DNA of 49,493 bases from a virus. Positions 1-49,493 of this stretch are shown here, one piece after another. The number at the start of each line of letters is the position of its first letter. Position 1 is the first letter of the stretch. Position numbers and translations under genes: made by a program. Location of the stretch: the IMG/VR virus record IMGVR_UViG_3300035102_000435; one strand, 5' to 3'. The notes beneath the pieces were generated by a model, which made no database searches, was not told the origin of the DNA, and worked only from the letters and a program-made list of their open reading frames with translations.

Positions 1-127
1 AGTCAAAAGAGAAAAGAATTTTATCAGAAATATAAAGATCAGGAAGAAAGCGAAGGAAATTCAGGAGGTGGAGTACTTTGAAAAAATCAGAAATGGTTAA
101 AATGCTTAGTTTTCTTGACAATTATTA
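1..127. repeat. Terminal direct repeat, identical to 49367..49493 (circular or circularly permuted genome; likely assembly overlap)
   Basis: Read directly: the first 127 nt of the window match the last 127 nt exactly. Confidence 0.9.
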
Positions 128-650
128 TAATGCAAAATTTGAATACCCTAAATCAGATGATGATGAAACAGCAGCTCTAACAGAGACCTGGTTTCTATTC
201 TTGGCTGAATATGATTACAATGTAGCTTCTACAGCTTTGAAAAAGTTAGTTATAGATAAGCCAACCTGGCCACCGACTCCGGGAGAATTAGTAAAACAAA
301 TTCAAAAGATGCTGACTAAAAATGATCCGGTTATGAAGATCAGTGGACCGGAAGCCTGGGAAAAAGTTAGAAATGCTATCAGTAAACACAGTTGGTTTTA
401 TCACCCCGAAAAAGTAAAAGAAGTACTACCAGAACCAGTTTTGAAAGCTGCAGAAGTGACAGGTTTAAGTTTGATAGCAAATAACCCAGATAGTTTTACA
501 ATGAACCGTTTTATTAAGACTTATGAACAGATCAAAGAACACGAAAAAGAAAGAAAGTTACTACCGGGAAGTGTCAGAAAAGATATTGAAAGAATAGAAA
601 GAGCAGAAGTAAAACAACTTGCAGAGAGGATAAGTGATAATAATGAGTAA
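78..650 (+). CDS. Hypothetical replication-module protein (possible helicase-loader-like)
   Basis: 190-aa ORF; SD-like GGAGGTGG about 6 nt upstream of the TTG start, which overlaps the stop of the upstream initiator gene. Function guessed from position only. Confidence 0.45.
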   Translation: MKKSEMVKMLSFLDNYYNAKFEYPKSDDDETAALTETWFLFLAEYDYNVASTALKKLVIDKPTWPPTPGELVKQIQKMLTKNDPVMKISGPEAWEKVRNAISKHSWFYHPEKVKEVLPEPVLKAAEVTGLSLIANNPDSFTMNRFIKTYEQIKEHEKERKLLPGSVRKDIERIERAEVKQLAERISDNNE

Positions 651-1086
651 TGAAGTTTTCCCTAATTGGAAAGATGCTAATCAGGAATTAGAAAAATTAA
701 CAGAAGCAACATTTATTTATCCGGCCTTTTCCAAACCATCTGGCCAGATAGCAATTAACTTATTTTTTGTAGATGAAAAAGCTCTTGATGTAAAAATACC
801 TCAGGGGCAAAAGAAAAAATTCGAGAACATACTTGTAGCTTTAACTCAGAAAGTGATTCAAAAAGTCGGACTTAATGTAATAGGTATGGCCTATAGAAAT
901 CAGGAGTTAACAGGTAGTGTCAGAGAAATGATGGCCCGGGATGCAATTAGTAGATTCAAAAAATACTCTGAAGATCATGATTTGAAAGATTTTTTAGGCA
1001 GGAGACTTAGAAAAAGGTTAGGGCTCCCGGTTGAAGATGATGCAGAATACACTATCAGATTAGCCTGGGAGGATGAGGAAAAATGA
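634..1086 (+). CDS. Hypothetical protein
   Basis: 150-aa ORF in a co-directional early gene array, overlapping its neighbours by a few nt. Confidence 0.45.
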   Translation: MIIMSNEVFPNWKDANQELEKLTEATFIYPAFSKPSGQIAINLFFVDEKALDVKIPQGQKKKFENILVALTQKVIQKVGLNVIGMAYRNQELTGSVREMMARDAISRFKKYSEDHDLKDFLGRRLRKRLGLPVEDDAEYTIRLAWEDEEK

Positions 1087-1316
1087 AACCAATTATAGTA
1101 AATGGAAATATTGATACAGAAACCAAAGATGATATGGCCGACCTACTCAGAGACTTTAAGAATGACAACAAGGGCAAAAGAATTAAAATCGCAGGACCAT
1201 TTATTGAAACCGCACTAAGTGTTGCAAATTATGAGAATGTTGAAATTGAATTAAGTGAAAACTACAAAGAAATCAGATTGAATATTACTGATAAAGATGC
1301 CGAGGTCTCAGCTTAA
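1083..1316 (+). CDS. Hypothetical protein
   Basis: 77-aa ORF with stop-start overlap to the upstream gene. Confidence 0.4.
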   Translation: MKPIIVNGNIDTETKDDMADLLRDFKNDNKGKRIKIAGPFIETALSVANYENVEIELSENYKEIRLNITDKDAEVSA

Positions 1317-1728
1317 GGAGTTGGTAAAAGTGCCAGTTGTTAATACAAATGTAAAAGAAATAGGTTATGCTGCATTAGCTCTGGCCATAATTGAAGGATA
1401 TACACCAGAAGGAGCTCTGCAGGTAGTAGAAACAGGAGAAGAGCCAGTGACTAAGTTCAATGGAGACAATGATATTTTAGACATGATCATTTTAAAATTT
1501 ACTGAGGATATGACCTATAAAGAAATTGGTGAAGTTTATAATATCAGCGCAGATAATGCTTATAACAAGTTCAGAAGGTTAGCTGCTAAGAGAAAAACTG
1601 AAGACATGGTAAAACTTTATGATGCCGGACTTAATTTTAATCAGATAGCAAAAGTATTTAGGATGTCCCGGCAGGGAATCTGTTACAGATATAACAAAGC
1701 CAGGGGTGGAAACAATGAAGAGTCATGA
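1297..1728 (+). CDS. Hypothetical protein with C-terminal HTH-like segments
   Basis: 143-aa ORF; the C-terminal half has two helix-turn-helix-like stretches (MTYKEIGEVYNIS, FNQIAKVFRMSRQGI). Confidence 0.4.
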   Translation: MPRSQLKELVKVPVVNTNVKEIGYAALALAIIEGYTPEGALQVVETGEEPVTKFNGDNDILDMIILKFTEDMTYKEIGEVYNISADNAYNKFRRLAAKRKTEDMVKLYDAGLNFNQIAKVFRMSRQGICYRYNKARGGNNEES

Positions 1729-1894
1729 GGTTATTTTCAAGAAAGGCGGCCGGGTTAGAAAAGAAGTGATCAAAGCAAGAAACCGGTCAGCTGCAGTCGA
1801 AAAAATCAAAAAGAAACATAGGACCACTCATATTTTAAAAGTCAGAAAGCCAAAAGTAACTTTTGATGAGATATTAAATAAGTTGTTAGGGTGA
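1706..1894 (+). CDS. Hypothetical small basic protein
   Basis: 62-aa Lys/Arg-rich ORF. Confidence 0.35.
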   Translation: METMKSHEVIFKKGGRVRKEVIKARNRSAAVEKIKKKHRTTHILKVRKPKVTFDEILNKLLG

Positions 1895-2148
1895 TCAGGG
1901 TGAGCAAGAAAATTAAAGTAGGTGATACAGTTCAAAGAAAATATGCTTTCGGAACTGGAGATAAGATAATCGAAGGAGTAGTGCTGGAGAAAGATATTAA
2001 TAAGGTATCTGGAGAGAATTGGTTAATAATAGCGGTTAAAGGAAACTTGCAATATAAAATTCTTTCACCGGAGAAAAGATGCAAGAAAATAGATAAGAAA
2101 TATAAGCTGCATGAAAATGGGAAAATGAAACTTTTTGAGGAGGTTTAA
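1891..2148 (+). CDS. Hypothetical protein
   Basis: 85-aa ORF. Confidence 0.4.
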   Translation: MIRVSKKIKVGDTVQRKYAFGTGDKIIEGVVLEKDINKVSGENWLIIAVKGNLQYKILSPEKRCKKIDKKYKLHENGKMKLFEEV

Positions 2149-2150
2149 GG

Positions 2151-2312
2151 ATGAGCGACTATGTTTGGCTGCAGATTATAAAACATGCACTTCAACATTA
2201 TGTCCAAAGAGAAGGAGCAAGCGAAGAGGATTTAAAACAGGAACGTAAAGTAATGAGATATTACGAGGATAGAGTTGATAGCTTTAAGGCAAGACATAAA
2301 ATAGGGGGTTAA
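2151..2312 (+). CDS. Hypothetical small protein
   Basis: 53-aa ORF translated by hand; ATG preceded by GAGGAGG. Confidence 0.3.
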   Translation: MSDYVWLQIIKHALQHYVQREGASEEDLKQERKVMRYYEDRVDSFKARHKIGG

Positions 2313-2313
2313 A

Positions 2314-2487
2314 ATGGATTGCCCAAAATGTGAAAGTGAATTAGATTTTAGTGAGCCAGAAATGACATTGATAAGCGATGAGAATAATCAAGTAGTTGTC
2401 ATTACTTGCGAAGAATGTGGAGAAAGCTATGAGGCAATATATAGCATTGATGATGTTATAGATGAAAAAGGAAACAGTATATTTTAA
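2314..2487 (+). CDS. Hypothetical zinc-ribbon protein
   Basis: 57-aa ORF translated by hand, with two CxxC pairs (CPKC, CEEC). Confidence 0.35.
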   Translation: MDCPKCESELDFSEPEMTLISDENNQVVVITCEECGESYEAIYSIDDVIDEKGNSIF

Positions 2488-2497
2488 GGAGGTTAGT

Positions 2498-3094
2498 ATG
2501 AAAAATATTGAAAAAGAAATTAAAGAGAATTGGTTTAAAGAACATGTAGCCGAATATAAAGAACTAAATAACGAAATAAGTGTTTTAGACTGGAAAAAGC
2601 CTGACACTATATGTTTTGGAGTTAGATATGTATTTGATGGCAGATATTTATACATATCTGGAGATTTAGGAGAAGCAGTTTTTACATTAACCTGGAATGG
2701 CAACCCAAAAAGTTTTTTAGATATAAACCCTCATTATTTTCACGAAAAATTAACAGCTTATCGTGATGATAAATATGCTTTTGATAGCGGTGAAGCTAGA
2801 AAGAGATTAGAAGAAGAAATAATGATCTTAAAAGATGATTATGATCCAGATGAAATTGATAAAGCGCATCTTGAAATATTAGAAGAAATAAAGAATTTAA
2901 CAGGCAGCTGTTCAGCTAATAAAGAATGGGAATTTAAAATTGCATATGAAACTGATTTATTTGAAAGATTACAAACCCATGATATAGATTGTTGGGAATG
3001 GATATTCGGGGTTGGAGAAGTTATACCGATAAGAATTAGAGCTTATTTGATTGGTTTAAAAATAGCAGCTAAACAATTGGAGGGTCAATCATGA
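2498..3094 (+). CDS. Hypothetical protein
   Basis: ORF in track from 2462; ATG at 2498 is preceded by AAGGAGG. Confidence 0.5.
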   Translation: MKNIEKEIKENWFKEHVAEYKELNNEISVLDWKKPDTICFGVRYVFDGRYLYISGDLGEAVFTLTWNGNPKSFLDINPHYFHEKLTAYRDDKYAFDSGEARKRLEEEIMILKDDYDPDEIDKAHLEILEEIKNLTGSCSANKEWEFKIAYETDLFERLQTHDIDCWEWIFGVGEVIPIRIRAYLIGLKIAAKQLEGQS

Positions 3095-3187
3095 ATTTAA
3101 AAGAAAAGTTAATGGAAGCTCATCCGCAGTTAAGCGAATCGAAGATTGACCAAATTATTGAGGAGTCTGAGAAAAAGGTGGAAAATT

Positions 3188-3397
3188 ATGAAAAAGAAAA
3201 AGCAGAATAGATTCATCTATAGAATTCATTACAGAACTGCAAATGGAAGTGGCGGGTGGAAAAGGATAATAACCAGAGATAGAATGACTGTCGCGAGAAG
3301 AGACCAGCTAGAAAAAGAATTGATGGATAAATATGAATTTTTAAGAAAGCAAAAAATATTAATAACTAAAGTGGAATGGGTTAATAAGATAGGGTAA
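3188..3397 (+). CDS. Hypothetical small basic protein
   Basis: ORF in track from 3146; ATG at 3188 is preceded by AAGGTGG. Confidence 0.4.
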   Translation: MKKKKQNRFIYRIHYRTANGSGGWKRIITRDRMTVARRDQLEKELMDKYEFLRKQKILITKVEWVNKIG

Positions 3398-3412
3398 AGA
3401 GGTGGTATAAAA

Positions 3413-3748
3413 ATGGATTTAACAGTATTTTACGAGCTGCTTAATGATATAGAACAGAATCCAGAAGCTAAAACAATAATAATGCCATTAGATATTTGGT
3501 TTAATTTTAAAGGCACAGAGATATTTATGAATTATGGTCGGTTCATATCTGCTGAAGACGGACATATAAGATATTTTGAAGATGGCCCAAAAGATAAAGT
3601 GGAGCTTTTTGATTTAGAGATCATTAGAGTTTCTCCGCATATGATGGAAAGTGATTATCTATTAACAGAGAAAGCGATTACTAAAACCGGCACTGAAAAG
3701 ATCATTGAACTAGAAAAAATAATAGAAGAAGCTGAAGGAGGTAAATAA
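3413..3748 (+). CDS. Hypothetical protein
   Basis: 111-aa ORF. Confidence 0.45.
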   Translation: MDLTVFYELLNDIEQNPEAKTIIMPLDIWFNFKGTEIFMNYGRFISAEDGHIRYFEDGPKDKVELFDLEIIRVSPHMMESDYLLTEKAITKTGTEKIIELEKIIEEAEGGK

Positions 3749-4084
3749 GTGGAAGATAAACTTAAAGGACCCTGGGAGTTTATAGAGTATGAAAATTCAA
3801 TGTTTACAATTTTAGAAGTTAAAGACAAAAACAATAATAAGATGATCGCAAATTTTGTTGCTAATGATGAAGATTATCAATATAAGAAAAGGCTGGCCCT
3901 GGCTATTTCTCAAATACCTGATTTGTTAAAGTTATTTGAGACCATCAAAATAGAAGTTAAGCTAAAAGAACAGAAAGAAAATAACTCTGATGATCAGAAC
4001 ATAATGATTAATTATTTGATTAAAGAGAACTCAGAGGAGCTGGCCCGGATTATTCAAGAAATAGAAGTGGATCTAAATGGATAG
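3749..4084 (+). CDS. Hypothetical protein
   Basis: 111-aa ORF; GTG start directly after the upstream stop. Confidence 0.45.
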   Translation: MEDKLKGPWEFIEYENSMFTILEVKDKNNNKMIANFVANDEDYQYKKRLALAISQIPDLLKLFETIKIEVKLKEQKENNSDDQNIMINYLIKENSEELARIIQEIEVDLNG

Positions 4085-4158
4085 CACATATTTGTTCTGG
4101 TTTATATTTATTTGGTGCTTAATAACAATGGCCAGAGCAAGAAAATAGGGAGGAATAG

Positions 4159-4599
4159 ATGAATTTAGGAAATATATTATTTGCAATTGGTGGAGTAGTT
4201 TTCGGAACCATAGTTACAGCTATAAAATTGCATAAAGAAAATTATGAGCAGCAGAAAATGATCAATAAATTAAATGAAAAATTAGTTTTTGAAAAAACCT
4301 CAAAGAAACTTTTTATGAAAATGTATGAAGAACAAGTGAGAAAAAACGTAAATGATAAATACGCTAGAGACTGCGACCCACCTGAGGAAGAATTCAAAAA
4401 GATTGAGTTTGACAACGAACCAATATTTCCTGGACTGGGAAGGAATTATTTTGTACCTGGTGGACGAAATAAAAATTATTGCGGTATGAGAAAGCCTTTT
4501 GAGTGGACAAAAACTTATTATAACCCGTGTTACTTGCCATATTCAGCCAGAAAAGAATTAGAAAATAATAAAGAGGTGAAAAACAATGATGAGATATAG
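4159..4599 (+). CDS. Hypothetical membrane-anchored protein
   Basis: 146-aa ORF with a hydrophobic N-terminal helix; RBS GGGAGG upstream. Confidence 0.45.
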   Translation: MNLGNILFAIGGVVFGTIVTAIKLHKENYEQQKMINKLNEKLVFEKTSKKLFMKMYEEQVRKNVNDKYARDCDPPEEEFKKIEFDNEPIFPGLGRNYFVPGGRNKNYCGMRKPFEWTKTYYNPCYLPYSARKELENNKEVKNNDEI

Positions 4600-5089
4600 A
4601 ACTGATTGCGGAATGGAATTTAACTCGACAGAGCATACATGCAAAAAGAATGTTAATTTAGAAAGAAAATTAATCGAAGGTAACCGGCCCAAAAATATAA
4701 AAGTTGAATTCGGCATGAATGAAAAATGCAAAGAATGTGCAGCAGTTAAAGAAAAAATTGATAAGCTGTTGAATACTGAAGATGGAACAACTTTCAAAAT
4801 TAAAGTTAAGTACTGTGAAGCTAGATCAATAACCCCTGAAGAAAGATACTGGCTGCTGTTGGATAGTTTGAGAGAAACTATTTCGGTATCAGTTAATGAT
4901 TATGAAACCAGAGAAGGTTCATTCGAGCGTTTGGACGAATTGCACAGGATTAATAATAAACTCTTGAAAGCAGCAAAGTTGTCAAAAGATTTACTTTTAA
5001 AATTAGAAGCTAATCCAGATGTTTGCGGGATAATGGATACAGTTGAGTATTTAGGGGGAGCAATCAGAGATGCGGAAGGTGAAAAATAA
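4586..5089 (+). CDS. Hypothetical protein (Cys-rich N-terminus)
   Basis: 167-aa ORF. Confidence 0.45.
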   Translation: MMRYRTDCGMEFNSTEHTCKKNVNLERKLIEGNRPKNIKVEFGMNEKCKECAAVKEKIDKLLNTEDGTTFKIKVKYCEARSITPEERYWLLLDSLRETISVSVNDYETREGSFERLDELHRINNKLLKAAKLSKDLLLKLEANPDVCGIMDTVEYLGGAIRDAEGEK

Positions 5090-5184
5090 TGACTTGTTTA
5101 AAATGTGGAAAAGTCATTGTTACAGATACTTATCAGCCAGAATTTGGAGTCTGCGATAATTGCATAAAAAAGAAAGGTGATTAG

Positions 5185-5391
5185 ATGCTTTTAACTGTTA
5201 TAGTAACATATTTGGTGTTGGGTGTGCTGATAACTATGACTCTGGGAGACGTTTTTAGTTCAGTTTATGTAGATTGGCAAACACTTTGGTTTGATGTATT
5301 ATTATTTATTTTTTCTGTAATTACTTCTCCTTTATTGAGTTTGATATTTATTATTCAGGGAGTAGTTGAAAAATTAAAAGGGAGGTTATGA
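5185..5391 (+). CDS. Hypothetical small membrane protein
   Basis: 68-aa ORF with two hydrophobic helices. Confidence 0.4.
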   Translation: MLLTVIVTYLVLGVLITMTLGDVFSSVYVDWQTLWFDVLLFIFSVITSPLLSLIFIIQGVVEKLKGRL

Positions 5392-5687
5392 TCATGGGAG
5401 ATGTACAAAATTATGCAATAGATGAAAGAAGAATAGTTGGTCTTAATGAAAAAGAAATGCACGAAATGGAAATATCAAGAGCGGAGTCGGATGTATATGA
5501 ACATATGCAAAAGCAAATTAATGAAGTAAAAGAAAAGTTAAACAAAGAACAAACTCTAAATAAAAAATTAATCAATATTAGTGAAGAAATAATAGAAGAA
5601 TTCATCAAAAATCAAGGTGTTATAACTGCTGATAAGATCATCAGCTTGAGAGATATTATTGCAGATGAAAAGGGGGGCAAGTTATGA
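5388..5687 (+). CDS. Hypothetical protein
   Basis: 99-aa ORF. Confidence 0.4.
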   Translation: MIMGDVQNYAIDERRIVGLNEKEMHEMEISRAESDVYEHMQKQINEVKEKLNKEQTLNKKLINISEEIIEEFIKNQGVITADKIISLRDIIADEKGGKL

Positions 5688-6241
5688 ATATTAAAAATTG
5701 TAAATCAGGATTAGTCGTAAAATCTAAAGAAGAAACTGTAAGCGGTGAATACTCTATATCTAAAGGCGAAGAATTAACAATAAAAAATGTTTTTAATGCT
5801 GAAAATAGTTTCGCTAACCATATAACTTTTGAAGAAATAGGTGGTAGTTATTACCCTGATTATTTTGAATTAACTCATAAATTTGATGTTGGTGATCCTG
5901 TTATTTATCATTCTAAAAACGGAGATAATTATCAATCCGAAATATGGGCGATAGATAAAAGTGGTGATTATTTAAATCGAAGATATGCCATAAAATATAA
6001 ACACTCCACAGGAGATATTATTAATACAGTTGCTGCAGAAAAGGATTTATCACTATTAAAAAAACCGAGCGAGTTAGAACCAGGAGATAAATTTATTCCT
6101 GATTGCGGAAATGTTTCTTTAGTAATAATTTTAGCAAGTGCGAAATATAAAAACAAAAACTATTATTTATGTAATGTAATTGGTGAAGATTGGATTTATA
6201 CCTGGAGCGAAGATTGTGTAAAGGCTGTAATATATGATTAA
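5684..6241 (+). CDS. Hypothetical protein
   Basis: 185-aa ORF. Confidence 0.45.
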   Translation: MNIKNCKSGLVVKSKEETVSGEYSISKGEELTIKNVFNAENSFANHITFEEIGGSYYPDYFELTHKFDVGDPVIYHSKNGDNYQSEIWAIDKSGDYLNRRYAIKYKHSTGDIINTVAAEKDLSLLKKPSELEPGDKFIPDCGNVSLVIILASAKYKNKNYYLCNVIGEDWIYTWSEDCVKAVIYD

Positions 6242-6446
6242 AAATACTATAGTTCAATGCAAAATATATGATGATCCAGAGTTAGGACCAGATACTATAG
6301 ATATTTGGGAAGGAGTCAGAAAAAAGGAAGGAGAAGACGCTGATAAAAAATTTAATATAACAGACTTTAATATTTTATCTTATACCGAACAAAAAAACAG
6401 AGTTTTAATACGTGTTACTTTAGAAGAAAAAGGAGCTGATGAATGA
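6234..6446 (+). CDS. Hypothetical protein
   Basis: 70-aa ORF. Confidence 0.4.
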   Translation: MIKNTIVQCKIYDDPELGPDTIDIWEGVRKKEGEDADKKFNITDFNILSYTEQKNRVLIRVTLEEKGADE

Positions 6447-6754
6447 TGCCTAAATTTAAAAATCGAATTCATAATCACCCTATGATGGAAAAGAAATTAG
6501 GGTTAGATGATGATCATGTAATTATTGATAGAGAACTTTTTGAAGAATTAAAATATAAGCAGTATGGAAATTGTGACTATATAAATGTAAAGGAGAGTGA
6601 ATAATGAAGAAAATTAAATTTGGATATAGTGCAAGTGCAAAAGAAAAAGAGGAAATATTAGACCTTCCTGATGGTACAACTTCTGAAGAAATAGAAGAAT
6701 TGTACATTGACTGGTTAAGCGAAAAAACAGGCGGCTATTGGGAGGAAGCTGAGG

Positions 6755-6991
6755 ATGAAAATGAGAACTAAAGTTGTGGATATAAAAGCAATGGTTAGGC
6801 ATTTAAACAGTGGATGGCTTAATGATACCGATCAAGAACTTTTTGATTTGCTAATAACCTGGGCTAGTAAAGGGTATAGAAAAGTAAATATAGATGAAAT
6901 AGCAGACGTTCTAGGTTGGCATAAAAACAAAGTAAAATATAGATTAAATAAATTAAGAGATAGAGGTGTATTAACATGCTCAACAGAATAG
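6755..6991 (+). CDS. Hypothetical protein (possible winged-helix DNA-binding)
   Basis: 78-aa ORF immediately upstream of ssb. Confidence 0.4.
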   Translation: MKMRTKVVDIKAMVRHLNSGWLNDTDQELFDLLITWASKGYRKVNIDEIADVLGWHKNKVKYRLNKLRDRGVLTCSTE

Positions 6992-7497
6992 TACTTATCG
7001 GCCGGTTGACACGAGATCCAGAACTTAGATACACCAGTAACGGAACACCGGTTTGTAACTTCACACTGGCCGTAGAAAGAAATTATACCAATCGAAATGG
7101 TGATCGTGATGTTGATTTTATCAGTATTGTCACCTGGAGGGGTTTGGCTGAAAACTGCGCCCGTCATCTTGGAAAAGGTAGACTCGTGGGAGTGGATGGC
7201 CAGCTGCATATTAGAAAAAGCGAAAATAACAATAGAACTTATATTAATCCTGAGGTTAATGCAGATAATGTCCGATTTTTGGACTTTGCAAACAACAATA
7301 ATCAGAGAAATAATTCACAAAATAATAACCGGCAGCAGAATTCTAAAAATAATAGTCAGAAAAGCAAAAAGCAACAGCCACAGAATAATCAAAATAATCA
7401 GAGTCAGCAACAATCTCAAAACCAGCAGCAAAATTATAATCAAAATCAAGGTGGAAACGGAAATTTTGACCCCGATGACTTCGATGTTCCCTTTTAG
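6976..7497 (+). CDS. ssb: Single-stranded DNA-binding protein with Q/N-rich linker
   Basis: N-terminal OB-fold sequence typical of bacterial and phage SSB (LIGRLTRDPELRYT...); acidic C-terminal tip DDFDVPF; long Q/N-rich linker. Confidence 0.85.
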   Translation: MLNRIVLIGRLTRDPELRYTSNGTPVCNFTLAVERNYTNRNGDRDVDFISIVTWRGLAENCARHLGKGRLVGVDGQLHIRKSENNNRTYINPEVNADNVRFLDFANNNNQRNNSQNNNRQQNSKNNSQKSKKQQPQNNQNNQSQQQSQNQQQNYNQNQGGNGNFDPDDFDVPF

Positions 7498-7535
7498 GCG
7501 CGGCGTTTATTAGTAAAAAATAGAAAGGAGATAAG

Positions 7536-8045
7536 ATGGGATATATAAGCAGAGAAGATCAGAAAATAGCAGAAGTATTAAGTCATTTTCAATTATATTT
7601 AAATGACAAAATTGATAAGTACAAAGAAGTTGATGCAGTAGAAAAGTCACCTAAGTTTATGCGCTCTATTAAGATGGCCCGGACCTATGCCGGCAAAGTA
7701 AAAGATATGCTTATTGAAGATGCAGCCAAAGAGCAAAAAGAAAATATTATTCAGAAAGTCAAGGAGACAAAACTTTCTTTAGATTATACCAGGGTGGCCA
7801 AAAAGAAAAAGAGAAAGATGAGGAAAGAGGACGATGTCACTGCAGTAGAGACTGATGATCTTTATGACATCATTGACAAAACTGTAAAAGTTCATTGTCT
7901 CGAATGCATTAAATCAAAAGATGAGATTGATAAATGCAAATTAAGAAAGCATTTATTAAAATATGACATTCCAGTAATACATGATGATCCAGAGCATAGC
8001 AGTTGCCCTTATAAAGTACTGCCGGACATGGTGCAAAATGAATGA
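7536..8045 (+). CDS. Hypothetical protein
   Basis: 169-aa ORF. Confidence 0.45.
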   Translation: MGYISREDQKIAEVLSHFQLYLNDKIDKYKEVDAVEKSPKFMRSIKMARTYAGKVKDMLIEDAAKEQKENIIQKVKETKLSLDYTRVAKKKKRKMRKEDDVTAVETDDLYDIIDKTVKVHCLECIKSKDEIDKCKLRKHLLKYDIPVIHDDPEHSSCPYKVLPDMVQNE

Positions 8046-8304
8046 TTACTATATTTGCGATATTGAAGGCTGCGGGGAACAGATCAGGAATGGCCGGTTT
8101 TGTCACTATCATAGCTCAATAACCGACCGGCCATGCGCTTGGTATTACCATAATGATTTGGGTACAGCTGCAGTGGAATGGTGCGGGAAGAAAAACAAAA
8201 GATTTATTGAAGTTAGCTGCAAAGGATGCGAGGATCACATAAAACCAGAGAACGGAATTGAAATCATTGAGAAGTTGACCGGACTTAATGGAGGTGGAAA
8301 ATGA
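8038..8304 (+). CDS. Hypothetical Cys/His-rich (zinc-binding) protein
   Basis: ORF in track from 7981; in-frame ATG at 8038; multiple Cys and His clusters. Confidence 0.4.
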   Translation: MNDYYICDIEGCGEQIRNGRFCHYHSSITDRPCAWYYHNDLGTAAVEWCGKKNKRFIEVSCKGCEDHIKPENGIEIIEKLTGLNGGGK

Positions 8305-8672
8305 ACATCAACAAAGAAATTGAAAAAATAATGAAAGATGATGATCAACCATTTATTCAGGTAAGAAGAAGATATACGGATAATGGTAAAAATAGAGGTT
8401 GGCATCTTGACAATAGATTGTCATTGAAAGCTCACGGTTTGATGGCTTGGTTGTGGTACGCAGTTGAAAGAACAGATGATTTGAAATTAAAATATTTAGC
8501 TTTAAAATTTGAGACCAAAGAAGAAGATATAAAAAAGTCAATAGATGAATTAATAGAAAAAGGTTATCTTCAAATTTCAAAAGTCCCAAATCCTAAGAAA
8601 GTATATCGGTTTGATATATTCAGAAATAAGTACAGAACAAGCAGCAGATACACTTCAAAAGATTTACTTTAG
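8301..8672 (+). CDS. Hypothetical protein (possible winged-helix)
   Basis: 123-aa ORF. Confidence 0.45.
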   Translation: MNINKEIEKIMKDDDQPFIQVRRRYTDNGKNRGWHLDNRLSLKAHGLMAWLWYAVERTDDLKLKYLALKFETKEEDIKKSIDELIEKGYLQISKVPNPKKVYRFDIFRNKYRTSSRYTSKDLL

Positions 8673-8674
8673 GA

Positions 8675-9052
8675 GTGAGCCAAATGGGAAATTTAAAATT
8701 AAAAAGAAATAGTGGGAAGATTACTTTTAAAAAATCAGAGGATAATAAAAATAGTGCAATGATTGCCGGCTGGATATCAGCTAAAAGGACCGGAATCTGG
8801 CTTAATCATATTAGAGGATTAGAAAATAGGTTTTTCGATATTGAAGAAAGACCAGAAATCAATGAAAATCACATTACTCTTTATGAGTCTGGCCAGATAA
8901 TTGGATGGATAGAAAAAGATTATAAAAAAGAAATTGAGGACATACTCTGGAAGCATCTAAAGCATTATACTCATAAACCGGCAGAAGAAAAAGAAGTTAA
9001 AAAAGAGATTAAAGAGGAGCCGGCAGAGTTTGGCCAACTGGCATTATTTTAA
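8675..9052 (+). CDS. Hypothetical protein
   Basis: 125-aa ORF. Confidence 0.45.
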   Translation: MSQMGNLKLKRNSGKITFKKSEDNKNSAMIAGWISAKRTGIWLNHIRGLENRFFDIEERPEINENHITLYESGQIIGWIEKDYKKEIEDILWKHLKHYTHKPAEEKEVKKEIKEEPAEFGQLALF

Positions 9053-9069
9053 TAGACAGGAGTGGAAAA

Positions 9070-9639
9070 ATGATTTTATCAGATCAAGAAATTATGAGAG
9101 CTCATACAGAACACAATATAATAAGTGATTTTAACCCGGACCAGGTGGAGCCGGCATCATACGACCTGAGGTTAGCAGACAAGATATTGCTGGAAAGAAA
9201 TTATTCAAGACCAATAGGAATGAATGAAGAGGTTGAATATATTCCGACATCAATCAATGACCGGCCACTTAATCCACAAGAATTTGTTTTAGGCAGCACA
9301 GAGGAATACATCTCATTGCCGGACAATCTGGCTGCATTTGTTACCGGCAAGTCTACAATCGGTAGAAAAGCAATAGAAGTTCATCAGACAGCTGCATGGA
9401 TTGATCCGGGGTTTCAGGGCAACATCACTTTAGAGATTATTAATAATTCTTCTAACAAAAGAAAACTTAAGGCCGGAGAGTTAATTGCTCAGATAGTCTT
9501 TTTTAAAGTGTCCGGCACAGTATTGGAACCTTACGATGGTAAATATCAAAATTCAGATGGTGTAATTGGCAGCTTGATAAATCAAAAAACTGAAATTAAA
9601 CCGCTCTTTATCGGTGGCCCGGGCCAGAAAGGAAATTAA
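9070..9639 (+). CDS. dcd: dCTP deaminase (dUTPase-fold family)
   Basis: 189 aa; motifs GKSTIGR and HQTAAWIDPGFQGNITLE match the dCTP deaminase family and align with E. coli Dcd over the full length, from memory. Confidence 0.75.
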   Translation: MILSDQEIMRAHTEHNIISDFNPDQVEPASYDLRLADKILLERNYSRPIGMNEEVEYIPTSINDRPLNPQEFVLGSTEEYISLPDNLAAFVTGKSTIGRKAIEVHQTAAWIDPGFQGNITLEIINNSSNKRKLKAGELIAQIVFFKVSGTVLEPYDGKYQNSDGVIGSLINQKTEIKPLFIGGPGQKGN

Positions 9640-9640
9640 A

Positions 9641-9784
9641 ATGAAAAATAAGTTAGCAATTTTATTTCTTTATCTGACAACAATGTTAGGTTATTCAATT
9701 TTATGGGAGACTCAGGAAGGTAGACTGTTTGCAGCTAAGTGGTTAGTAATTTCAGGTACTTTTATTTTAACCTTTAAAGAGTAG
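9641..9784 (+). CDS. Small membrane protein (paralog A)
   Basis: 47-aa ORF translated by hand; hydrophobic helix - ETQEGRLFAAKW - hydrophobic helix. Confidence 0.35.
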   Translation: MKNKLAILFLYLTTMLGYSILWETQEGRLFAAKWLVISGTFILTFKE

Positions 9785-9806
9785 AGTATAGAAAGGGGGT
9801 TATTAG

Positions 9807-9947
9807 ATGCCGGACTTTTTAAAACAGTTAATATTTTTAATCATAATGAATATAGCAGCATACAGAATAGCGAAAACAGAAGAAGGAAAAATATATTTAG
9901 CCAAATTTACATTGATTATTGCGTTTATTTTACTTATATCAATTTAA
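9807..9947 (+). CDS. Small membrane protein (paralog B)
   Basis: 46-aa ORF translated by hand; same architecture with KTEEGKIYLAKF between two hydrophobic helices. Confidence 0.35.
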   Translation: MPDFLKQLIFLIIMNIAAYRIAKTEEGKIYLAKFTLIIAFILLISI

Positions 9948-9959
9948 GGAGGAATTAAG

Positions 9960-10262
9960 ATGATGAAAAACATTGATAAACACGAACTATTTGTAGAAGC
10001 AGAAATAATGAGAAGGAATGATTCAGACTTAGTTTTATTTGTAAAAACACCAAAGAATGAAGAGATGATCATTGTACCTAATGAAGATATTCAAGAAAAA
10101 ATTGAATACATTGATAAAGTATATGATTTCAATTTAGATCACAGAGGAGCAAAGGGGGTTTTTATAATCGGGATAACTAATTTGAAAGAGTGGATCGAGG
10201 TGGTGACTGAAAATGGTTTTAAAGAAATCGGAATTAAAGCCTTATACTCGGATAAAGAGTGA
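9960..10262 (+). CDS. Hypothetical protein
   Basis: 100-aa ORF with AGGAGG upstream. Confidence 0.45.
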   Translation: MMKNIDKHELFVEAEIMRRNDSDLVLFVKTPKNEEMIIVPNEDIQEKIEYIDKVYDFNLDHRGAKGVFIIGITNLKEWIEVVTENGFKEIGIKALYSDKE

Positions 10263-10854
10263 ATTTAACTCAATAGAATTGCCAGAAGGATTTCATAAAG
10301 AATGGTTAGAAACAAAGCAATCTTTTAGAGATACGGTTATCAATGCCACAAAAGTACCTGCCAAATATTTATATATAAATGAGGAGGTGGAAGAATTGAC
10401 CGGGCCAGCACTAAAGGACGAAAAGATAATTTACAAAGATCAAGAAATGAACTATTATCATTTTATAGAAATGCTGATATCTAAATCATATAAATTAAAT
10501 GCAGCTATCTCTGCAGATAAAACTGGAATTGATCTAAGAGTAGTGGATTTAGAAATTTTAGGTCAGATAATATTAGATACTAATCGTTCAAATGAATTAC
10601 TTAAATTATCACATAAAAAGTTATATAATTTCATGGTTGAATTCTATTTTAAATTCAATTATTTTGATGAATTAAAAAGATATCAAAATAGAGATATTTA
10701 TCTCGGTAGAATTGAGATAGAGAATGATTTTAAAAAAATGATAAATAAATTTGAAACTGATCATGGTATGGATCTAAAGAAAGTTCTAATGGGCGCACTG
10801 GGCGTACCCTGGCATAAATATAAATATGAATTGTTCAAAAGAATAAAAACCTAG
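10213..10854 (+). CDS. Hypothetical protein (start uncertain)
   Basis: 213-aa ORF overlapping the upstream gene in another frame; the true start is probably internal. Confidence 0.4.
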   Translation: MVLKKSELKPYTRIKSEFNSIELPEGFHKEWLETKQSFRDTVINATKVPAKYLYINEEVEELTGPALKDEKIIYKDQEMNYYHFIEMLISKSYKLNAAISADKTGIDLRVVDLEILGQIILDTNRSNELLKLSHKKLYNFMVEFYFKFNYFDELKRYQNRDIYLGRIEIENDFKKMINKFETDHGMDLKKVLMGALGVPWHKYKYELFKRIKT

Positions 10855-10912
10855 ATCAAGACCGGCCGGGGGAAGTTCAAGAGCGATGGCCCGGACTATC
10901 GGGAGGTGAAAA

Positions 10913-11266
10913 ATGAATAAAGTATATTTCTTTTACAATGAAGAGGGGTATGGAAAATATGTAGCACACGAGTCTTTCAAAGAAGCTAAAGAAATAGCAT
11001 TGTTAAGCCCAGTTTTTGATATGCTTGAAAATCCATTCGTAGATATAAGAGGAAAATTAGTTAAAAGATATGATTATAGGGATGAAAAAGAATATATAGT
11101 TAAAACAAATACAGAAGGAATGTTAAGTACTCAAGAAATTGTAGATTTAGGGATAGCCTGGTGGCAATGTTCAGAATGCGGAACTGATGATTTGGAAATA
11201 GTTGATAGTGGCGAAAATTACAACTGTTTATCTTGCGGACATTCTGATGAAGTTCCTTATTATTAA
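10913..11266 (+). CDS. Hypothetical protein with C-terminal zinc ribbon
   Basis: 117-aa ORF; CSECG...CLSCGH motif. Confidence 0.45.
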   Translation: MNKVYFFYNEEGYGKYVAHESFKEAKEIALLSPVFDMLENPFVDIRGKLVKRYDYRDEKEYIVKTNTEGMLSTQEIVDLGIAWWQCSECGTDDLEIVDSGENYNCLSCGHSDEVPYY

Positions 11267-11319
11267 ATACAAGCTGGCCCGGGCATTTATTAAAAAAATT
11301 AAAATAGGAGGAAATTAAA

Positions 11320-11772
11320 ATGGCACAATATACTCAAGCCCCTGAGGTAGAAAATATTGCTAATAAATTAATAGAAAAATATCATAATCACCTACAAGGT
11401 TTTAAGATAATTTACTTATTTAGAGACAAAGCGATGAAATCAAAAGGAAAAGAGGTTTATGGTAAAGCATCAAAAGTACAATCTAAGTACCAGGCTATCA
11501 CTGGAGCAACATTTATCATTGAGATAGCTGAACCAGCATTTGCTTCAATGGACCACAAACATCAGGTAGCTTTAATAGATCATGAACTGATGCATTGCTT
11601 TATTGATGAAAATGATCAACCAACAATACTTTCTCATGACTTTGAAGGATTTAACAAGGAACTTAAGAGACATGGTTTCTGGGCTTCTGATCTGCAGATC
11701 ATGAAGAAGCAGCTGCAGCAGATGGAACTGCCTTTTAATGAAAAACCAGAGCTTAAGGTGGTGAGTGGGTAG
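11320..11772 (+). CDS. Putative HExxH metallopeptidase-like protein
   Basis: 150-aa ORF containing HELMH (HExxH zinc-binding motif); strong RBS GGAGG upstream. Confidence 0.5.
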   Translation: MAQYTQAPEVENIANKLIEKYHNHLQGFKIIYLFRDKAMKSKGKEVYGKASKVQSKYQAITGATFIIEIAEPAFASMDHKHQVALIDHELMHCFIDENDQPTILSHDFEGFNKELKRHGFWASDLQIMKKQLQQMELPFNEKPELKVVSG

Positions 11773-11987
11773 TGCCAATCAATCACAAGAATCTGGCCCG
11801 GGCCAGAGAAAAGAGCGGAAATACTAAAACATTTTTAGCAAAAAAATGCGGTGTAACAATAACTACCTATAGCAAGTGGGAAGATGGAGACACTGTCCCG
11901 GGAGTCGATAAAGCTAAGATACTTGCGGATATATATGAAACAACAGTTGACGTATTATTTTTCAGCAGAGTATTTAGACTAATTTGA
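11772..11987 (+). CDS. HTH (XRE-like) DNA-binding protein
   Basis: 71-aa ORF; HTH-like segment TFLAKKCGVTITTYSKWE; GTG start overlapping the upstream stop. Confidence 0.5.
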   Translation: MPINHKNLARAREKSGNTKTFLAKKCGVTITTYSKWEDGDTVPGVDKAKILADIYETTVDVLFFSRVFRLI

Positions 11988-11997
11988 GGTGAGGTAA

Positions 11998-12837
11998 TTG
12001 GATTTTAGATGCAGTTTAAGCAAATGGAGAACTAACAAAAGGTCGGCCAGGTTAACACTACTGGTCGGCCCCAAAGATGCACCAATGGATTTATATAACT
12101 TCGAAGACAAACCGCTCGATATTATTTTAGACAGCAAAGTTAAAATAAAAGGAGAAATCAAAAATATTGAGCAGCTGGTAAAAGGAAAAATTAAAATAGT
12201 GATTGTTACTGCTGAAGATTATAAAAAAGAAATTATTAGTGGTGGCCCGGGCCTTAAAAATGCTGAAAATATAAAAGTCACATTTTTAATTGATGCTGAT
12301 GAACAGGTTAAAAGAATGAACATGATCAGTGACCGGCAGAGAAGAAAAGCTTTTGCCACAATTGGAGATATTGCAGACAGTATTGGTTATGCCAAAAACG
12401 AGATGTATGAGAAGTTAAAAGAAAAATTCTCTGAGGTGACTGGTTATGGAGAAATAAGTCTTTCAGATTGTTCAAGGAAAACTGCAGAAGATTTTATTGA
12501 TTTCTGTATCAGAATTGGTTATGAATATGGTGTCGCCTGGGAAGAACATCCCAGAGAGAGAATGGACAATCTTTATAAGTGGCTGCGGTTATGCCTTGAT
12601 CAGAAAATTTGTGCTGTATCTGGCCGGCCGGGAAAAGAATATTTAATCGATAACTCCGGAGCTATAATTCATAGTCACCACACAGATGCAATAGGAATGG
12701 GACAAAACAGGCAAAAATTTGATGATAGTAAGCTTAAAAAAATATCTCTATCTGCGGAATATCATGTTGAAGCGCACAATATAGGCTGGGAATCTTTCAA
12801 AAATAAATATCATGTTGAGGGCATTATCTATCCGTAA
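11998..12837 (+). CDS. Hypothetical protein with C-terminal His/Cys-rich (HNH-like) region
   Basis: 279-aa ORF; C-terminal CAVSG...HSHHTDA...HVEAHN suggests a metal-binding nuclease motif. Weak call. Confidence 0.4.
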   Translation: MDFRCSLSKWRTNKRSARLTLLVGPKDAPMDLYNFEDKPLDIILDSKVKIKGEIKNIEQLVKGKIKIVIVTAEDYKKEIISGGPGLKNAENIKVTFLIDADEQVKRMNMISDRQRRKAFATIGDIADSIGYAKNEMYEKLKEKFSEVTGYGEISLSDCSRKTAEDFIDFCIRIGYEYGVAWEEHPRERMDNLYKWLRLCLDQKICAVSGRPGKEYLIDNSGAIIHSHHTDAIGMGQNRQKFDDSKLKKISLSAEYHVEAHNIGWESFKNKYHVEGIIYP

Positions 12838-12876
12838 CGGATTAGATGCTAGCCCGGTGATTGGAGGCTGATTTTT

Positions 12877-13290
12877 TTGGCTTGGAGAAATGTAAGCGAA
12901 AAACAAGCAAAAGATTTGATTAAGGAAAAGAGAAAAGGTGCCGGTGTTAATGTTTTAGAAGAGGAAGAACAGAAAAAGCTAGCTCAATATCTTGATTATA
13001 AATATATGGAAGGTGATTGGTGCCATGTGCCTAATGAAGGCGACCACAAAGTTCAGTATTATGTTAAACAAAAAACTTTAGGTGTTAAATCAGGCGTGCC
13101 GGATGCATTAATTTTCAAGCCGGTTGCCGGATATAATGGAATTGCTATTGAACTTAAGAGGTTGAAAGGTGGCCGGGTTAGCGAAAGCCAAAAGAGATGG
13201 CTTAAGAGGTTTAAAGAGAACGGTTGGGCTGTTAAGTTAGCAGAGGGAGCAGATGCTGCTATAGAATTTATTGAAGAACTGGAGGGATAA
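12877..13290 (+). CDS. VRR-NUC domain nuclease
   Basis: 137 aa; GVPDALIF...IELKRLKGGRVSESQKRWL resembles the PD-(D/E)XK VRR-NUC pattern, from memory. Confidence 0.6.
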   Translation: MAWRNVSEKQAKDLIKEKRKGAGVNVLEEEEQKKLAQYLDYKYMEGDWCHVPNEGDHKVQYYVKQKTLGVKSGVPDALIFKPVAGYNGIAIELKRLKGGRVSESQKRWLKRFKENGWAVKLAEGADAAIEFIEELEG

Positions 13291-13291
13291 A

Positions 13292-13618
13292 ATGATCTGG
13301 ATAGATTTTTTTGATGATACAAAAAACAAAATTAAAAATATAAAAGATATTAATAATATTAAAGTAATAAGATTTGATTTTATAGTGGATGGTCATGCAG
13401 ACCAGATGTACATTTATTTAGAAGAAAAAAGGTTATTATCATTAACAAAACCTTCTATAAAAATTAATTATAAATATTTGAGAATCAATAATATAAGTGC
13501 CACTATGTTTATTGAAAAAGCAATAACAGAACTAGAATACCAACCAGATGGTTTTTTCTTAGATGATTCCATAACATTAAGAATTAACCAAGGTCATGAT
13601 ATCGAAATAAAAATTTAA
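13292..13618 (+). CDS. Hypothetical protein
   Basis: ORF in track from 13271; ATG at 13292 is preceded by GGAGGG. Confidence 0.4.
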   Translation: MIWIDFFDDTKNKIKNIKDINNIKVIRFDFIVDGHADQMYIYLEEKRLLSLTKPSIKINYKYLRINNISATMFIEKAITELEYQPDGFFLDDSITLRINQGHDIEIKI

Positions 13619-13630
13619 TGAGGTGAAGTC

Positions 13631-13912
13631 ATGAAAAATATAGTTGATATAATTGATAGCTTTCTAAATGAAATACAAAAAGAAACTGAAAACAGACCTT
13701 ATTTAGACATGATGTTTTTTGTAAGTGAAAAAGAATATAAAAAAATAAAAGATGTTTTTATGAGTTCAGCCAACAAAAAAGAATTAGTGATCAAAAGGAG
13801 CATGGCTCATAGTGACCCAGATGCAAGATATGAAACTTATCGTTTTGAAAAACGGTGGATAAAGTTTAGTTTTAGAGTTGATACGAGTTCTGGTGAAGAT
13901 AATGAAGATTAA
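13631..13912 (+). CDS. Hypothetical protein
   Basis: 93-aa ORF. Confidence 0.4.
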   Translation: MKNIVDIIDSFLNEIQKETENRPYLDMMFFVSEKEYKKIKDVFMSSANKKELVIKRSMAHSDPDARYETYRFEKRWIKFSFRVDTSSGEDNED

Positions 13913-14069
13913 ACTTAGGTTTGAAAATCATGAAATAGGAACAATTATCAAAATAATGGCTGATAAATATAATGATGCCGGAGAATTATTAAGCTCAAAA
14001 AGTGTTGGCTATGTTAGCAGCAGATTAATCGCTAAAGGTGTAGAATTTAAAGACATAAATTTTGATTAA
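13878..14069 (+). CDS. Hypothetical small protein (start uncertain)
   Basis: 63-aa ORF overlapping the upstream gene. Confidence 0.3.
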   Translation: MIRVLVKIMKIKLRFENHEIGTIIKIMADKYNDAGELLSSKSVGYVSSRLIAKGVEFKDINFD

Positions 14070-14298
14070 AGGGGTGATCGCTATCGAACTAATAAAAAAC
14101 GTTCCTTATTTTATTTATAAATTATTTTTAATTCTTATAATGTTTGAATATATACTTGTTAAAGTAAAATTTATAAACCAAGTATTGAATACTCCTGGAA
14201 TGATTGAAGAAAAAGTAGTAGAAAATTTAGTTAAAGAATATTTTATGAAGATAATTGGTGGGATATTAATTTTAAGATTTTTGTTAATAAAACTTTAA
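14062..14298 (+). CDS. Hypothetical small membrane protein
   Basis: 78-aa hydrophobic ORF. Confidence 0.35.
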   Translation: MIKGVIAIELIKNVPYFIYKLFLILIMFEYILVKVKFINQVLNTPGMIEEKVVENLVKEYFMKIIGGILILRFLLIKL

Positions 14299-14304
14299 AA
14301 AAGG

Positions 14305-14637
14305 ATGAGAAGAATGAAAACTGATTTAGAAAGACTTCACGATGTAGCTTTAAAAGAAAATCACGGTCCTAGAGAAGGTAAAACTTTTTATGATTGTCAT
14401 TTAGTTGCCGGAGCCTTAGAATTAGAAAATGAAGAGGTTATAATCTGGCTCCCATCTTTACGCAGTGCGAAGCATATAAAACCAATGCTCAAAAAGGTAT
14501 TACAAGATCATGATATTTCTATAGCAAGCAAACCAAATAGAAATTGTTGGATATTAGATAATAATTCGAGAATCATTTTTGCTTGGGGAAATATTAATGG
14601 TTACTCTCATGATTCGGCAGTAGTGACTTTTTGGTAG
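14305..14637 (+). CDS. Hypothetical protein
   Basis: 110-aa ORF. Confidence 0.4.
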   Translation: MRRMKTDLERLHDVALKENHGPREGKTFYDCHLVAGALELENEEVIIWLPSLRSAKHIKPMLKKVLQDHDISIASKPNRNCWILDNNSRIIFAWGNINGYSHDSAVVTFW

Positions 14638-14646
14638 GAGGAATCT

Positions 14647-14895
14647 ATGATCACTTCCAATAAACGATATAATATAATTACAAGATGCATGAAAGTATTA
14701 TTTATGATAATAAATGAAAGTGGTTTAAATAGAAATTTGATTGCCGGCCGGTTGGGGGTGAGCTCTAAAACGGTCAGTAGGTATATTAATATCTTAAGAG
14801 CAGCAGGGTTTGAAATAGTTTATAACTTTAAAAAGAAAGAATATGAAGTAATTAATTATCAAATGGTGGAGGGGTTGGGTGGAGATGTTAAGTGA
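14647..14895 (+). CDS. HTH DNA-binding protein
   Basis: 82-aa ORF; HTH-like RLGVSSKTVSRYINILR. Confidence 0.4.
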   Translation: MITSNKRYNIITRCMKVLFMIINESGLNRNLIAGRLGVSSKTVSRYINILRAAGFEIVYNFKKKEYEVINYQMVEGLGGDVK

Positions 14896-15139
14896 ATCTA
14901 AATTAATTTGTGAATACCAGGGCATCAAAAGACATATTCAAGTTCCAGTATTGTGTCCGAGGTGTAACAGAAGAACTTTTATTTTAGACAATCGAAAAGA
15001 AAAAGGTAAGTGTATAAGGTGTGGTAAAGAAATGACTGCTGATGAATTACTAGAAGTTGCAAAGGCTGATTACTTAGAAAAACACAGTGCTACTGACTAT
15101 CAAATTAGAAATAACAGAGGTGACTGCGGCAATGCCTAA
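14879..15139 (+). CDS. Hypothetical zinc-ribbon protein
   Basis: 86-aa ORF; CPRCN...CIRCG. Confidence 0.4.
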   Translation: MEMLSESKLICEYQGIKRHIQVPVLCPRCNRRTFILDNRKEKGKCIRCGKEMTADELLEVAKADYLEKHSATDYQIRNNRGDCGNA

Positions 15140-15584
15140 TAAAGAGAAAGAAATCATAGAAGAGTTGTTGAATAATTACAGAAGGATAAAAGCAAAAGTT
15201 GCAACAGAAGCAATAAAAGATGCTCCTGAATATGCACTGCAGGCTATTAATTATAATAAAGTAGGATCTGGCGAAACTAATAATACATATTCCGACGTGG
15301 AAGAGTTTGTTGCCAGGAAGTCTGAACAGGATAGCAAATATAAAAATCTAGTTAAAGCAAGAAATATAATCTATCACGCTTATATTAATTTGCCAATTGA
15401 GATGAGAAGGATAGTTGAATATTTTTATTTTAATGATATGTCAGTAAAAGATACAGCCAGTCGAGTTAATTGCTCAGAAAATACAATAAGAAATAGAAAA
15501 CCAGAAATATTTGCAGAATTAAAAGTTCACGGACTGATGTCTGCCTGGGAGTTCTGGCTTGAAAGTCGAGAATTATTGAGTTAA
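15132..15584 (+). CDS. Putative late-gene transcriptional regulator (ArpU/sigma-70 region-4-like)
   Basis: ORF in track from 15087; ATG at 15132 with AGAGGTGA upstream. C-terminal HTH-like segment and position directly upstream of the packaging genes are typical of ArpU-family late activators. Confidence 0.5.
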   Translation: MPNKEKEIIEELLNNYRRIKAKVATEAIKDAPEYALQAINYNKVGSGETNNTYSDVEEFVARKSEQDSKYKNLVKARNIIYHAYINLPIEMRRIVEYFYFNDMSVKDTASRVNCSENTIRNRKPEIFAELKVHGLMSAWEFWLESRELLS

Positions 15585-16191
15585 TTTTAATAAAAACATT
15601 AGTTTGGTGTTATTTTGGTATGATTTTGAGCTTTTTTTGAGTGGATTTTCTATATATAAAGAATATAATGATAGTATGAAGTAATTGTGAGTTTTTCCAT
15701 TATTACTTATTTATTTCCTATTTGGTTTTTTACCGGCTTAATTCCACTATTTAGGCCGGGTTTTTTCATACTACCTCTATTATAATATGTGTGGCTCGGG
15801 CTCAATGTCCGGGCCATTACTCGTTTATAGAGCTATGAATCAGCCAGAATGCAGCACGAACTACCAGCCGCAGCTACTGGATAGCAGAGTAGAAAGGTGT
15901 CAGCTCAGCACTCCCGCTGGCTCCGCAGACCACCAGAATTCGCGGGTCCTTCTGAGAATCTAGAGCCTTGCGGTGACGCTGAATCCCAAAAACTGGCTAG
16001 ATTTCGGTGAAAAAAGTTGAATTTCATACAGTCGATAACTTTTTATATTTTTTAAAATTGAATATCAAACTTATATAATAACTGTCATGACAACGTTCGC
16101 GGCAGTTTTATTTTTACCATTTTAAAAACACTTGTTTACAGTATTTTACTGAACTTACGGTGATTTTAATTTCAGTGAAAAGGAGGGTCTT

Positions 16192-16749
16192 ATGAAATTC
16201 GAAGTTTCAGCTGAAGAGCTCGCAGAATTTATAGATATTTCCGAGCGCAGAGTTTATCAGTTGGTCGATGCAGAAATTATAGATAGAGTTACAGAAGGAA
16301 AATATGATCTTAAGGAATGCGCTAAAAAATATTATGAGTTTAAATTTGGAAGCGGTAATAGAGATTTGAATGAAGTAAAAGCTGAGCATGAAGAAATCAA
16401 AAAACGGATTAGTGAAATTAAACTTGCTAAGCAGCAAAATAAAGTTCATGAAGCTTCAGATGTAGAATTTGCAATGACCAATATATTGACTACCTTTAGA
16501 AATAGAATTTTAGCGATACCTCCAAAATTATCTCCTCAAATAACAGGAATGAAAAACACAAATAAAATTAGTGATCTAATGAACTCTGAATTAAAAGAAG
16601 CTCTTGAAGAATTGTCAGGATATGATCCATCTTTATTTGTTGATGATGAAGATCTATACGAAGGTGATGCAGTTGAAGTCGAAAACGAAAAAGTTATTCA
16701 GGAAGGTTCTCAAGACAGTAGCACCTCCACCGGATCTAAAAATAAGTGA
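16192..16749 (+). CDS. terS: Terminase small subunit
   Basis: 185-aa ORF immediately upstream of and overlapping the large terminase; N-terminal HTH-like region, acidic C-terminus; RBS AAGGAGGG upstream. Confidence 0.6.
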   Translation: MKFEVSAEELAEFIDISERRVYQLVDAEIIDRVTEGKYDLKECAKKYYEFKFGSGNRDLNEVKAEHEEIKKRISEIKLAKQQNKVHEASDVEFAMTNILTTFRNRILAIPPKLSPQITGMKNTNKISDLMNSELKEALEELSGYDPSLFVDDEDLYEGDAVEVENEKVIQEGSQDSSTSTGSKNK

Positions 16750-18529
16750 CTGGGCTGATCAATATAGAAAATTACCTCGCGAAACATCAGCCGAGCCTGG
16801 ACAATGGAGAACAAACCGAGCACCTTATCAACGAAAAATAATGGATTCTATCAATGATCCAGAAGTTGAAAAAGTTGTTGTAATGAGCAGTTCTCAGGTT
16901 GGAAAGTCTGAAATAGTTATTAATGTTATGGGCTATTATATTGATATTGATCCGTGTCCAATGTTATTAGTGCAGCCAACTGTAGATGATGCACAGGATT
17001 TTTCAAAAAGAAGGATAGCGCCTTCGATTAAAGCTACAGATTCATTAAGAGAAAAAGTTTCGGAAAGTAAAAGCAAAGATAGCAGCAATACTATTTTGAT
17101 GAAATCTTTCCCTGGTGGTTTTTTAGCTCTTGCTGGTTCTAACTCTCCTTCTGGTTTGGCAAGTAGACCAGTAAGAATTTTATTGTGCGATGAAATTGAT
17201 AGGTATCCATCTTCTGCAGGAAGTGAAGGGGATCCATTAAAAATTGCAGAAAGAAGAACAACTACTTTTTGGAATAAGAAAAAAGTTTATGTTTCCACAC
17301 CGACAATTAAAGATGCTTCCAGAATTGAAGATGAGTATAAAGCTGGAACTCAGGAAAAGTGGAAACTTAAATGTCCTCATTGTGGAGATTATCAATATAT
17401 ACATCTTCAAAATGTTAAATTTGAGTATGAGAAAGATAAAAAAGGCAATTATAAAGTCTGGGATCTAAAATATGAGTGTACTGAATGTCATAATAAATTT
17501 GATGAACACACCTGGAAGAATCAACCAGGTAAATGGATAGCAGAAAATGATGATGTTATTAAGACAAGAAGTTTTCATCTTAATGCTTTTGTAAGTCCCT
17601 GGACTCCCTGGGAAGAAATTATGGAAGAATGGCTGAGTGTGAAGAAAGATCCAGAACAGTATAAAGTATTTAAAAATACAATGCTCGGGTTACCCTGGGA
17701 GGAAAAAGGAGAAATTGAGGATGAAGAATTTCTTTTAAAACGCAGGGAAGAATATGAGGCAGATGTGCCGGATGGAGTTCTGCTGCTAACCGCTGGTGTT
17801 GATGTTCAGGATGACAGATTAGAATATGAGATAGCAGGCTGGGGAAAAGGGCAAGAGTCCTGGGGCATTGAGTACGGCATGATAATGGGCGCTCCTGATA
17901 TGCCGTCAACTTGGCAGATGCTTTCTGATAAATTAGACCAGACTTTCAGGACAGAGTCAGGTAAAGGAATGAAAGTTGCCTGCACCTGTGTTGACTCTGG
18001 AGGTCATTTCACTTCAGATGTTTATAAATTTTGCAAAAAGAACGAACATAGAAGAATATTTGCTATTAAAGGCCGGGGTGGCCCGGGTATTCCTCTGATA
18101 GATAAGATTTACCGCAGTAAAAAAGAAAATGCTGCGGTTTTTATTTTGGGTGTTGATTCTGGTAAATCAACTATCATGTCAAGACTTAAGATAAAAGAAA
18201 GAGGCGATGGATATTGTCACTTCCCTGCTAATAAAGAAAGAAATTATGATCGCAGTTATTTTCAAGGACTCATATCTGAGAAACTGGTCCGGAGAAAAAG
18301 GAGTGGCCAGTACAGAATGGTTTGGGAAAAAATCAGCCCTAATCAGAGAAATGAGCCTTTAGATTTAAGAAATTATGCTTTAGCTGCACTTAATATACTT
18401 AATCCTAGCTTTGATGCACTTGAAAAAAGGCTAAAACAAAAAGGAAATGGCAGTGTTAGTACAAGCAATTCTAAATCTAGAAGAAAAAAGAAGCGCCGCG
18501 GTGTGGTTAATAAGGGTGTTTCAGTATAA
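16622..18529 (+). CDS. terL: Terminase large subunit, lambda GpA-like (start uncertain)
   Basis: N-terminal region (PPPDLKISDWADQYRKLPRE...YQRKIMDS...SQVGKSE) aligns with lambda gpA from memory; the 5' end overlaps terS in another frame, with candidate starts at 16604, 16622, 16643 and 16667. Confidence 0.85.
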   Translation: MIHLYLLMMKIYTKVMQLKSKTKKLFRKVLKTVAPPPDLKISDWADQYRKLPRETSAEPGQWRTNRAPYQRKIMDSINDPEVEKVVVMSSSQVGKSEIVINVMGYYIDIDPCPMLLVQPTVDDAQDFSKRRIAPSIKATDSLREKVSESKSKDSSNTILMKSFPGGFLALAGSNSPSGLASRPVRILLCDEIDRYPSSAGSEGDPLKIAERRTTTFWNKKKVYVSTPTIKDASRIEDEYKAGTQEKWKLKCPHCGDYQYIHLQNVKFEYEKDKKGNYKVWDLKYECTECHNKFDEHTWKNQPGKWIAENDDVIKTRSFHLNAFVSPWTPWEEIMEEWLSVKKDPEQYKVFKNTMLGLPWEEKGEIEDEEFLLKRREEYEADVPDGVLLLTAGVDVQDDRLEYEIAGWGKGQESWGIEYGMIMGAPDMPSTWQMLSDKLDQTFRTESGKGMKVACTCVDSGGHFTSDVYKFCKKNEHRRIFAIKGRGGPGIPLIDKIYRSKKENAAVFILGVDSGKSTIMSRLKIKERGDGYCHFPANKERNYDRSYFQGLISEKLVRRKRSGQYRMVWEKISPNQRNEPLDLRNYALAALNILNPSFDALEKRLKQKGNGSVSTSNSKSRRKKKRRGVVNKGVSV

Positions 18530-18543
18530 GGAAGGTGGTTTGA

Positions 18544-18783
18544 ATGGCTTCAAAAGACAGGTTAGAAAAAGCAAAACAAAGATTAGAAGCTTATTATGAA
18601 GCAGAAATGGCTGTTCTTGCCGGCCAGGAGTACAAAATTGGAACTAGAAGTTTGACTCGAGCTAATTTAGAAGAAATAAGAGCAGCAATTGACAGTTTAG
18701 AAAAACAAGTTGATCAGTTAACTGCCGCAGTAGACGGAAAAGGCAGAAGAAAAGCTTATAGAATTACCGCCAGAGACCTATAG
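18544..18783 (+). CDS. Head-tail joining protein (lambda gpW-like)
   Basis: 79-aa ORF between the GpA-type terminase and the portal, matching gpW in size and position. Confidence 0.5.
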   Translation: MASKDRLEKAKQRLEAYYEAEMAVLAGQEYKIGTRSLTRANLEEIRAAIDSLEKQVDQLTAAVDGKGRRKAYRITARDL

Positions 18784-18919
18784 GAGGTACAAAATGAGTT
18801 ACAAAAATAAAAAAAATAAGCCAAAAAAAGAAATTATCATTCCTAAGGACACCAAAATTAAATCAAAGGAAAAAAATAGACAAAATTTGATTAAAAGAAA
18901 AGTACGGTAGGTGACGAAT

Positions 18920-20599
18920 ATGAATTTAATCGACAAAGCTGTAAAATATCTTAGTCCTCAGACTGCACTAAAAAGAGAATATGCAAGAGAAAGACTTAAT
19001 GCATGGGAGAAATTTAAAAACTCTGGGTACAGCGAAAGCGGAGCCAGCCATCAGAAAAAATCAATGAAAGGTTGGAATTCATTAAGTCGCAGCCCTAACG
19101 AAGATATTAATGACAATCTCGATACATTAAGACAGCGCTCAAGATCATTATTTATGGGGTCACCTTTAGCTGCTTCTGCAATCAAAACCAACAGGACCAA
19201 TGTTGTAGGTGCCGGTTTAAAACTAAAATCAAAAGTAGATGCTGAAACTTTAGGAATAAGAGAAGAACAAGCTGATCAGTGGGAAAGAAAAGTCGAAAAA
19301 GAATTTAGTTTGTGGGCAGAATCAGTTTGGGCCGATAATTTAAGACTTAATAATTTTTATGAGCTGCAGGGTCTGGCACTAATGTCCTGGCTAATAAATG
19401 GAGATGTTTTTCCACTCATTAAAAGAGATGAAGCAAAAAGTTGGATGCCTTATACTTTAAGGCTGCACCTTGTAGAAGGTGATAGAATAGGCACTCCTAA
19501 TGTAGGAAGTAATTTTAGTTATTCAAGTTTTTATAGTGCTCAGTATAATACTTCTGGTAAAAATAGTGAAACTGGAAATCCTATCTATAATGGTGTTGAA
19601 GTTGATCAAGAAAGTGGGGCTGTGGTCGCTTATTGGGTAGCAAATAGACATCCGAAAAAGAAAATGGATGGCCACTTCACAAAATGGAAAAGAGTTAAAG
19701 CTTTTGGAGACAAAACTGGGGAACCTAATATCTTACATTTAATGGAGCCTGAAAGATGCGAACAGTACAGAGGTGTACCTTATCTTGCTCCGGTTATTGA
19801 ATCCTTAAAACAAATAACTAGATATACAAAAGCAGAGTTGACTGCAGCAGTTGTGCAGTCATTTTTTACTGCATTTATTAAACAAGATGGCCCGGCCAAT
19901 GAAATACCTTTTGGAGAAACCTTTATGGGTGAAGAACAGGTAGATGAAGAAGATCCAAATTCTTACGAAATGGGAGCCGGGACAATCAATGTCTTAGGTG
20001 AAGGTGAAAGTGTTGAATTTGGAGATCCGACCAGACCGGGAAATAATTTCGAGCCATTCATAAATGCGATAGCCAAACAAATTGGTGCAGCTTTAGAAAT
20101 ACCATATGAGTTATTAAATAAAGCGTTTCTTTCTTCATATTCAGCGAGTAGAGCTGCATTGTTAGAAGCCTGGAAAGCATTTAAAATGCGGAGAACCTGG
20201 TTTGCTAATGATTTTTGCCAGCCAGTGTATGAATTATGGTTAACAGAAGCAGTTGCCCGGGGCAGAATTAAAGCACCTGGTTACTTCAATGATCCTGCCA
20301 TTAAAAGAGCCTGGGCTTCTGCAGAATGGATAGGACCAGCTCCAGGACAGGTTGATCCAGTGAAAGAGGTCACTGCTGCAATTATGAGAATAGAAAATGG
20401 TTTATCAACTAGAGAAAGAGAAACCACCGAGCTCAATGGAAGCAATTGGGACGATAATATAAAACAGCTACTGAAGGAAAACAAAAAGATCAGAGAAGCC
20501 TATGATGGGCTTGGGGAGGATGATCAAAATGCTGTTCAAAATCTAGTTAAGACTCTATATAACAAAGAGATTGAAAAGGGGGCGACAGAAATTGACTAA
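18920..20599 (+). CDS. Portal protein (lambda gpB-like)
   Basis: About 560-aa ORF after terL and the gpW-like gene; ORF in track from GTG 18911, ATG at 18920 preceded by GGTAGGTGA. Confidence 0.8.
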   Translation: MNLIDKAVKYLSPQTALKREYARERLNAWEKFKNSGYSESGASHQKKSMKGWNSLSRSPNEDINDNLDTLRQRSRSLFMGSPLAASAIKTNRTNVVGAGLKLKSKVDAETLGIREEQADQWERKVEKEFSLWAESVWADNLRLNNFYELQGLALMSWLINGDVFPLIKRDEAKSWMPYTLRLHLVEGDRIGTPNVGSNFSYSSFYSAQYNTSGKNSETGNPIYNGVEVDQESGAVVAYWVANRHPKKKMDGHFTKWKRVKAFGDKTGEPNILHLMEPERCEQYRGVPYLAPVIESLKQITRYTKAELTAAVVQSFFTAFIKQDGPANEIPFGETFMGEEQVDEEDPNSYEMGAGTINVLGEGESVEFGDPTRPGNNFEPFINAIAKQIGAALEIPYELLNKAFLSSYSASRAALLEAWKAFKMRRTWFANDFCQPVYELWLTEAVARGRIKAPGYFNDPAIKRAWASAEWIGPAPGQVDPVKEVTAAIMRIENGLSTRERETTELNGSNWDDNIKQLLKENKKIREAYDGLGEDDQNAVQNLVKTLYNKEIEKGATEID

Positions 20600-21731
20600 G
20601 TTTTGGTCTTTTAAAAATATTGAAAATGAAGATTCAGAAAGTCTTGAATTGAGAATCGAAGGCGAGATATTAGATAGTGAAAATTCTTGGTTATATGACT
20701 GGCTTGGCATACCTTATGCTAGCAAGAACCAACTTAAGGACACTTTAATAAAAAACAAAGAAAAAGACATAACAGTTTGGATTGACAGTCCTGGAGGTTC
20801 AGTTTTTGCAGCTGCTGGTATATACACTCTGCTTAAAGAGCATAAAGGAAAAGTCACTGTAAAAATAGACAGTAAAGCAATTTCAGCAGCAAGTATGATT
20901 GCAATGGCAGCAGATGAAAGATATATTTCACCGGTTGGCCAAATTATGATTCATAATCCTATTCCGGCAAACGGAGTTTTTGGTGACGCTGAGGAACTAA
21001 GAAAAGTTGCTGATGTGTTAGACGAAATTAAAGAAGCAATTGTTAACGCTTATATAGCTGGTACTGGTCGACCAAAAGATGAAATCTGGGAAATGATGAA
21101 TCAAGAAACCTGGATGAGTGCAAATACGGCTGTAAAAGAAAAATTTGCTGATAAAGTTCTCTATCAGGATGAAGATGAAGAATTTAACGTCAAAAATATT
21201 AAGGATTATGAATTTAAAAGGTTGCAAATAGTTAACAGTATGGAAACATCTATTAAAGAGATGATTTCTATAAAATCAAATGAACAGGCTGTAGAAAACA
21301 AAAATAAGGAAGATAATTCTCAAAAGGAAGGTGATCGGGACGTGGAAATTAAAAACCTTGAAGATTTAATTAATGCTTACCCGGATTTAGTGAAGGAAGC
21401 TGAAAACAAAGCAGTTGAGTCAGAAAGAAAAAGAATTAAAAATATTGATGAGATTGCAGACAATATTGATCAGGACTTGGTTAATAAAGCTAAGTTCGAT
21501 GAACCAATGGATGCAAAAGATTTAGCTTTTGAAGCAATGAAATCTGATAAGAAAAAAGCTGGTCAGTATCTTAACAATGTTAGAGAAGATACTGAAGAGT
21601 CAGGGGTAGAAGATGTAGAAGCTAACAATTCAGCCGAAGAAGATTCTGGCCCTAAAAATGTGGATGATAAAGCTAAAAGTATAGTCGCTAAATTTGACGC
21701 TAAAAGGAGAGGAGTGAAGATTGATGGCTAA
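20571..21731 (+). CDS. Prohead protease/scaffold (S49/ClpP-like, lambda gpC-like)
   Basis: ClpP/S49-type motifs (WIDSPGGSVFAAAG, SAASMIAMAADERY, MIHNP) with an acidic coiled-coil C-terminal half; no in-frame ATG before the protease domain, so the start is non-ATG (TTG 20571 or 20592). Confidence 0.75.
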   Translation: MKRGRQKLTKFWSFKNIENEDSESLELRIEGEILDSENSWLYDWLGIPYASKNQLKDTLIKNKEKDITVWIDSPGGSVFAAAGIYTLLKEHKGKVTVKIDSKAISAASMIAMAADERYISPVGQIMIHNPIPANGVFGDAEELRKVADVLDEIKEAIVNAYIAGTGRPKDEIWEMMNQETWMSANTAVKEKFADKVLYQDEDEEFNVKNIKDYEFKRLQIVNSMETSIKEMISIKSNEQAVENKNKEDNSQKEGDRDVEIKNLEDLINAYPDLVKEAENKAVESERKRIKNIDEIADNIDQDLVNKAKFDEPMDAKDLAFEAMKSDKKKAGQYLNNVREDTEESGVEDVEANNSAEEDSGPKNVDDKAKSIVAKFDAKRRGVKIDG

Positions 21732-22098
21732 TTATGAAGTTGTTGCTAACAATGAACCTGATAATTTAGTTGCTGGCCATGAAGTAGAATTGCTGACTGC
21801 TGCTTTAACAATTGCTCAAGGACAAAGCATTCTTGAAAGAGGTAGTGTTCTGGGTGTAGTTGAAGCTGACGGCAAAGGAAAACTTTGTGATAAAGCAAGC
21901 GCCGATGGCAGTCAAGTTGCTAAATATGTATTGCCAGAAGATGTTGATACTTCTGGAGGAGATGTAACTTTAGCAGTTTGGAAAACAGGTATTTTTAATA
22001 GAAATGCTGTAATTTTTGGTGGGGATAGCACCCCGGCTGATCACGAAGATGAATTAAGAGATGTAAATATACATCTTAGAGATTCTATTAATTATTAA
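21724..22098 (+). CDS. Head decoration protein (gpD-like)
   Basis: About 124 aa, between protease and major capsid gene; ATG at 21724 after AGGAGAGGAGTGA. Confidence 0.55.
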   Translation: MANYEVVANNEPDNLVAGHEVELLTAALTIAQGQSILERGSVLGVVEADGKGKLCDKASADGSQVAKYVLPEDVDTSGGDVTLAVWKTGIFNRNAVIFGGDSTPADHEDELRDVNIHLRDSINY

Positions 22099-22117
22099 AT
22101 TCAAGGAGGAAATATAA

Positions 22118-23179
22118 ATGGCTAATGAAATTAATTTAAACAACCCTCGCACTATGAAACCTGCTAGATCAAAAAACATGCCAGTTACCACTTTTATTCG
22201 CGATACGTTTTTTGGTCAGGCAAATACTTTTTTAACAAAAACTGTTGATATCGATTTTAGAAAAGGAGGACGTCAAATAGCTCCTTTTGTTGCAAAAAAT
22301 GTTGGTGGTATCAACATGGAAAGAAAAGGCTTTGAAACTAAGAACTATGAGCCACCAAAGATCGCACCTCAAAGAGTTCTGAGACCTGAGGTATTAGAAC
22401 CTAGACTTCCAGGGGAAACAGTACACACTTCTCAATCTCCTGAAGAAAGGCAGGATTATTTCTTAGAGCAGGATTCTCAAGAGATGGAAGATTCAATTTC
22501 TCGCAGAGAGGAACTAATGTGTTCTGAGCTTTTAACAGATGGAAAAGTAACTGTTAAAGGTTATATAGATAATGATTTAACTAACTTCAGAACAGATGAG
22601 GTTAATTATCAGCTTAATAATAAGTTGACTCTTACAGGAACTGATGCTTGGAATGATTCAGCTCCATCTAGATATAAAGATCTTGCAAATGGTGTAGAAA
22701 CTGTCCTTAAGTCTGGTTATAACCCAGAAATGGCTATTATCGGACAGGATGCATGGTCTGATTTATTAAATGATAGCGATTTTAAAGATAAATTAGATAA
22801 TAGAAGAATGGAAATGGGTATGATCAATCCTGAATTTAGAACAGTTGATGGTCATGGAGTTAAATATCTTGGCTTTATCAGTGATCTAGGGCTTGATTTT
22901 TACACCTACTATTCCTGGTATATGGATTATGACGGTGTAGTTAAACCTTATTTTCCTTCTGATCATGTAGCAATCGCACCTCAGGGAATAGGAGAAATGT
23001 TGTATGCAGCTGTCACTCAGCTTGAAGATGATAAAAGATATCATACTTATGAAGGAACTAGAGTTCCTAAAATCTTTGCTGACACAAGTAATGATGCTAT
23101 GACATTTAGAATGACTTCAAAACCTTTACCAGCACCATTCGATATTGATAGCTGGTATGTAATTGACACTAGAGGTTAA
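22118..23179 (+). CDS. Major capsid protein (lambda gpE-like)
   Basis: 353 aa, in the expected position with a strong RBS (AAGGAGG); size and order match the gpE family. Confidence 0.75.
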   Translation: MANEINLNNPRTMKPARSKNMPVTTFIRDTFFGQANTFLTKTVDIDFRKGGRQIAPFVAKNVGGINMERKGFETKNYEPPKIAPQRVLRPEVLEPRLPGETVHTSQSPEERQDYFLEQDSQEMEDSISRREELMCSELLTDGKVTVKGYIDNDLTNFRTDEVNYQLNNKLTLTGTDAWNDSAPSRYKDLANGVETVLKSGYNPEMAIIGQDAWSDLLNDSDFKDKLDNRRMEMGMINPEFRTVDGHGVKYLGFISDLGLDFYTYYSWYMDYDGVVKPYFPSDHVAIAPQGIGEMLYAAVTQLEDDKRYHTYEGTRVPKIFADTSNDAMTFRMTSKPLPAPFDIDSWYVIDTRG

Positions 23180-23194
23180 TAAAGGAGGTAAATT

Positions 23195-23614
23195 ATGTTT
23201 AAAGTAACTCACGGCAAAGTTAGATTTGAAAAAACTGTATATGGAGAAAATGAAAAGGCCGGAGATATAATTTCTGGCCTTTCTGCATCTCAAGAAAAAA
23301 GTTTAGCTGAAAAAGGCTATGGAGAAATCATAAAAGATGTCAAAAAGAAAGAAAGCTCTGAATCTGATGGCCCAGGCAAAGAAAAAGAGCCTGAAATTAT
23401 TCCGGATAATCTCACTGTTGAAGAAGTTGAAAAAATAATTTCTGAAAATGATGATCTGGATGATCTTTATGACATGTTAGATTTTGAAAGAGAAACTAAG
23501 AATAGAAAAGGGGTTGTAGCCCCGCTTGAAGAGAAAATTGGTGAAATGGAAGAGCCACCAGAAGAAGGGGAAGTGAATGTTGATTTAGATCCTGATCAAG
23601 TAATCACTGATTAA
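23195..23614 (+). CDS. Hypothetical acidic protein (head module)
   Basis: 139-aa ORF; RBS AAGGAGG. Confidence 0.45.
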   Translation: MFKVTHGKVRFEKTVYGENEKAGDIISGLSASQEKSLAEKGYGEIIKDVKKKESSESDGPGKEKEPEIIPDNLTVEEVEKIISENDDLDDLYDMLDFERETKNRKGVVAPLEEKIGEMEEPPEEGEVNVDLDPDQVITD

Positions 23615-23625
23615 GGAATGATATT

Positions 23626-23958
23626 ATGCCAAAACTAAAAGATTATTTACAATCTGACCTTGATGTGTTTATGAATGTCGATGAGTTTGCAACTAACCAC
23701 AGCATAAATGGAACTGAAATGGATGTAATCGTTGATAATGATTTAATTGAACAATGGGGCAAAAACAGACAAACTGGGTTTAAAGATCCTACCGGAATAT
23801 ATAATGCAGATATGATGTTTATTGTAAAAGCTGCAGATTATGGGGATAAACCTTTACCGGGGGAAAATATTCGCTTTGACGGTGATTTGTACCAGGTAGC
23901 AGATGCAAAAGAAGAAACAGGATCATACCTAGTCGGATTGGTGGCGAACTTCTCATGA
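23626..23958 (+). CDS. Putative head-tail connector/head completion protein
   Basis: 110-aa ORF between capsid and tail genes; assigned by position only. Confidence 0.4.
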   Translation: MPKLKDYLQSDLDVFMNVDEFATNHSINGTEMDVIVDNDLIEQWGKNRQTGFKDPTGIYNADMMFIVKAADYGDKPLPGENIRFDGDLYQVADAKEETGSYLVGLVANFS

Positions 23959-24506
23959 TAAAAATCTCAACAAATATGGTTAAAGAAATCGAAAAAACTC
24001 TTGGTAGATATAAGAGTAAAACACCAATTGTTTTATATCGTGCTCTTAATAGAGCTGCATCTACTATGAGATCTAATGCAGCTAAGAAAACTCGCAAAGA
24101 ATATCATATTAAATCAAGTGATGTTAAAAAAACAATAGAAACTATCAAAGCTCGCAGGTCAAGCCTGGGGGCTTTAGTAGTTTCAGAGGGTGAACATGTA
24201 CCACTTGATAAGTTCAGGTATAAACCTAGAAAACCTAAGCCTTCTAATCCTCCCGAATTAAAAGTTGCTATTAAAAGAGACGGCTACAAAGATTTGAAAG
24301 ATGCATTTGTAACTGACATCAATGGCAACAAAATATTTAAAAGAGTTGGAACAGAAAGGTTACCTATTACCAGAATGGCTGGCCCGGCCGTTCCCCAAAT
24401 GATTTCAAACGATGAAATAGCTGATTATGCGAAAGATAGAGCAGAAGAGACATTCTATAAACGCCTTGACCATGAAGTAAAAAGAGTACTGGAGCGTGGT
24501 AAATAA
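23955..24506 (+). CDS. Putative head-tail joining/neck protein
   Basis: 183-aa ORF; position only. Confidence 0.4.
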   Translation: MIKISTNMVKEIEKTLGRYKSKTPIVLYRALNRAASTMRSNAAKKTRKEYHIKSSDVKKTIETIKARRSSLGALVVSEGEHVPLDKFRYKPRKPKPSNPPELKVAIKRDGYKDLKDAFVTDINGNKIFKRVGTERLPITRMAGPAVPQMISNDEIADYAKDRAEETFYKRLDHEVKRVLERGK

Positions 24507-24973
24507 TGGTCCCTATATTATTGCAGAAACATTTAGTTGATGAAGTATTACCCGAAGTTTTTGAAGGTACAAAATTTTTAAATACTGATAATGAAAAAGT
24601 TAATATTAATTTTTATAAACAGTACTTGCCAAAAAAAAGAAAAGATAATGATGTCTTTCCTTTTGTAAATGTAATTTTGCTTGATGGAGAAGAGCAAAGC
24701 AAAGATGCTGCTAATTCAGCTCATATTCTTTTTATGGTTGGTGTTTATGATGAAGATGAAAATAATCAAGGTTATCAAGACAGCATAATTATTTTAAATA
24801 AGATATATCAACATTTAAGAGAAAAGGAACTTTTTGATAGCAAATATGTTATTGATTATCCGGTTAAATGGATGACTAACGATGATGTAACTTACCCTTA
24901 TTTTTATAGTGCTTTAGAAACAAACTGGGAAGTCACAAAAGTTTTACAAACAAATGAAAATTTATACTCATAA
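24506..24973 (+). CDS. Putative tail completion/terminator protein
   Basis: 155-aa ORF immediately upstream of the sheath gene; position only. Confidence 0.4.
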   Translation: MVPILLQKHLVDEVLPEVFEGTKFLNTDNEKVNINFYKQYLPKKRKDNDVFPFVNVILLDGEEQSKDAANSAHILFMVGVYDEDENNQGYQDSIIILNKIYQHLREKELFDSKYVIDYPVKWMTNDDVTYPYFYSALETNWEVTKVLQTNENLYS

Positions 24974-24986
24974 AGGAGTGAATTAA

Positions 24987-26459
24987 ATGGCTTATCAACA
25001 TGGTGTATATATTACAGAACAAGCAACATCGCTAACACCTCCCGTGCAAGTTGACAGTGCTATACAGGTTATTGTAGGTACAGCACCAGTAAACTTAGTT
25101 GAAGACCCACAAGGAGCTGTTAATAAACCACTTATTGCTTATAGTTACGCCGAAGCAGTAAGTAAAGTTGGCTATTCTGATGACTTTGAAAATTACACTA
25201 TATGCCAGTCTATTGATGCATCTTTTAGAGTCTTTAATGTTGCACCAATTGTACTGATTAATGTTCTAGATCCAGCAGAACATAATATAGCTGTAACAGA
25301 TGAAGCGCATCCGATTGTTAATAATGAAATTGAAATTGAAGAAGAAGGAATAATGTTAGATGAAACCTTTTCGGTAAGCAGCGAAGACGGGGTAACCGAT
25401 TATGTAAAAGATAACGATTATAAATTATCTTTTAATGATGATGGATTTGTTGTATTAGAAGTTGTAGAAGGTGGCCAGATAGAAACCGACGGAGAAACAT
25501 CTCTAACTTTAGGATTTACAAAACTAGATCCATCTGCTGTAACTAAAGATGATGTTATCGGCGGTTACGATATTGCGACAGGTAAATATAAAGGATTAGA
25601 GAACGTCGAACAAGTATTTCCTCAATTATCAGTTATACCTGGTACTATTCTGGCCCCTGGATGGAGCCATATGCCATCGGTAGGTATTGCAATGACTTCA
25701 AAAACAAAAGGAATCAATGGTTCATTTAGCTGTCAATCAGTTCTTGATATTGACACAAATGATGTTGATGGAGCTGCTGCTTATAGTGATGCAGCTGGCT
25801 GGAAAAACGATAACAGCTATACTGATAAAAATAACATTGTTGCCTGGCCAAAAGCTATGGTTGGAGATAAGACATATTATTTTAGTGCTCTTATCGCACC
25901 ACTAATGGCTTTCATTGATAACCAAAATGAAGGTGTTCCTTTTGTATCTCCATCAAATAAACAGGCCAAAATTACAGCTACTGTTTTAGAAAATGGAGAA
26001 GAGGTATATTTGGACCAGGTGCAGGCTAATTTATTGAATAGCAATGGTATTATAACTGCTATTAATATGGATGGTTGGAAAGCTTGGGGTAACAGAACTG
26101 GCGCTTATCCATCAACTACTGATCCAAAAGACGCATTTATATCAGTCAGAAGAATGTTCGATTGGTGGGGCAATACATTTATCCGCACATATTTCCAGAA
26201 AGTTGATGATCCGACTAACTTAAGGCTAGTTGAAAATATTGTGGATAGTGAAAATATCAGAGCAAATGGTTATAAAGCAAAACAACAAATTGCTGGAGCT
26301 AAAATTGAATTTAACCAGGATGAAAATCCATTGACTGATATTATCGATGGAAAAATTGTATTCCATCAGTATTTAACACCATATCCACCAGCTAGATCAA
26401 TTACAAATATTTTAGAATTTGACCCTTATGCTCTGCAAGCAGCTCTTGGAGGTGAATAA
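24987..26459 (+). CDS. Contractile tail sheath protein
   Basis: 490 aa; N-terminus MAYQHGVYITEQATSL...PVQV is typical of phage tail sheath proteins; followed by tube, chaperone and tape-measure genes. Confidence 0.75.
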   Translation: MAYQHGVYITEQATSLTPPVQVDSAIQVIVGTAPVNLVEDPQGAVNKPLIAYSYAEAVSKVGYSDDFENYTICQSIDASFRVFNVAPIVLINVLDPAEHNIAVTDEAHPIVNNEIEIEEEGIMLDETFSVSSEDGVTDYVKDNDYKLSFNDDGFVVLEVVEGGQIETDGETSLTLGFTKLDPSAVTKDDVIGGYDIATGKYKGLENVEQVFPQLSVIPGTILAPGWSHMPSVGIAMTSKTKGINGSFSCQSVLDIDTNDVDGAAAYSDAAGWKNDNSYTDKNNIVAWPKAMVGDKTYYFSALIAPLMAFIDNQNEGVPFVSPSNKQAKITATVLENGEEVYLDQVQANLLNSNGIITAINMDGWKAWGNRTGAYPSTTDPKDAFISVRRMFDWWGNTFIRTYFQKVDDPTNLRLVENIVDSENIRANGYKAKQQIAGAKIEFNQDENPLTDIIDGKIVFHQYLTPYPPARSITNILEFDPYALQAALGGE

Positions 26460-26461
26460 TT

Positions 26462-26983
26462 ATGTCAGTAAATCCTATTCCAGAAAAAGTAGTCAACTTC
26501 AATCTTTATGATGAAGGGGAAAAAATGATTGGTATCACAGGTGAAGTGACATTACCAAATTTCGAAGCAATGTCAGAAACAATTTCCGGAGCTGGCATAG
26601 CAGGGGAATATGAAAGTCCAACGCCTGGACATTTTAGCAGCATGGAAATAGAAATTCCATATAGAACAGTGAATGGTCGCTCAACAAAGATGATGACTCC
26701 CACTGCCAAAACTATTATTTTGCGGGGGTCTCAGCAAATTAATGATTCTTCTGCTGGAACAATTGAATATCAGCCGGTAAAAATAACCATGAAAGTAGTC
26801 CCTAAAAATCTTAATTTAGGAACTATGGGAGTTGGCCAGCCATCTGAAACAGCAAATACTCTTGAAATACTCTATATCAAAATAGTTATTGATGGAGAAG
26901 AAGTTTTAGAGTATGACAAATTGAACTTTATTTATGTTGTTGATGGCCAAGATATTCTAAAAGAAGTAAGAGAACAGATATAA
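26462..26983 (+). CDS. Tail tube protein
   Basis: 173 aa, directly after the sheath gene (sheath-tube pairing as in PBSX XkdK/XkdM). Confidence 0.65.
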   Translation: MSVNPIPEKVVNFNLYDEGEKMIGITGEVTLPNFEAMSETISGAGIAGEYESPTPGHFSSMEIEIPYRTVNGRSTKMMTPTAKTIILRGSQQINDSSAGTIEYQPVKITMKVVPKNLNLGTMGVGQPSETANTLEILYIKIVIDGEEVLEYDKLNFIYVVDGQDILKEVREQI

Positions 26984-27004
26984 ATTATATAGGAGGTAAA
27001 TTAA

Positions 27005-27319
27005 ATGTCTAAAGAAGTGAAAAAAGATAATCCGTTGATCATTGAATTAAGTAAGCCAATTAAGTTTGAAGATAAGACTATAGAAAAAATTGATTTAACT
27101 GGTTTGGAATCTTTAAAAACCAGCGATTTAATTGAATTAGAAAAGCAGTTTAATTTAGATGGCAACTTTTCTTCTCAGCCAGAGGCCAGTGTAGCTTATG
27201 CAAGATTGGTATCTAATCGAGTTACAGATTTACCATTAGAATTCTTTGATCAATTAGGCGCTAAAAATATTATCAAAGTAAAGACTGCGGTAATGAATTT
27301 TTTCTATGGAGAGGAATAA
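27005..27319 (+). CDS. Tail assembly chaperone
   Basis: 104-aa ORF between tube and tape measure; an overlapping -1 frame stays open to 27468 (see the slippery site). Confidence 0.55.
   Translation: MSKEVKKDNPLIIELSKPIKFEDKTIEKIDLTGLESLKTSDLIELEKQFNLDGNFSSQPEASVAYARLVSNRVTDLPLEFFDQLGAKNIIKVKTAVMNFFYGEE
27298..27304 (+). other. Predicted -1 programmed ribosomal frameshift slippery heptamer T_TTT_TTC
   Basis: Heptamer at the end of the chaperone ORF; the -1 frame reads ...FFLWRGIKATDGKK...DFYYNLEIDELFNIADDIKAVTKNGK to a stop at 27466..27468, overlapping the tape-measure start. Confidence 0.45.
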
Positions 27320-27457
27320 AAGCTACTGATGGAAAAAAGCTAAGAAAAATTTCTGTCAGTTTAGGTTTGAAAACATCAACCAGCGTTGATTTTTATTACA
27401 ATCTAGAAATAGATGAACTTTTCAATATAGCTGATGATATAAAGGCGGTGACTAAAA

Positions 27458-29668
27458 ATGGCAAGTAGAACCACTTATCAAACTCATTTTCTTTTGGGAG
27501 CAAAAGTTCAATCTAGTATGCATAAATCTTTTTCTAAAGTCCAAAAAAATATGAAAAACATCAGAAAAAGTGCAGGCTATACCGAAAGCGCTTATTCTAA
27601 ATTAGGTAGAACCATGAAAAGAGCCTTAGGCGCTGCCGGAATATACTTTAGTGCCAGAACAATAGTCACCGCTTTAAAAAGTTCTACTCAAGCAGCAATG
27701 GAATTTGAAGATCAAATGGCTGATGTTGGTACTCTCCTAGACGGTAATGTAAAAGAAAAGTTAGGTAATTATAGTGAACAGGTTAAACAAACTGCAATTG
27801 CAACTGGTATTTCTACTGAACAACTTAACAGAGGATTATATGAAACTATATCAGCATTAGGAGAAAGTGCTGATACTTATGATATTTTTCAAAAGGCTGC
27901 AGAAAATGCTCGCGGTGGTAATGCTGATGTTCAAAACGTAGTTAAATTTCTTTCAGCCACAATGAAAGGTTATGGAGATGTAAGTGCAGAAACTGCTCAA
28001 AAAGTATCTGATTTAGGCTTTCAGACAGTTAAATTAGGACAAACAAGTTTCCCTGAATTAGCACAGAATATGGGTGATGTAGTACCTCTTGCTGGTGCAA
28101 TGGGAGCCAATATGGAGTCTGTTTTCGGGGCGATGGCCACTCTGACTGGTGTTACTGGTGATACTGCAAAAGTAAGTACTCAGTTAAGAGGTGTTTTTAC
28201 TGCTCTGACTAAACCAACTTCTGCTATGAAAGAAGTAATAAACGGTTTAGGGTACGAATCTGGTGCAGCTATGATCAAAGCGAAAGGATTCCAGGGAACG
28301 CTAAACCTTTTGAAGAAAGCAACCGGAGGATCTACAGAACAACTAAGTAAAATGTTTGGCCGAGTTGAAGCGTTAAATGCAGTTATTGCTTTAACTGGAG
28401 CCCAGTCTGAAAATTTCACAACTAAAACAGAAGCTATGTATCAAGCGGTTGGAGCAAGCAACGAAGCTTTTAAAGAAAAAGTTAAAACCTCTAAAGCGCT
28501 AAGAGAACGTTTTGGTCAATTAATTAATGTTTTAAAAATTAATTTTGGTAACAAAGTTTTACCTTATATTAATCAAGGTTTAGAGTTTATTCTTGTAAAT
28601 TACAAGGAAATGGGAGCTCAAGCCAAAGCAGCTATGGAGCCTGTTCGAGCAACATATAATTTTATAAAAAATAATTGGACTGCAATAGAACCAATTGTTG
28701 TTGGAATAACTTCTGCAATGGTAGCATATAAAACAACTCAAATTGCTTTGACTGCTGCTCAAAAAGCAGGAATGATTGTTCAAGCAATTTCTAAAGCTTA
28801 TAGTACTTTTCAGGCCACAATGAATGCAGCAAGATATTCTACATTAGCAGCAAGCAAAGCTCAGGTTGCGCTTAATCTTGCAATGTCAGCTAATCCAGCT
28901 GCAGTTGTAGCAATAGCAATAGGAGCTCTGGCTACTGCTGGATATCTAGTCTATAAAAATTGGGACAAAATACTACCTAAATTAAGAGCTTTCTATAATC
29001 TGATTAAAAACTTACCAGTAGTTGAAGCTTTTATAGGTGGAATTACTGATATATATGAATCTGGAAAAGAGACTTTTAATGGTTTAGTCAACTTTGTAAG
29101 TGGTGTTTTCACTGGCAACTGGTCAAAAGCTTGGGATGGAGTAGTTCAGGCGGTTGGTGGTTCATTTTCTTTAATAGGAGATTTAGTTAAGCTGCCAATC
29201 AATAATACTATAGGTCTGATTAATACAGCTCTCGCAGGTATTGGAAAGATTGATGTCTCAATTCCCGACTGGGTACCAGGCGTTGGTGGTAAAAGTTTTG
29301 GCCCGGATATTCCAGAGATTCCGTTATTAGCAAAAGGAACAAATAATTTTGGCGGGGGTATGGCTATAGTTGGAGAACAAGGTCCTGAATTAGTTAACAT
29401 GCCACAGGGAACTCAGGTAACAACTGCAACGAAAACTGAAACTCTTATTCAAAAACTAAAAGAAACTCCTTCTAAAGCCACTCAAGTATTAAACAACTTA
29501 AAATCTGATAATTCGACTAAAAATACTAAAATTGAAATTAATATTGAAAATATAATTAAAGGAAATGCTGATAAAAAAGATTTAGAACGCTCAAATAGAG
29601 AATTGAGAGATATGATTGAAGAAGTATTTCTTGATTTAGGCGGAAATCCACGAACCGATTTCAGTTAA
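27458..29668 (+). CDS. Tail tape measure protein
   Basis: 736 aa, Ala/Gly-rich, helical and hydrophobic segments; position after the chaperone. Confidence 0.8.
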   Translation: MASRTTYQTHFLLGAKVQSSMHKSFSKVQKNMKNIRKSAGYTESAYSKLGRTMKRALGAAGIYFSARTIVTALKSSTQAAMEFEDQMADVGTLLDGNVKEKLGNYSEQVKQTAIATGISTEQLNRGLYETISALGESADTYDIFQKAAENARGGNADVQNVVKFLSATMKGYGDVSAETAQKVSDLGFQTVKLGQTSFPELAQNMGDVVPLAGAMGANMESVFGAMATLTGVTGDTAKVSTQLRGVFTALTKPTSAMKEVINGLGYESGAAMIKAKGFQGTLNLLKKATGGSTEQLSKMFGRVEALNAVIALTGAQSENFTTKTEAMYQAVGASNEAFKEKVKTSKALRERFGQLINVLKINFGNKVLPYINQGLEFILVNYKEMGAQAKAAMEPVRATYNFIKNNWTAIEPIVVGITSAMVAYKTTQIALTAAQKAGMIVQAISKAYSTFQATMNAARYSTLAASKAQVALNLAMSANPAAVVAIAIGALATAGYLVYKNWDKILPKLRAFYNLIKNLPVVEAFIGGITDIYESGKETFNGLVNFVSGVFTGNWSKAWDGVVQAVGGSFSLIGDLVKLPINNTIGLINTALAGIGKIDVSIPDWVPGVGGKSFGPDIPEIPLLAKGTNNFGGGMAIVGEQGPELVNMPQGTQVTTATKTETLIQKLKETPSKATQVLNNLKSDNSTKNTKIEINIENIIKGNADKKDLERSNRELRDMIEEVFLDLGGNPRTDFS

Positions 29669-29672
29669 AGAG

Positions 29673-29885
29673 GTGTTTACTGTGACTTATACTACAAAAT
29701 CTGGTGATACATTTGACATTATTGCAAAAGAAAAGTTAGGAAAAGAAAAATATGCAAAAGAATTAATGCAAGCTAATAAAGACTATATAGAATTTATTAT
29801 TTTCCCAGCTGGTATTGAATTAGAACTGCCAGAAATAAATGTAGAAAGTTCTTCTGGGGAACAAACACCTCCATGGAGGGATTAA
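29673..29885 (+). CDS. LysM-like tail protein (XkdP/gpX-like)
   Basis: 70 aa; YTTKSGDTFDIIAKEKLG...ELELP resembles a LysM motif; position after the tape measure. Confidence 0.5.
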   Translation: MFTVTYTTKSGDTFDIIAKEKLGKEKYAKELMQANKDYIEFIIFPAGIELELPEINVESSSGEQTPPWRD

Positions 29886-29888
29886 CAA

Positions 29889-30896
29889 ATGAAAACCAGA
29901 AGAGCTAATCCAATAATTTATTACCAAGGCACTAATATAACTAAAAACTTAGAAAAAGAAATAAAATCATTTTCTTTTACCGATGTCGCTTCTGGATCAT
30001 CAGATACCATACAGTTAAAAGTACATGATATAACAAAAAAATGGTTATCAGAATGGGCTCCTCAAAAAGGAGATGTGATCGAAGCATCTATTAAGGTAGA
30101 AAATTGGAGCGGTGAAGGTGACATTAGAACTTTTAGCTGCGGCCAATTTATTGTTGACCGACCACGTTATAGAGGACGGCCAATTGAATTAAGTTTAAAT
30201 GCTGCAGCACTTCCTAATGATACAGATTTTACAGCTACTAAAAAAAGCAGAACTTGGAATAAAGCTAACTTAGAAAAAATAGCTCAAAAAATTGCTAATG
30301 AAAATGATTTAAATTTAGTTTTTGATTCCAGTCTTAACCCAGATATAAAGTTTGTCGAACAAAGCGAAGTCAGCGACAAGACTTTCCTTAATGATCTCTG
30401 CACCAGGTATGGTGTAGTGATGAAAATATATAAAGAAAAAATAGTTCTTTATAACGAAAAAGACTACGAAAGCAAAGAGCCGGTGACTACTATTGACGAA
30501 TCAGAATTAGAAGACTGGGACCTTGATCCTAATCTTACTGACAGCGGATATGATGGAGCTCATTTAAGTTATTTCGATCCAGAAACTGAAGAACACAAAG
30601 ATTATACTTTTATAATACCTGGAGAACCAGGTAAAAAAATATTGGAGATTAACGATTTAGTTTTTTCTCTTTCTGAAGCTGAAGCAAAAGCAAAAGGGGC
30701 TTTAAGAAAGAAAAATAAAAGTGAAATAAATTTAAAAGGCAAACTAAGTGGAGGATCTTTTTTAATTGCCGGCAACACCATAGAAATTACTGGCTTAGGT
30801 GTTTATTCAGGCAAGTATTATATTGATAAGATAATTCATAATGTAAAACCTTATAAAATGGGCCTTGAAATGCATAAAGTTCTGGAGGGTTATTAA
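29889..30896 (+). CDS. Baseplate hub/tail protein (XkdQ/late control D-like)
   Basis: 335 aa, in the position of gpD/XkdQ-type proteins. Confidence 0.5.
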   Translation: MKTRRANPIIYYQGTNITKNLEKEIKSFSFTDVASGSSDTIQLKVHDITKKWLSEWAPQKGDVIEASIKVENWSGEGDIRTFSCGQFIVDRPRYRGRPIELSLNAAALPNDTDFTATKKSRTWNKANLEKIAQKIANENDLNLVFDSSLNPDIKFVEQSEVSDKTFLNDLCTRYGVVMKIYKEKIVLYNEKDYESKEPVTTIDESELEDWDLDPNLTDSGYDGAHLSYFDPETEEHKDYTFIIPGEPGKKILEINDLVFSLSEAEAKAKGALRKKNKSEINLKGKLSGGSFLIAGNTIEITGLGVYSGKYYIDKIIHNVKPYKMGLEMHKVLEGY

Positions 30897-31450
30897 TGAG
30901 CTGGATTAAAGATAAAATTATTCAGATATTAAAAAACATGATAAGAGTTGGTAATGTTTCAAGTATAAATTATGAGCGGGGAGCTGTGAAAGTAACCTTT
31001 CCAGATAAAGATAATATTGTTACTGATCTTCTGCCCTATCTTTCATTTGAATACAATATGCCTGAGGTAGGCGATACTGTTTTATGTGTTTTCTTGCCAA
31101 ACGGGATTTCAAAAGGATTTTGCCTGGGCCAGCCTTATAGTCTTAAAAATATGCCAAAGCAGCCCGGGCCACAGTACTATTATAAAAATATCTATGATGA
31201 AGCTTTTTACCAGTATGATAAAAACTCAAAAACTCTTACTATAGATGCAGATAATATTGTGCTTAATGCAGCAACATCAATTGTCTTTAAAGCCCCAACA
31301 ATCACTCTTGATGGAGAAACAACCATAACTAAAAACTTAACTATTAATCAAAATCTTAATGTTAGCGGCACTATTTCTGCAGGTGGAGACATAAACTCAG
31401 GAGGAGCTATCATTGATACAGCCGGCAACACTAACCACCATACTCATTAG
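30896..31450 (+). CDS. Putative baseplate spike/assembly protein
   Basis: 184 aa; N-terminal OB-like region and C-terminal Gly/Asn-rich repeats (SGTISAGGDINSGGAIIDTAGN). Confidence 0.4.
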   Translation: MSWIKDKIIQILKNMIRVGNVSSINYERGAVKVTFPDKDNIVTDLLPYLSFEYNMPEVGDTVLCVFLPNGISKGFCLGQPYSLKNMPKQPGPQYYYKNIYDEAFYQYDKNSKTLTIDADNIVLNAATSIVFKAPTITLDGETTITKNLTINQNLNVSGTISAGGDINSGGAIIDTAGNTNHHTH

Positions 31451-31465
31451 AAATAAGGTGATTAT

Positions 31466-31864
31466 ATGATTGGATATTTTGGTCCGGTTATTTTTGAAAC
31501 ATCAGATAGTCGGATTTTGAATTTTAATGACTTTTCTCATGCAGCTTCTGCAAGTTATGAAAAGCATCAGATTATTGGTCAAAAACCTAGAAGTGAATTT
31601 AGCAATCCGGATTTAGAAACAATAAGTTTTACAATTAATCTGAACGGAAATCACGGAGTTAAACCACGAGACGAGATAGAAAAGTGGGCCAACATTGTAA
31701 ATCAAGGGGAAGCTTATTCGCTTGTTATAGGAAGTAAAATTGTTGGCGATGATCTCTGGGTATGTCAAAGCATAAGCTCGGCTTGGAATACAGTATTTAA
31801 CCAGGGGGAATTGTTTTCGGCTAAAATAGACATTTCTCTTGAAGAATACATTTCGGAGATGTGA
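31466..31864 (+). CDS. Putative baseplate protein
   Basis: 132-aa ORF in the baseplate gene block. Confidence 0.35.
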   Translation: MIGYFGPVIFETSDSRILNFNDFSHAASASYEKHQIIGQKPRSEFSNPDLETISFTINLNGNHGVKPRDEIEKWANIVNQGEAYSLVIGSKIVGDDLWVCQSISSAWNTVFNQGELFSAKIDISLEEYISEM

Positions 31865-31869
31865 TGTAA

Positions 31870-32172
31870 ATGATTGATACAACAAAAATTAATTTAAATT
31901 TAAACGATGATCTTGAAGAATATCAGGAAGTTATAAGGAATGTAAAAACTATACTTACCACTCCAAAAGGAACAGTTGCTTTTGACAGAGAGTTCGGAAT
32001 TGATTGGTCTATTCTTGACCAACCGATGGCCCGGGCCAAAGGCCTTTTAATTGCTGAGTATGCTAAGCAAGTAAAAAAATATGAACCCAGAGTTAAAGTT
32101 ACAGAAGTGTTATTTGAAGAACCAGACCAAGATGGAGTGTTAATACCTAAGGTGGTGTTAGAAAGTGGCTAA
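31870..32172 (+). CDS. Baseplate wedge protein (gp25/GPW-like)
   Basis: 100 aa, immediately upstream of the baseplate J gene. Confidence 0.45.
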   Translation: MIDTTKINLNLNDDLEEYQEVIRNVKTILTTPKGTVAFDREFGIDWSILDQPMARAKGLLIAEYAKQVKKYEPRVKVTEVLFEEPDQDGVLIPKVVLESG

Positions 32173-33313
32173 AATCGAAGAACTGAAACACTTACCGAAA
32201 ATAAATTTTGTCGAAACAGATGTAGAAACTATGCTCGCTGAAGCTATAGAAGGATATGAACAAGCTTATTTTGATCAGACTGGCAAAAGAAAAACACTTG
32301 CTCCCGGTGATCCAGTTAGAATTTGGATCTATTCGCAAGTTTTAAAACAATATCAGACTAATTTATTAATAGATAAAGTAGCAAAACAAAATTTGCTTTA
32401 TTATTCAAAAGATGAAAAATTAGAACATTTGGCTGCACTGTTAAGTGTTGAGAAAGATGGTCCTCAAAAAGCAATAACAACCATGGAAATTACTCTTTCT
32501 GCAGCACAAAATAATGCAGTACCTATTCCCGAAGGAACCAGAGTCACTCCTGGTAATAATATATTTTTTGAGACTACCGAATATCAAGAAGTGCCGGCCG
32601 GGGCTACAAGCTATGAATTTCAAGTTACCTGTACTGAAGCAGGGACTGTAGGGAATGGCTTTACAGCCGGCCAGATTGATACTCTTGTAGATCCAATTCC
32701 TTATACCGAATCAATAACTAATATAGATACTAGTCAAAATGGAGCTGAGGAAGAGAGCAATGAAAGTCTGACTAGAAAAGTGTATCTTAAACCAGAATCA
32801 TTTTCAGTTGCTGGCCCGGAAGGAGCATATATCTTTTTTGCTAAAGAATTTAGCCAGAGTATTATTGATATAGTTCCTACTTCTCCCTCGCCAGGTGTCG
32901 TTGATATTAGATTTATTTTAGAGAATGGAGAAATACCTGATCAAGCTATAATAGATTCTTTAGAATTGTATTTAGATGACAAAAAGAAAAGACCTTTGAC
33001 TGATAATGTTCAGGTTGGAGCTCCTGTCCAGGTTATGTATGACATAGATTTGACTTATTACATATCTTCAAACGATGAGGATATGGCTCAAAATATACAG
33101 GATGCAGTTGATCAAGCTATTGAAGATTATCAACTTTGGCAAAGAACCAAGATTGGTCGCGACATAAATCCAGATGAACTAAAAAGTAGAATAAAAGAAG
33201 CCGGGGCTAAAAGATCGGTTGTTACATCTCCCGTTTTTACTCAAGTACAGAAAACAGAGGTGGCAGCTGCAGCCAATATAACTGTTAATTATGGAGGTTT
33301 AGAAGATGAATAA
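32165..33313 (+). CDS. Baseplate J-like protein
   Basis: 382 aa, in the conserved order gp25-like then J-like. Confidence 0.55.
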   Translation: MAKIEELKHLPKINFVETDVETMLAEAIEGYEQAYFDQTGKRKTLAPGDPVRIWIYSQVLKQYQTNLLIDKVAKQNLLYYSKDEKLEHLAALLSVEKDGPQKAITTMEITLSAAQNNAVPIPEGTRVTPGNNIFFETTEYQEVPAGATSYEFQVTCTEAGTVGNGFTAGQIDTLVDPIPYTESITNIDTSQNGAEEESNESLTRKVYLKPESFSVAGPEGAYIFFAKEFSQSIIDIVPTSPSPGVVDIRFILENGEIPDQAIIDSLELYLDDKKKRPLTDNVQVGAPVQVMYDIDLTYYISSNDEDMAQNIQDAVDQAIEDYQLWQRTKIGRDINPDELKSRIKEAGAKRSVVTSPVFTQVQKTEVAAAANITVNYGGLEDE

Positions 33314-34046
33314 TAAAATAGATGAAGTTAAACTCATCGAAATACTTCCTCCAAATCTAAGAGATGATCCTGATATTATTTCAGCAAGTAAAAGCATAGA
33401 TGCTGAGCATCAAAAAACTGTAAGTAAAATTAACAGAGTTTTAACAGTTGGTGATATTGACAACGCAGAAGAAAAAGTCGTCGACCATTTAGCGCTGTCA
33501 GCTCATGCAGATTATTATGAATTAAGTTTACCTATTGAGAAAAAAAGAAAAATAGCAAAAAATGCTTATATTTTACATTATACAAAAGGAACTCCATTTG
33601 CAGTAGAACAGCTTGTCAGTGATGCATTTGATAATGCTACTGTAGAGGAATGGTTTGAGTATGATGGAGACCCTTATTATTTTAGAATTCAGGTTGAAGA
33701 TAGAATAACCGATCAAGAAGCTTTAAGAAAACTTTTAAAAGCTATTAACTCAGCAAAAAATAAACGGTCCTGGTTAGAGTCAGTTAACATCAAGCGCGAA
33801 AACATAGCCAATTTATATTTTGCATCTTTTATGCATGCTAATCAAAATGTCACTTTAAAACAGATTCCGGTCCAAGATGTTTATGATCCAGTTAATAATC
33901 TTTATGTTGCCGCAGTTAATAGACAATCTAAGGAATTGATTTTAAAACAAATACCTTTGCCCGAGGTTATAGAAAGTTCGGGCGCGTTAAAAGTTGGAGT
34001 TGCAAACAGACAAAGTACTTATTTGAAATTATACACGGAGGTGTAA
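33306..34046 (+). CDS. Tail protein (P2 gpI/XkdU-like)
   Basis: 246-aa ORF after baseplate J; position only. Confidence 0.4.
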   Translation: MNNKIDEVKLIEILPPNLRDDPDIISASKSIDAEHQKTVSKINRVLTVGDIDNAEEKVVDHLALSAHADYYELSLPIEKKRKIAKNAYILHYTKGTPFAVEQLVSDAFDNATVEEWFEYDGDPYYFRIQVEDRITDQEALRKLLKAINSAKNKRSWLESVNIKRENIANLYFASFMHANQNVTLKQIPVQDVYDPVNNLYVAAVNRQSKELILKQIPLPEVIESSGALKVGVANRQSTYLKLYTEV

Positions 34047-34607
34047 ATGATGGCCCAGTTTAATAGTTTAACGATTACTCAAGATGGTTTAGAGCTGCAG
34101 TCAAAAGCTCAGACTGGTACTACTCTAAATTTTACTAGAGCAGCAGTTGGAGATGGAGAACTGCCGGATGGTACAAATTTAATTGATTTAAGTTCTTTGA
34201 TAAATGAAAAGGAGTCTCTTAACCTTACCGATTTATTTGTAGACGGCAGCGGTAATGCTAGAGCCAGAGCTACTGTTTCTAATCAAGGTTTAGCCACTGG
34301 TTTTTATATCAGAGAGATTGGTCTTTTCGCTAACGATCCAGACAAAGGCGAAATTTTATATTGCGTAGCAAACGCCGGGCAGTATGCTGACTTTTTGCCG
34401 GCTGGAACTGGATCAGATATTGTAGAATCTACTCTTGATCTGGTAACTATTGTAGGTAATGCAGAAAATGTTACCGCTCAAATAGACGAAAGTTTAACTT
34501 ATGTTACTGTAAAAGATATTAATGACAAATTAGATCTAGAGACTGCTGATCATCAATATAAATTAGTAGTTATTGACGGATCACTTGTTTTAGAGGAGGT
34601 ATTATAA
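34047..34607 (+). CDS. Putative tail fibre-associated protein
   Basis: 186-aa ORF between the baseplate genes and the DGR target gene. Confidence 0.35.
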   Translation: MMAQFNSLTITQDGLELQSKAQTGTTLNFTRAAVGDGELPDGTNLIDLSSLINEKESLNLTDLFVDGSGNARARATVSNQGLATGFYIREIGLFANDPDKGEILYCVANAGQYADFLPAGTGSDIVESTLDLVTIVGNAENVTAQIDESLTYVTVKDINDKLDLETADHQYKLVVIDGSLVLEEVL

Positions 34608-34925
34608 ATGAAAGGATTTCCTAAAAAATTAAAGACGAAAAAAGATTATGAAAATATCGTCGATGATTTCGGCTACACTCAAAAAGTAAAAGAAGCTTAT
34701 CAGGCATTGTTAGAAACTGATCAGCATTATGTATTTGATAAAGAACTGGCAACTGAGGATGAAAGGACTGGCCCGCTCCCTGATTATAAAGTAATGAAAG
34801 AAGATGAACAGGAAACCGAGACAGTCAGAATTGTTCAGTACAAATTAGTAGATAACCCTGACTCAAAGCTAAAAGAGTTAGGTTTTACAGAATTCGAAGT
34901 TCAAGAGGTGATTGACTTATGCTAA
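34608..34925 (+). CDS. Hypothetical protein (tail fibre region)
   Basis: 105-aa acidic ORF. Confidence 0.35.
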   Translation: MKGFPKKLKTKKDYENIVDDFGYTQKVKEAYQALLETDQHYVFDKELATEDERTGPLPDYKVMKEDEQETETVRIVQYKLVDNPDSKLKELGFTEFEVQEVIDLC

Positions 34926-35956
34926 GTGTAGTAGGAGTAGATAGTCCTGCTTTTTATAATGCAGAGGGAAATATAGAAAAGACAGCAGGAGTCCAGGGAG
35001 TAGACATCCCGGCCTTGGCATTAAGAATTAATAGGCAAAACTTAAAAGTTGAATCAGCATCAGCACTAACTGCCGCAGATAATGATGGCAGTTTTTCTAG
35101 TTTTGCGATGGGTACTGATTATTATATCTATGCCTGTCAACCAGCAAGTGGTATTGAGCCAGATTTTGTGCTTTCAGCTAACTCTACTTATCCAGATGCA
35201 ATACCTTCCGGAGTTACACCCAGCGTTGATAATACCAGGAAGATTGGTGGCTTCCATTATGGACGAGTAAGGAACAGTTCAACAGCTTCTGATGTATCAG
35301 AAAGTATTGTACCTAACTCAGTCTGGGACCTTGTTAATCGTCCAAAGTGCTCCCCTGAGGGGATGGCTAAGGTCGGCAACCTTTGGGTTGATATTTATCT
35401 AGCATCTGATGATGGTAACGGTGGTGTTGAATCAAAATATAATGCAACACCTATTACCGGTACTGAGGGCTTAAGCTGGTACAGTTTTGCAGAGAGGTTT
35501 GTGAAGGTAGATAAGCGGATGGCATCAATGTCAGAGTGGACAGCATTAGCTCAGGGCAGCCCTCAGGGTAATGATGGCGACAATGTCAATGCCTGGTCTG
35601 CTACAAGTAACAGTGGTAGAACATCTACTGGTTCTGTAACTAATGCTATCAGTAATTATAATATTGTCGATTGTGCCGGTAATGTTTGGGAATGGTTAGA
35701 TGAGGTTTCAATTAGACAGGATTCTACAACCTGGCAATGGTATGATCCAGCAACTGACTTTAATGAAACAATGGAGTCTGGATGGGACCAGCTTGGTGAT
35801 ATGTACTTACCTAATGCAGATGGTCTTTCAGCTTTCCGCGCCGGTGGCCATTGGGATGATGGTGTTCGCTGTGGTGCTCGCGCGTTGAGCCTGATCGACA
35901 AGCCTTGGTACGTGTACTCGACTTTCGGGTCTCGTGGTGTCTGTGATCCTCTGTAA
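34919..35956 (+). CDS. DGR target: tail fibre/receptor-binding protein with C-terminal C-type-lectin/FGE-like variable domain
   Basis: 345 aa; GNLWVDIY and GNVWEWLDE motifs typical of the FGE/CLec fold; the last ~38 codons form the variable repeat. Confidence 0.8.
   Translation: MLSVVGVDSPAFYNAEGNIEKTAGVQGVDIPALALRINRQNLKVESASALTAADNDGSFSSFAMGTDYYIYACQPASGIEPDFVLSANSTYPDAIPSGVTPSVDNTRKIGGFHYGRVRNSSTASDVSESIVPNSVWDLVNRPKCSPEGMAKVGNLWVDIYLASDDGNGGVESKYNATPITGTEGLSWYSFAERFVKVDKRMASMSEWTALAQGSPQGNDGDNVNAWSATSNSGRTSTGSVTNAISNYNIVDCAGNVWEWLDEVSIRQDSTTWQWYDPATDFNETMESGWDQLGDMYLPNADGLSAFRAGGHWDDGVRCGARALSLIDKPWYVYSTFGSRGVCDPL
35833..35945 (+). repeat. DGR variable repeat (VR)
   Basis: 113 bp aligned without gaps to 36359..36471; the 11 differences all fall at positions where the template has adenine. 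Confidence 0.85.
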
Positions 35957-36039
35957 TTCGTGATTTGATAATCTGTTTTTTTATTAAGGTGTGAATATTT
36001 ATCAAAAATCTAACAATACATCAAAAAGTATATGATCTA

Positions 36040-36336
36040 ATGGTTTGGTTTTTCCCGATCGTGGATAACTTTCCGAAGTATGAAAAATTTGTACTTTGCA
36101 CTCAAATAAAGAACTCTATATTAGATATTTCAAAAATCATTATTGAAGCAAATAAAACCAGAGGTAGTAAAGTGAGGTTTCTGCATCGGGTAGATGTCCG
36201 GCTTGAGCAATTAAGAATGCTAATCAGGTTTGCTCATGAAAGGCATTACTTAAACCATTCTAAATATGAAAATGTATCTAAAAAAGTTGATGAAATAGGA
36301 CGCATGCTTGGGGGTTGGATCAAGTCATGCGATTAA
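36040..36336 (+). CDS. avd: Accessory variability determinant (Avd-like four-helix-bundle protein)
   Basis: 98-aa ORF between VR and TR; the C-terminus (VDEIGRMLGGWIKS) resembles the Bordetella phage Avd C-terminus (EVGRILGSWIAR), from memory. Confidence 0.7.
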   Translation: MVWFFPIVDNFPKYEKFVLCTQIKNSILDISKIIIEANKTRGSKVRFLHRVDVRLEQLRMLIRFAHERHYLNHSKYENVSKKVDEIGRMLGGWIKSCD

Positions 36337-36358
36337 ATATTTGGGGTTAAGAGCGTTT

Positions 36359-36471
36359 TTTCCACGCCGGTGGCAATTGGAATGATGGTGTTCACTGTGG
36401 TGCTCGCGCGTTGAACCTGAACAACAAGCCTTGGAACGTGAACTCGAATATCGGGTCTCGTGGTGTCTGTG
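36359..36471 (+). repeat. DGR template repeat (TR)
   Basis: Non-coding copy of the VR; 22 adenines, many in AAC/AAT triplets in the VR-aligned frame, 11 of which differ in the VR. Confidence 0.85.
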
Positions 36472-36495
36472 CTCTTCATGCAAAAATCTTTCAGA

Positions 36496-36519
36496 CAGTA
36501 GTGGTTACGGCCACTACTG
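36496..36519 (+). other. Hairpin in the TR-RT spacer
   Basis: Perfect 9-bp inverted repeat CAGTAGTGG / CCACTACTG around a 6-nt loop, 25 nt downstream of the TR. Confidence 0.4.
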
Positions 36520-36888
36520 CAGTGTTTCTAGAAATGAGGAACAGGCTTTTAATCCCTGCTGAGATACTTTTTTAAAGTCAATCCAGCAAAAAATTTAGAT
36601 TGCTAGCCAGGCAGCAAGTATTGAAAAATAGAAAGTTGTCACAGTCAGCGACTGCCCGTTCTCATTTGAGCGGGCTTTTAATTTCCACCCATAAATAGAG
36701 AAAGTGGTGATAATATTCCAAAAAAATTTAAGAATCTATATCCAAAAATATACGATTTTGAGAACCTATACATTTCTTATGAAAATGCTAGAAAATCTAA
36801 ACGATATACTAACCAGGTCCTTAAATTTACTAATCAGTTAGAAAGCAATTTAATTAACATTCAAAATCAGCTCATCTGGAAAGAATAT

Positions 36889-37827
36889 TTGCCTGGCGAA
36901 TATCATCAGTTCTATGTCTATGAACCTAAGCAGCGGTTAGTTATGGCACTTCCTTTTGAGGATAGAGTGGTCCAGTGGGCTGTATATAGAAATTTAAATC
37001 CTATATTTGATAAAACTTTTTATGAACATAGCTGCGCCTGCCGGATTGGTAAAGGTACTCATTATGCAGCGGACCAGCTGCAGCACTGGATGAGAAAACT
37101 AGATAGAAGCCCAGGGGAAACTTATTATCTCAAAGCTGATGTTGCAAAATATTTTTACAGGATAGATCACAGAACTCTTTTCGAAATCATCAAAAGAAAG
37201 ATTAGCTGCAGAGATACTTTAGAGCTGATCTGGAAGATCATTAAAAAAGATGATGGTGAATTCGGAATACATCTCGGTGATCATTACTTTGAAAGAGATA
37301 AAATCAAAGGAATTGGAATCCCGATTGGTAACTTAACCAGTCAATTATTTGCTAATGTTTATCTCGACTTCATGGATAAATTTATAAAACATAATTTACG
37401 GGCTAAACACTACGTCAGATATATGGACGATTTTGTTATCCTGGGAAAATCAAAGAAAGAACTACATACAATCAGACAGGAGATAGAAATATTTCTTGCT
37501 GATTATTTAAAACTTGAACTTAACAACAAAACTACTGTTGATAATATCTGGAATGGAATAGATTTCTGCGGATATGTCACTTATCCACCATATAGAAAAT
37601 TGAGAAAAAGTACAAAAAGGAAACTCAAAAGACGGCTTAAATATCTTCAGAAAAAGTATTATAAAGAGGAGGTGGAGATCAATGAAATAAATGCCAGCGT
37701 TCAAAGTTATCTTGGAATATTAAAACATTGTGACAGCCATAATCTGACAATGTCGGTTATTGGCCAGTTAGAGGATGAAATACTTAATCAACTAGATTTA
37801 GAGGACGTTCGAGAACAAAGAAGTTGA
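36889..37827 (+). CDS. DGR reverse transcriptase (N-terminus likely extends upstream)
   Basis: YMDD catalytic motif (YVRYMDDFVILG) and the DGR-type IGNLTSQLFANVY motif; coordinates are from the first canonical start, but conserved N-terminal sequence continues in frame back to about 36700. Confidence 0.9.
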   Translation: MPGEYHQFYVYEPKQRLVMALPFEDRVVQWAVYRNLNPIFDKTFYEHSCACRIGKGTHYAADQLQHWMRKLDRSPGETYYLKADVAKYFYRIDHRTLFEIIKRKISCRDTLELIWKIIKKDDGEFGIHLGDHYFERDKIKGIGIPIGNLTSQLFANVYLDFMDKFIKHNLRAKHYVRYMDDFVILGKSKKELHTIRQEIEIFLADYLKLELNNKTTVDNIWNGIDFCGYVTYPPYRKLRKSTKRKLKRRLKYLQKKYYKEEVEINEINASVQSYLGILKHCDSHNLTMSVIGQLEDEILNQLDLEDVREQRS

Positions 37828-37890
37828 TGCGATATACAGATAAGCAAATACTTTTGCCTTGTAGCAGGGCTTGGTTTGAGGTGAAAACAC

Positions 37891-38352
37891 GTGAATGCAA
37901 AATGGAGACCATTTTTAGACGAAATAATTTATTACTGGAACAAATTTTTTGAGCATACAGTTATAAAAAGTTTTCTTGCGGTGGGGGGCACATTGCTGAC
38001 TATGATGTTTGGAGATATGAATGCAGCTATGCAGGGCTTTTTGATTTTGTTGGCAGCAGATTATATTACAGGAATTATAAAAGCAAGCAAAAAAGGTCAG
38101 CTATCAAGCTGGATGTCCCGTAAGGGGTGGGGGAAAATAGCGACTTATGCAATTGTAATATCGCTTGGCCACCTGGTAACTCAAATAGGGATGAAAGGAA
38201 TGAGAGATTTTGTTCTTCTCTGGGCCGGAGCAACTGAAGCTATATCTATTTTAGAAAACTGTGACGAGCTCGGTGTCGCTATTCCCGAGTTTATGCGAGA
38301 AAAACTTTTACGAACAAAAGAAAATAAATTTGGAGAGGAGATTAACCGATGA
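37891..38352 (+). CDS. Putative holin
   Basis: 153-aa membrane protein directly upstream of the amidase gene, with stop-start overlap. Confidence 0.55.
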   Translation: MNAKWRPFLDEIIYYWNKFFEHTVIKSFLAVGGTLLTMMFGDMNAAMQGFLILLAADYITGIIKASKKGQLSSWMSRKGWGKIATYAIVISLGHLVTQIGMKGMRDFVLLWAGATEAISILENCDELGVAIPEFMREKLLRTKENKFGEEINR

Positions 38353-38927
38353 AAATAACTGATGATGCAGGACATGGAGGTTCTGACCCTGGAGCTGTCG
38401 ACCCAAAAGAAGTTGAAAAAGAAGATGGTATTTATGAAGATGAAATTTACTCTGAAGAGAGCGATATAAATTTGAAAGCAGCTAAGATTTTTAAAGAAAT
38501 AGCTGAATTTAAAGGTCATGAAATTATTATGACCAGAAAAGAAGATAAGTATATCCCTTTGTATCAAAGAAGTGATTTAGCAAATAAAGAAAAAACAGAT
38601 ATATTTGTTTCTTTTCATTGCAATTCTGTGGGCTTTCCTACTGCTAAAGGAATAGAAACTCTATATTATCCAACTTCTAAAAACGGGAAAAAACTTGCTG
38701 AATGTATTCAAGATAATTTAATGAAAGTTGCGGATACACCAGATAGAGGAATAAAGTCCAGAGATAATTTACACGTCTTAGAAGAAACAGATATGCCGGC
38801 TGTTTTAATAGAACTTGGCTTTATTTCTAACCCTGCAGAGGAAAAACTCTTAAATGAAAAAGAATATTTATATCTTCTTTGTGAAGCAGTGTTAAATGGA
38901 GTTGATGATTATGCCAGAAACAGTTAA
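38349..38927 (+). CDS. N-acetylmuramoyl-L-alanine amidase (endolysin)
   Basis: 192 aa; motifs DAGHGG..DPGA, FVSFHCNS, AVLIELGFISN characteristic of Amidase_3-type cell-wall amidases. Confidence 0.8.
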   Translation: MKITDDAGHGGSDPGAVDPKEVEKEDGIYEDEIYSEESDINLKAAKIFKEIAEFKGHEIIMTRKEDKYIPLYQRSDLANKEKTDIFVSFHCNSVGFPTAKGIETLYYPTSKNGKKLAECIQDNLMKVADTPDRGIKSRDNLHVLEETDMPAVLIELGFISNPAEEKLLNEKEYLYLLCEAVLNGVDDYARNS

Positions 38928-39144
38928 TGAAGTCAATCTTAAAGAGGACTCAAACGATAACGGAATTCCCGACTGGGTAGAAGCTACAGCGACTTATCTT
39001 ATAGCTGCTATTTGTGTAGCTCTTGCTGTTTCTGGGTATGTTAAAAATAATTTAGACCCTGCATCTATAAGGTGGTTGATGAGTTTTGCTGCAGCTCTTT
39101 CCGGAGGTAGAGATTTGATTAAAGGTTTTGTAGGGGGACGATAA
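38896..39144 (+). CDS. Small membrane protein in the lysis cassette (start uncertain)
   Basis: 82-aa ORF with a central hydrophobic helix. Confidence 0.35.
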   Translation: MELMIMPETVNEVNLKEDSNDNGIPDWVEATATYLIAAICVALAVSGYVKNNLDPASIRWLMSFAAALSGGRDLIKGFVGGR

Positions 39145-39145
39145 A

Positions 39146-39556
39146 ATGCTAAAAACTAAGCATAAAATTATATTGATTGTTATTGCTGTAATTATAGCCC
39201 TGGCACTGCTGTTTTTTGTTGGCAAGGAAATAGCTGCAGGTTTTGCAGCTGTATTAGGTATATTTGGTTTTAGTGGTGGCAAAGCTCTTAAGAAAAAATC
39301 TGATGAAGTTAAGAAAAAAGCTGATCAGGAAAAAGAAGTGGCTAAAAAAGTAGAAAATAATATTGATGATCGGAATAAAAAAGATAAGCAGCTGCAGCGG
39401 GATGATCAGGAGAGAGCTGAAATTGCTGAAGAATTAGAAAATGAATCTGATGATAGAGAAAAAGAAATGCAAAAAATAAGAGATGATCAGGCAGCAAGAA
39501 AAGAAAAAGGTGAAAAATTAAATGCTCGACTAGAAGAATTAAAAGGGGATGATTAA
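39146..39556 (+). CDS. Membrane-anchored coiled-coil protein (spanin-like architecture)
   Basis: 136 aa; N-terminal transmembrane helix followed by a charged, coiled-coil-like region. Confidence 0.4.
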   Translation: MLKTKHKIILIVIAVIIALALLFFVGKEIAAGFAAVLGIFGFSGGKALKKKSDEVKKKADQEKEVAKKVENNIDDRNKKDKQLQRDDQERAEIAEELENESDDREKEMQKIRDDQAARKEKGEKLNARLEELKGDD

Positions 39557-40028
39557 AATTAAAAAACTGTTAATCATTATTATAGCCTTAGTTTTGATTT
39601 TCTTCCCGGGACAAATTAATGCTCAGGATCAATCTGATGTAAGTTACCAAAAACTATTGGAGCGCAACCAGGAGTTAACTGAAATTGCAGAAGAATATAA
39701 AAAAATGTGGGAAGAAGCTGAAAAACAATTAAATATAGCTGATGAATTATATTCTAAAGAAAAATCTGAAAAAGAAAAGTTTAAAATGCTATATGAAGAG
39801 GAAAGAGAAGATAAAAAAGAATATAGACAGTTATATCAAAGCAGTAATGAAGATCTAAAAAAAGTTTTAAAGTCTAATGAAAGATTACAATCTTATATTG
39901 ACAGTTTAAATGAAACTATTGACAAACATTTAGGAAAAAGTAATATATCTGTATCAACCGGAATCGGTATAAATGCAAAAAATCCAGATGAAAGTCTATT
40001 CATTGTAGGCTTTGAATTTGGGATTTAA
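39549..40028 (+). CDS. Secreted coiled-coil protein (spanin-like architecture)
   Basis: 159 aa; N-terminal signal-peptide-like segment ending ...AQ, coiled-coil body, C-terminal aromatic beta-strand FIVGFEFGI. Confidence 0.4.
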   Translation: MIKIKKLLIIIIALVLIFFPGQINAQDQSDVSYQKLLERNQELTEIAEEYKKMWEEAEKQLNIADELYSKEKSEKEKFKMLYEEEREDKKEYRQLYQSSNEDLKKVLKSNERLQSYIDSLNETIDKHLGKSNISVSTGIGINAKNPDESLFIVGFEFGI

Positions 40029-40057
40029 TATAAATAATTTTTGTAGCGGAGGTAAAC

Positions 40058-40288
40058 ATGAGATACCTTATGTTTTTATTGTTAATAATTTTAGATTTAA
40101 TTTTTAGCGCAGGAACTTCATATTTTATTTTAACTAGAAAAATGAAAAGAATTGATAAAAATTCAAGTTGCGGAACCGGGAGCATCGGAGAAGCAATTAT
40201 TGCTTGGGTAGTTGTTGTGGTTATTTTTATAATATTACTTGCTGTATATGGTTCATTATTGTATTGGATCATGTTTCTTTTACTTTAA
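40058..40288 (+). CDS. Hypothetical small membrane protein
   Basis: 76-aa ORF with two hydrophobic helices; RBS GGAGG. Confidence 0.35.
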   Translation: MRYLMFLLLIILDLIFSAGTSYFILTRKMKRIDKNSSCGTGSIGEAIIAWVVVVVIFIILLAVYGSLLYWIMFLLL

Positions 40289-40298
40289 AGGAGGTCTT

Positions 40299-40511
40299 AT
40301 GGCTATTCTAAAAGTTTTACTTATTATAATAATTTCAATTATAATTTCCGGATTGCAAAGTTATTCAGTTTATAAATGGCTATTAAGTGGAAATCACAAA
40401 GAACCATTTAATCCATTTGTGCCCCAGGAAAACTCTTTAATAGGCGCTGCAGTTGCCGGAATTATCTTTGCATCTGTAAATACAACTATATTACATTGGA
40501 TTATATTCTAA
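40299..40511 (+). CDS. Hypothetical small membrane protein
   Basis: ORF in track from 40239; ATG at 40299 preceded by AAGGAGG; about 70 aa, hydrophobic. Confidence 0.35.
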   Translation: MAILKVLLIIIISIIISGLQSYSVYKWLLSGNHKEPFNPFVPQENSLIGAAVAGIIFASVNTTILHWIIF

Positions 40512-40518
40512 TTATTAA

Positions 40519-40552
40519 CCTCTGGGGCTTTAAGCCCTGGGGGTATTTTTTT
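40519..40552 (+). terminator. Rho-independent terminator candidate
   Basis: GC-rich stem (CCTCTGGGGC / GCCCTGGGGG, with G-U pairs) and loop TTTAA, followed by TATTTTTTTA. Confidence 0.5.
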
Positions 40553-40591
40553 ATGCAAAAAAACTTTTTTAAAAAATATTGATAAAAACCC

Positions 40592-40620
40592 TTGACAAAA
40601 CACATGCATGCATGTATAAT
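40592..40620 (+). promoter_or_regulatory. Consensus sigma-70-type promoter
   Basis: TTGACA (40592..40597), 17-nt spacer containing CATGCATGCATG, TATAAT (40615..40620); sits about 30 nt upstream of the 40653 ORF. Confidence 0.6.
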
Positions 40621-40652
40621 AAAGATACAAGATAAGGAAAGGGGTAAAACAA

Positions 40653-41342
40653 ATGGCTAGACAAATTTGTGTTTACGTTAGTGATTGGCAGTTTGAGAAA
40701 TTAAAAAAAGAAGATAACAAGTCAGAGGTTGCAAGAAAGGCATTTGATTTATATTATAAAAAGGAGGGAAAAGAAATGAAAATTATTGAAATTGTAGAAT
40801 TAACAAAAAGTGGTGTAAAAGTTAGCGATCAGGACAATCCAATGGCGGTTAGATATTTTAATGACAATGGAAATTTACCAGATGGAAATTTTGACGAAAA
40901 CCAAATAGCTGGCGAATGGGTGCATCTTGAAGGACAACACGCAAATTTTGAAATTTATGCTTATAGATCTATAGACAATAGTACACTCGTTCCAGCTGAT
41001 ATTTTCAAAGAAAAATTAATTAGTCAAATTGCAGGCGCCAGAATTACATTAACTAAAGCTGAATTAGAAGAAAAAGCAGAAATTAATGAAGTTTGGGAAG
41101 AAATAGCGACCGAAAGCATCCAGGCCACAAAAGAAAAAACTTTTTCAAAAGATGGTTGGAGAGATATCGAATTAACTGATGATTATCTATATCAGCTAGA
41201 ATTTGATGAGGGTGGCATAAGATATTATGAAGGTACAGAAGAAAGATATTTAGAGGAACCGGTCGGTGAAGAAGGATGGGATGAACCACAATGGTCTCCT
41301 AAAGAAATTAAAATGCTAATAGATGGGCTTGAAAATGAATAA
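40653..41342 (+). CDS. Hypothetical protein with N-terminal ribbon-helix-helix-like segment fused to an acidic domain
   Basis: 229-aa ORF; the N-terminal ~40 aa look CopG/Arc-like; an in-frame ATG at about 40775 with its own AAGGAGGG could give a separate product. Confidence 0.45.
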   Translation: MARQICVYVSDWQFEKLKKEDNKSEVARKAFDLYYKKEGKEMKIIEIVELTKSGVKVSDQDNPMAVRYFNDNGNLPDGNFDENQIAGEWVHLEGQHANFEIYAYRSIDNSTLVPADIFKEKLISQIAGARITLTKAELEEKAEINEVWEEIATESIQATKEKTFSKDGWRDIELTDDYLYQLEFDEGGIRYYEGTEERYLEEPVGEEGWDEPQWSPKEIKMLIDGLENE

Positions 41343-41916
41343 ATTAATTATACCTGGTCGTATTCTAGGAATATTCTGGACTACGGCCAGCTGGTCCTCT
41401 ACAGAAAAATCTATTCAAATAACTAATAAGGACTATGAAATTGTTAAAAAAGTGCAAAGTTATCTTTCTGAAATTAATTTTGAATATACTATATACCAAG
41501 GACCAACAGAAAATAAGCGCCCAGGTTATGAATATGATTATTACAGAATGAAAATATACAATAGTGATTTCATTGACCTGTTAAGAAATGAGTACAACTG
41601 GCGAGGGAGGAGAGAAAAAAAGAGATATTACCCTAATTTCGATTCTTATCAGCAGGTAGTTGAATTTTTGAGATATTATATTAATTCTCAGCACACTTCT
41701 GCTGAAATATCAGTTAATTGGGGCGACGGAAAGCATAAGCGATTAAAGGTATTTGTTAACAAAAATTTTGCAGATATTCTAAATGAAAGAATAAGCGATA
41801 TTGTAGGGGTTAATGAAAACAAAATATACAAACATTCTCAATCAGATGTATTAATGTATCTTTTTTATCAAAGCAAAAAAGATGTAGAATTAATATTAGA
41901 TTTTATAAATAAATAG
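41323..41916 (+). CDS. Hypothetical protein
   Basis: 197-aa ORF, Tyr/Arg-rich. Confidence 0.45.
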   Translation: MGLKMNKLIIPGRILGIFWTTASWSSTEKSIQITNKDYEIVKKVQSYLSEINFEYTIYQGPTENKRPGYEYDYYRMKIYNSDFIDLLRNEYNWRGRREKKRYYPNFDSYQQVVEFLRYYINSQHTSAEISVNWGDGKHKRLKVFVNKNFADILNERISDIVGVNENKIYKHSQSDVLMYLFYQSKKDVELILDFINK

Positions 41917-41978
41917 AGGTTAATTTTAATTTATATGCAACTATATAAATAATAACAATAATAGAGGAGTGTTTAATT

Positions 41979-42626
41979 ATGATCAAGAAAATAATTTTAG
42001 TTTTTATTGGTATAATTATAATTGGCTTCGCAACTGGAATATTAACGGTTGATTCAGGAGAAAACGAAAAGGATAAAATACAACCGGCCACTGCAGAAAG
42101 CAACCAGAGTTCTCAAGAATTAAACTATACTATAATTGATGATGAACTAAATTTATATGATGATGTTTTTAGATACAATTATCATGTAGTTGTAGAAGGA
42201 GAACCAGGAGTGAAAGAATTAAAAAATATTGCTCAAAAAGTAACTGAAAAAGCTAAAAATGATAAAGAATTTAATGCTTTAAGAATTTCTTTTTATGATC
42301 GAAAAGAGTACGTTGGCCATGGAATAACTTTGGGAAATGCTACATTTGCTTTAAATGGAGACTGGGGAGAAGCTCAAAATGTTGTTAGCGGAGATTATGA
42401 TGTAATGGAATTTAAATATAATTTATTAGAAAAAAATTGGAATAAAAAACTTACTGATCAAGAGGTTGAAATTTGGTCTTACTATAAAAAATATAGTGAA
42501 TCAACTAATCAAAGTCAAGATGAAATTTTCGAAACAGCTGCTAAAAAGTTCAGTATTACTGCTGCAGAAGTAAAAGATATTGTTTTTAAAAAAGTATTTT
42601 GGAATGGAAATAATAAAACAAAATAG
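41979..42626 (+). CDS. Hypothetical membrane-anchored protein
   Basis: 215 aa with an N-terminal transmembrane/signal anchor; last gene before the convergent integrase. Confidence 0.45.
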   Translation: MIKKIILVFIGIIIIGFATGILTVDSGENEKDKIQPATAESNQSSQELNYTIIDDELNLYDDVFRYNYHVVVEGEPGVKELKNIAQKVTEKAKNDKEFNALRISFYDRKEYVGHGITLGNATFALNGDWGEAQNVVSGDYDVMEFKYNLLEKNWNKKLTDQEVEIWSYYKKYSESTNQSQDEIFETAAKKFSITAAEVKDIVFKKVFWNGNNKTK

Positions 42627-42647
42627 GTTCTTAGATTCAGGCCATAA

Positions 42648-44189
42648 CTATGGTCTGTAATCTTCAATATTAATTGTGGATTCAAAACGGTACGCCCCAC
42701 CTCCACCATCAACATCCACAATATAATCTATGGTTATATTGTTTTCATATACGGTGACTTTTTTAACGAAAGTTTTGACGATCCTTCGCTGATCTTCAAG
42801 GCTTTCGTTTTTAATATTTCTATACTTCATTAATTCTTGAACAATTCTTTCTTTTGATGGAGAATTATTCTCGGCTTGAAACCTTGCTTCCTCAAGGTAC
42901 ATTTCATAATCTGCTTTTTCATTTTCAAGAGAGTTTAATTTTTCATTCATTGAAGGCTGATATAAACCTTCTGCTACTGCTTCAGTAATGTTATCAATTT
43001 TTTTCTGAACTTCTTTTAAATGTTTTTCAAATCTTTTAATGTCAGAATTTATTTCTTTATTTTCAGTTTTAGCAAATTTGTATACCTTGGCAGCTATATT
43101 TTTGATTGCAGCAGGCGAAAATAATTCTTCTATCATATTATCTAAAACTGCACCTTCTACAAAATCTTTACTTATTGAAGGCATGTCACAATCTCTTTTT
43201 CTCTTTCTGGTAGAACATTCATAAGAAGTGTAGACAGTTTTATTTTTTCCAGCAATTCTTCTATTTCCAACCATTGCTCCCTCGCATTTTCCACACTTAA
43301 TTAAACCGGCAAGAATATAGATTTCTTTAGCTTTATTATTAACAGACTTTTTATTACCTTCCATTCTTTTTTTCACCTTCCTCCAGGTATGATCATCAAT
43401 TATTCTTGGCATTCCACCTTCAATTCTAATAATTTTCTTTTTATCTTTTGACTTATGGTGATTTCTCTTTCCAGCCTTTTTACTTACAGATCTGTTAAAA
43501 ATATAAACGCCCCGATACTTTTCATTAATCAAAATATCATGTAAACTAGGCCTGCTAAAATTACCACCAGTCTGAGTCTTGAAACCCCTCTTTTTAAGCT
43601 CGTCAATTATTTCTGAATAACCATGGCCATCGGCATACATTTCAAAAATTAACTTCACACTTTTAGCCTGCTCTTCATTGATAATGTAAGTCTTATCTTC
43701 TGCAACATCGAACCCAAGGGGTGCTAAACCTCCATTATGTTTGCAATTTAAAGCGTTCTCTTTCATTCCTTTTTTAACTTCTCTGCGTAAATTAGCAGAA
43801 TAATATTCATTATACCCTTCCAATACAGATTCTAATATTATAGATTCAGGACTACCATCCAAATTTTCTAATGCAGAAATAACTTCGACACCATTCTCTC
43901 TTAATTTTCTTTTATATACAGCGGAATCATATCTATTTCTAGCAAAACGATCTAGTTTATGAACAATCACAAAATCAAACAAATCTTTTTTACTGTCGCT
44001 GACCATGTCTAAAAAAGCTGGGCGATCAGAAGTTGTAGCTGATTTCGCTTTATCAGTATAAATTTTATTTATTTTTATATTATTTTTGGCTGCGTACTCC
44101 TTAATTTCTCTAACCTGAGCATCTATTGATTCTTCTCTTTGGTTACTGGAGCTAAAACGTGCATAAATTGCAGCTGTTGGCTTACTCAT
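42648..44189 (-). CDS. Large serine recombinase (integrase)
   Basis: 513 aa; N-terminal resolvase-type catalytic region (AAIYARFSSSNQ with the catalytic Ser), recombinase domain, Cys-rich zinc ribbon and coiled-coil C-terminus; RBS AGGAGG. Confidence 0.9.
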   Translation of the reverse strand: MSKPTAAIYARFSSSNQREESIDAQVREIKEYAAKNNIKINKIYTDKAKSATTSDRPAFLDMVSDSKKDLFDFVIVHKLDRFARNRYDSAVYKRKLRENGVEVISALENLDGSPESIILESVLEGYNEYYSANLRREVKKGMKENALNCKHNGGLAPLGFDVAEDKTYIINEEQAKSVKLIFEMYADGHGYSEIIDELKKRGFKTQTGGNFSRPSLHDILINEKYRGVYIFNRSVSKKAGKRNHHKSKDKKKIIRIEGGMPRIIDDHTWRKVKKRMEGNKKSVNNKAKEIYILAGLIKCGKCEGAMVGNRRIAGKNKTVYTSYECSTRKRKRDCDMPSISKDFVEGAVLDNMIEELFSPAAIKNIAAKVYKFAKTENKEINSDIKRFEKHLKEVQKKIDNITEAVAEGLYQPSMNEKLNSLENEKADYEMYLEEARFQAENNSPSKERIVQELMKYRNIKNESLEDQRRIVKTFVKKVTVYENNITIDYIVDVDGGGGAYRFESTINIEDYRP

Positions 44190-44205
44190 GTTTATCCTCC
44201 TAAGT

Positions 44206-44877
44206 TTATAACTTATGCATAACTTCTATAGCTTTACCAATAATTCTAGCCTGATCATTTTTTATAATGATATTTTCATAATTAGGATTCTCAGGTTGCA
44301 AAACCCATGAACCGTTAGTTTTTATTACTCTTTTTAAAGTTGCTTCATCAGAATTAACCATTACTACTGCTATCTCATTATTTTCAACTGTACTCTGACG
44401 TCTGATCAAAACAAGATCCCCCTCGTTAATACCTGCATTTATCATACTGTCACCTTTGACTTTAAGAAAGAAATATTGACCATTTGAAACCCTATCAGCT
44501 GGTACTTTTTTGTAGAATAAAATATTTTGTTCAGCCAAAACTGGCTGCCCTGCAGAAATTGTTCCGATAACCGGAATAGATTCGACTTCTTTTTTTATGA
44601 TGTCATCATAATTATATTTAGATTTTGTTTCTTTTAACTCATTAACTTTTCCAGATATGTAACCCGCTTTAATCATCAGAATGCCATCCGCAATATTTAA
44701 AGCTTGCTCTAATTTTTTGATAATTTGTGGAGATGGAGGGTTTTTAGTTTTGCCATTTAATATTCTAGAAATGTAAGAGTGATCTATATCAGCCTGTCTT
44801 CCCAACTCTCTGATAGAACTTATTGCCGAATCATCAATTTCTTTTTGAAGAGTTTCTCTAAAATCTTTTATACTCAT
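44206..44877 (-). CDS. CI-like repressor (HTH plus S24 LexA-type peptidase domain)
   Basis: 223 aa; N-terminal HTH and C-terminal S24 motifs (GDSM...KRV); divergent from a Cro-like gene. Confidence 0.85.
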   Translation of the reverse strand: MSIKDFRETLQKEIDDSAISSIRELGRQADIDHSYISRILNGKTKNPPSPQIIKKLEQALNIADGILMIKAGYISGKVNELKETKSKYNYDDIIKKEVESIPVIGTISAGQPVLAEQNILFYKKVPADRVSNGQYFFLKVKGDSMINAGINEGDLVLIRRQSTVENNEIAVVMVNSDEATLKRVIKTNGSWVLQPENPNYENIIIKNDQARIIGKAIEVMHKL

Positions 44878-44902
44878 TTTTTTATTCCTTTCTTTAATAT
44901 GA

Positions 44903-44972
44903 TATGTTAATTATAATATATATGTTGACTATTTGCAACTTAAAATATAAATAAATTAAATTTTATGTTGAC
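44903..44972. promoter_or_regulatory. Candidate operator repeats (TATGTTGAC-like) in the genetic switch region
   Basis: TATGTTGAC at 44921..44929 and 44964..44972, plus a partial copy TATGTTA at 44903; each overlaps a TTGAC -35-like hexamer. Confidence 0.4.
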
Positions 44973-44996
44973 AAAAAACCACAAGTGATATATAAT
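44968..44996 (+). promoter_or_regulatory. Rightward early promoter (PR-like)
   Basis: TTGACA (44968..44973), 17-nt spacer, TATAAT (44991..44996), about 30 nt upstream of the Cro-like gene. Confidence 0.55.
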
Positions 44997-45029
44997 CTAT
45001 TTAAGATAAATGATTAAAGGAGGTGTGAA

Positions 45030-45272
45030 GTGGTGAAAGAAATTGTTTTAAATCGTGAACTTGTTGAAAAATATATGGAAGAAACAGATCGCTCGATACC
45101 AGAACTTGCTGATGAGATGGGAATTGATAGGACCTACCTTTATAAGATATTAAGGAAAGGCAGAAAACCAGGCAGAAAATTCATTGAAGGAGCCGTAAGA
45201 GTTCTTCCTTATAGTTATGAAAATATTTTTTTAACTAAAGTGGTGCATAAAAACAACAAAAGTGGTGATTAA
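45030..45272 (+). CDS. Cro-like HTH regulator
   Basis: 80-aa ORF divergent from the repressor; HTH-like SIPELADEMGIDRTYLYKILR; RBS AAGGAGG. Confidence 0.5.
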   Translation: MVKEIVLNRELVEKYMEETDRSIPELADEMGIDRTYLYKILRKGRKPGRKFIEGAVRVLPYSYENIFLTKVVHKNNKSGD

Positions 45273-45276
45273 ATTA

Positions 45277-45408
45277 ATGAAAGTTTTTCAAGACAATAAA
45301 AAAATAATTCTAACTAATGACGAAAATGAAATTCTTACTAAATTAAGCACTGATGAAGCAAAACAATTGGTTGAAAAATTAGTTACTGCTATAGAGGAGG
45401 AAAAGTAA
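45277..45408 (+). CDS. Hypothetical small protein
   Basis: 43-aa ORF translated by hand. Confidence 0.3.
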   Translation: MKVFQDNKKIILTNDENEILTKLSTDEAKQLVEKLVTAIEEEK

Positions 45409-45569
45409 TGTCTCTGGCAATAAAAAGAGTAACTGTTGATAGAAAAACTGGCACTGTTACAAATAAAGAAATTATAGATAATAATCCAGATATAGAGGAG
45501 AGTGAAGTTTATTCTCCTTTTTCAAAAATGGTATATGACAAAATTATGAGTCAGGAGGTAAACAATTAA
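45408..45569 (+). CDS. Hypothetical small protein
   Basis: 53-aa ORF translated by hand; stop-start overlaps on both sides. Confidence 0.3.
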   Translation: MSLAIKRVTVDRKTGTVTNKEIIDNNPDIEESEVYSPFSKMVYDKIMSQEVNN

Positions 45570-46612
45570 TGGATCAATTGACAGAGAGTAAATTTAATTA
45601 TAGCCAACTCCAACCAGAGATGGCTAATTTTTTGAGAGAAAAAGAAACAAATATGAAAGAAATTGTAGGCAGTGCTTACACCAGAATCGGAAAAGAATTA
45701 AAAGATGCTCAAGATAAACTTTCTCAAAATGGATATGGCTGTTTTCAAGAATGGTATGAAAGCTTAGGTTTCAAAAAAGATAAAGTTTATAGAATGATAA
45801 AAAGATATAATTTGATTCTCGCAAATAGCGAGAAACAAGATTTGATAGAAGATTTGCCTTTAAGTTTGAGTTATGAAATAGCAAAAAATTCAGCTGATCC
45901 GGAACTTAAGCAGCAGGTCCTGGACGGAGACATAACTTCCCATAAGGAATTTAAAAAACTTAAAAAAGAGAAAGAAAAACTTGAAGAGGAAAAAGAGAGA
46001 CTAAAAGAGAACAACCAGTTTTTAGAAGAAATCAGAGATGGTCTTATTAAAGAAAGGGACCAGGAACGCCAGAAAAAAATTAATGTTTACAAACAAATTA
46101 AGGAGTTGAAAGAAAAAGAACCTGAAACTATAGAAAAAGAAGTTATTCCTGATGATTATAAAAAAATGAAAGAACAGAATCGAAAAATGAAACAGCAGCT
46201 GCAGCAGAAGCAAAATGAATTGGACAGATTATCTAATGATATTAAGGAATTAAGTAAAGAAAAAGAGATTATCGAAGAAAAAGCAAATCTCAATGAGAAA
46301 GAAGCGGAAGAATATAAGCAGTTGAAAAATAAAATTAAGAATCTCAAAGAACAGAAAAATAGTATTCACAGAAAATTCGAAGCTGTTGGTAGTGTAGCTG
46401 ATTTTGTAACCGAAATAGAAAGTTTTTTGCAGAACAAATTAGCTCCAGTTAAATATTCCAGAGCATTAATTGAAGCAAGCGACGATGAAATTGTAGTCAG
46501 AAATGTAAAAGAAATAGTGGGAAAAGTCAGAGAGTGGTGTAATGAAGTTGAGGATCTTCTGCCGGAGAAGAAAAATTATATTGATGCTGAGGTGATTGAT
46601 AGTGAGCAATGA
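45569..46612 (+). CDS. Hypothetical early protein with long coiled coil
   Basis: 347-aa ORF; Lys/Glu-rich coiled-coil centre. Confidence 0.45.
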   Translation: MDQLTESKFNYSQLQPEMANFLREKETNMKEIVGSAYTRIGKELKDAQDKLSQNGYGCFQEWYESLGFKKDKVYRMIKRYNLILANSEKQDLIEDLPLSLSYEIAKNSADPELKQQVLDGDITSHKEFKKLKKEKEKLEEEKERLKENNQFLEEIRDGLIKERDQERQKKINVYKQIKELKEKEPETIEKEVIPDDYKKMKEQNRKMKQQLQQKQNELDRLSNDIKELSKEKEIIEEKANLNEKEAEEYKQLKNKIKNLKEQKNSIHRKFEAVGSVADFVTEIESFLQNKLAPVKYSRALIEASDDEIVVRNVKEIVGKVREWCNEVEDLLPEKKNYIDAEVIDSEQ

Positions 46613-47186
46613 TGTTATTAGCTTAAATCAAAATGATATTCAAGAACTTAATGATGAAGAACTTGAAATGCTTCAGACTAAAGTAATGAATGCCAGGATT
46701 AATAAACTTGCTGCAAAAATTAATGAAGCTAATTTAGCCGCTAGAAAAGCTGAAAATAAAGCGAATGAAGCAAATAGAAAATTAGAGAAATTAGAAAAAG
46801 AGCAGGAAGATATAAAAGATATAGCAGTTAATTCAGCCAGAGTTAATGCCCCTAGATATGACTGGGTTAATCAAAGCACATTCGGAGAATTCTTAGAGCC
46901 TTCTATTGGTTCTAGAACTTTTGGAAAATTATTAAAAGTAGTTGGCCTGGCCAAAAGAAATTCCAGTCGCACAAGACCATATAGGAAATATGTTGGTAAA
47001 AATAAATATGCCAGGGTTAAAACTTTTGAAAAATATAATACTACTGATTGGCATTATATAAGGTGCCTTGATTTTATAGATGATTGGCTCGAAGAGCACG
47101 GATACTACAAAGATTTTTATTCCACCGAAGACGAAAAGCAAAGAAAAGAATATATTGACTGGTTATATGTTAAGTATGTCGATTAG
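46596..47186 (+). CDS. Hypothetical protein
   Basis: 196-aa ORF with TTG start; N-terminal coiled coil. Confidence 0.45.
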   Translation: MIVSNDVISLNQNDIQELNDEELEMLQTKVMNARINKLAAKINEANLAARKAENKANEANRKLEKLEKEQEDIKDIAVNSARVNAPRYDWVNQSTFGEFLEPSIGSRTFGKLLKVVGLAKRNSSRTRPYRKYVGKNKYARVKTFEKYNTTDWHYIRCLDFIDDWLEEHGYYKDFYSTEDEKQRKEYIDWLYVKYVD

Positions 47187-47189
47187 GAG

Positions 47190-47489
47190 TTGATTATTAT
47201 CGAAAACAATATTTTTCAATTAAAAAAGTCATTAGAAATGTTAATTGCTGCATTAAAAATTTCAGAAAGCGATGAAGATAAAGAAATTGTATTTAGAGCG
47301 CAGCAAAAATTAGGAATGAAAACTGGTTTAGGATACGCCAAAAGAAATTTTATAGATGAGGTAGCTGATCAGTTGGCTTTATCAATAATTACAACTTTAG
47401 AAAAACAGATTGCAGAAGTTAAATCTGATCTGGAAGCAAAATTAAATAAAAGAAATTTAAGAAAGGATGAAGTAAATGAAATTAACTAA
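47190..47489 (+). CDS. Hypothetical protein (start uncertain)
   Basis: 99-aa ORF. Confidence 0.4.
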   Translation: MIIIENNIFQLKKSLEMLIAALKISESDEDKEIVFRAQQKLGMKTGLGYAKRNFIDEVADQLALSIITTLEKQIAEVKSDLEAKLNKRNLRKDEVNEIN

Positions 47490-47733
47490 AAAAGAGAAAA
47501 CAGCCAGGTTATTAATTGATTTATTTGTTGATTTTAACGATGAAGCTGAGGTTATTTATTTTGTAGATCCAGTTGATGAATTAGTAATGTGTTCTACAGG
47601 GGAAGAAATAAAACTTATTTGTCGCATAAATGAGGTAGAGAGCGCAACCAGTACCGAAGATGATGTTTTATTCATTGAAGCGGACAAAACCTTTAAATTG
47701 ACTAAATCTGGACCTGTGGAGGTGCAAAAATGA
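47476..47733 (+). CDS. Hypothetical protein
   Basis: 85-aa ORF. Confidence 0.4.
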   Translation: MKLTKKEKTARLLIDLFVDFNDEAEVIYFVDPVDELVMCSTGEEIKLICRINEVESATSTEDDVLFIEADKTFKLTKSGPVEVQK

Positions 47734-47924
47734 AGATAGATATCAGTTTATCTGAGGAAATGACTATCAAAAGTGCTTTACAGATGGAGTTGGCCAACCT
47801 GAAATCAAGAAAATATAAGGATGAGTATGTAAAAAAAGAAATTAAGAAAATTGAATTGTTACTGCAGAAGTTAGATAAAGAAGATGAAAAAGAAGCTAAG
47901 AGAATAATGAGAGGTGAAGGTTAA
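47730..47924 (+). CDS. Hypothetical small protein
   Basis: 64-aa ORF. Confidence 0.35.
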   Translation: MKIDISLSEEMTIKSALQMELANLKSRKYKDEYVKKEIKKIELLLQKLDKEDEKEAKRIMRGEG

Positions 47925-48228
47925 GATGGGAACTATTAGAGAATGGCAGTTATTTATAATGGGTTTACTATTTGGATTACTTTTATTTAGATTACTACCA
48001 CCAACATTCGTTGAAATATATAAAGAATTGAAAGAATTGTTTATACTGCTGCTGGCCCGGATAATTATATTTTTTAAGCGAATCAGAAAATTTTGGGCTA
48101 TCTGGCGAAAGACTAAAGAAATCCCAGCTGATGGCACAGCTGAGATTCAAAAGAAAAAGCACTCTAAATACATTATAACAAATAGTTGCACTGATTTCCA
48201 TAGGCAAAACTTAGAGAGGTGGAGATAA
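47914..48228 (+). CDS. Hypothetical membrane protein
   Basis: 104-aa ORF with a hydrophobic N-terminal half. Confidence 0.35.
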   Translation: MKVKMGTIREWQLFIMGLLFGLLLFRLLPPTFVEIYKELKELFILLLARIIIFFKRIRKFWAIWRKTKEIPADGTAEIQKKKHSKYIITNSCTDFHRQNLERWR

Positions 48229-48485
48229 TGAAATTATTTTTAAGATTCAAACTCTGGTTGATCGGTCTATTGATTCCTTCAATTCATAAAGATTTAGATT
48301 TTTTAGAATTGAATTATGACAGAGGTAAGTCGGGGCCTTTGATTATTTTATCAAATAAAGGTGCCGGCCAGATTGAAGACTGGGAAGGTAAATTTTATCA
48401 CTCTTATTTTAAAACTATAGGAAAAACAAAATTAACTCATTATGATACAACAGAAATTTACAGAGCAGAAGAAAATGAAACGTAA
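48219..48485 (+). CDS. Hypothetical protein
   Basis: 88-aa ORF. Confidence 0.35.
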   Translation: MEIMKLFLRFKLWLIGLLIPSIHKDLDFLELNYDRGKSGPLIILSNKGAGQIEDWEGKFYHSYFKTIGKTKLTHYDTTEIYRAEENET

Positions 48486-48505
48486 AAACTTGGTGGTGAT
48501 AAAGC

Positions 48506-49447
48506 GTGGCTGGATACTTCAAACTCTATCGAGATATATTTGAAAGCAGCATATGGATGCAGCCAGTTGATTTAAGATTATTTATATACCTAATTGGACA
48601 GGCCCGCTATAAAGAAGAACCAAACACCAAATATAAAGCTTATGGAATCATTATTAAACGCGGGCAGTTCCTCAGGTCCTATAGAAAAATAAGAGATGAT
48701 CTTGAGTATTTTGAGAACAATGCTCTTAAGCATTATAGCCTTTCAGTAATCAAACGTTCGGTGGATAGATTGGTAGAACAAGAAAGAATAGAAATTGAAC
48801 AAACTAAGCTTGGAACACTCTTTACAGTCGTTAATTACCGGCAGTATCAGGATTATCAAGAAGATAACAAAGAGCTTGGAACGGACTTGGAACAGGGTTG
48901 GAACGGAGTTGGAACACCTGCGGAACAATACAGTAAGAAGGGGAAAGAAGGGGAAAGAAGGGAGAAAGAAAAACGTTCGGACTCTGAAAGTCCGAATTCT
49001 CTCTCTGAAAAAGAAGAATATGAACCTAAATATGGTGAAGAAAGTATTCCCTATAAAGCAGCTAAATATTTAAGGGGAAGAATTTTAGAAAATAATAAAA
49101 GGCAGCCGGTTCCTGATCCAAACCCTGAAGACTTAGAAGATTGGGCTATTGAATTAGAAAGATTAAATAGATTAGGCCCTAAAGGAAAAAGAAACGCTGG
49201 ATATAGCTGGGAAGAGATAAGAAATATAATGGACTGGTGCCAGGAAGATGAGTTCTGGAGTGGTAACATTTGTTCAGCTCCAACCTTCAGGGACCAAATA
49301 ACTAAATTAGAAAATCAAATGAGAAGAGATTTGAATAATAATAAGAAAAATAGTTCTAAAAAGAAAAGTCAAAAGAGAAAAGAATTTTATCAGAAATATA
49401 AAGATCAGGAAGAAAGCGAAGGAAATTCAGGAGGTGGAGTACTTTGA
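48506..49447 (+). CDS. Putative replication initiator/replisome organiser
   Basis: 313 aa; N-terminal DNA-binding-like domain, low-complexity linker whose DNA carries iteron-like repeats, C-terminal domain with YSWEEIRNIMDWCQ-type sequence. A two-domain initiator with the origin inside the gene is the lambda O / SPP1 G38P pattern. Confidence 0.55.
   Translation: MAGYFKLYRDIFESSIWMQPVDLRLFIYLIGQARYKEEPNTKYKAYGIIIKRGQFLRSYRKIRDDLEYFENNALKHYSLSVIKRSVDRLVEQERIEIEQTKLGTLFTVVNYRQYQDYQEDNKELGTDLEQGWNGVGTPAEQYSKKGKEGERREKEKRSDSESPNSLSEKEEYEPKYGEESIPYKAAKYLRGRILENNKRQPVPDPNPEDLEDWAIELERLNRLGPKGKRNAGYSWEEIRNIMDWCQEDEFWSGNICSAPTFRDQITKLENQMRRDLNNNKKNSSKKKSQKRKEFYQKYKDQEESEGNSGGGVL
48876..48926 (+). repeat. 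Iteron array (candidate replication origin)
   Basis: TTGGAAC at 48876, 48887, 48898 and 48909 (11-bp spacing) plus GGAAC at 48922; followed by GAAGGGGAAA tandem repeats (48938..48968) and an 8-bp-stem inverted repeat (48976..48996). Confidence 0.55.
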
Positions 49448-49493
49448 AAAAATCAGAAATGGTTAAAATGCTTAGTTTTCTTGACAATTATTA
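49367..49493. repeat. Terminal direct repeat, identical to 1..127
   Basis: Exact 127-nt identity with the window start. Confidence 0.9.

What the first reader, a model, noticed from the sequence alone, without database searches (positions are those of the whole stretch)
48876..48996. Iteron array inside the replication initiator gene (candidate origin)
Four TTGGAAC copies at exact 11-bp spacing plus a fifth GGAAC, then GAAGGGGAAA tandem repeats and an 8-bp-stem inverted repeat, all within the low-complexity linker of the initiator ORF. A helical-turn-phased iteron array inside the initiator gene is the classic lambda O-type origin layout.
Basis: partly seen in the sequence, partly recalled or inferred. 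Interest (0 to 1): 0.55.

Follow-up and report, generated by a model that had tools for sequence, protein, structure and literature searches.

The report
Phage replication origin inside initiator gene
The repeats are real and are most likely the replication origin of a new temperate phage, built like the proven origin (oriL) inside the initiator gene of Bacillus phage SPP1, so this is a well-supported but fairly ordinary example of a known design.

Summary
Five GGAAC cores, four of them TTGGAAC, sit at exact 11-bp spacing at 48876-48926. This is the only phased repeat chain in the 49.5-kb window and no shuffle reached it. A 10-bp-periodic homopurine tract and an 8-bp hairpin follow. All lie in DNA encoding the disordered linker (aa 119-170) of a 313-aa replisome-organizer protein.

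The 7-mer is read in all three frames, so the repeat is kept at the DNA level, not the peptide level. Homologues of the N-terminal winged-helix domain carry 3-8 GAAC cores at 11-bp phase at the same spot: 26 of 34 distinct DNA loci and 97 of 104 database proteins. This holds whatever C-terminal domain is attached.

The N-domain is homologous to that of SPP1 G38P (hhalign 97%, E=2e-11). SPP1's 11-bp repeats occupy the same position, inside the 356-bp oriL fragment shown to suffice for replication in vitro. The next gene encodes a G39P-like helicase loader.

Two parts of the finding hold up less well. The hairpin is no more than chance. The tract after the iterons is purine-rich but not AT-rich, unlike most relatives.

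Verdict: a new member of a known kind (SPP1 oriL / lambda ori-in-gene). Origin function is inferred, not shown.

The parts
48506..49447 (+). Replisome-organizer / initiator gene (313 aa). The N-terminal winged-helix domain is aa 1-118 (nt 48506-48859), the disordered linker is aa 119-170 (nt 48860-49015), and the helical C-terminal domain is aa 171-305.
48876..48926 (+). Iteron array: TTGGAAC x4 plus GGAAC, five cores at exact 11-bp spacing, all in one orientation. They are read in three different frames (LGT / LEQ / WN / VGT / AEQ).
   Evidence: Cores are invariant and spacers variable in relatives. The feature is family-wide. It is the positional equivalent of the SPP1 oriL repeats.
48807..48816 (+). 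Outlying AGCTTGGAAC copy, 66 bp (6 x 11) upstream of the array, inside the codons for the conserved LGT of the wing (LGTLFTVVNY). It is a possible distal initiator site.
   Evidence: D15. The Gly codon is GGA in 28 of 29 distinct sequences (28 loci) against a 34% background, and the Thr codon is ACR in 29 of 29. The distance to the array is 66-68 bp in 22 of 26 loci, and otherwise larger by 11 or 22 bp.
48930..48976 (+). Homopurine (GA-rich) tract with a 10-bp periodic unit AAGAAGGGGA x3.5. It occupies the place where most relatives and SPP1 have an A+T-rich tract.
   Evidence: It has 41 of 42 purines, the unique maximum in the window, but it is not low in duplex stability (more stable than 72-88% of 40-bp windows). 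Relatives have 75-88% A+T at this position.
48976..48996 (.). 8-bp-stem hairpin TTCGGACT/AGTCCGAA. It is probably fortuitous.
   Evidence: Present. No excess over chance. Broken by a synonymous change in L002-L006 and absent in Pony.
78..650 (+). The next gene on the circular genome is a G39P-like helicase loader. Its first 50 nt also appear at 49444-49493, because the window ends overlap by 127 nt.
   Evidence: Pfam PF11417 Inhibitor_G39P, E=3.3e-14. Terminal 127-nt identity.

Best explanation
This is the phage's origin of replication, embedded in the gene of its own initiator. The proposed mechanism has four steps. (1) The N-terminal winged-helix domain of the 313-aa replisome organizer binds the five same-orientation GGAAC cores, which sit one per 11 bp on roughly one face of the helix. 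The conserved GGAAC 66 bp upstream may be a sixth site. Together they form a nucleoprotein complex. (2) This complex strains and opens the adjacent DNA. (3) The C-terminal domain recruits the G39P-like loader encoded by the next gene. (4) The loader delivers a replicative helicase, presumably the host's, because no phage helicase gene is seen. The element sits in the DNA that encodes the disordered inter-domain linker, where the protein tolerates almost any sequence. Shown here: the repeats exist, they are far beyond chance, they are conserved at the DNA level, they travel with the N-terminal domain across the family, and they are the positional homologue of the experimentally defined SPP1 oriL. 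Inferred: binding by the initiator, origin firing, the site of unwinding, and the use of a host helicase.
For: The array is unique in the window and beyond chance. The same 7-mer is read in all three frames, so the conservation is not a peptide repeat. In 5 IMG/VR relatives (75-76% aa identity) and in phage Pony (51% in the N-domain, unrelated C-domain) the cores are invariant while the 4-6-nt spacers vary. An N-domain-based scan of GTDB genomes gave 39 prophage loci. Counting these with the window, Pony and three IMG/VR relatives, 26 of 34 distinct loci have 3-8 GAAC cores at exactly 11 bp directly after the domain, usually followed by a tract of 75-88% A+T. Of 104 database homologues, 97 show the peptide footprint of at least 3 phased GAAC cores in the linker and none show it elsewhere. 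The iteron type follows the N-domain and not the C-domain. Proteins with the window-like C-domain but a PF04492 or PF09681 N-domain carry different repeats. Sub-clades with a divergent N-domain carry GTAAAC or GTTACAGCACC repeats at the same 11-bp period. The N-domain is a winged helix and is homologous to G38P residues 1-119. SPP1 has five 11-bp-phased repeats plus an A-rich tract at the identical position (L047 539-640). These lie inside the StyI-HindIII 356-bp fragment (L047 402-758), which PMC5737612 shows to be sufficient for G38P/G39P/G40P-dependent theta replication. A G39P-like loader gene follows the initiator gene.
Against: No experiment exists for this phage or its clade. The tract next to the iterons is not A+T-rich or thermodynamically weak in this clade (57.5% A+T against 66% for the genome), so a canonical unwinding element is missing. 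The window's C-terminal domain is not PF09524. No G40P-like helicase gene and no second (oriR-like) array were found. GC skew gives no independent support. Eight of the 34 loci lack a phased GAAC array; seven of these have other repeat types in its place, and L021 has no obvious repeat.
Confidence: 0.8

Rival explanations
1. The array is bound by the initiator but does not fire. It would serve mainly as an autoregulatory operator or transcription roadblock within the initiator's own gene, or as a fork-pausing site like SPP1 oriR, with replication starting elsewhere.
For: In SPP1, G38P also binds a second, non-initiating site, oriR. The window lacks an A+T-rich unwinding tract next to the array.
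Against: Only one array exists in the window, so nothing else is available for a G38P-type initiator to start from. The position corresponds to SPP1 oriL, the firing origin, not to oriR.
Confidence: 0.1
2. The conserved DNA at the domain boundary is chiefly a recombination junction. It would be a short shared sequence that lets phages swap N- and C-terminal initiator modules, with no direct role in initiation.
For: The same N-domain plus array is joined to at least four kinds of C-terminal domain. L048 and L049 share identical DNA from the end of the linker onward but have different N-domains and repeats.
Against: This does not explain the exact 11-bp phasing, the invariant cores with variable spacers, the co-variation of core sequence with N-domain sub-clade, or the homology to a proven origin. 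Module exchange is more likely a by-product.
Confidence: 0.05
3. The repeats are only a low-complexity or repetitive peptide linker, so the DNA periodicity is a side effect of the protein sequence.
For: The region encodes a disordered, compositionally biased linker.
Against: An 11-nt period cannot encode a peptide repeat. The 7-mer is translated as LGT, LEQ, WN, VGT and AEQ. The only residues conserved in the linker across the family are exactly those forced by GAAC in rotating frames (N133, T137, E140 are invariant).
Confidence: 0.02

Closest known systems
Bacillus phage SPP1 oriL within gene 38 (replisome organizer G38P, loader G39P, helicase G40P)
   Same: The N-terminal domain is homologous (hhalign 97.3%, E=2.4e-11). 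Direct repeats with an 11-bp period begin immediately after the conserved (V)VNYxx(Y/W)Q(G/D)(F/Y) end of that domain, inside the initiator gene. A purine/A-rich tract follows on the coding strand. The next gene is a G39P-family loader. The protein has no AAA+ domain.
   Different: The core sequence differs: GGAAC here against GAAACGACAC / AAAAAGACAC in SPP1. The window's downstream tract is GA-rich, not A+T-rich. The C-terminal domain is not PF09524; there is only a weak pairwise hit, E=0.003. No G40P-type helicase gene and no oriR-like second site were found. This phage is temperate, whereas SPP1 is lytic.
Bacteriophage lambda ori within gene O (lambdoid O/P system)
   Same: The origin lies in the middle of the initiator gene, in the linker between a DNA-binding N-domain and a loader-recruiting C-domain, with iterons followed by a strand-biased tract (PMC7466680). 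The window's C-terminal half gives weak PHROG hits to 'replication initiation O-like' families (phrog_391 E=6e-8, phrog_277 E=2e-4).
   Different: There is no PF04492 match. By my own recollection, lambda iterons are about 18-19 bp with internal dyad symmetry and about 20-bp spacing, bound by O dimers. Here the cores are 5-7 bp, asymmetric and 11 bp apart. The loader is G39P-like, not P-like. A true O-type relative (L048) shows palindromic GTACTCAAATTGGAGTAC repeats instead.
Bacillus phage Pony gp37 (annotated 'replication protein / DnaD-like helicase loader') and prophage homologues in Bacillus, Paenibacillus, Listeria, Enterococcus and Clostridium
   Same: They have the same N-domain (44-67% identity), the same GGAAC/GAAC 11-bp array at the same position, and the same embedded upstream GGAAC.
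   Different: Most have an AATAATAAGAATG... A+T-rich tract after the array and other C-terminal domains (PF07261, PF09524 or none). None of these origins appears to have been described in the searchable literature.

Membership tests
SPP1 G38P/oriL-type origin-in-initiator-gene module | Initiator N-terminal (origin-binding) domain homologous to that of G38P | tested here: met
   hhalign of the 28-sequence alignment A4 against G38P gives probability 97.3%, E=2.4e-11, colinear over G38P residues 1-119. The shallower profile A3 gave E=7e-4.
SPP1 G38P/oriL-type origin-in-initiator-gene module | Array of direct repeats inside the initiator gene, directly 3' of the N-domain coding part | tested here: met
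   The window has five cores at 48876-48926. SPP1 has five 11-bp units at L047 539-593, within the 356-bp oriL fragment.
SPP1 G38P/oriL-type origin-in-initiator-gene module | Adjacent A+T-rich DNA unwinding element | tested here: not met
   The 40 nt after the array are 57.5% A+T against 66% genome-wide, and are more stable than 72-88% of windows. The feature is met in most other family members (75-88% A+T).
SPP1 G38P/oriL-type origin-in-initiator-gene module | C-terminal domain of Pfam PF09524 (Phg_2220_C) | tested here: not met
   The window protein has no Pfam hit, whereas G38P hits PF09524 at E=2e-20. There is only a short pairwise similarity, E=0.003.
SPP1 G38P/oriL-type origin-in-initiator-gene module | G39P-family helicase loader encoded immediately downstream | tested here: met
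   Window 78-650 matches PF11417 at E=3.3e-14. The same is true in relative L002.
SPP1 G38P/oriL-type origin-in-initiator-gene module | Phage-encoded DnaB-family helicase (G40P) | tested here: not met
   No ORF of helicase size follows the loader. The ORFs after it give no helicase Pfam hit. Not every ORF in the window was scanned.
SPP1 G38P/oriL-type origin-in-initiator-gene module | Specific binding of the initiator to the repeats, and initiator-dependent replication of the fragment | not testable with these tools
   This needs EMSA or footprinting and a plasmid replication assay.
Lambda O / ori-lambda | Initiator with a Phage_rep_O (PF04492) N-terminal domain | tested here: not met
   No Pfam hit even at E<=1.
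Lambda O / ori-lambda | Iterons with internal dyad symmetry, bound by dimers | tested here: not met
   The GGAAC cores are asymmetric and all in one orientation. By contrast the PF04492-type relative L048 has palindromic repeats.
Lambda O / ori-lambda | [quoted passage not shown] | tested here: met
   The array lies in the codons for the disordered linker, aa 119-170. The lambda layout is taken from PMC7466680.

The most novel reading that the evidence does not exclude
In this clade the usual A+T-rich unwinding element has been replaced by a 47-bp GA homopurine tract that is the most purine-rich stretch in the genome. A synonymously conserved GGAAC also sits six helical turns upstream, inside the wing codons. 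Together these could mean that the origin opens by a non-canonical route. One option is wrapping between the distal site and the array combined with a supercoil-driven non-B (triplex-like) transition. Another is initiator binding to the purine single strand, rather than simple melting of an AT tract.
Probability: 0.12. Interest if true: 0.5.

Novelty: new member of a known kind. Interest (0 to 1): 0.33.

Why it matters
The result gives a confident, testable origin annotation for an uncultured temperate Firmicute phage. It also links a large, Pfam-unannotated family of prophage 'DnaD-like' proteins (over 100 database clusters across Bacillus, Paenibacillus, Listeria, Enterococcus and Clostridia) to the experimentally dissected SPP1 G38P/oriL system, with a simple recognisable signature: GAAC every 11 bp directly after the ...VNYxxYQ motif. 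That signature can be used to annotate origins in prophages, to design phage-derived replicons for Gram-positive hosts, and to explain the apparent 'conserved residues' in a disordered linker, which are in fact a footprint of a DNA element. It does not change how such origins are thought to work.

Tried and rejected
- GC and cumulative skew rise monotonically with transcription direction and give no origin signal.
- Pfam and NCBIfam gave no hit for the initiator.
- Sequence searches of the PDB gave nothing significant.
- The hairpin as a functional element was rejected.
- The homopurine tract as an easily melted unwinding element was rejected on nearest-neighbour stability.
- No second, oriR-like array was found.
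It worked with the N-domain alignment A3.
- Literature searches for prior descriptions of this iteron family found nothing specific. That library omits many subscription papers, so absence is weak evidence.
- Megablast of the structural region against INPHARED found no match, so the phage is not a deposited isolate.
- Assigning individual recognition residues to iteron variants was attempted by alignment. It only resolves sub-clade-level co-variation.

Full report
**1. What is in the sequence**

The window ends overlap by 127 nt, so it is a circular assembly of a phage genome of about 49.37 kb. The genome carries a serine recombinase and an S24/HTH repressor on the minus strand. Nearly all other genes are on the plus strand. 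There is no nucleotide match in INPHARED.

ORF 48506-49447 (+) encodes a 313-aa protein. Inside it, TTGGAAC occurs at 48876, 48887, 48898 and 48909, and GGAAC occurs at 48922, so five cores sit exactly 11 bp apart. A further AGCTTGGAAC lies at 48807-48816, 66 bp upstream (D15). After the array comes AAGAAGGGGA x3.5 (48935-48970) within a tract of 41/42 purines, the most purine-rich stretch in the window. A perfect 8-bp hairpin follows at 48976-48996.

**2. Is it more than chance?**

Yes for the array. GGAAC x5 at period 11 is the only phased chain of 3 or more copies of any 5-7-mer at periods 8-14 in the window, and 0 of 200 Markov shuffles reached it. The pattern GGAACN6GGAAC gives 4 exact hits, all here, and 0 of 100 shuffles reached the observed count.

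No for the hairpin. The window has nine perfect 8-bp hairpins against 9.25 expected. In all five close relatives a synonymous AGT>AGC change introduces an A.C mismatch into the stem.

**3. DNA-level, not peptide-level**

An 11-nt period rotates the reading frame. The same 7-mer is translated as L-G-T, L-E-Q, (G)-W-N, V-G-T and A-E-Q. AlphaFold2, run with a 51-sequence alignment, gives a confident N-domain (aa 1-118), a confident helical C-domain (aa 171-305) and a disordered linker (aa 119-170, pLDDT<50). The linker corresponds to nt 48860-49015, which is exactly the stretch holding all the repeats. In protein alignments, the only conserved linker residues across the family (N133, T137 and E140 are invariant; E129 is nearly so) are those forced by GAAC in rotating frames.

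**4. Comparative test**

- Close relatives. Five IMG/VR relatives (75-76% aa identity) and Bacillus phage Pony were aligned. Pony is 51% identical in the N-domain and has a different C-domain. All (T)GGAAC cores are invariant and in register, while the spacers differ.
- Distant relatives. A scan of one genome per GTDB species with an N-domain profile returned 39 prophage loci, from Bacillus, Paenibacillus, Halobacillus, Sporosarcina, Listeria, Enterococcus, Clostridium and others. Counting these with the window, Pony and three IMG/VR relatives, 26 of 34 distinct loci carry 3-8 GAAC cores at exactly 11 bp immediately after the domain. The most common number is five. In most of these loci a tract of 75-88% A+T follows (AATAATAAGAATG...).
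- Variant iterons. The remaining loci mostly carry other repeats at the same place and with the same 11-bp period: GTTACAGCACC x3 in L007, and GTAAAC-type repeats in L023, L027, L028, L031 and L036. These loci form distinct N-domain sub-clades.
- Protein footprint. Of 104 database homologues with the domain, 97 have the peptide footprint of at least 3 phased GAAC cores in the 60 aa after it. None have it elsewhere in the protein.
- Domain dependence. The N-domain plus array is combined with several different C-terminal domains (PF07261, PF09524, the window type, or none). Conversely, proteins with the window-type C-domain but a PF04492 or PF09681 N-domain carry quite different repeats: palindromic GTACTCAAATTGGAGTAC x3 in one case and GAACTA x7 in the other.

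The repeats therefore belong with the N-terminal domain.

**5. What the protein is**

- PHROG 2514 'DnaD-like helicase loader', E=8e-44. There are weaker hits to 'replisome organizer' and, for the C-terminal half, 'replication initiation O-like' families.
- No Pfam, NCBIfam or PDB sequence hits.
- A 28-sequence profile aligns colinearly with residues 1-119 of SPP1 G38P at 97.3% probability, E=2.4e-11. The KRG(Q/E)...S.R and VNYxx(Y/W)QGF motifs are shared.
- The next gene (window 78-650) is a G39P-family helicase loader (PF11417, E=3e-14).

**6. Link to an experimentally defined origin**

In SPP1, gene 38 continues directly after VNYEKWQGF... with five 11-bp-phased units: GAAACGACAGA, GAAACGACACG, AAAAAGACACG, AAAAAGACACA and GAAACGGATAA (L047 539-593). 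An A-rich tract follows. These units lie inside the StyI(402)-HindIII(758) fragment, which is exactly 356 bp.

PMC5737612 states that oriL is embedded in gene 38 and consists of iterons ('AB boxes') bound by G38P plus an adjacent A+T-rich unwinding element. It also states that the 356-bp HindIII-StyI fragment is necessary and sufficient for G38P/G39P/G40P-dependent theta replication in vitro. PMC6316719 gives a concordant account. The window's array is therefore the positional and architectural homologue of a proven origin. The general ori-in-initiator-gene layout is also that of lambda (PMC7466680), but lambda is an analogue here, not a relative (see the membership table).

**7. Mechanism, and which steps are inferred**

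- Shown: the repeats exist and are statistically significant, they are constrained at the DNA level, they are co-inherited with the N-domain, and the module is homologous to the SPP1 one.
- Inferred from SPP1 and lambda: N-domains bind the cores, one per helical turn, and form a nucleoprotein complex. The neighbouring DNA opens. The C-domain recruits the G39P-like loader, which loads a helicase.
- The helicase is likely the host's, because no helicase-sized ORF is present.

**8. What does not fit**

In this clade the tract after the array is GA-rich rather than A+T-rich. It is 57.5% A+T against 66% genome-wide, and it is more stable than 72-88% of 40-bp windows. The weakest duplex nearby is at 49060-49100 and 49300-49390. 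Where unwinding occurs is therefore open. No oriR-like second array exists. GC skew is uninformative.

**9. An extra observation**

The Gly codon of the conserved LGT(LFTVVNY) motif is GGA in 28 of 29 distinct sequences (28 loci), against a 34% GGA background in the same genes. The Thr codon is ACR in 29 of 29. The one exception, L007, is the locus whose iterons are not GAAC-type. The resulting GGAAC(R) lies 66-68 bp before the array in 22 of 26 loci, and otherwise 11 or 22 bp further. This suggests a conserved distal site about six helical turns away. The loci are phylogenetically related, so the raw count overstates independence.

**10. Verdict**

It is a new member of a known kind. For a specialist it is useful but unsurprising, so interest is modest. 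No description of this GGAAC iteron family was found in the searchable literature, but the principle is textbook.

Noticed in passing
window 1-127 and 49367-49493: The first and last 127 nt are identical. The window is therefore a circularly closed assembly of a complete temperate phage genome of about 49.37 kb. It has a serine recombinase at 42648-44189(-) and an S24/HTH CI-like repressor at 44206-44877(-). It has no nucleotide match in INPHARED, and its large terminase is about 50% identical to those of Exiguobacterium, Roseburia and Faecalibacterium phages.
   Followed up: partly
window 78-650 and the rest of the window: A G39P-family helicase loader is encoded, but no ORF of DnaB/G40P size or annotation is present. 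The loader presumably acts on the host replicative helicase, unlike in SPP1.
   Followed up: partly
window 48807-48816; the LGT codons in L001-L044: The Gly codon of the conserved LGTLFTVVNY motif is GGA in 28 of 29 distinct sequences (28 loci) against a 34% background, and the Thr codon is always ACR. This creates a conserved GGAAC(R) 66-68 bp upstream of the array (or 11 or 22 bp further). The only exception, L007, has non-GAAC iterons.
   Followed up: yes
L048 1822-1940 and L049 1300-1390: Two metagenomic initiators with the window-type C-domain but different N-domains (PF04492 and PF09681) share identical DNA from the end of the linker onward and have different iterons. This marks a recent recombination junction in the linker, and the iterons travel with the N-domain.
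   Followed up: partly
L008-L014 (Bacillus sp. WMMC1349; contig NZ_JABJUQ010000008.1): The same initiator locus occurs seven times in this genome. Four of the copies are on one 88.5-kb contig at about 20.4-kb spacing. This looks like a concatemer or tandem assembly of a roughly 20-kb element, possibly a satellite or a plasmid-like prophage.
   Followed up: no
window 48930-48976: This is the most purine-rich stretch in the window (41 of 42 purines) and it replaces the A+T-rich tract found after the iterons in most relatives. It is not thermodynamically weak. Its role is unexplained.
   Followed up: partly
window 45569-46612: A 347-aa protein rich in charged (K/E) residues lies upstream of the replication module. 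It matches PHROG 1733 (unknown function, E=4e-59). A short DNA stretch (about 45707-45831) is 76-81% identical to hypothetical genes of Streptococcus thermophilus phages.
   Followed up: no
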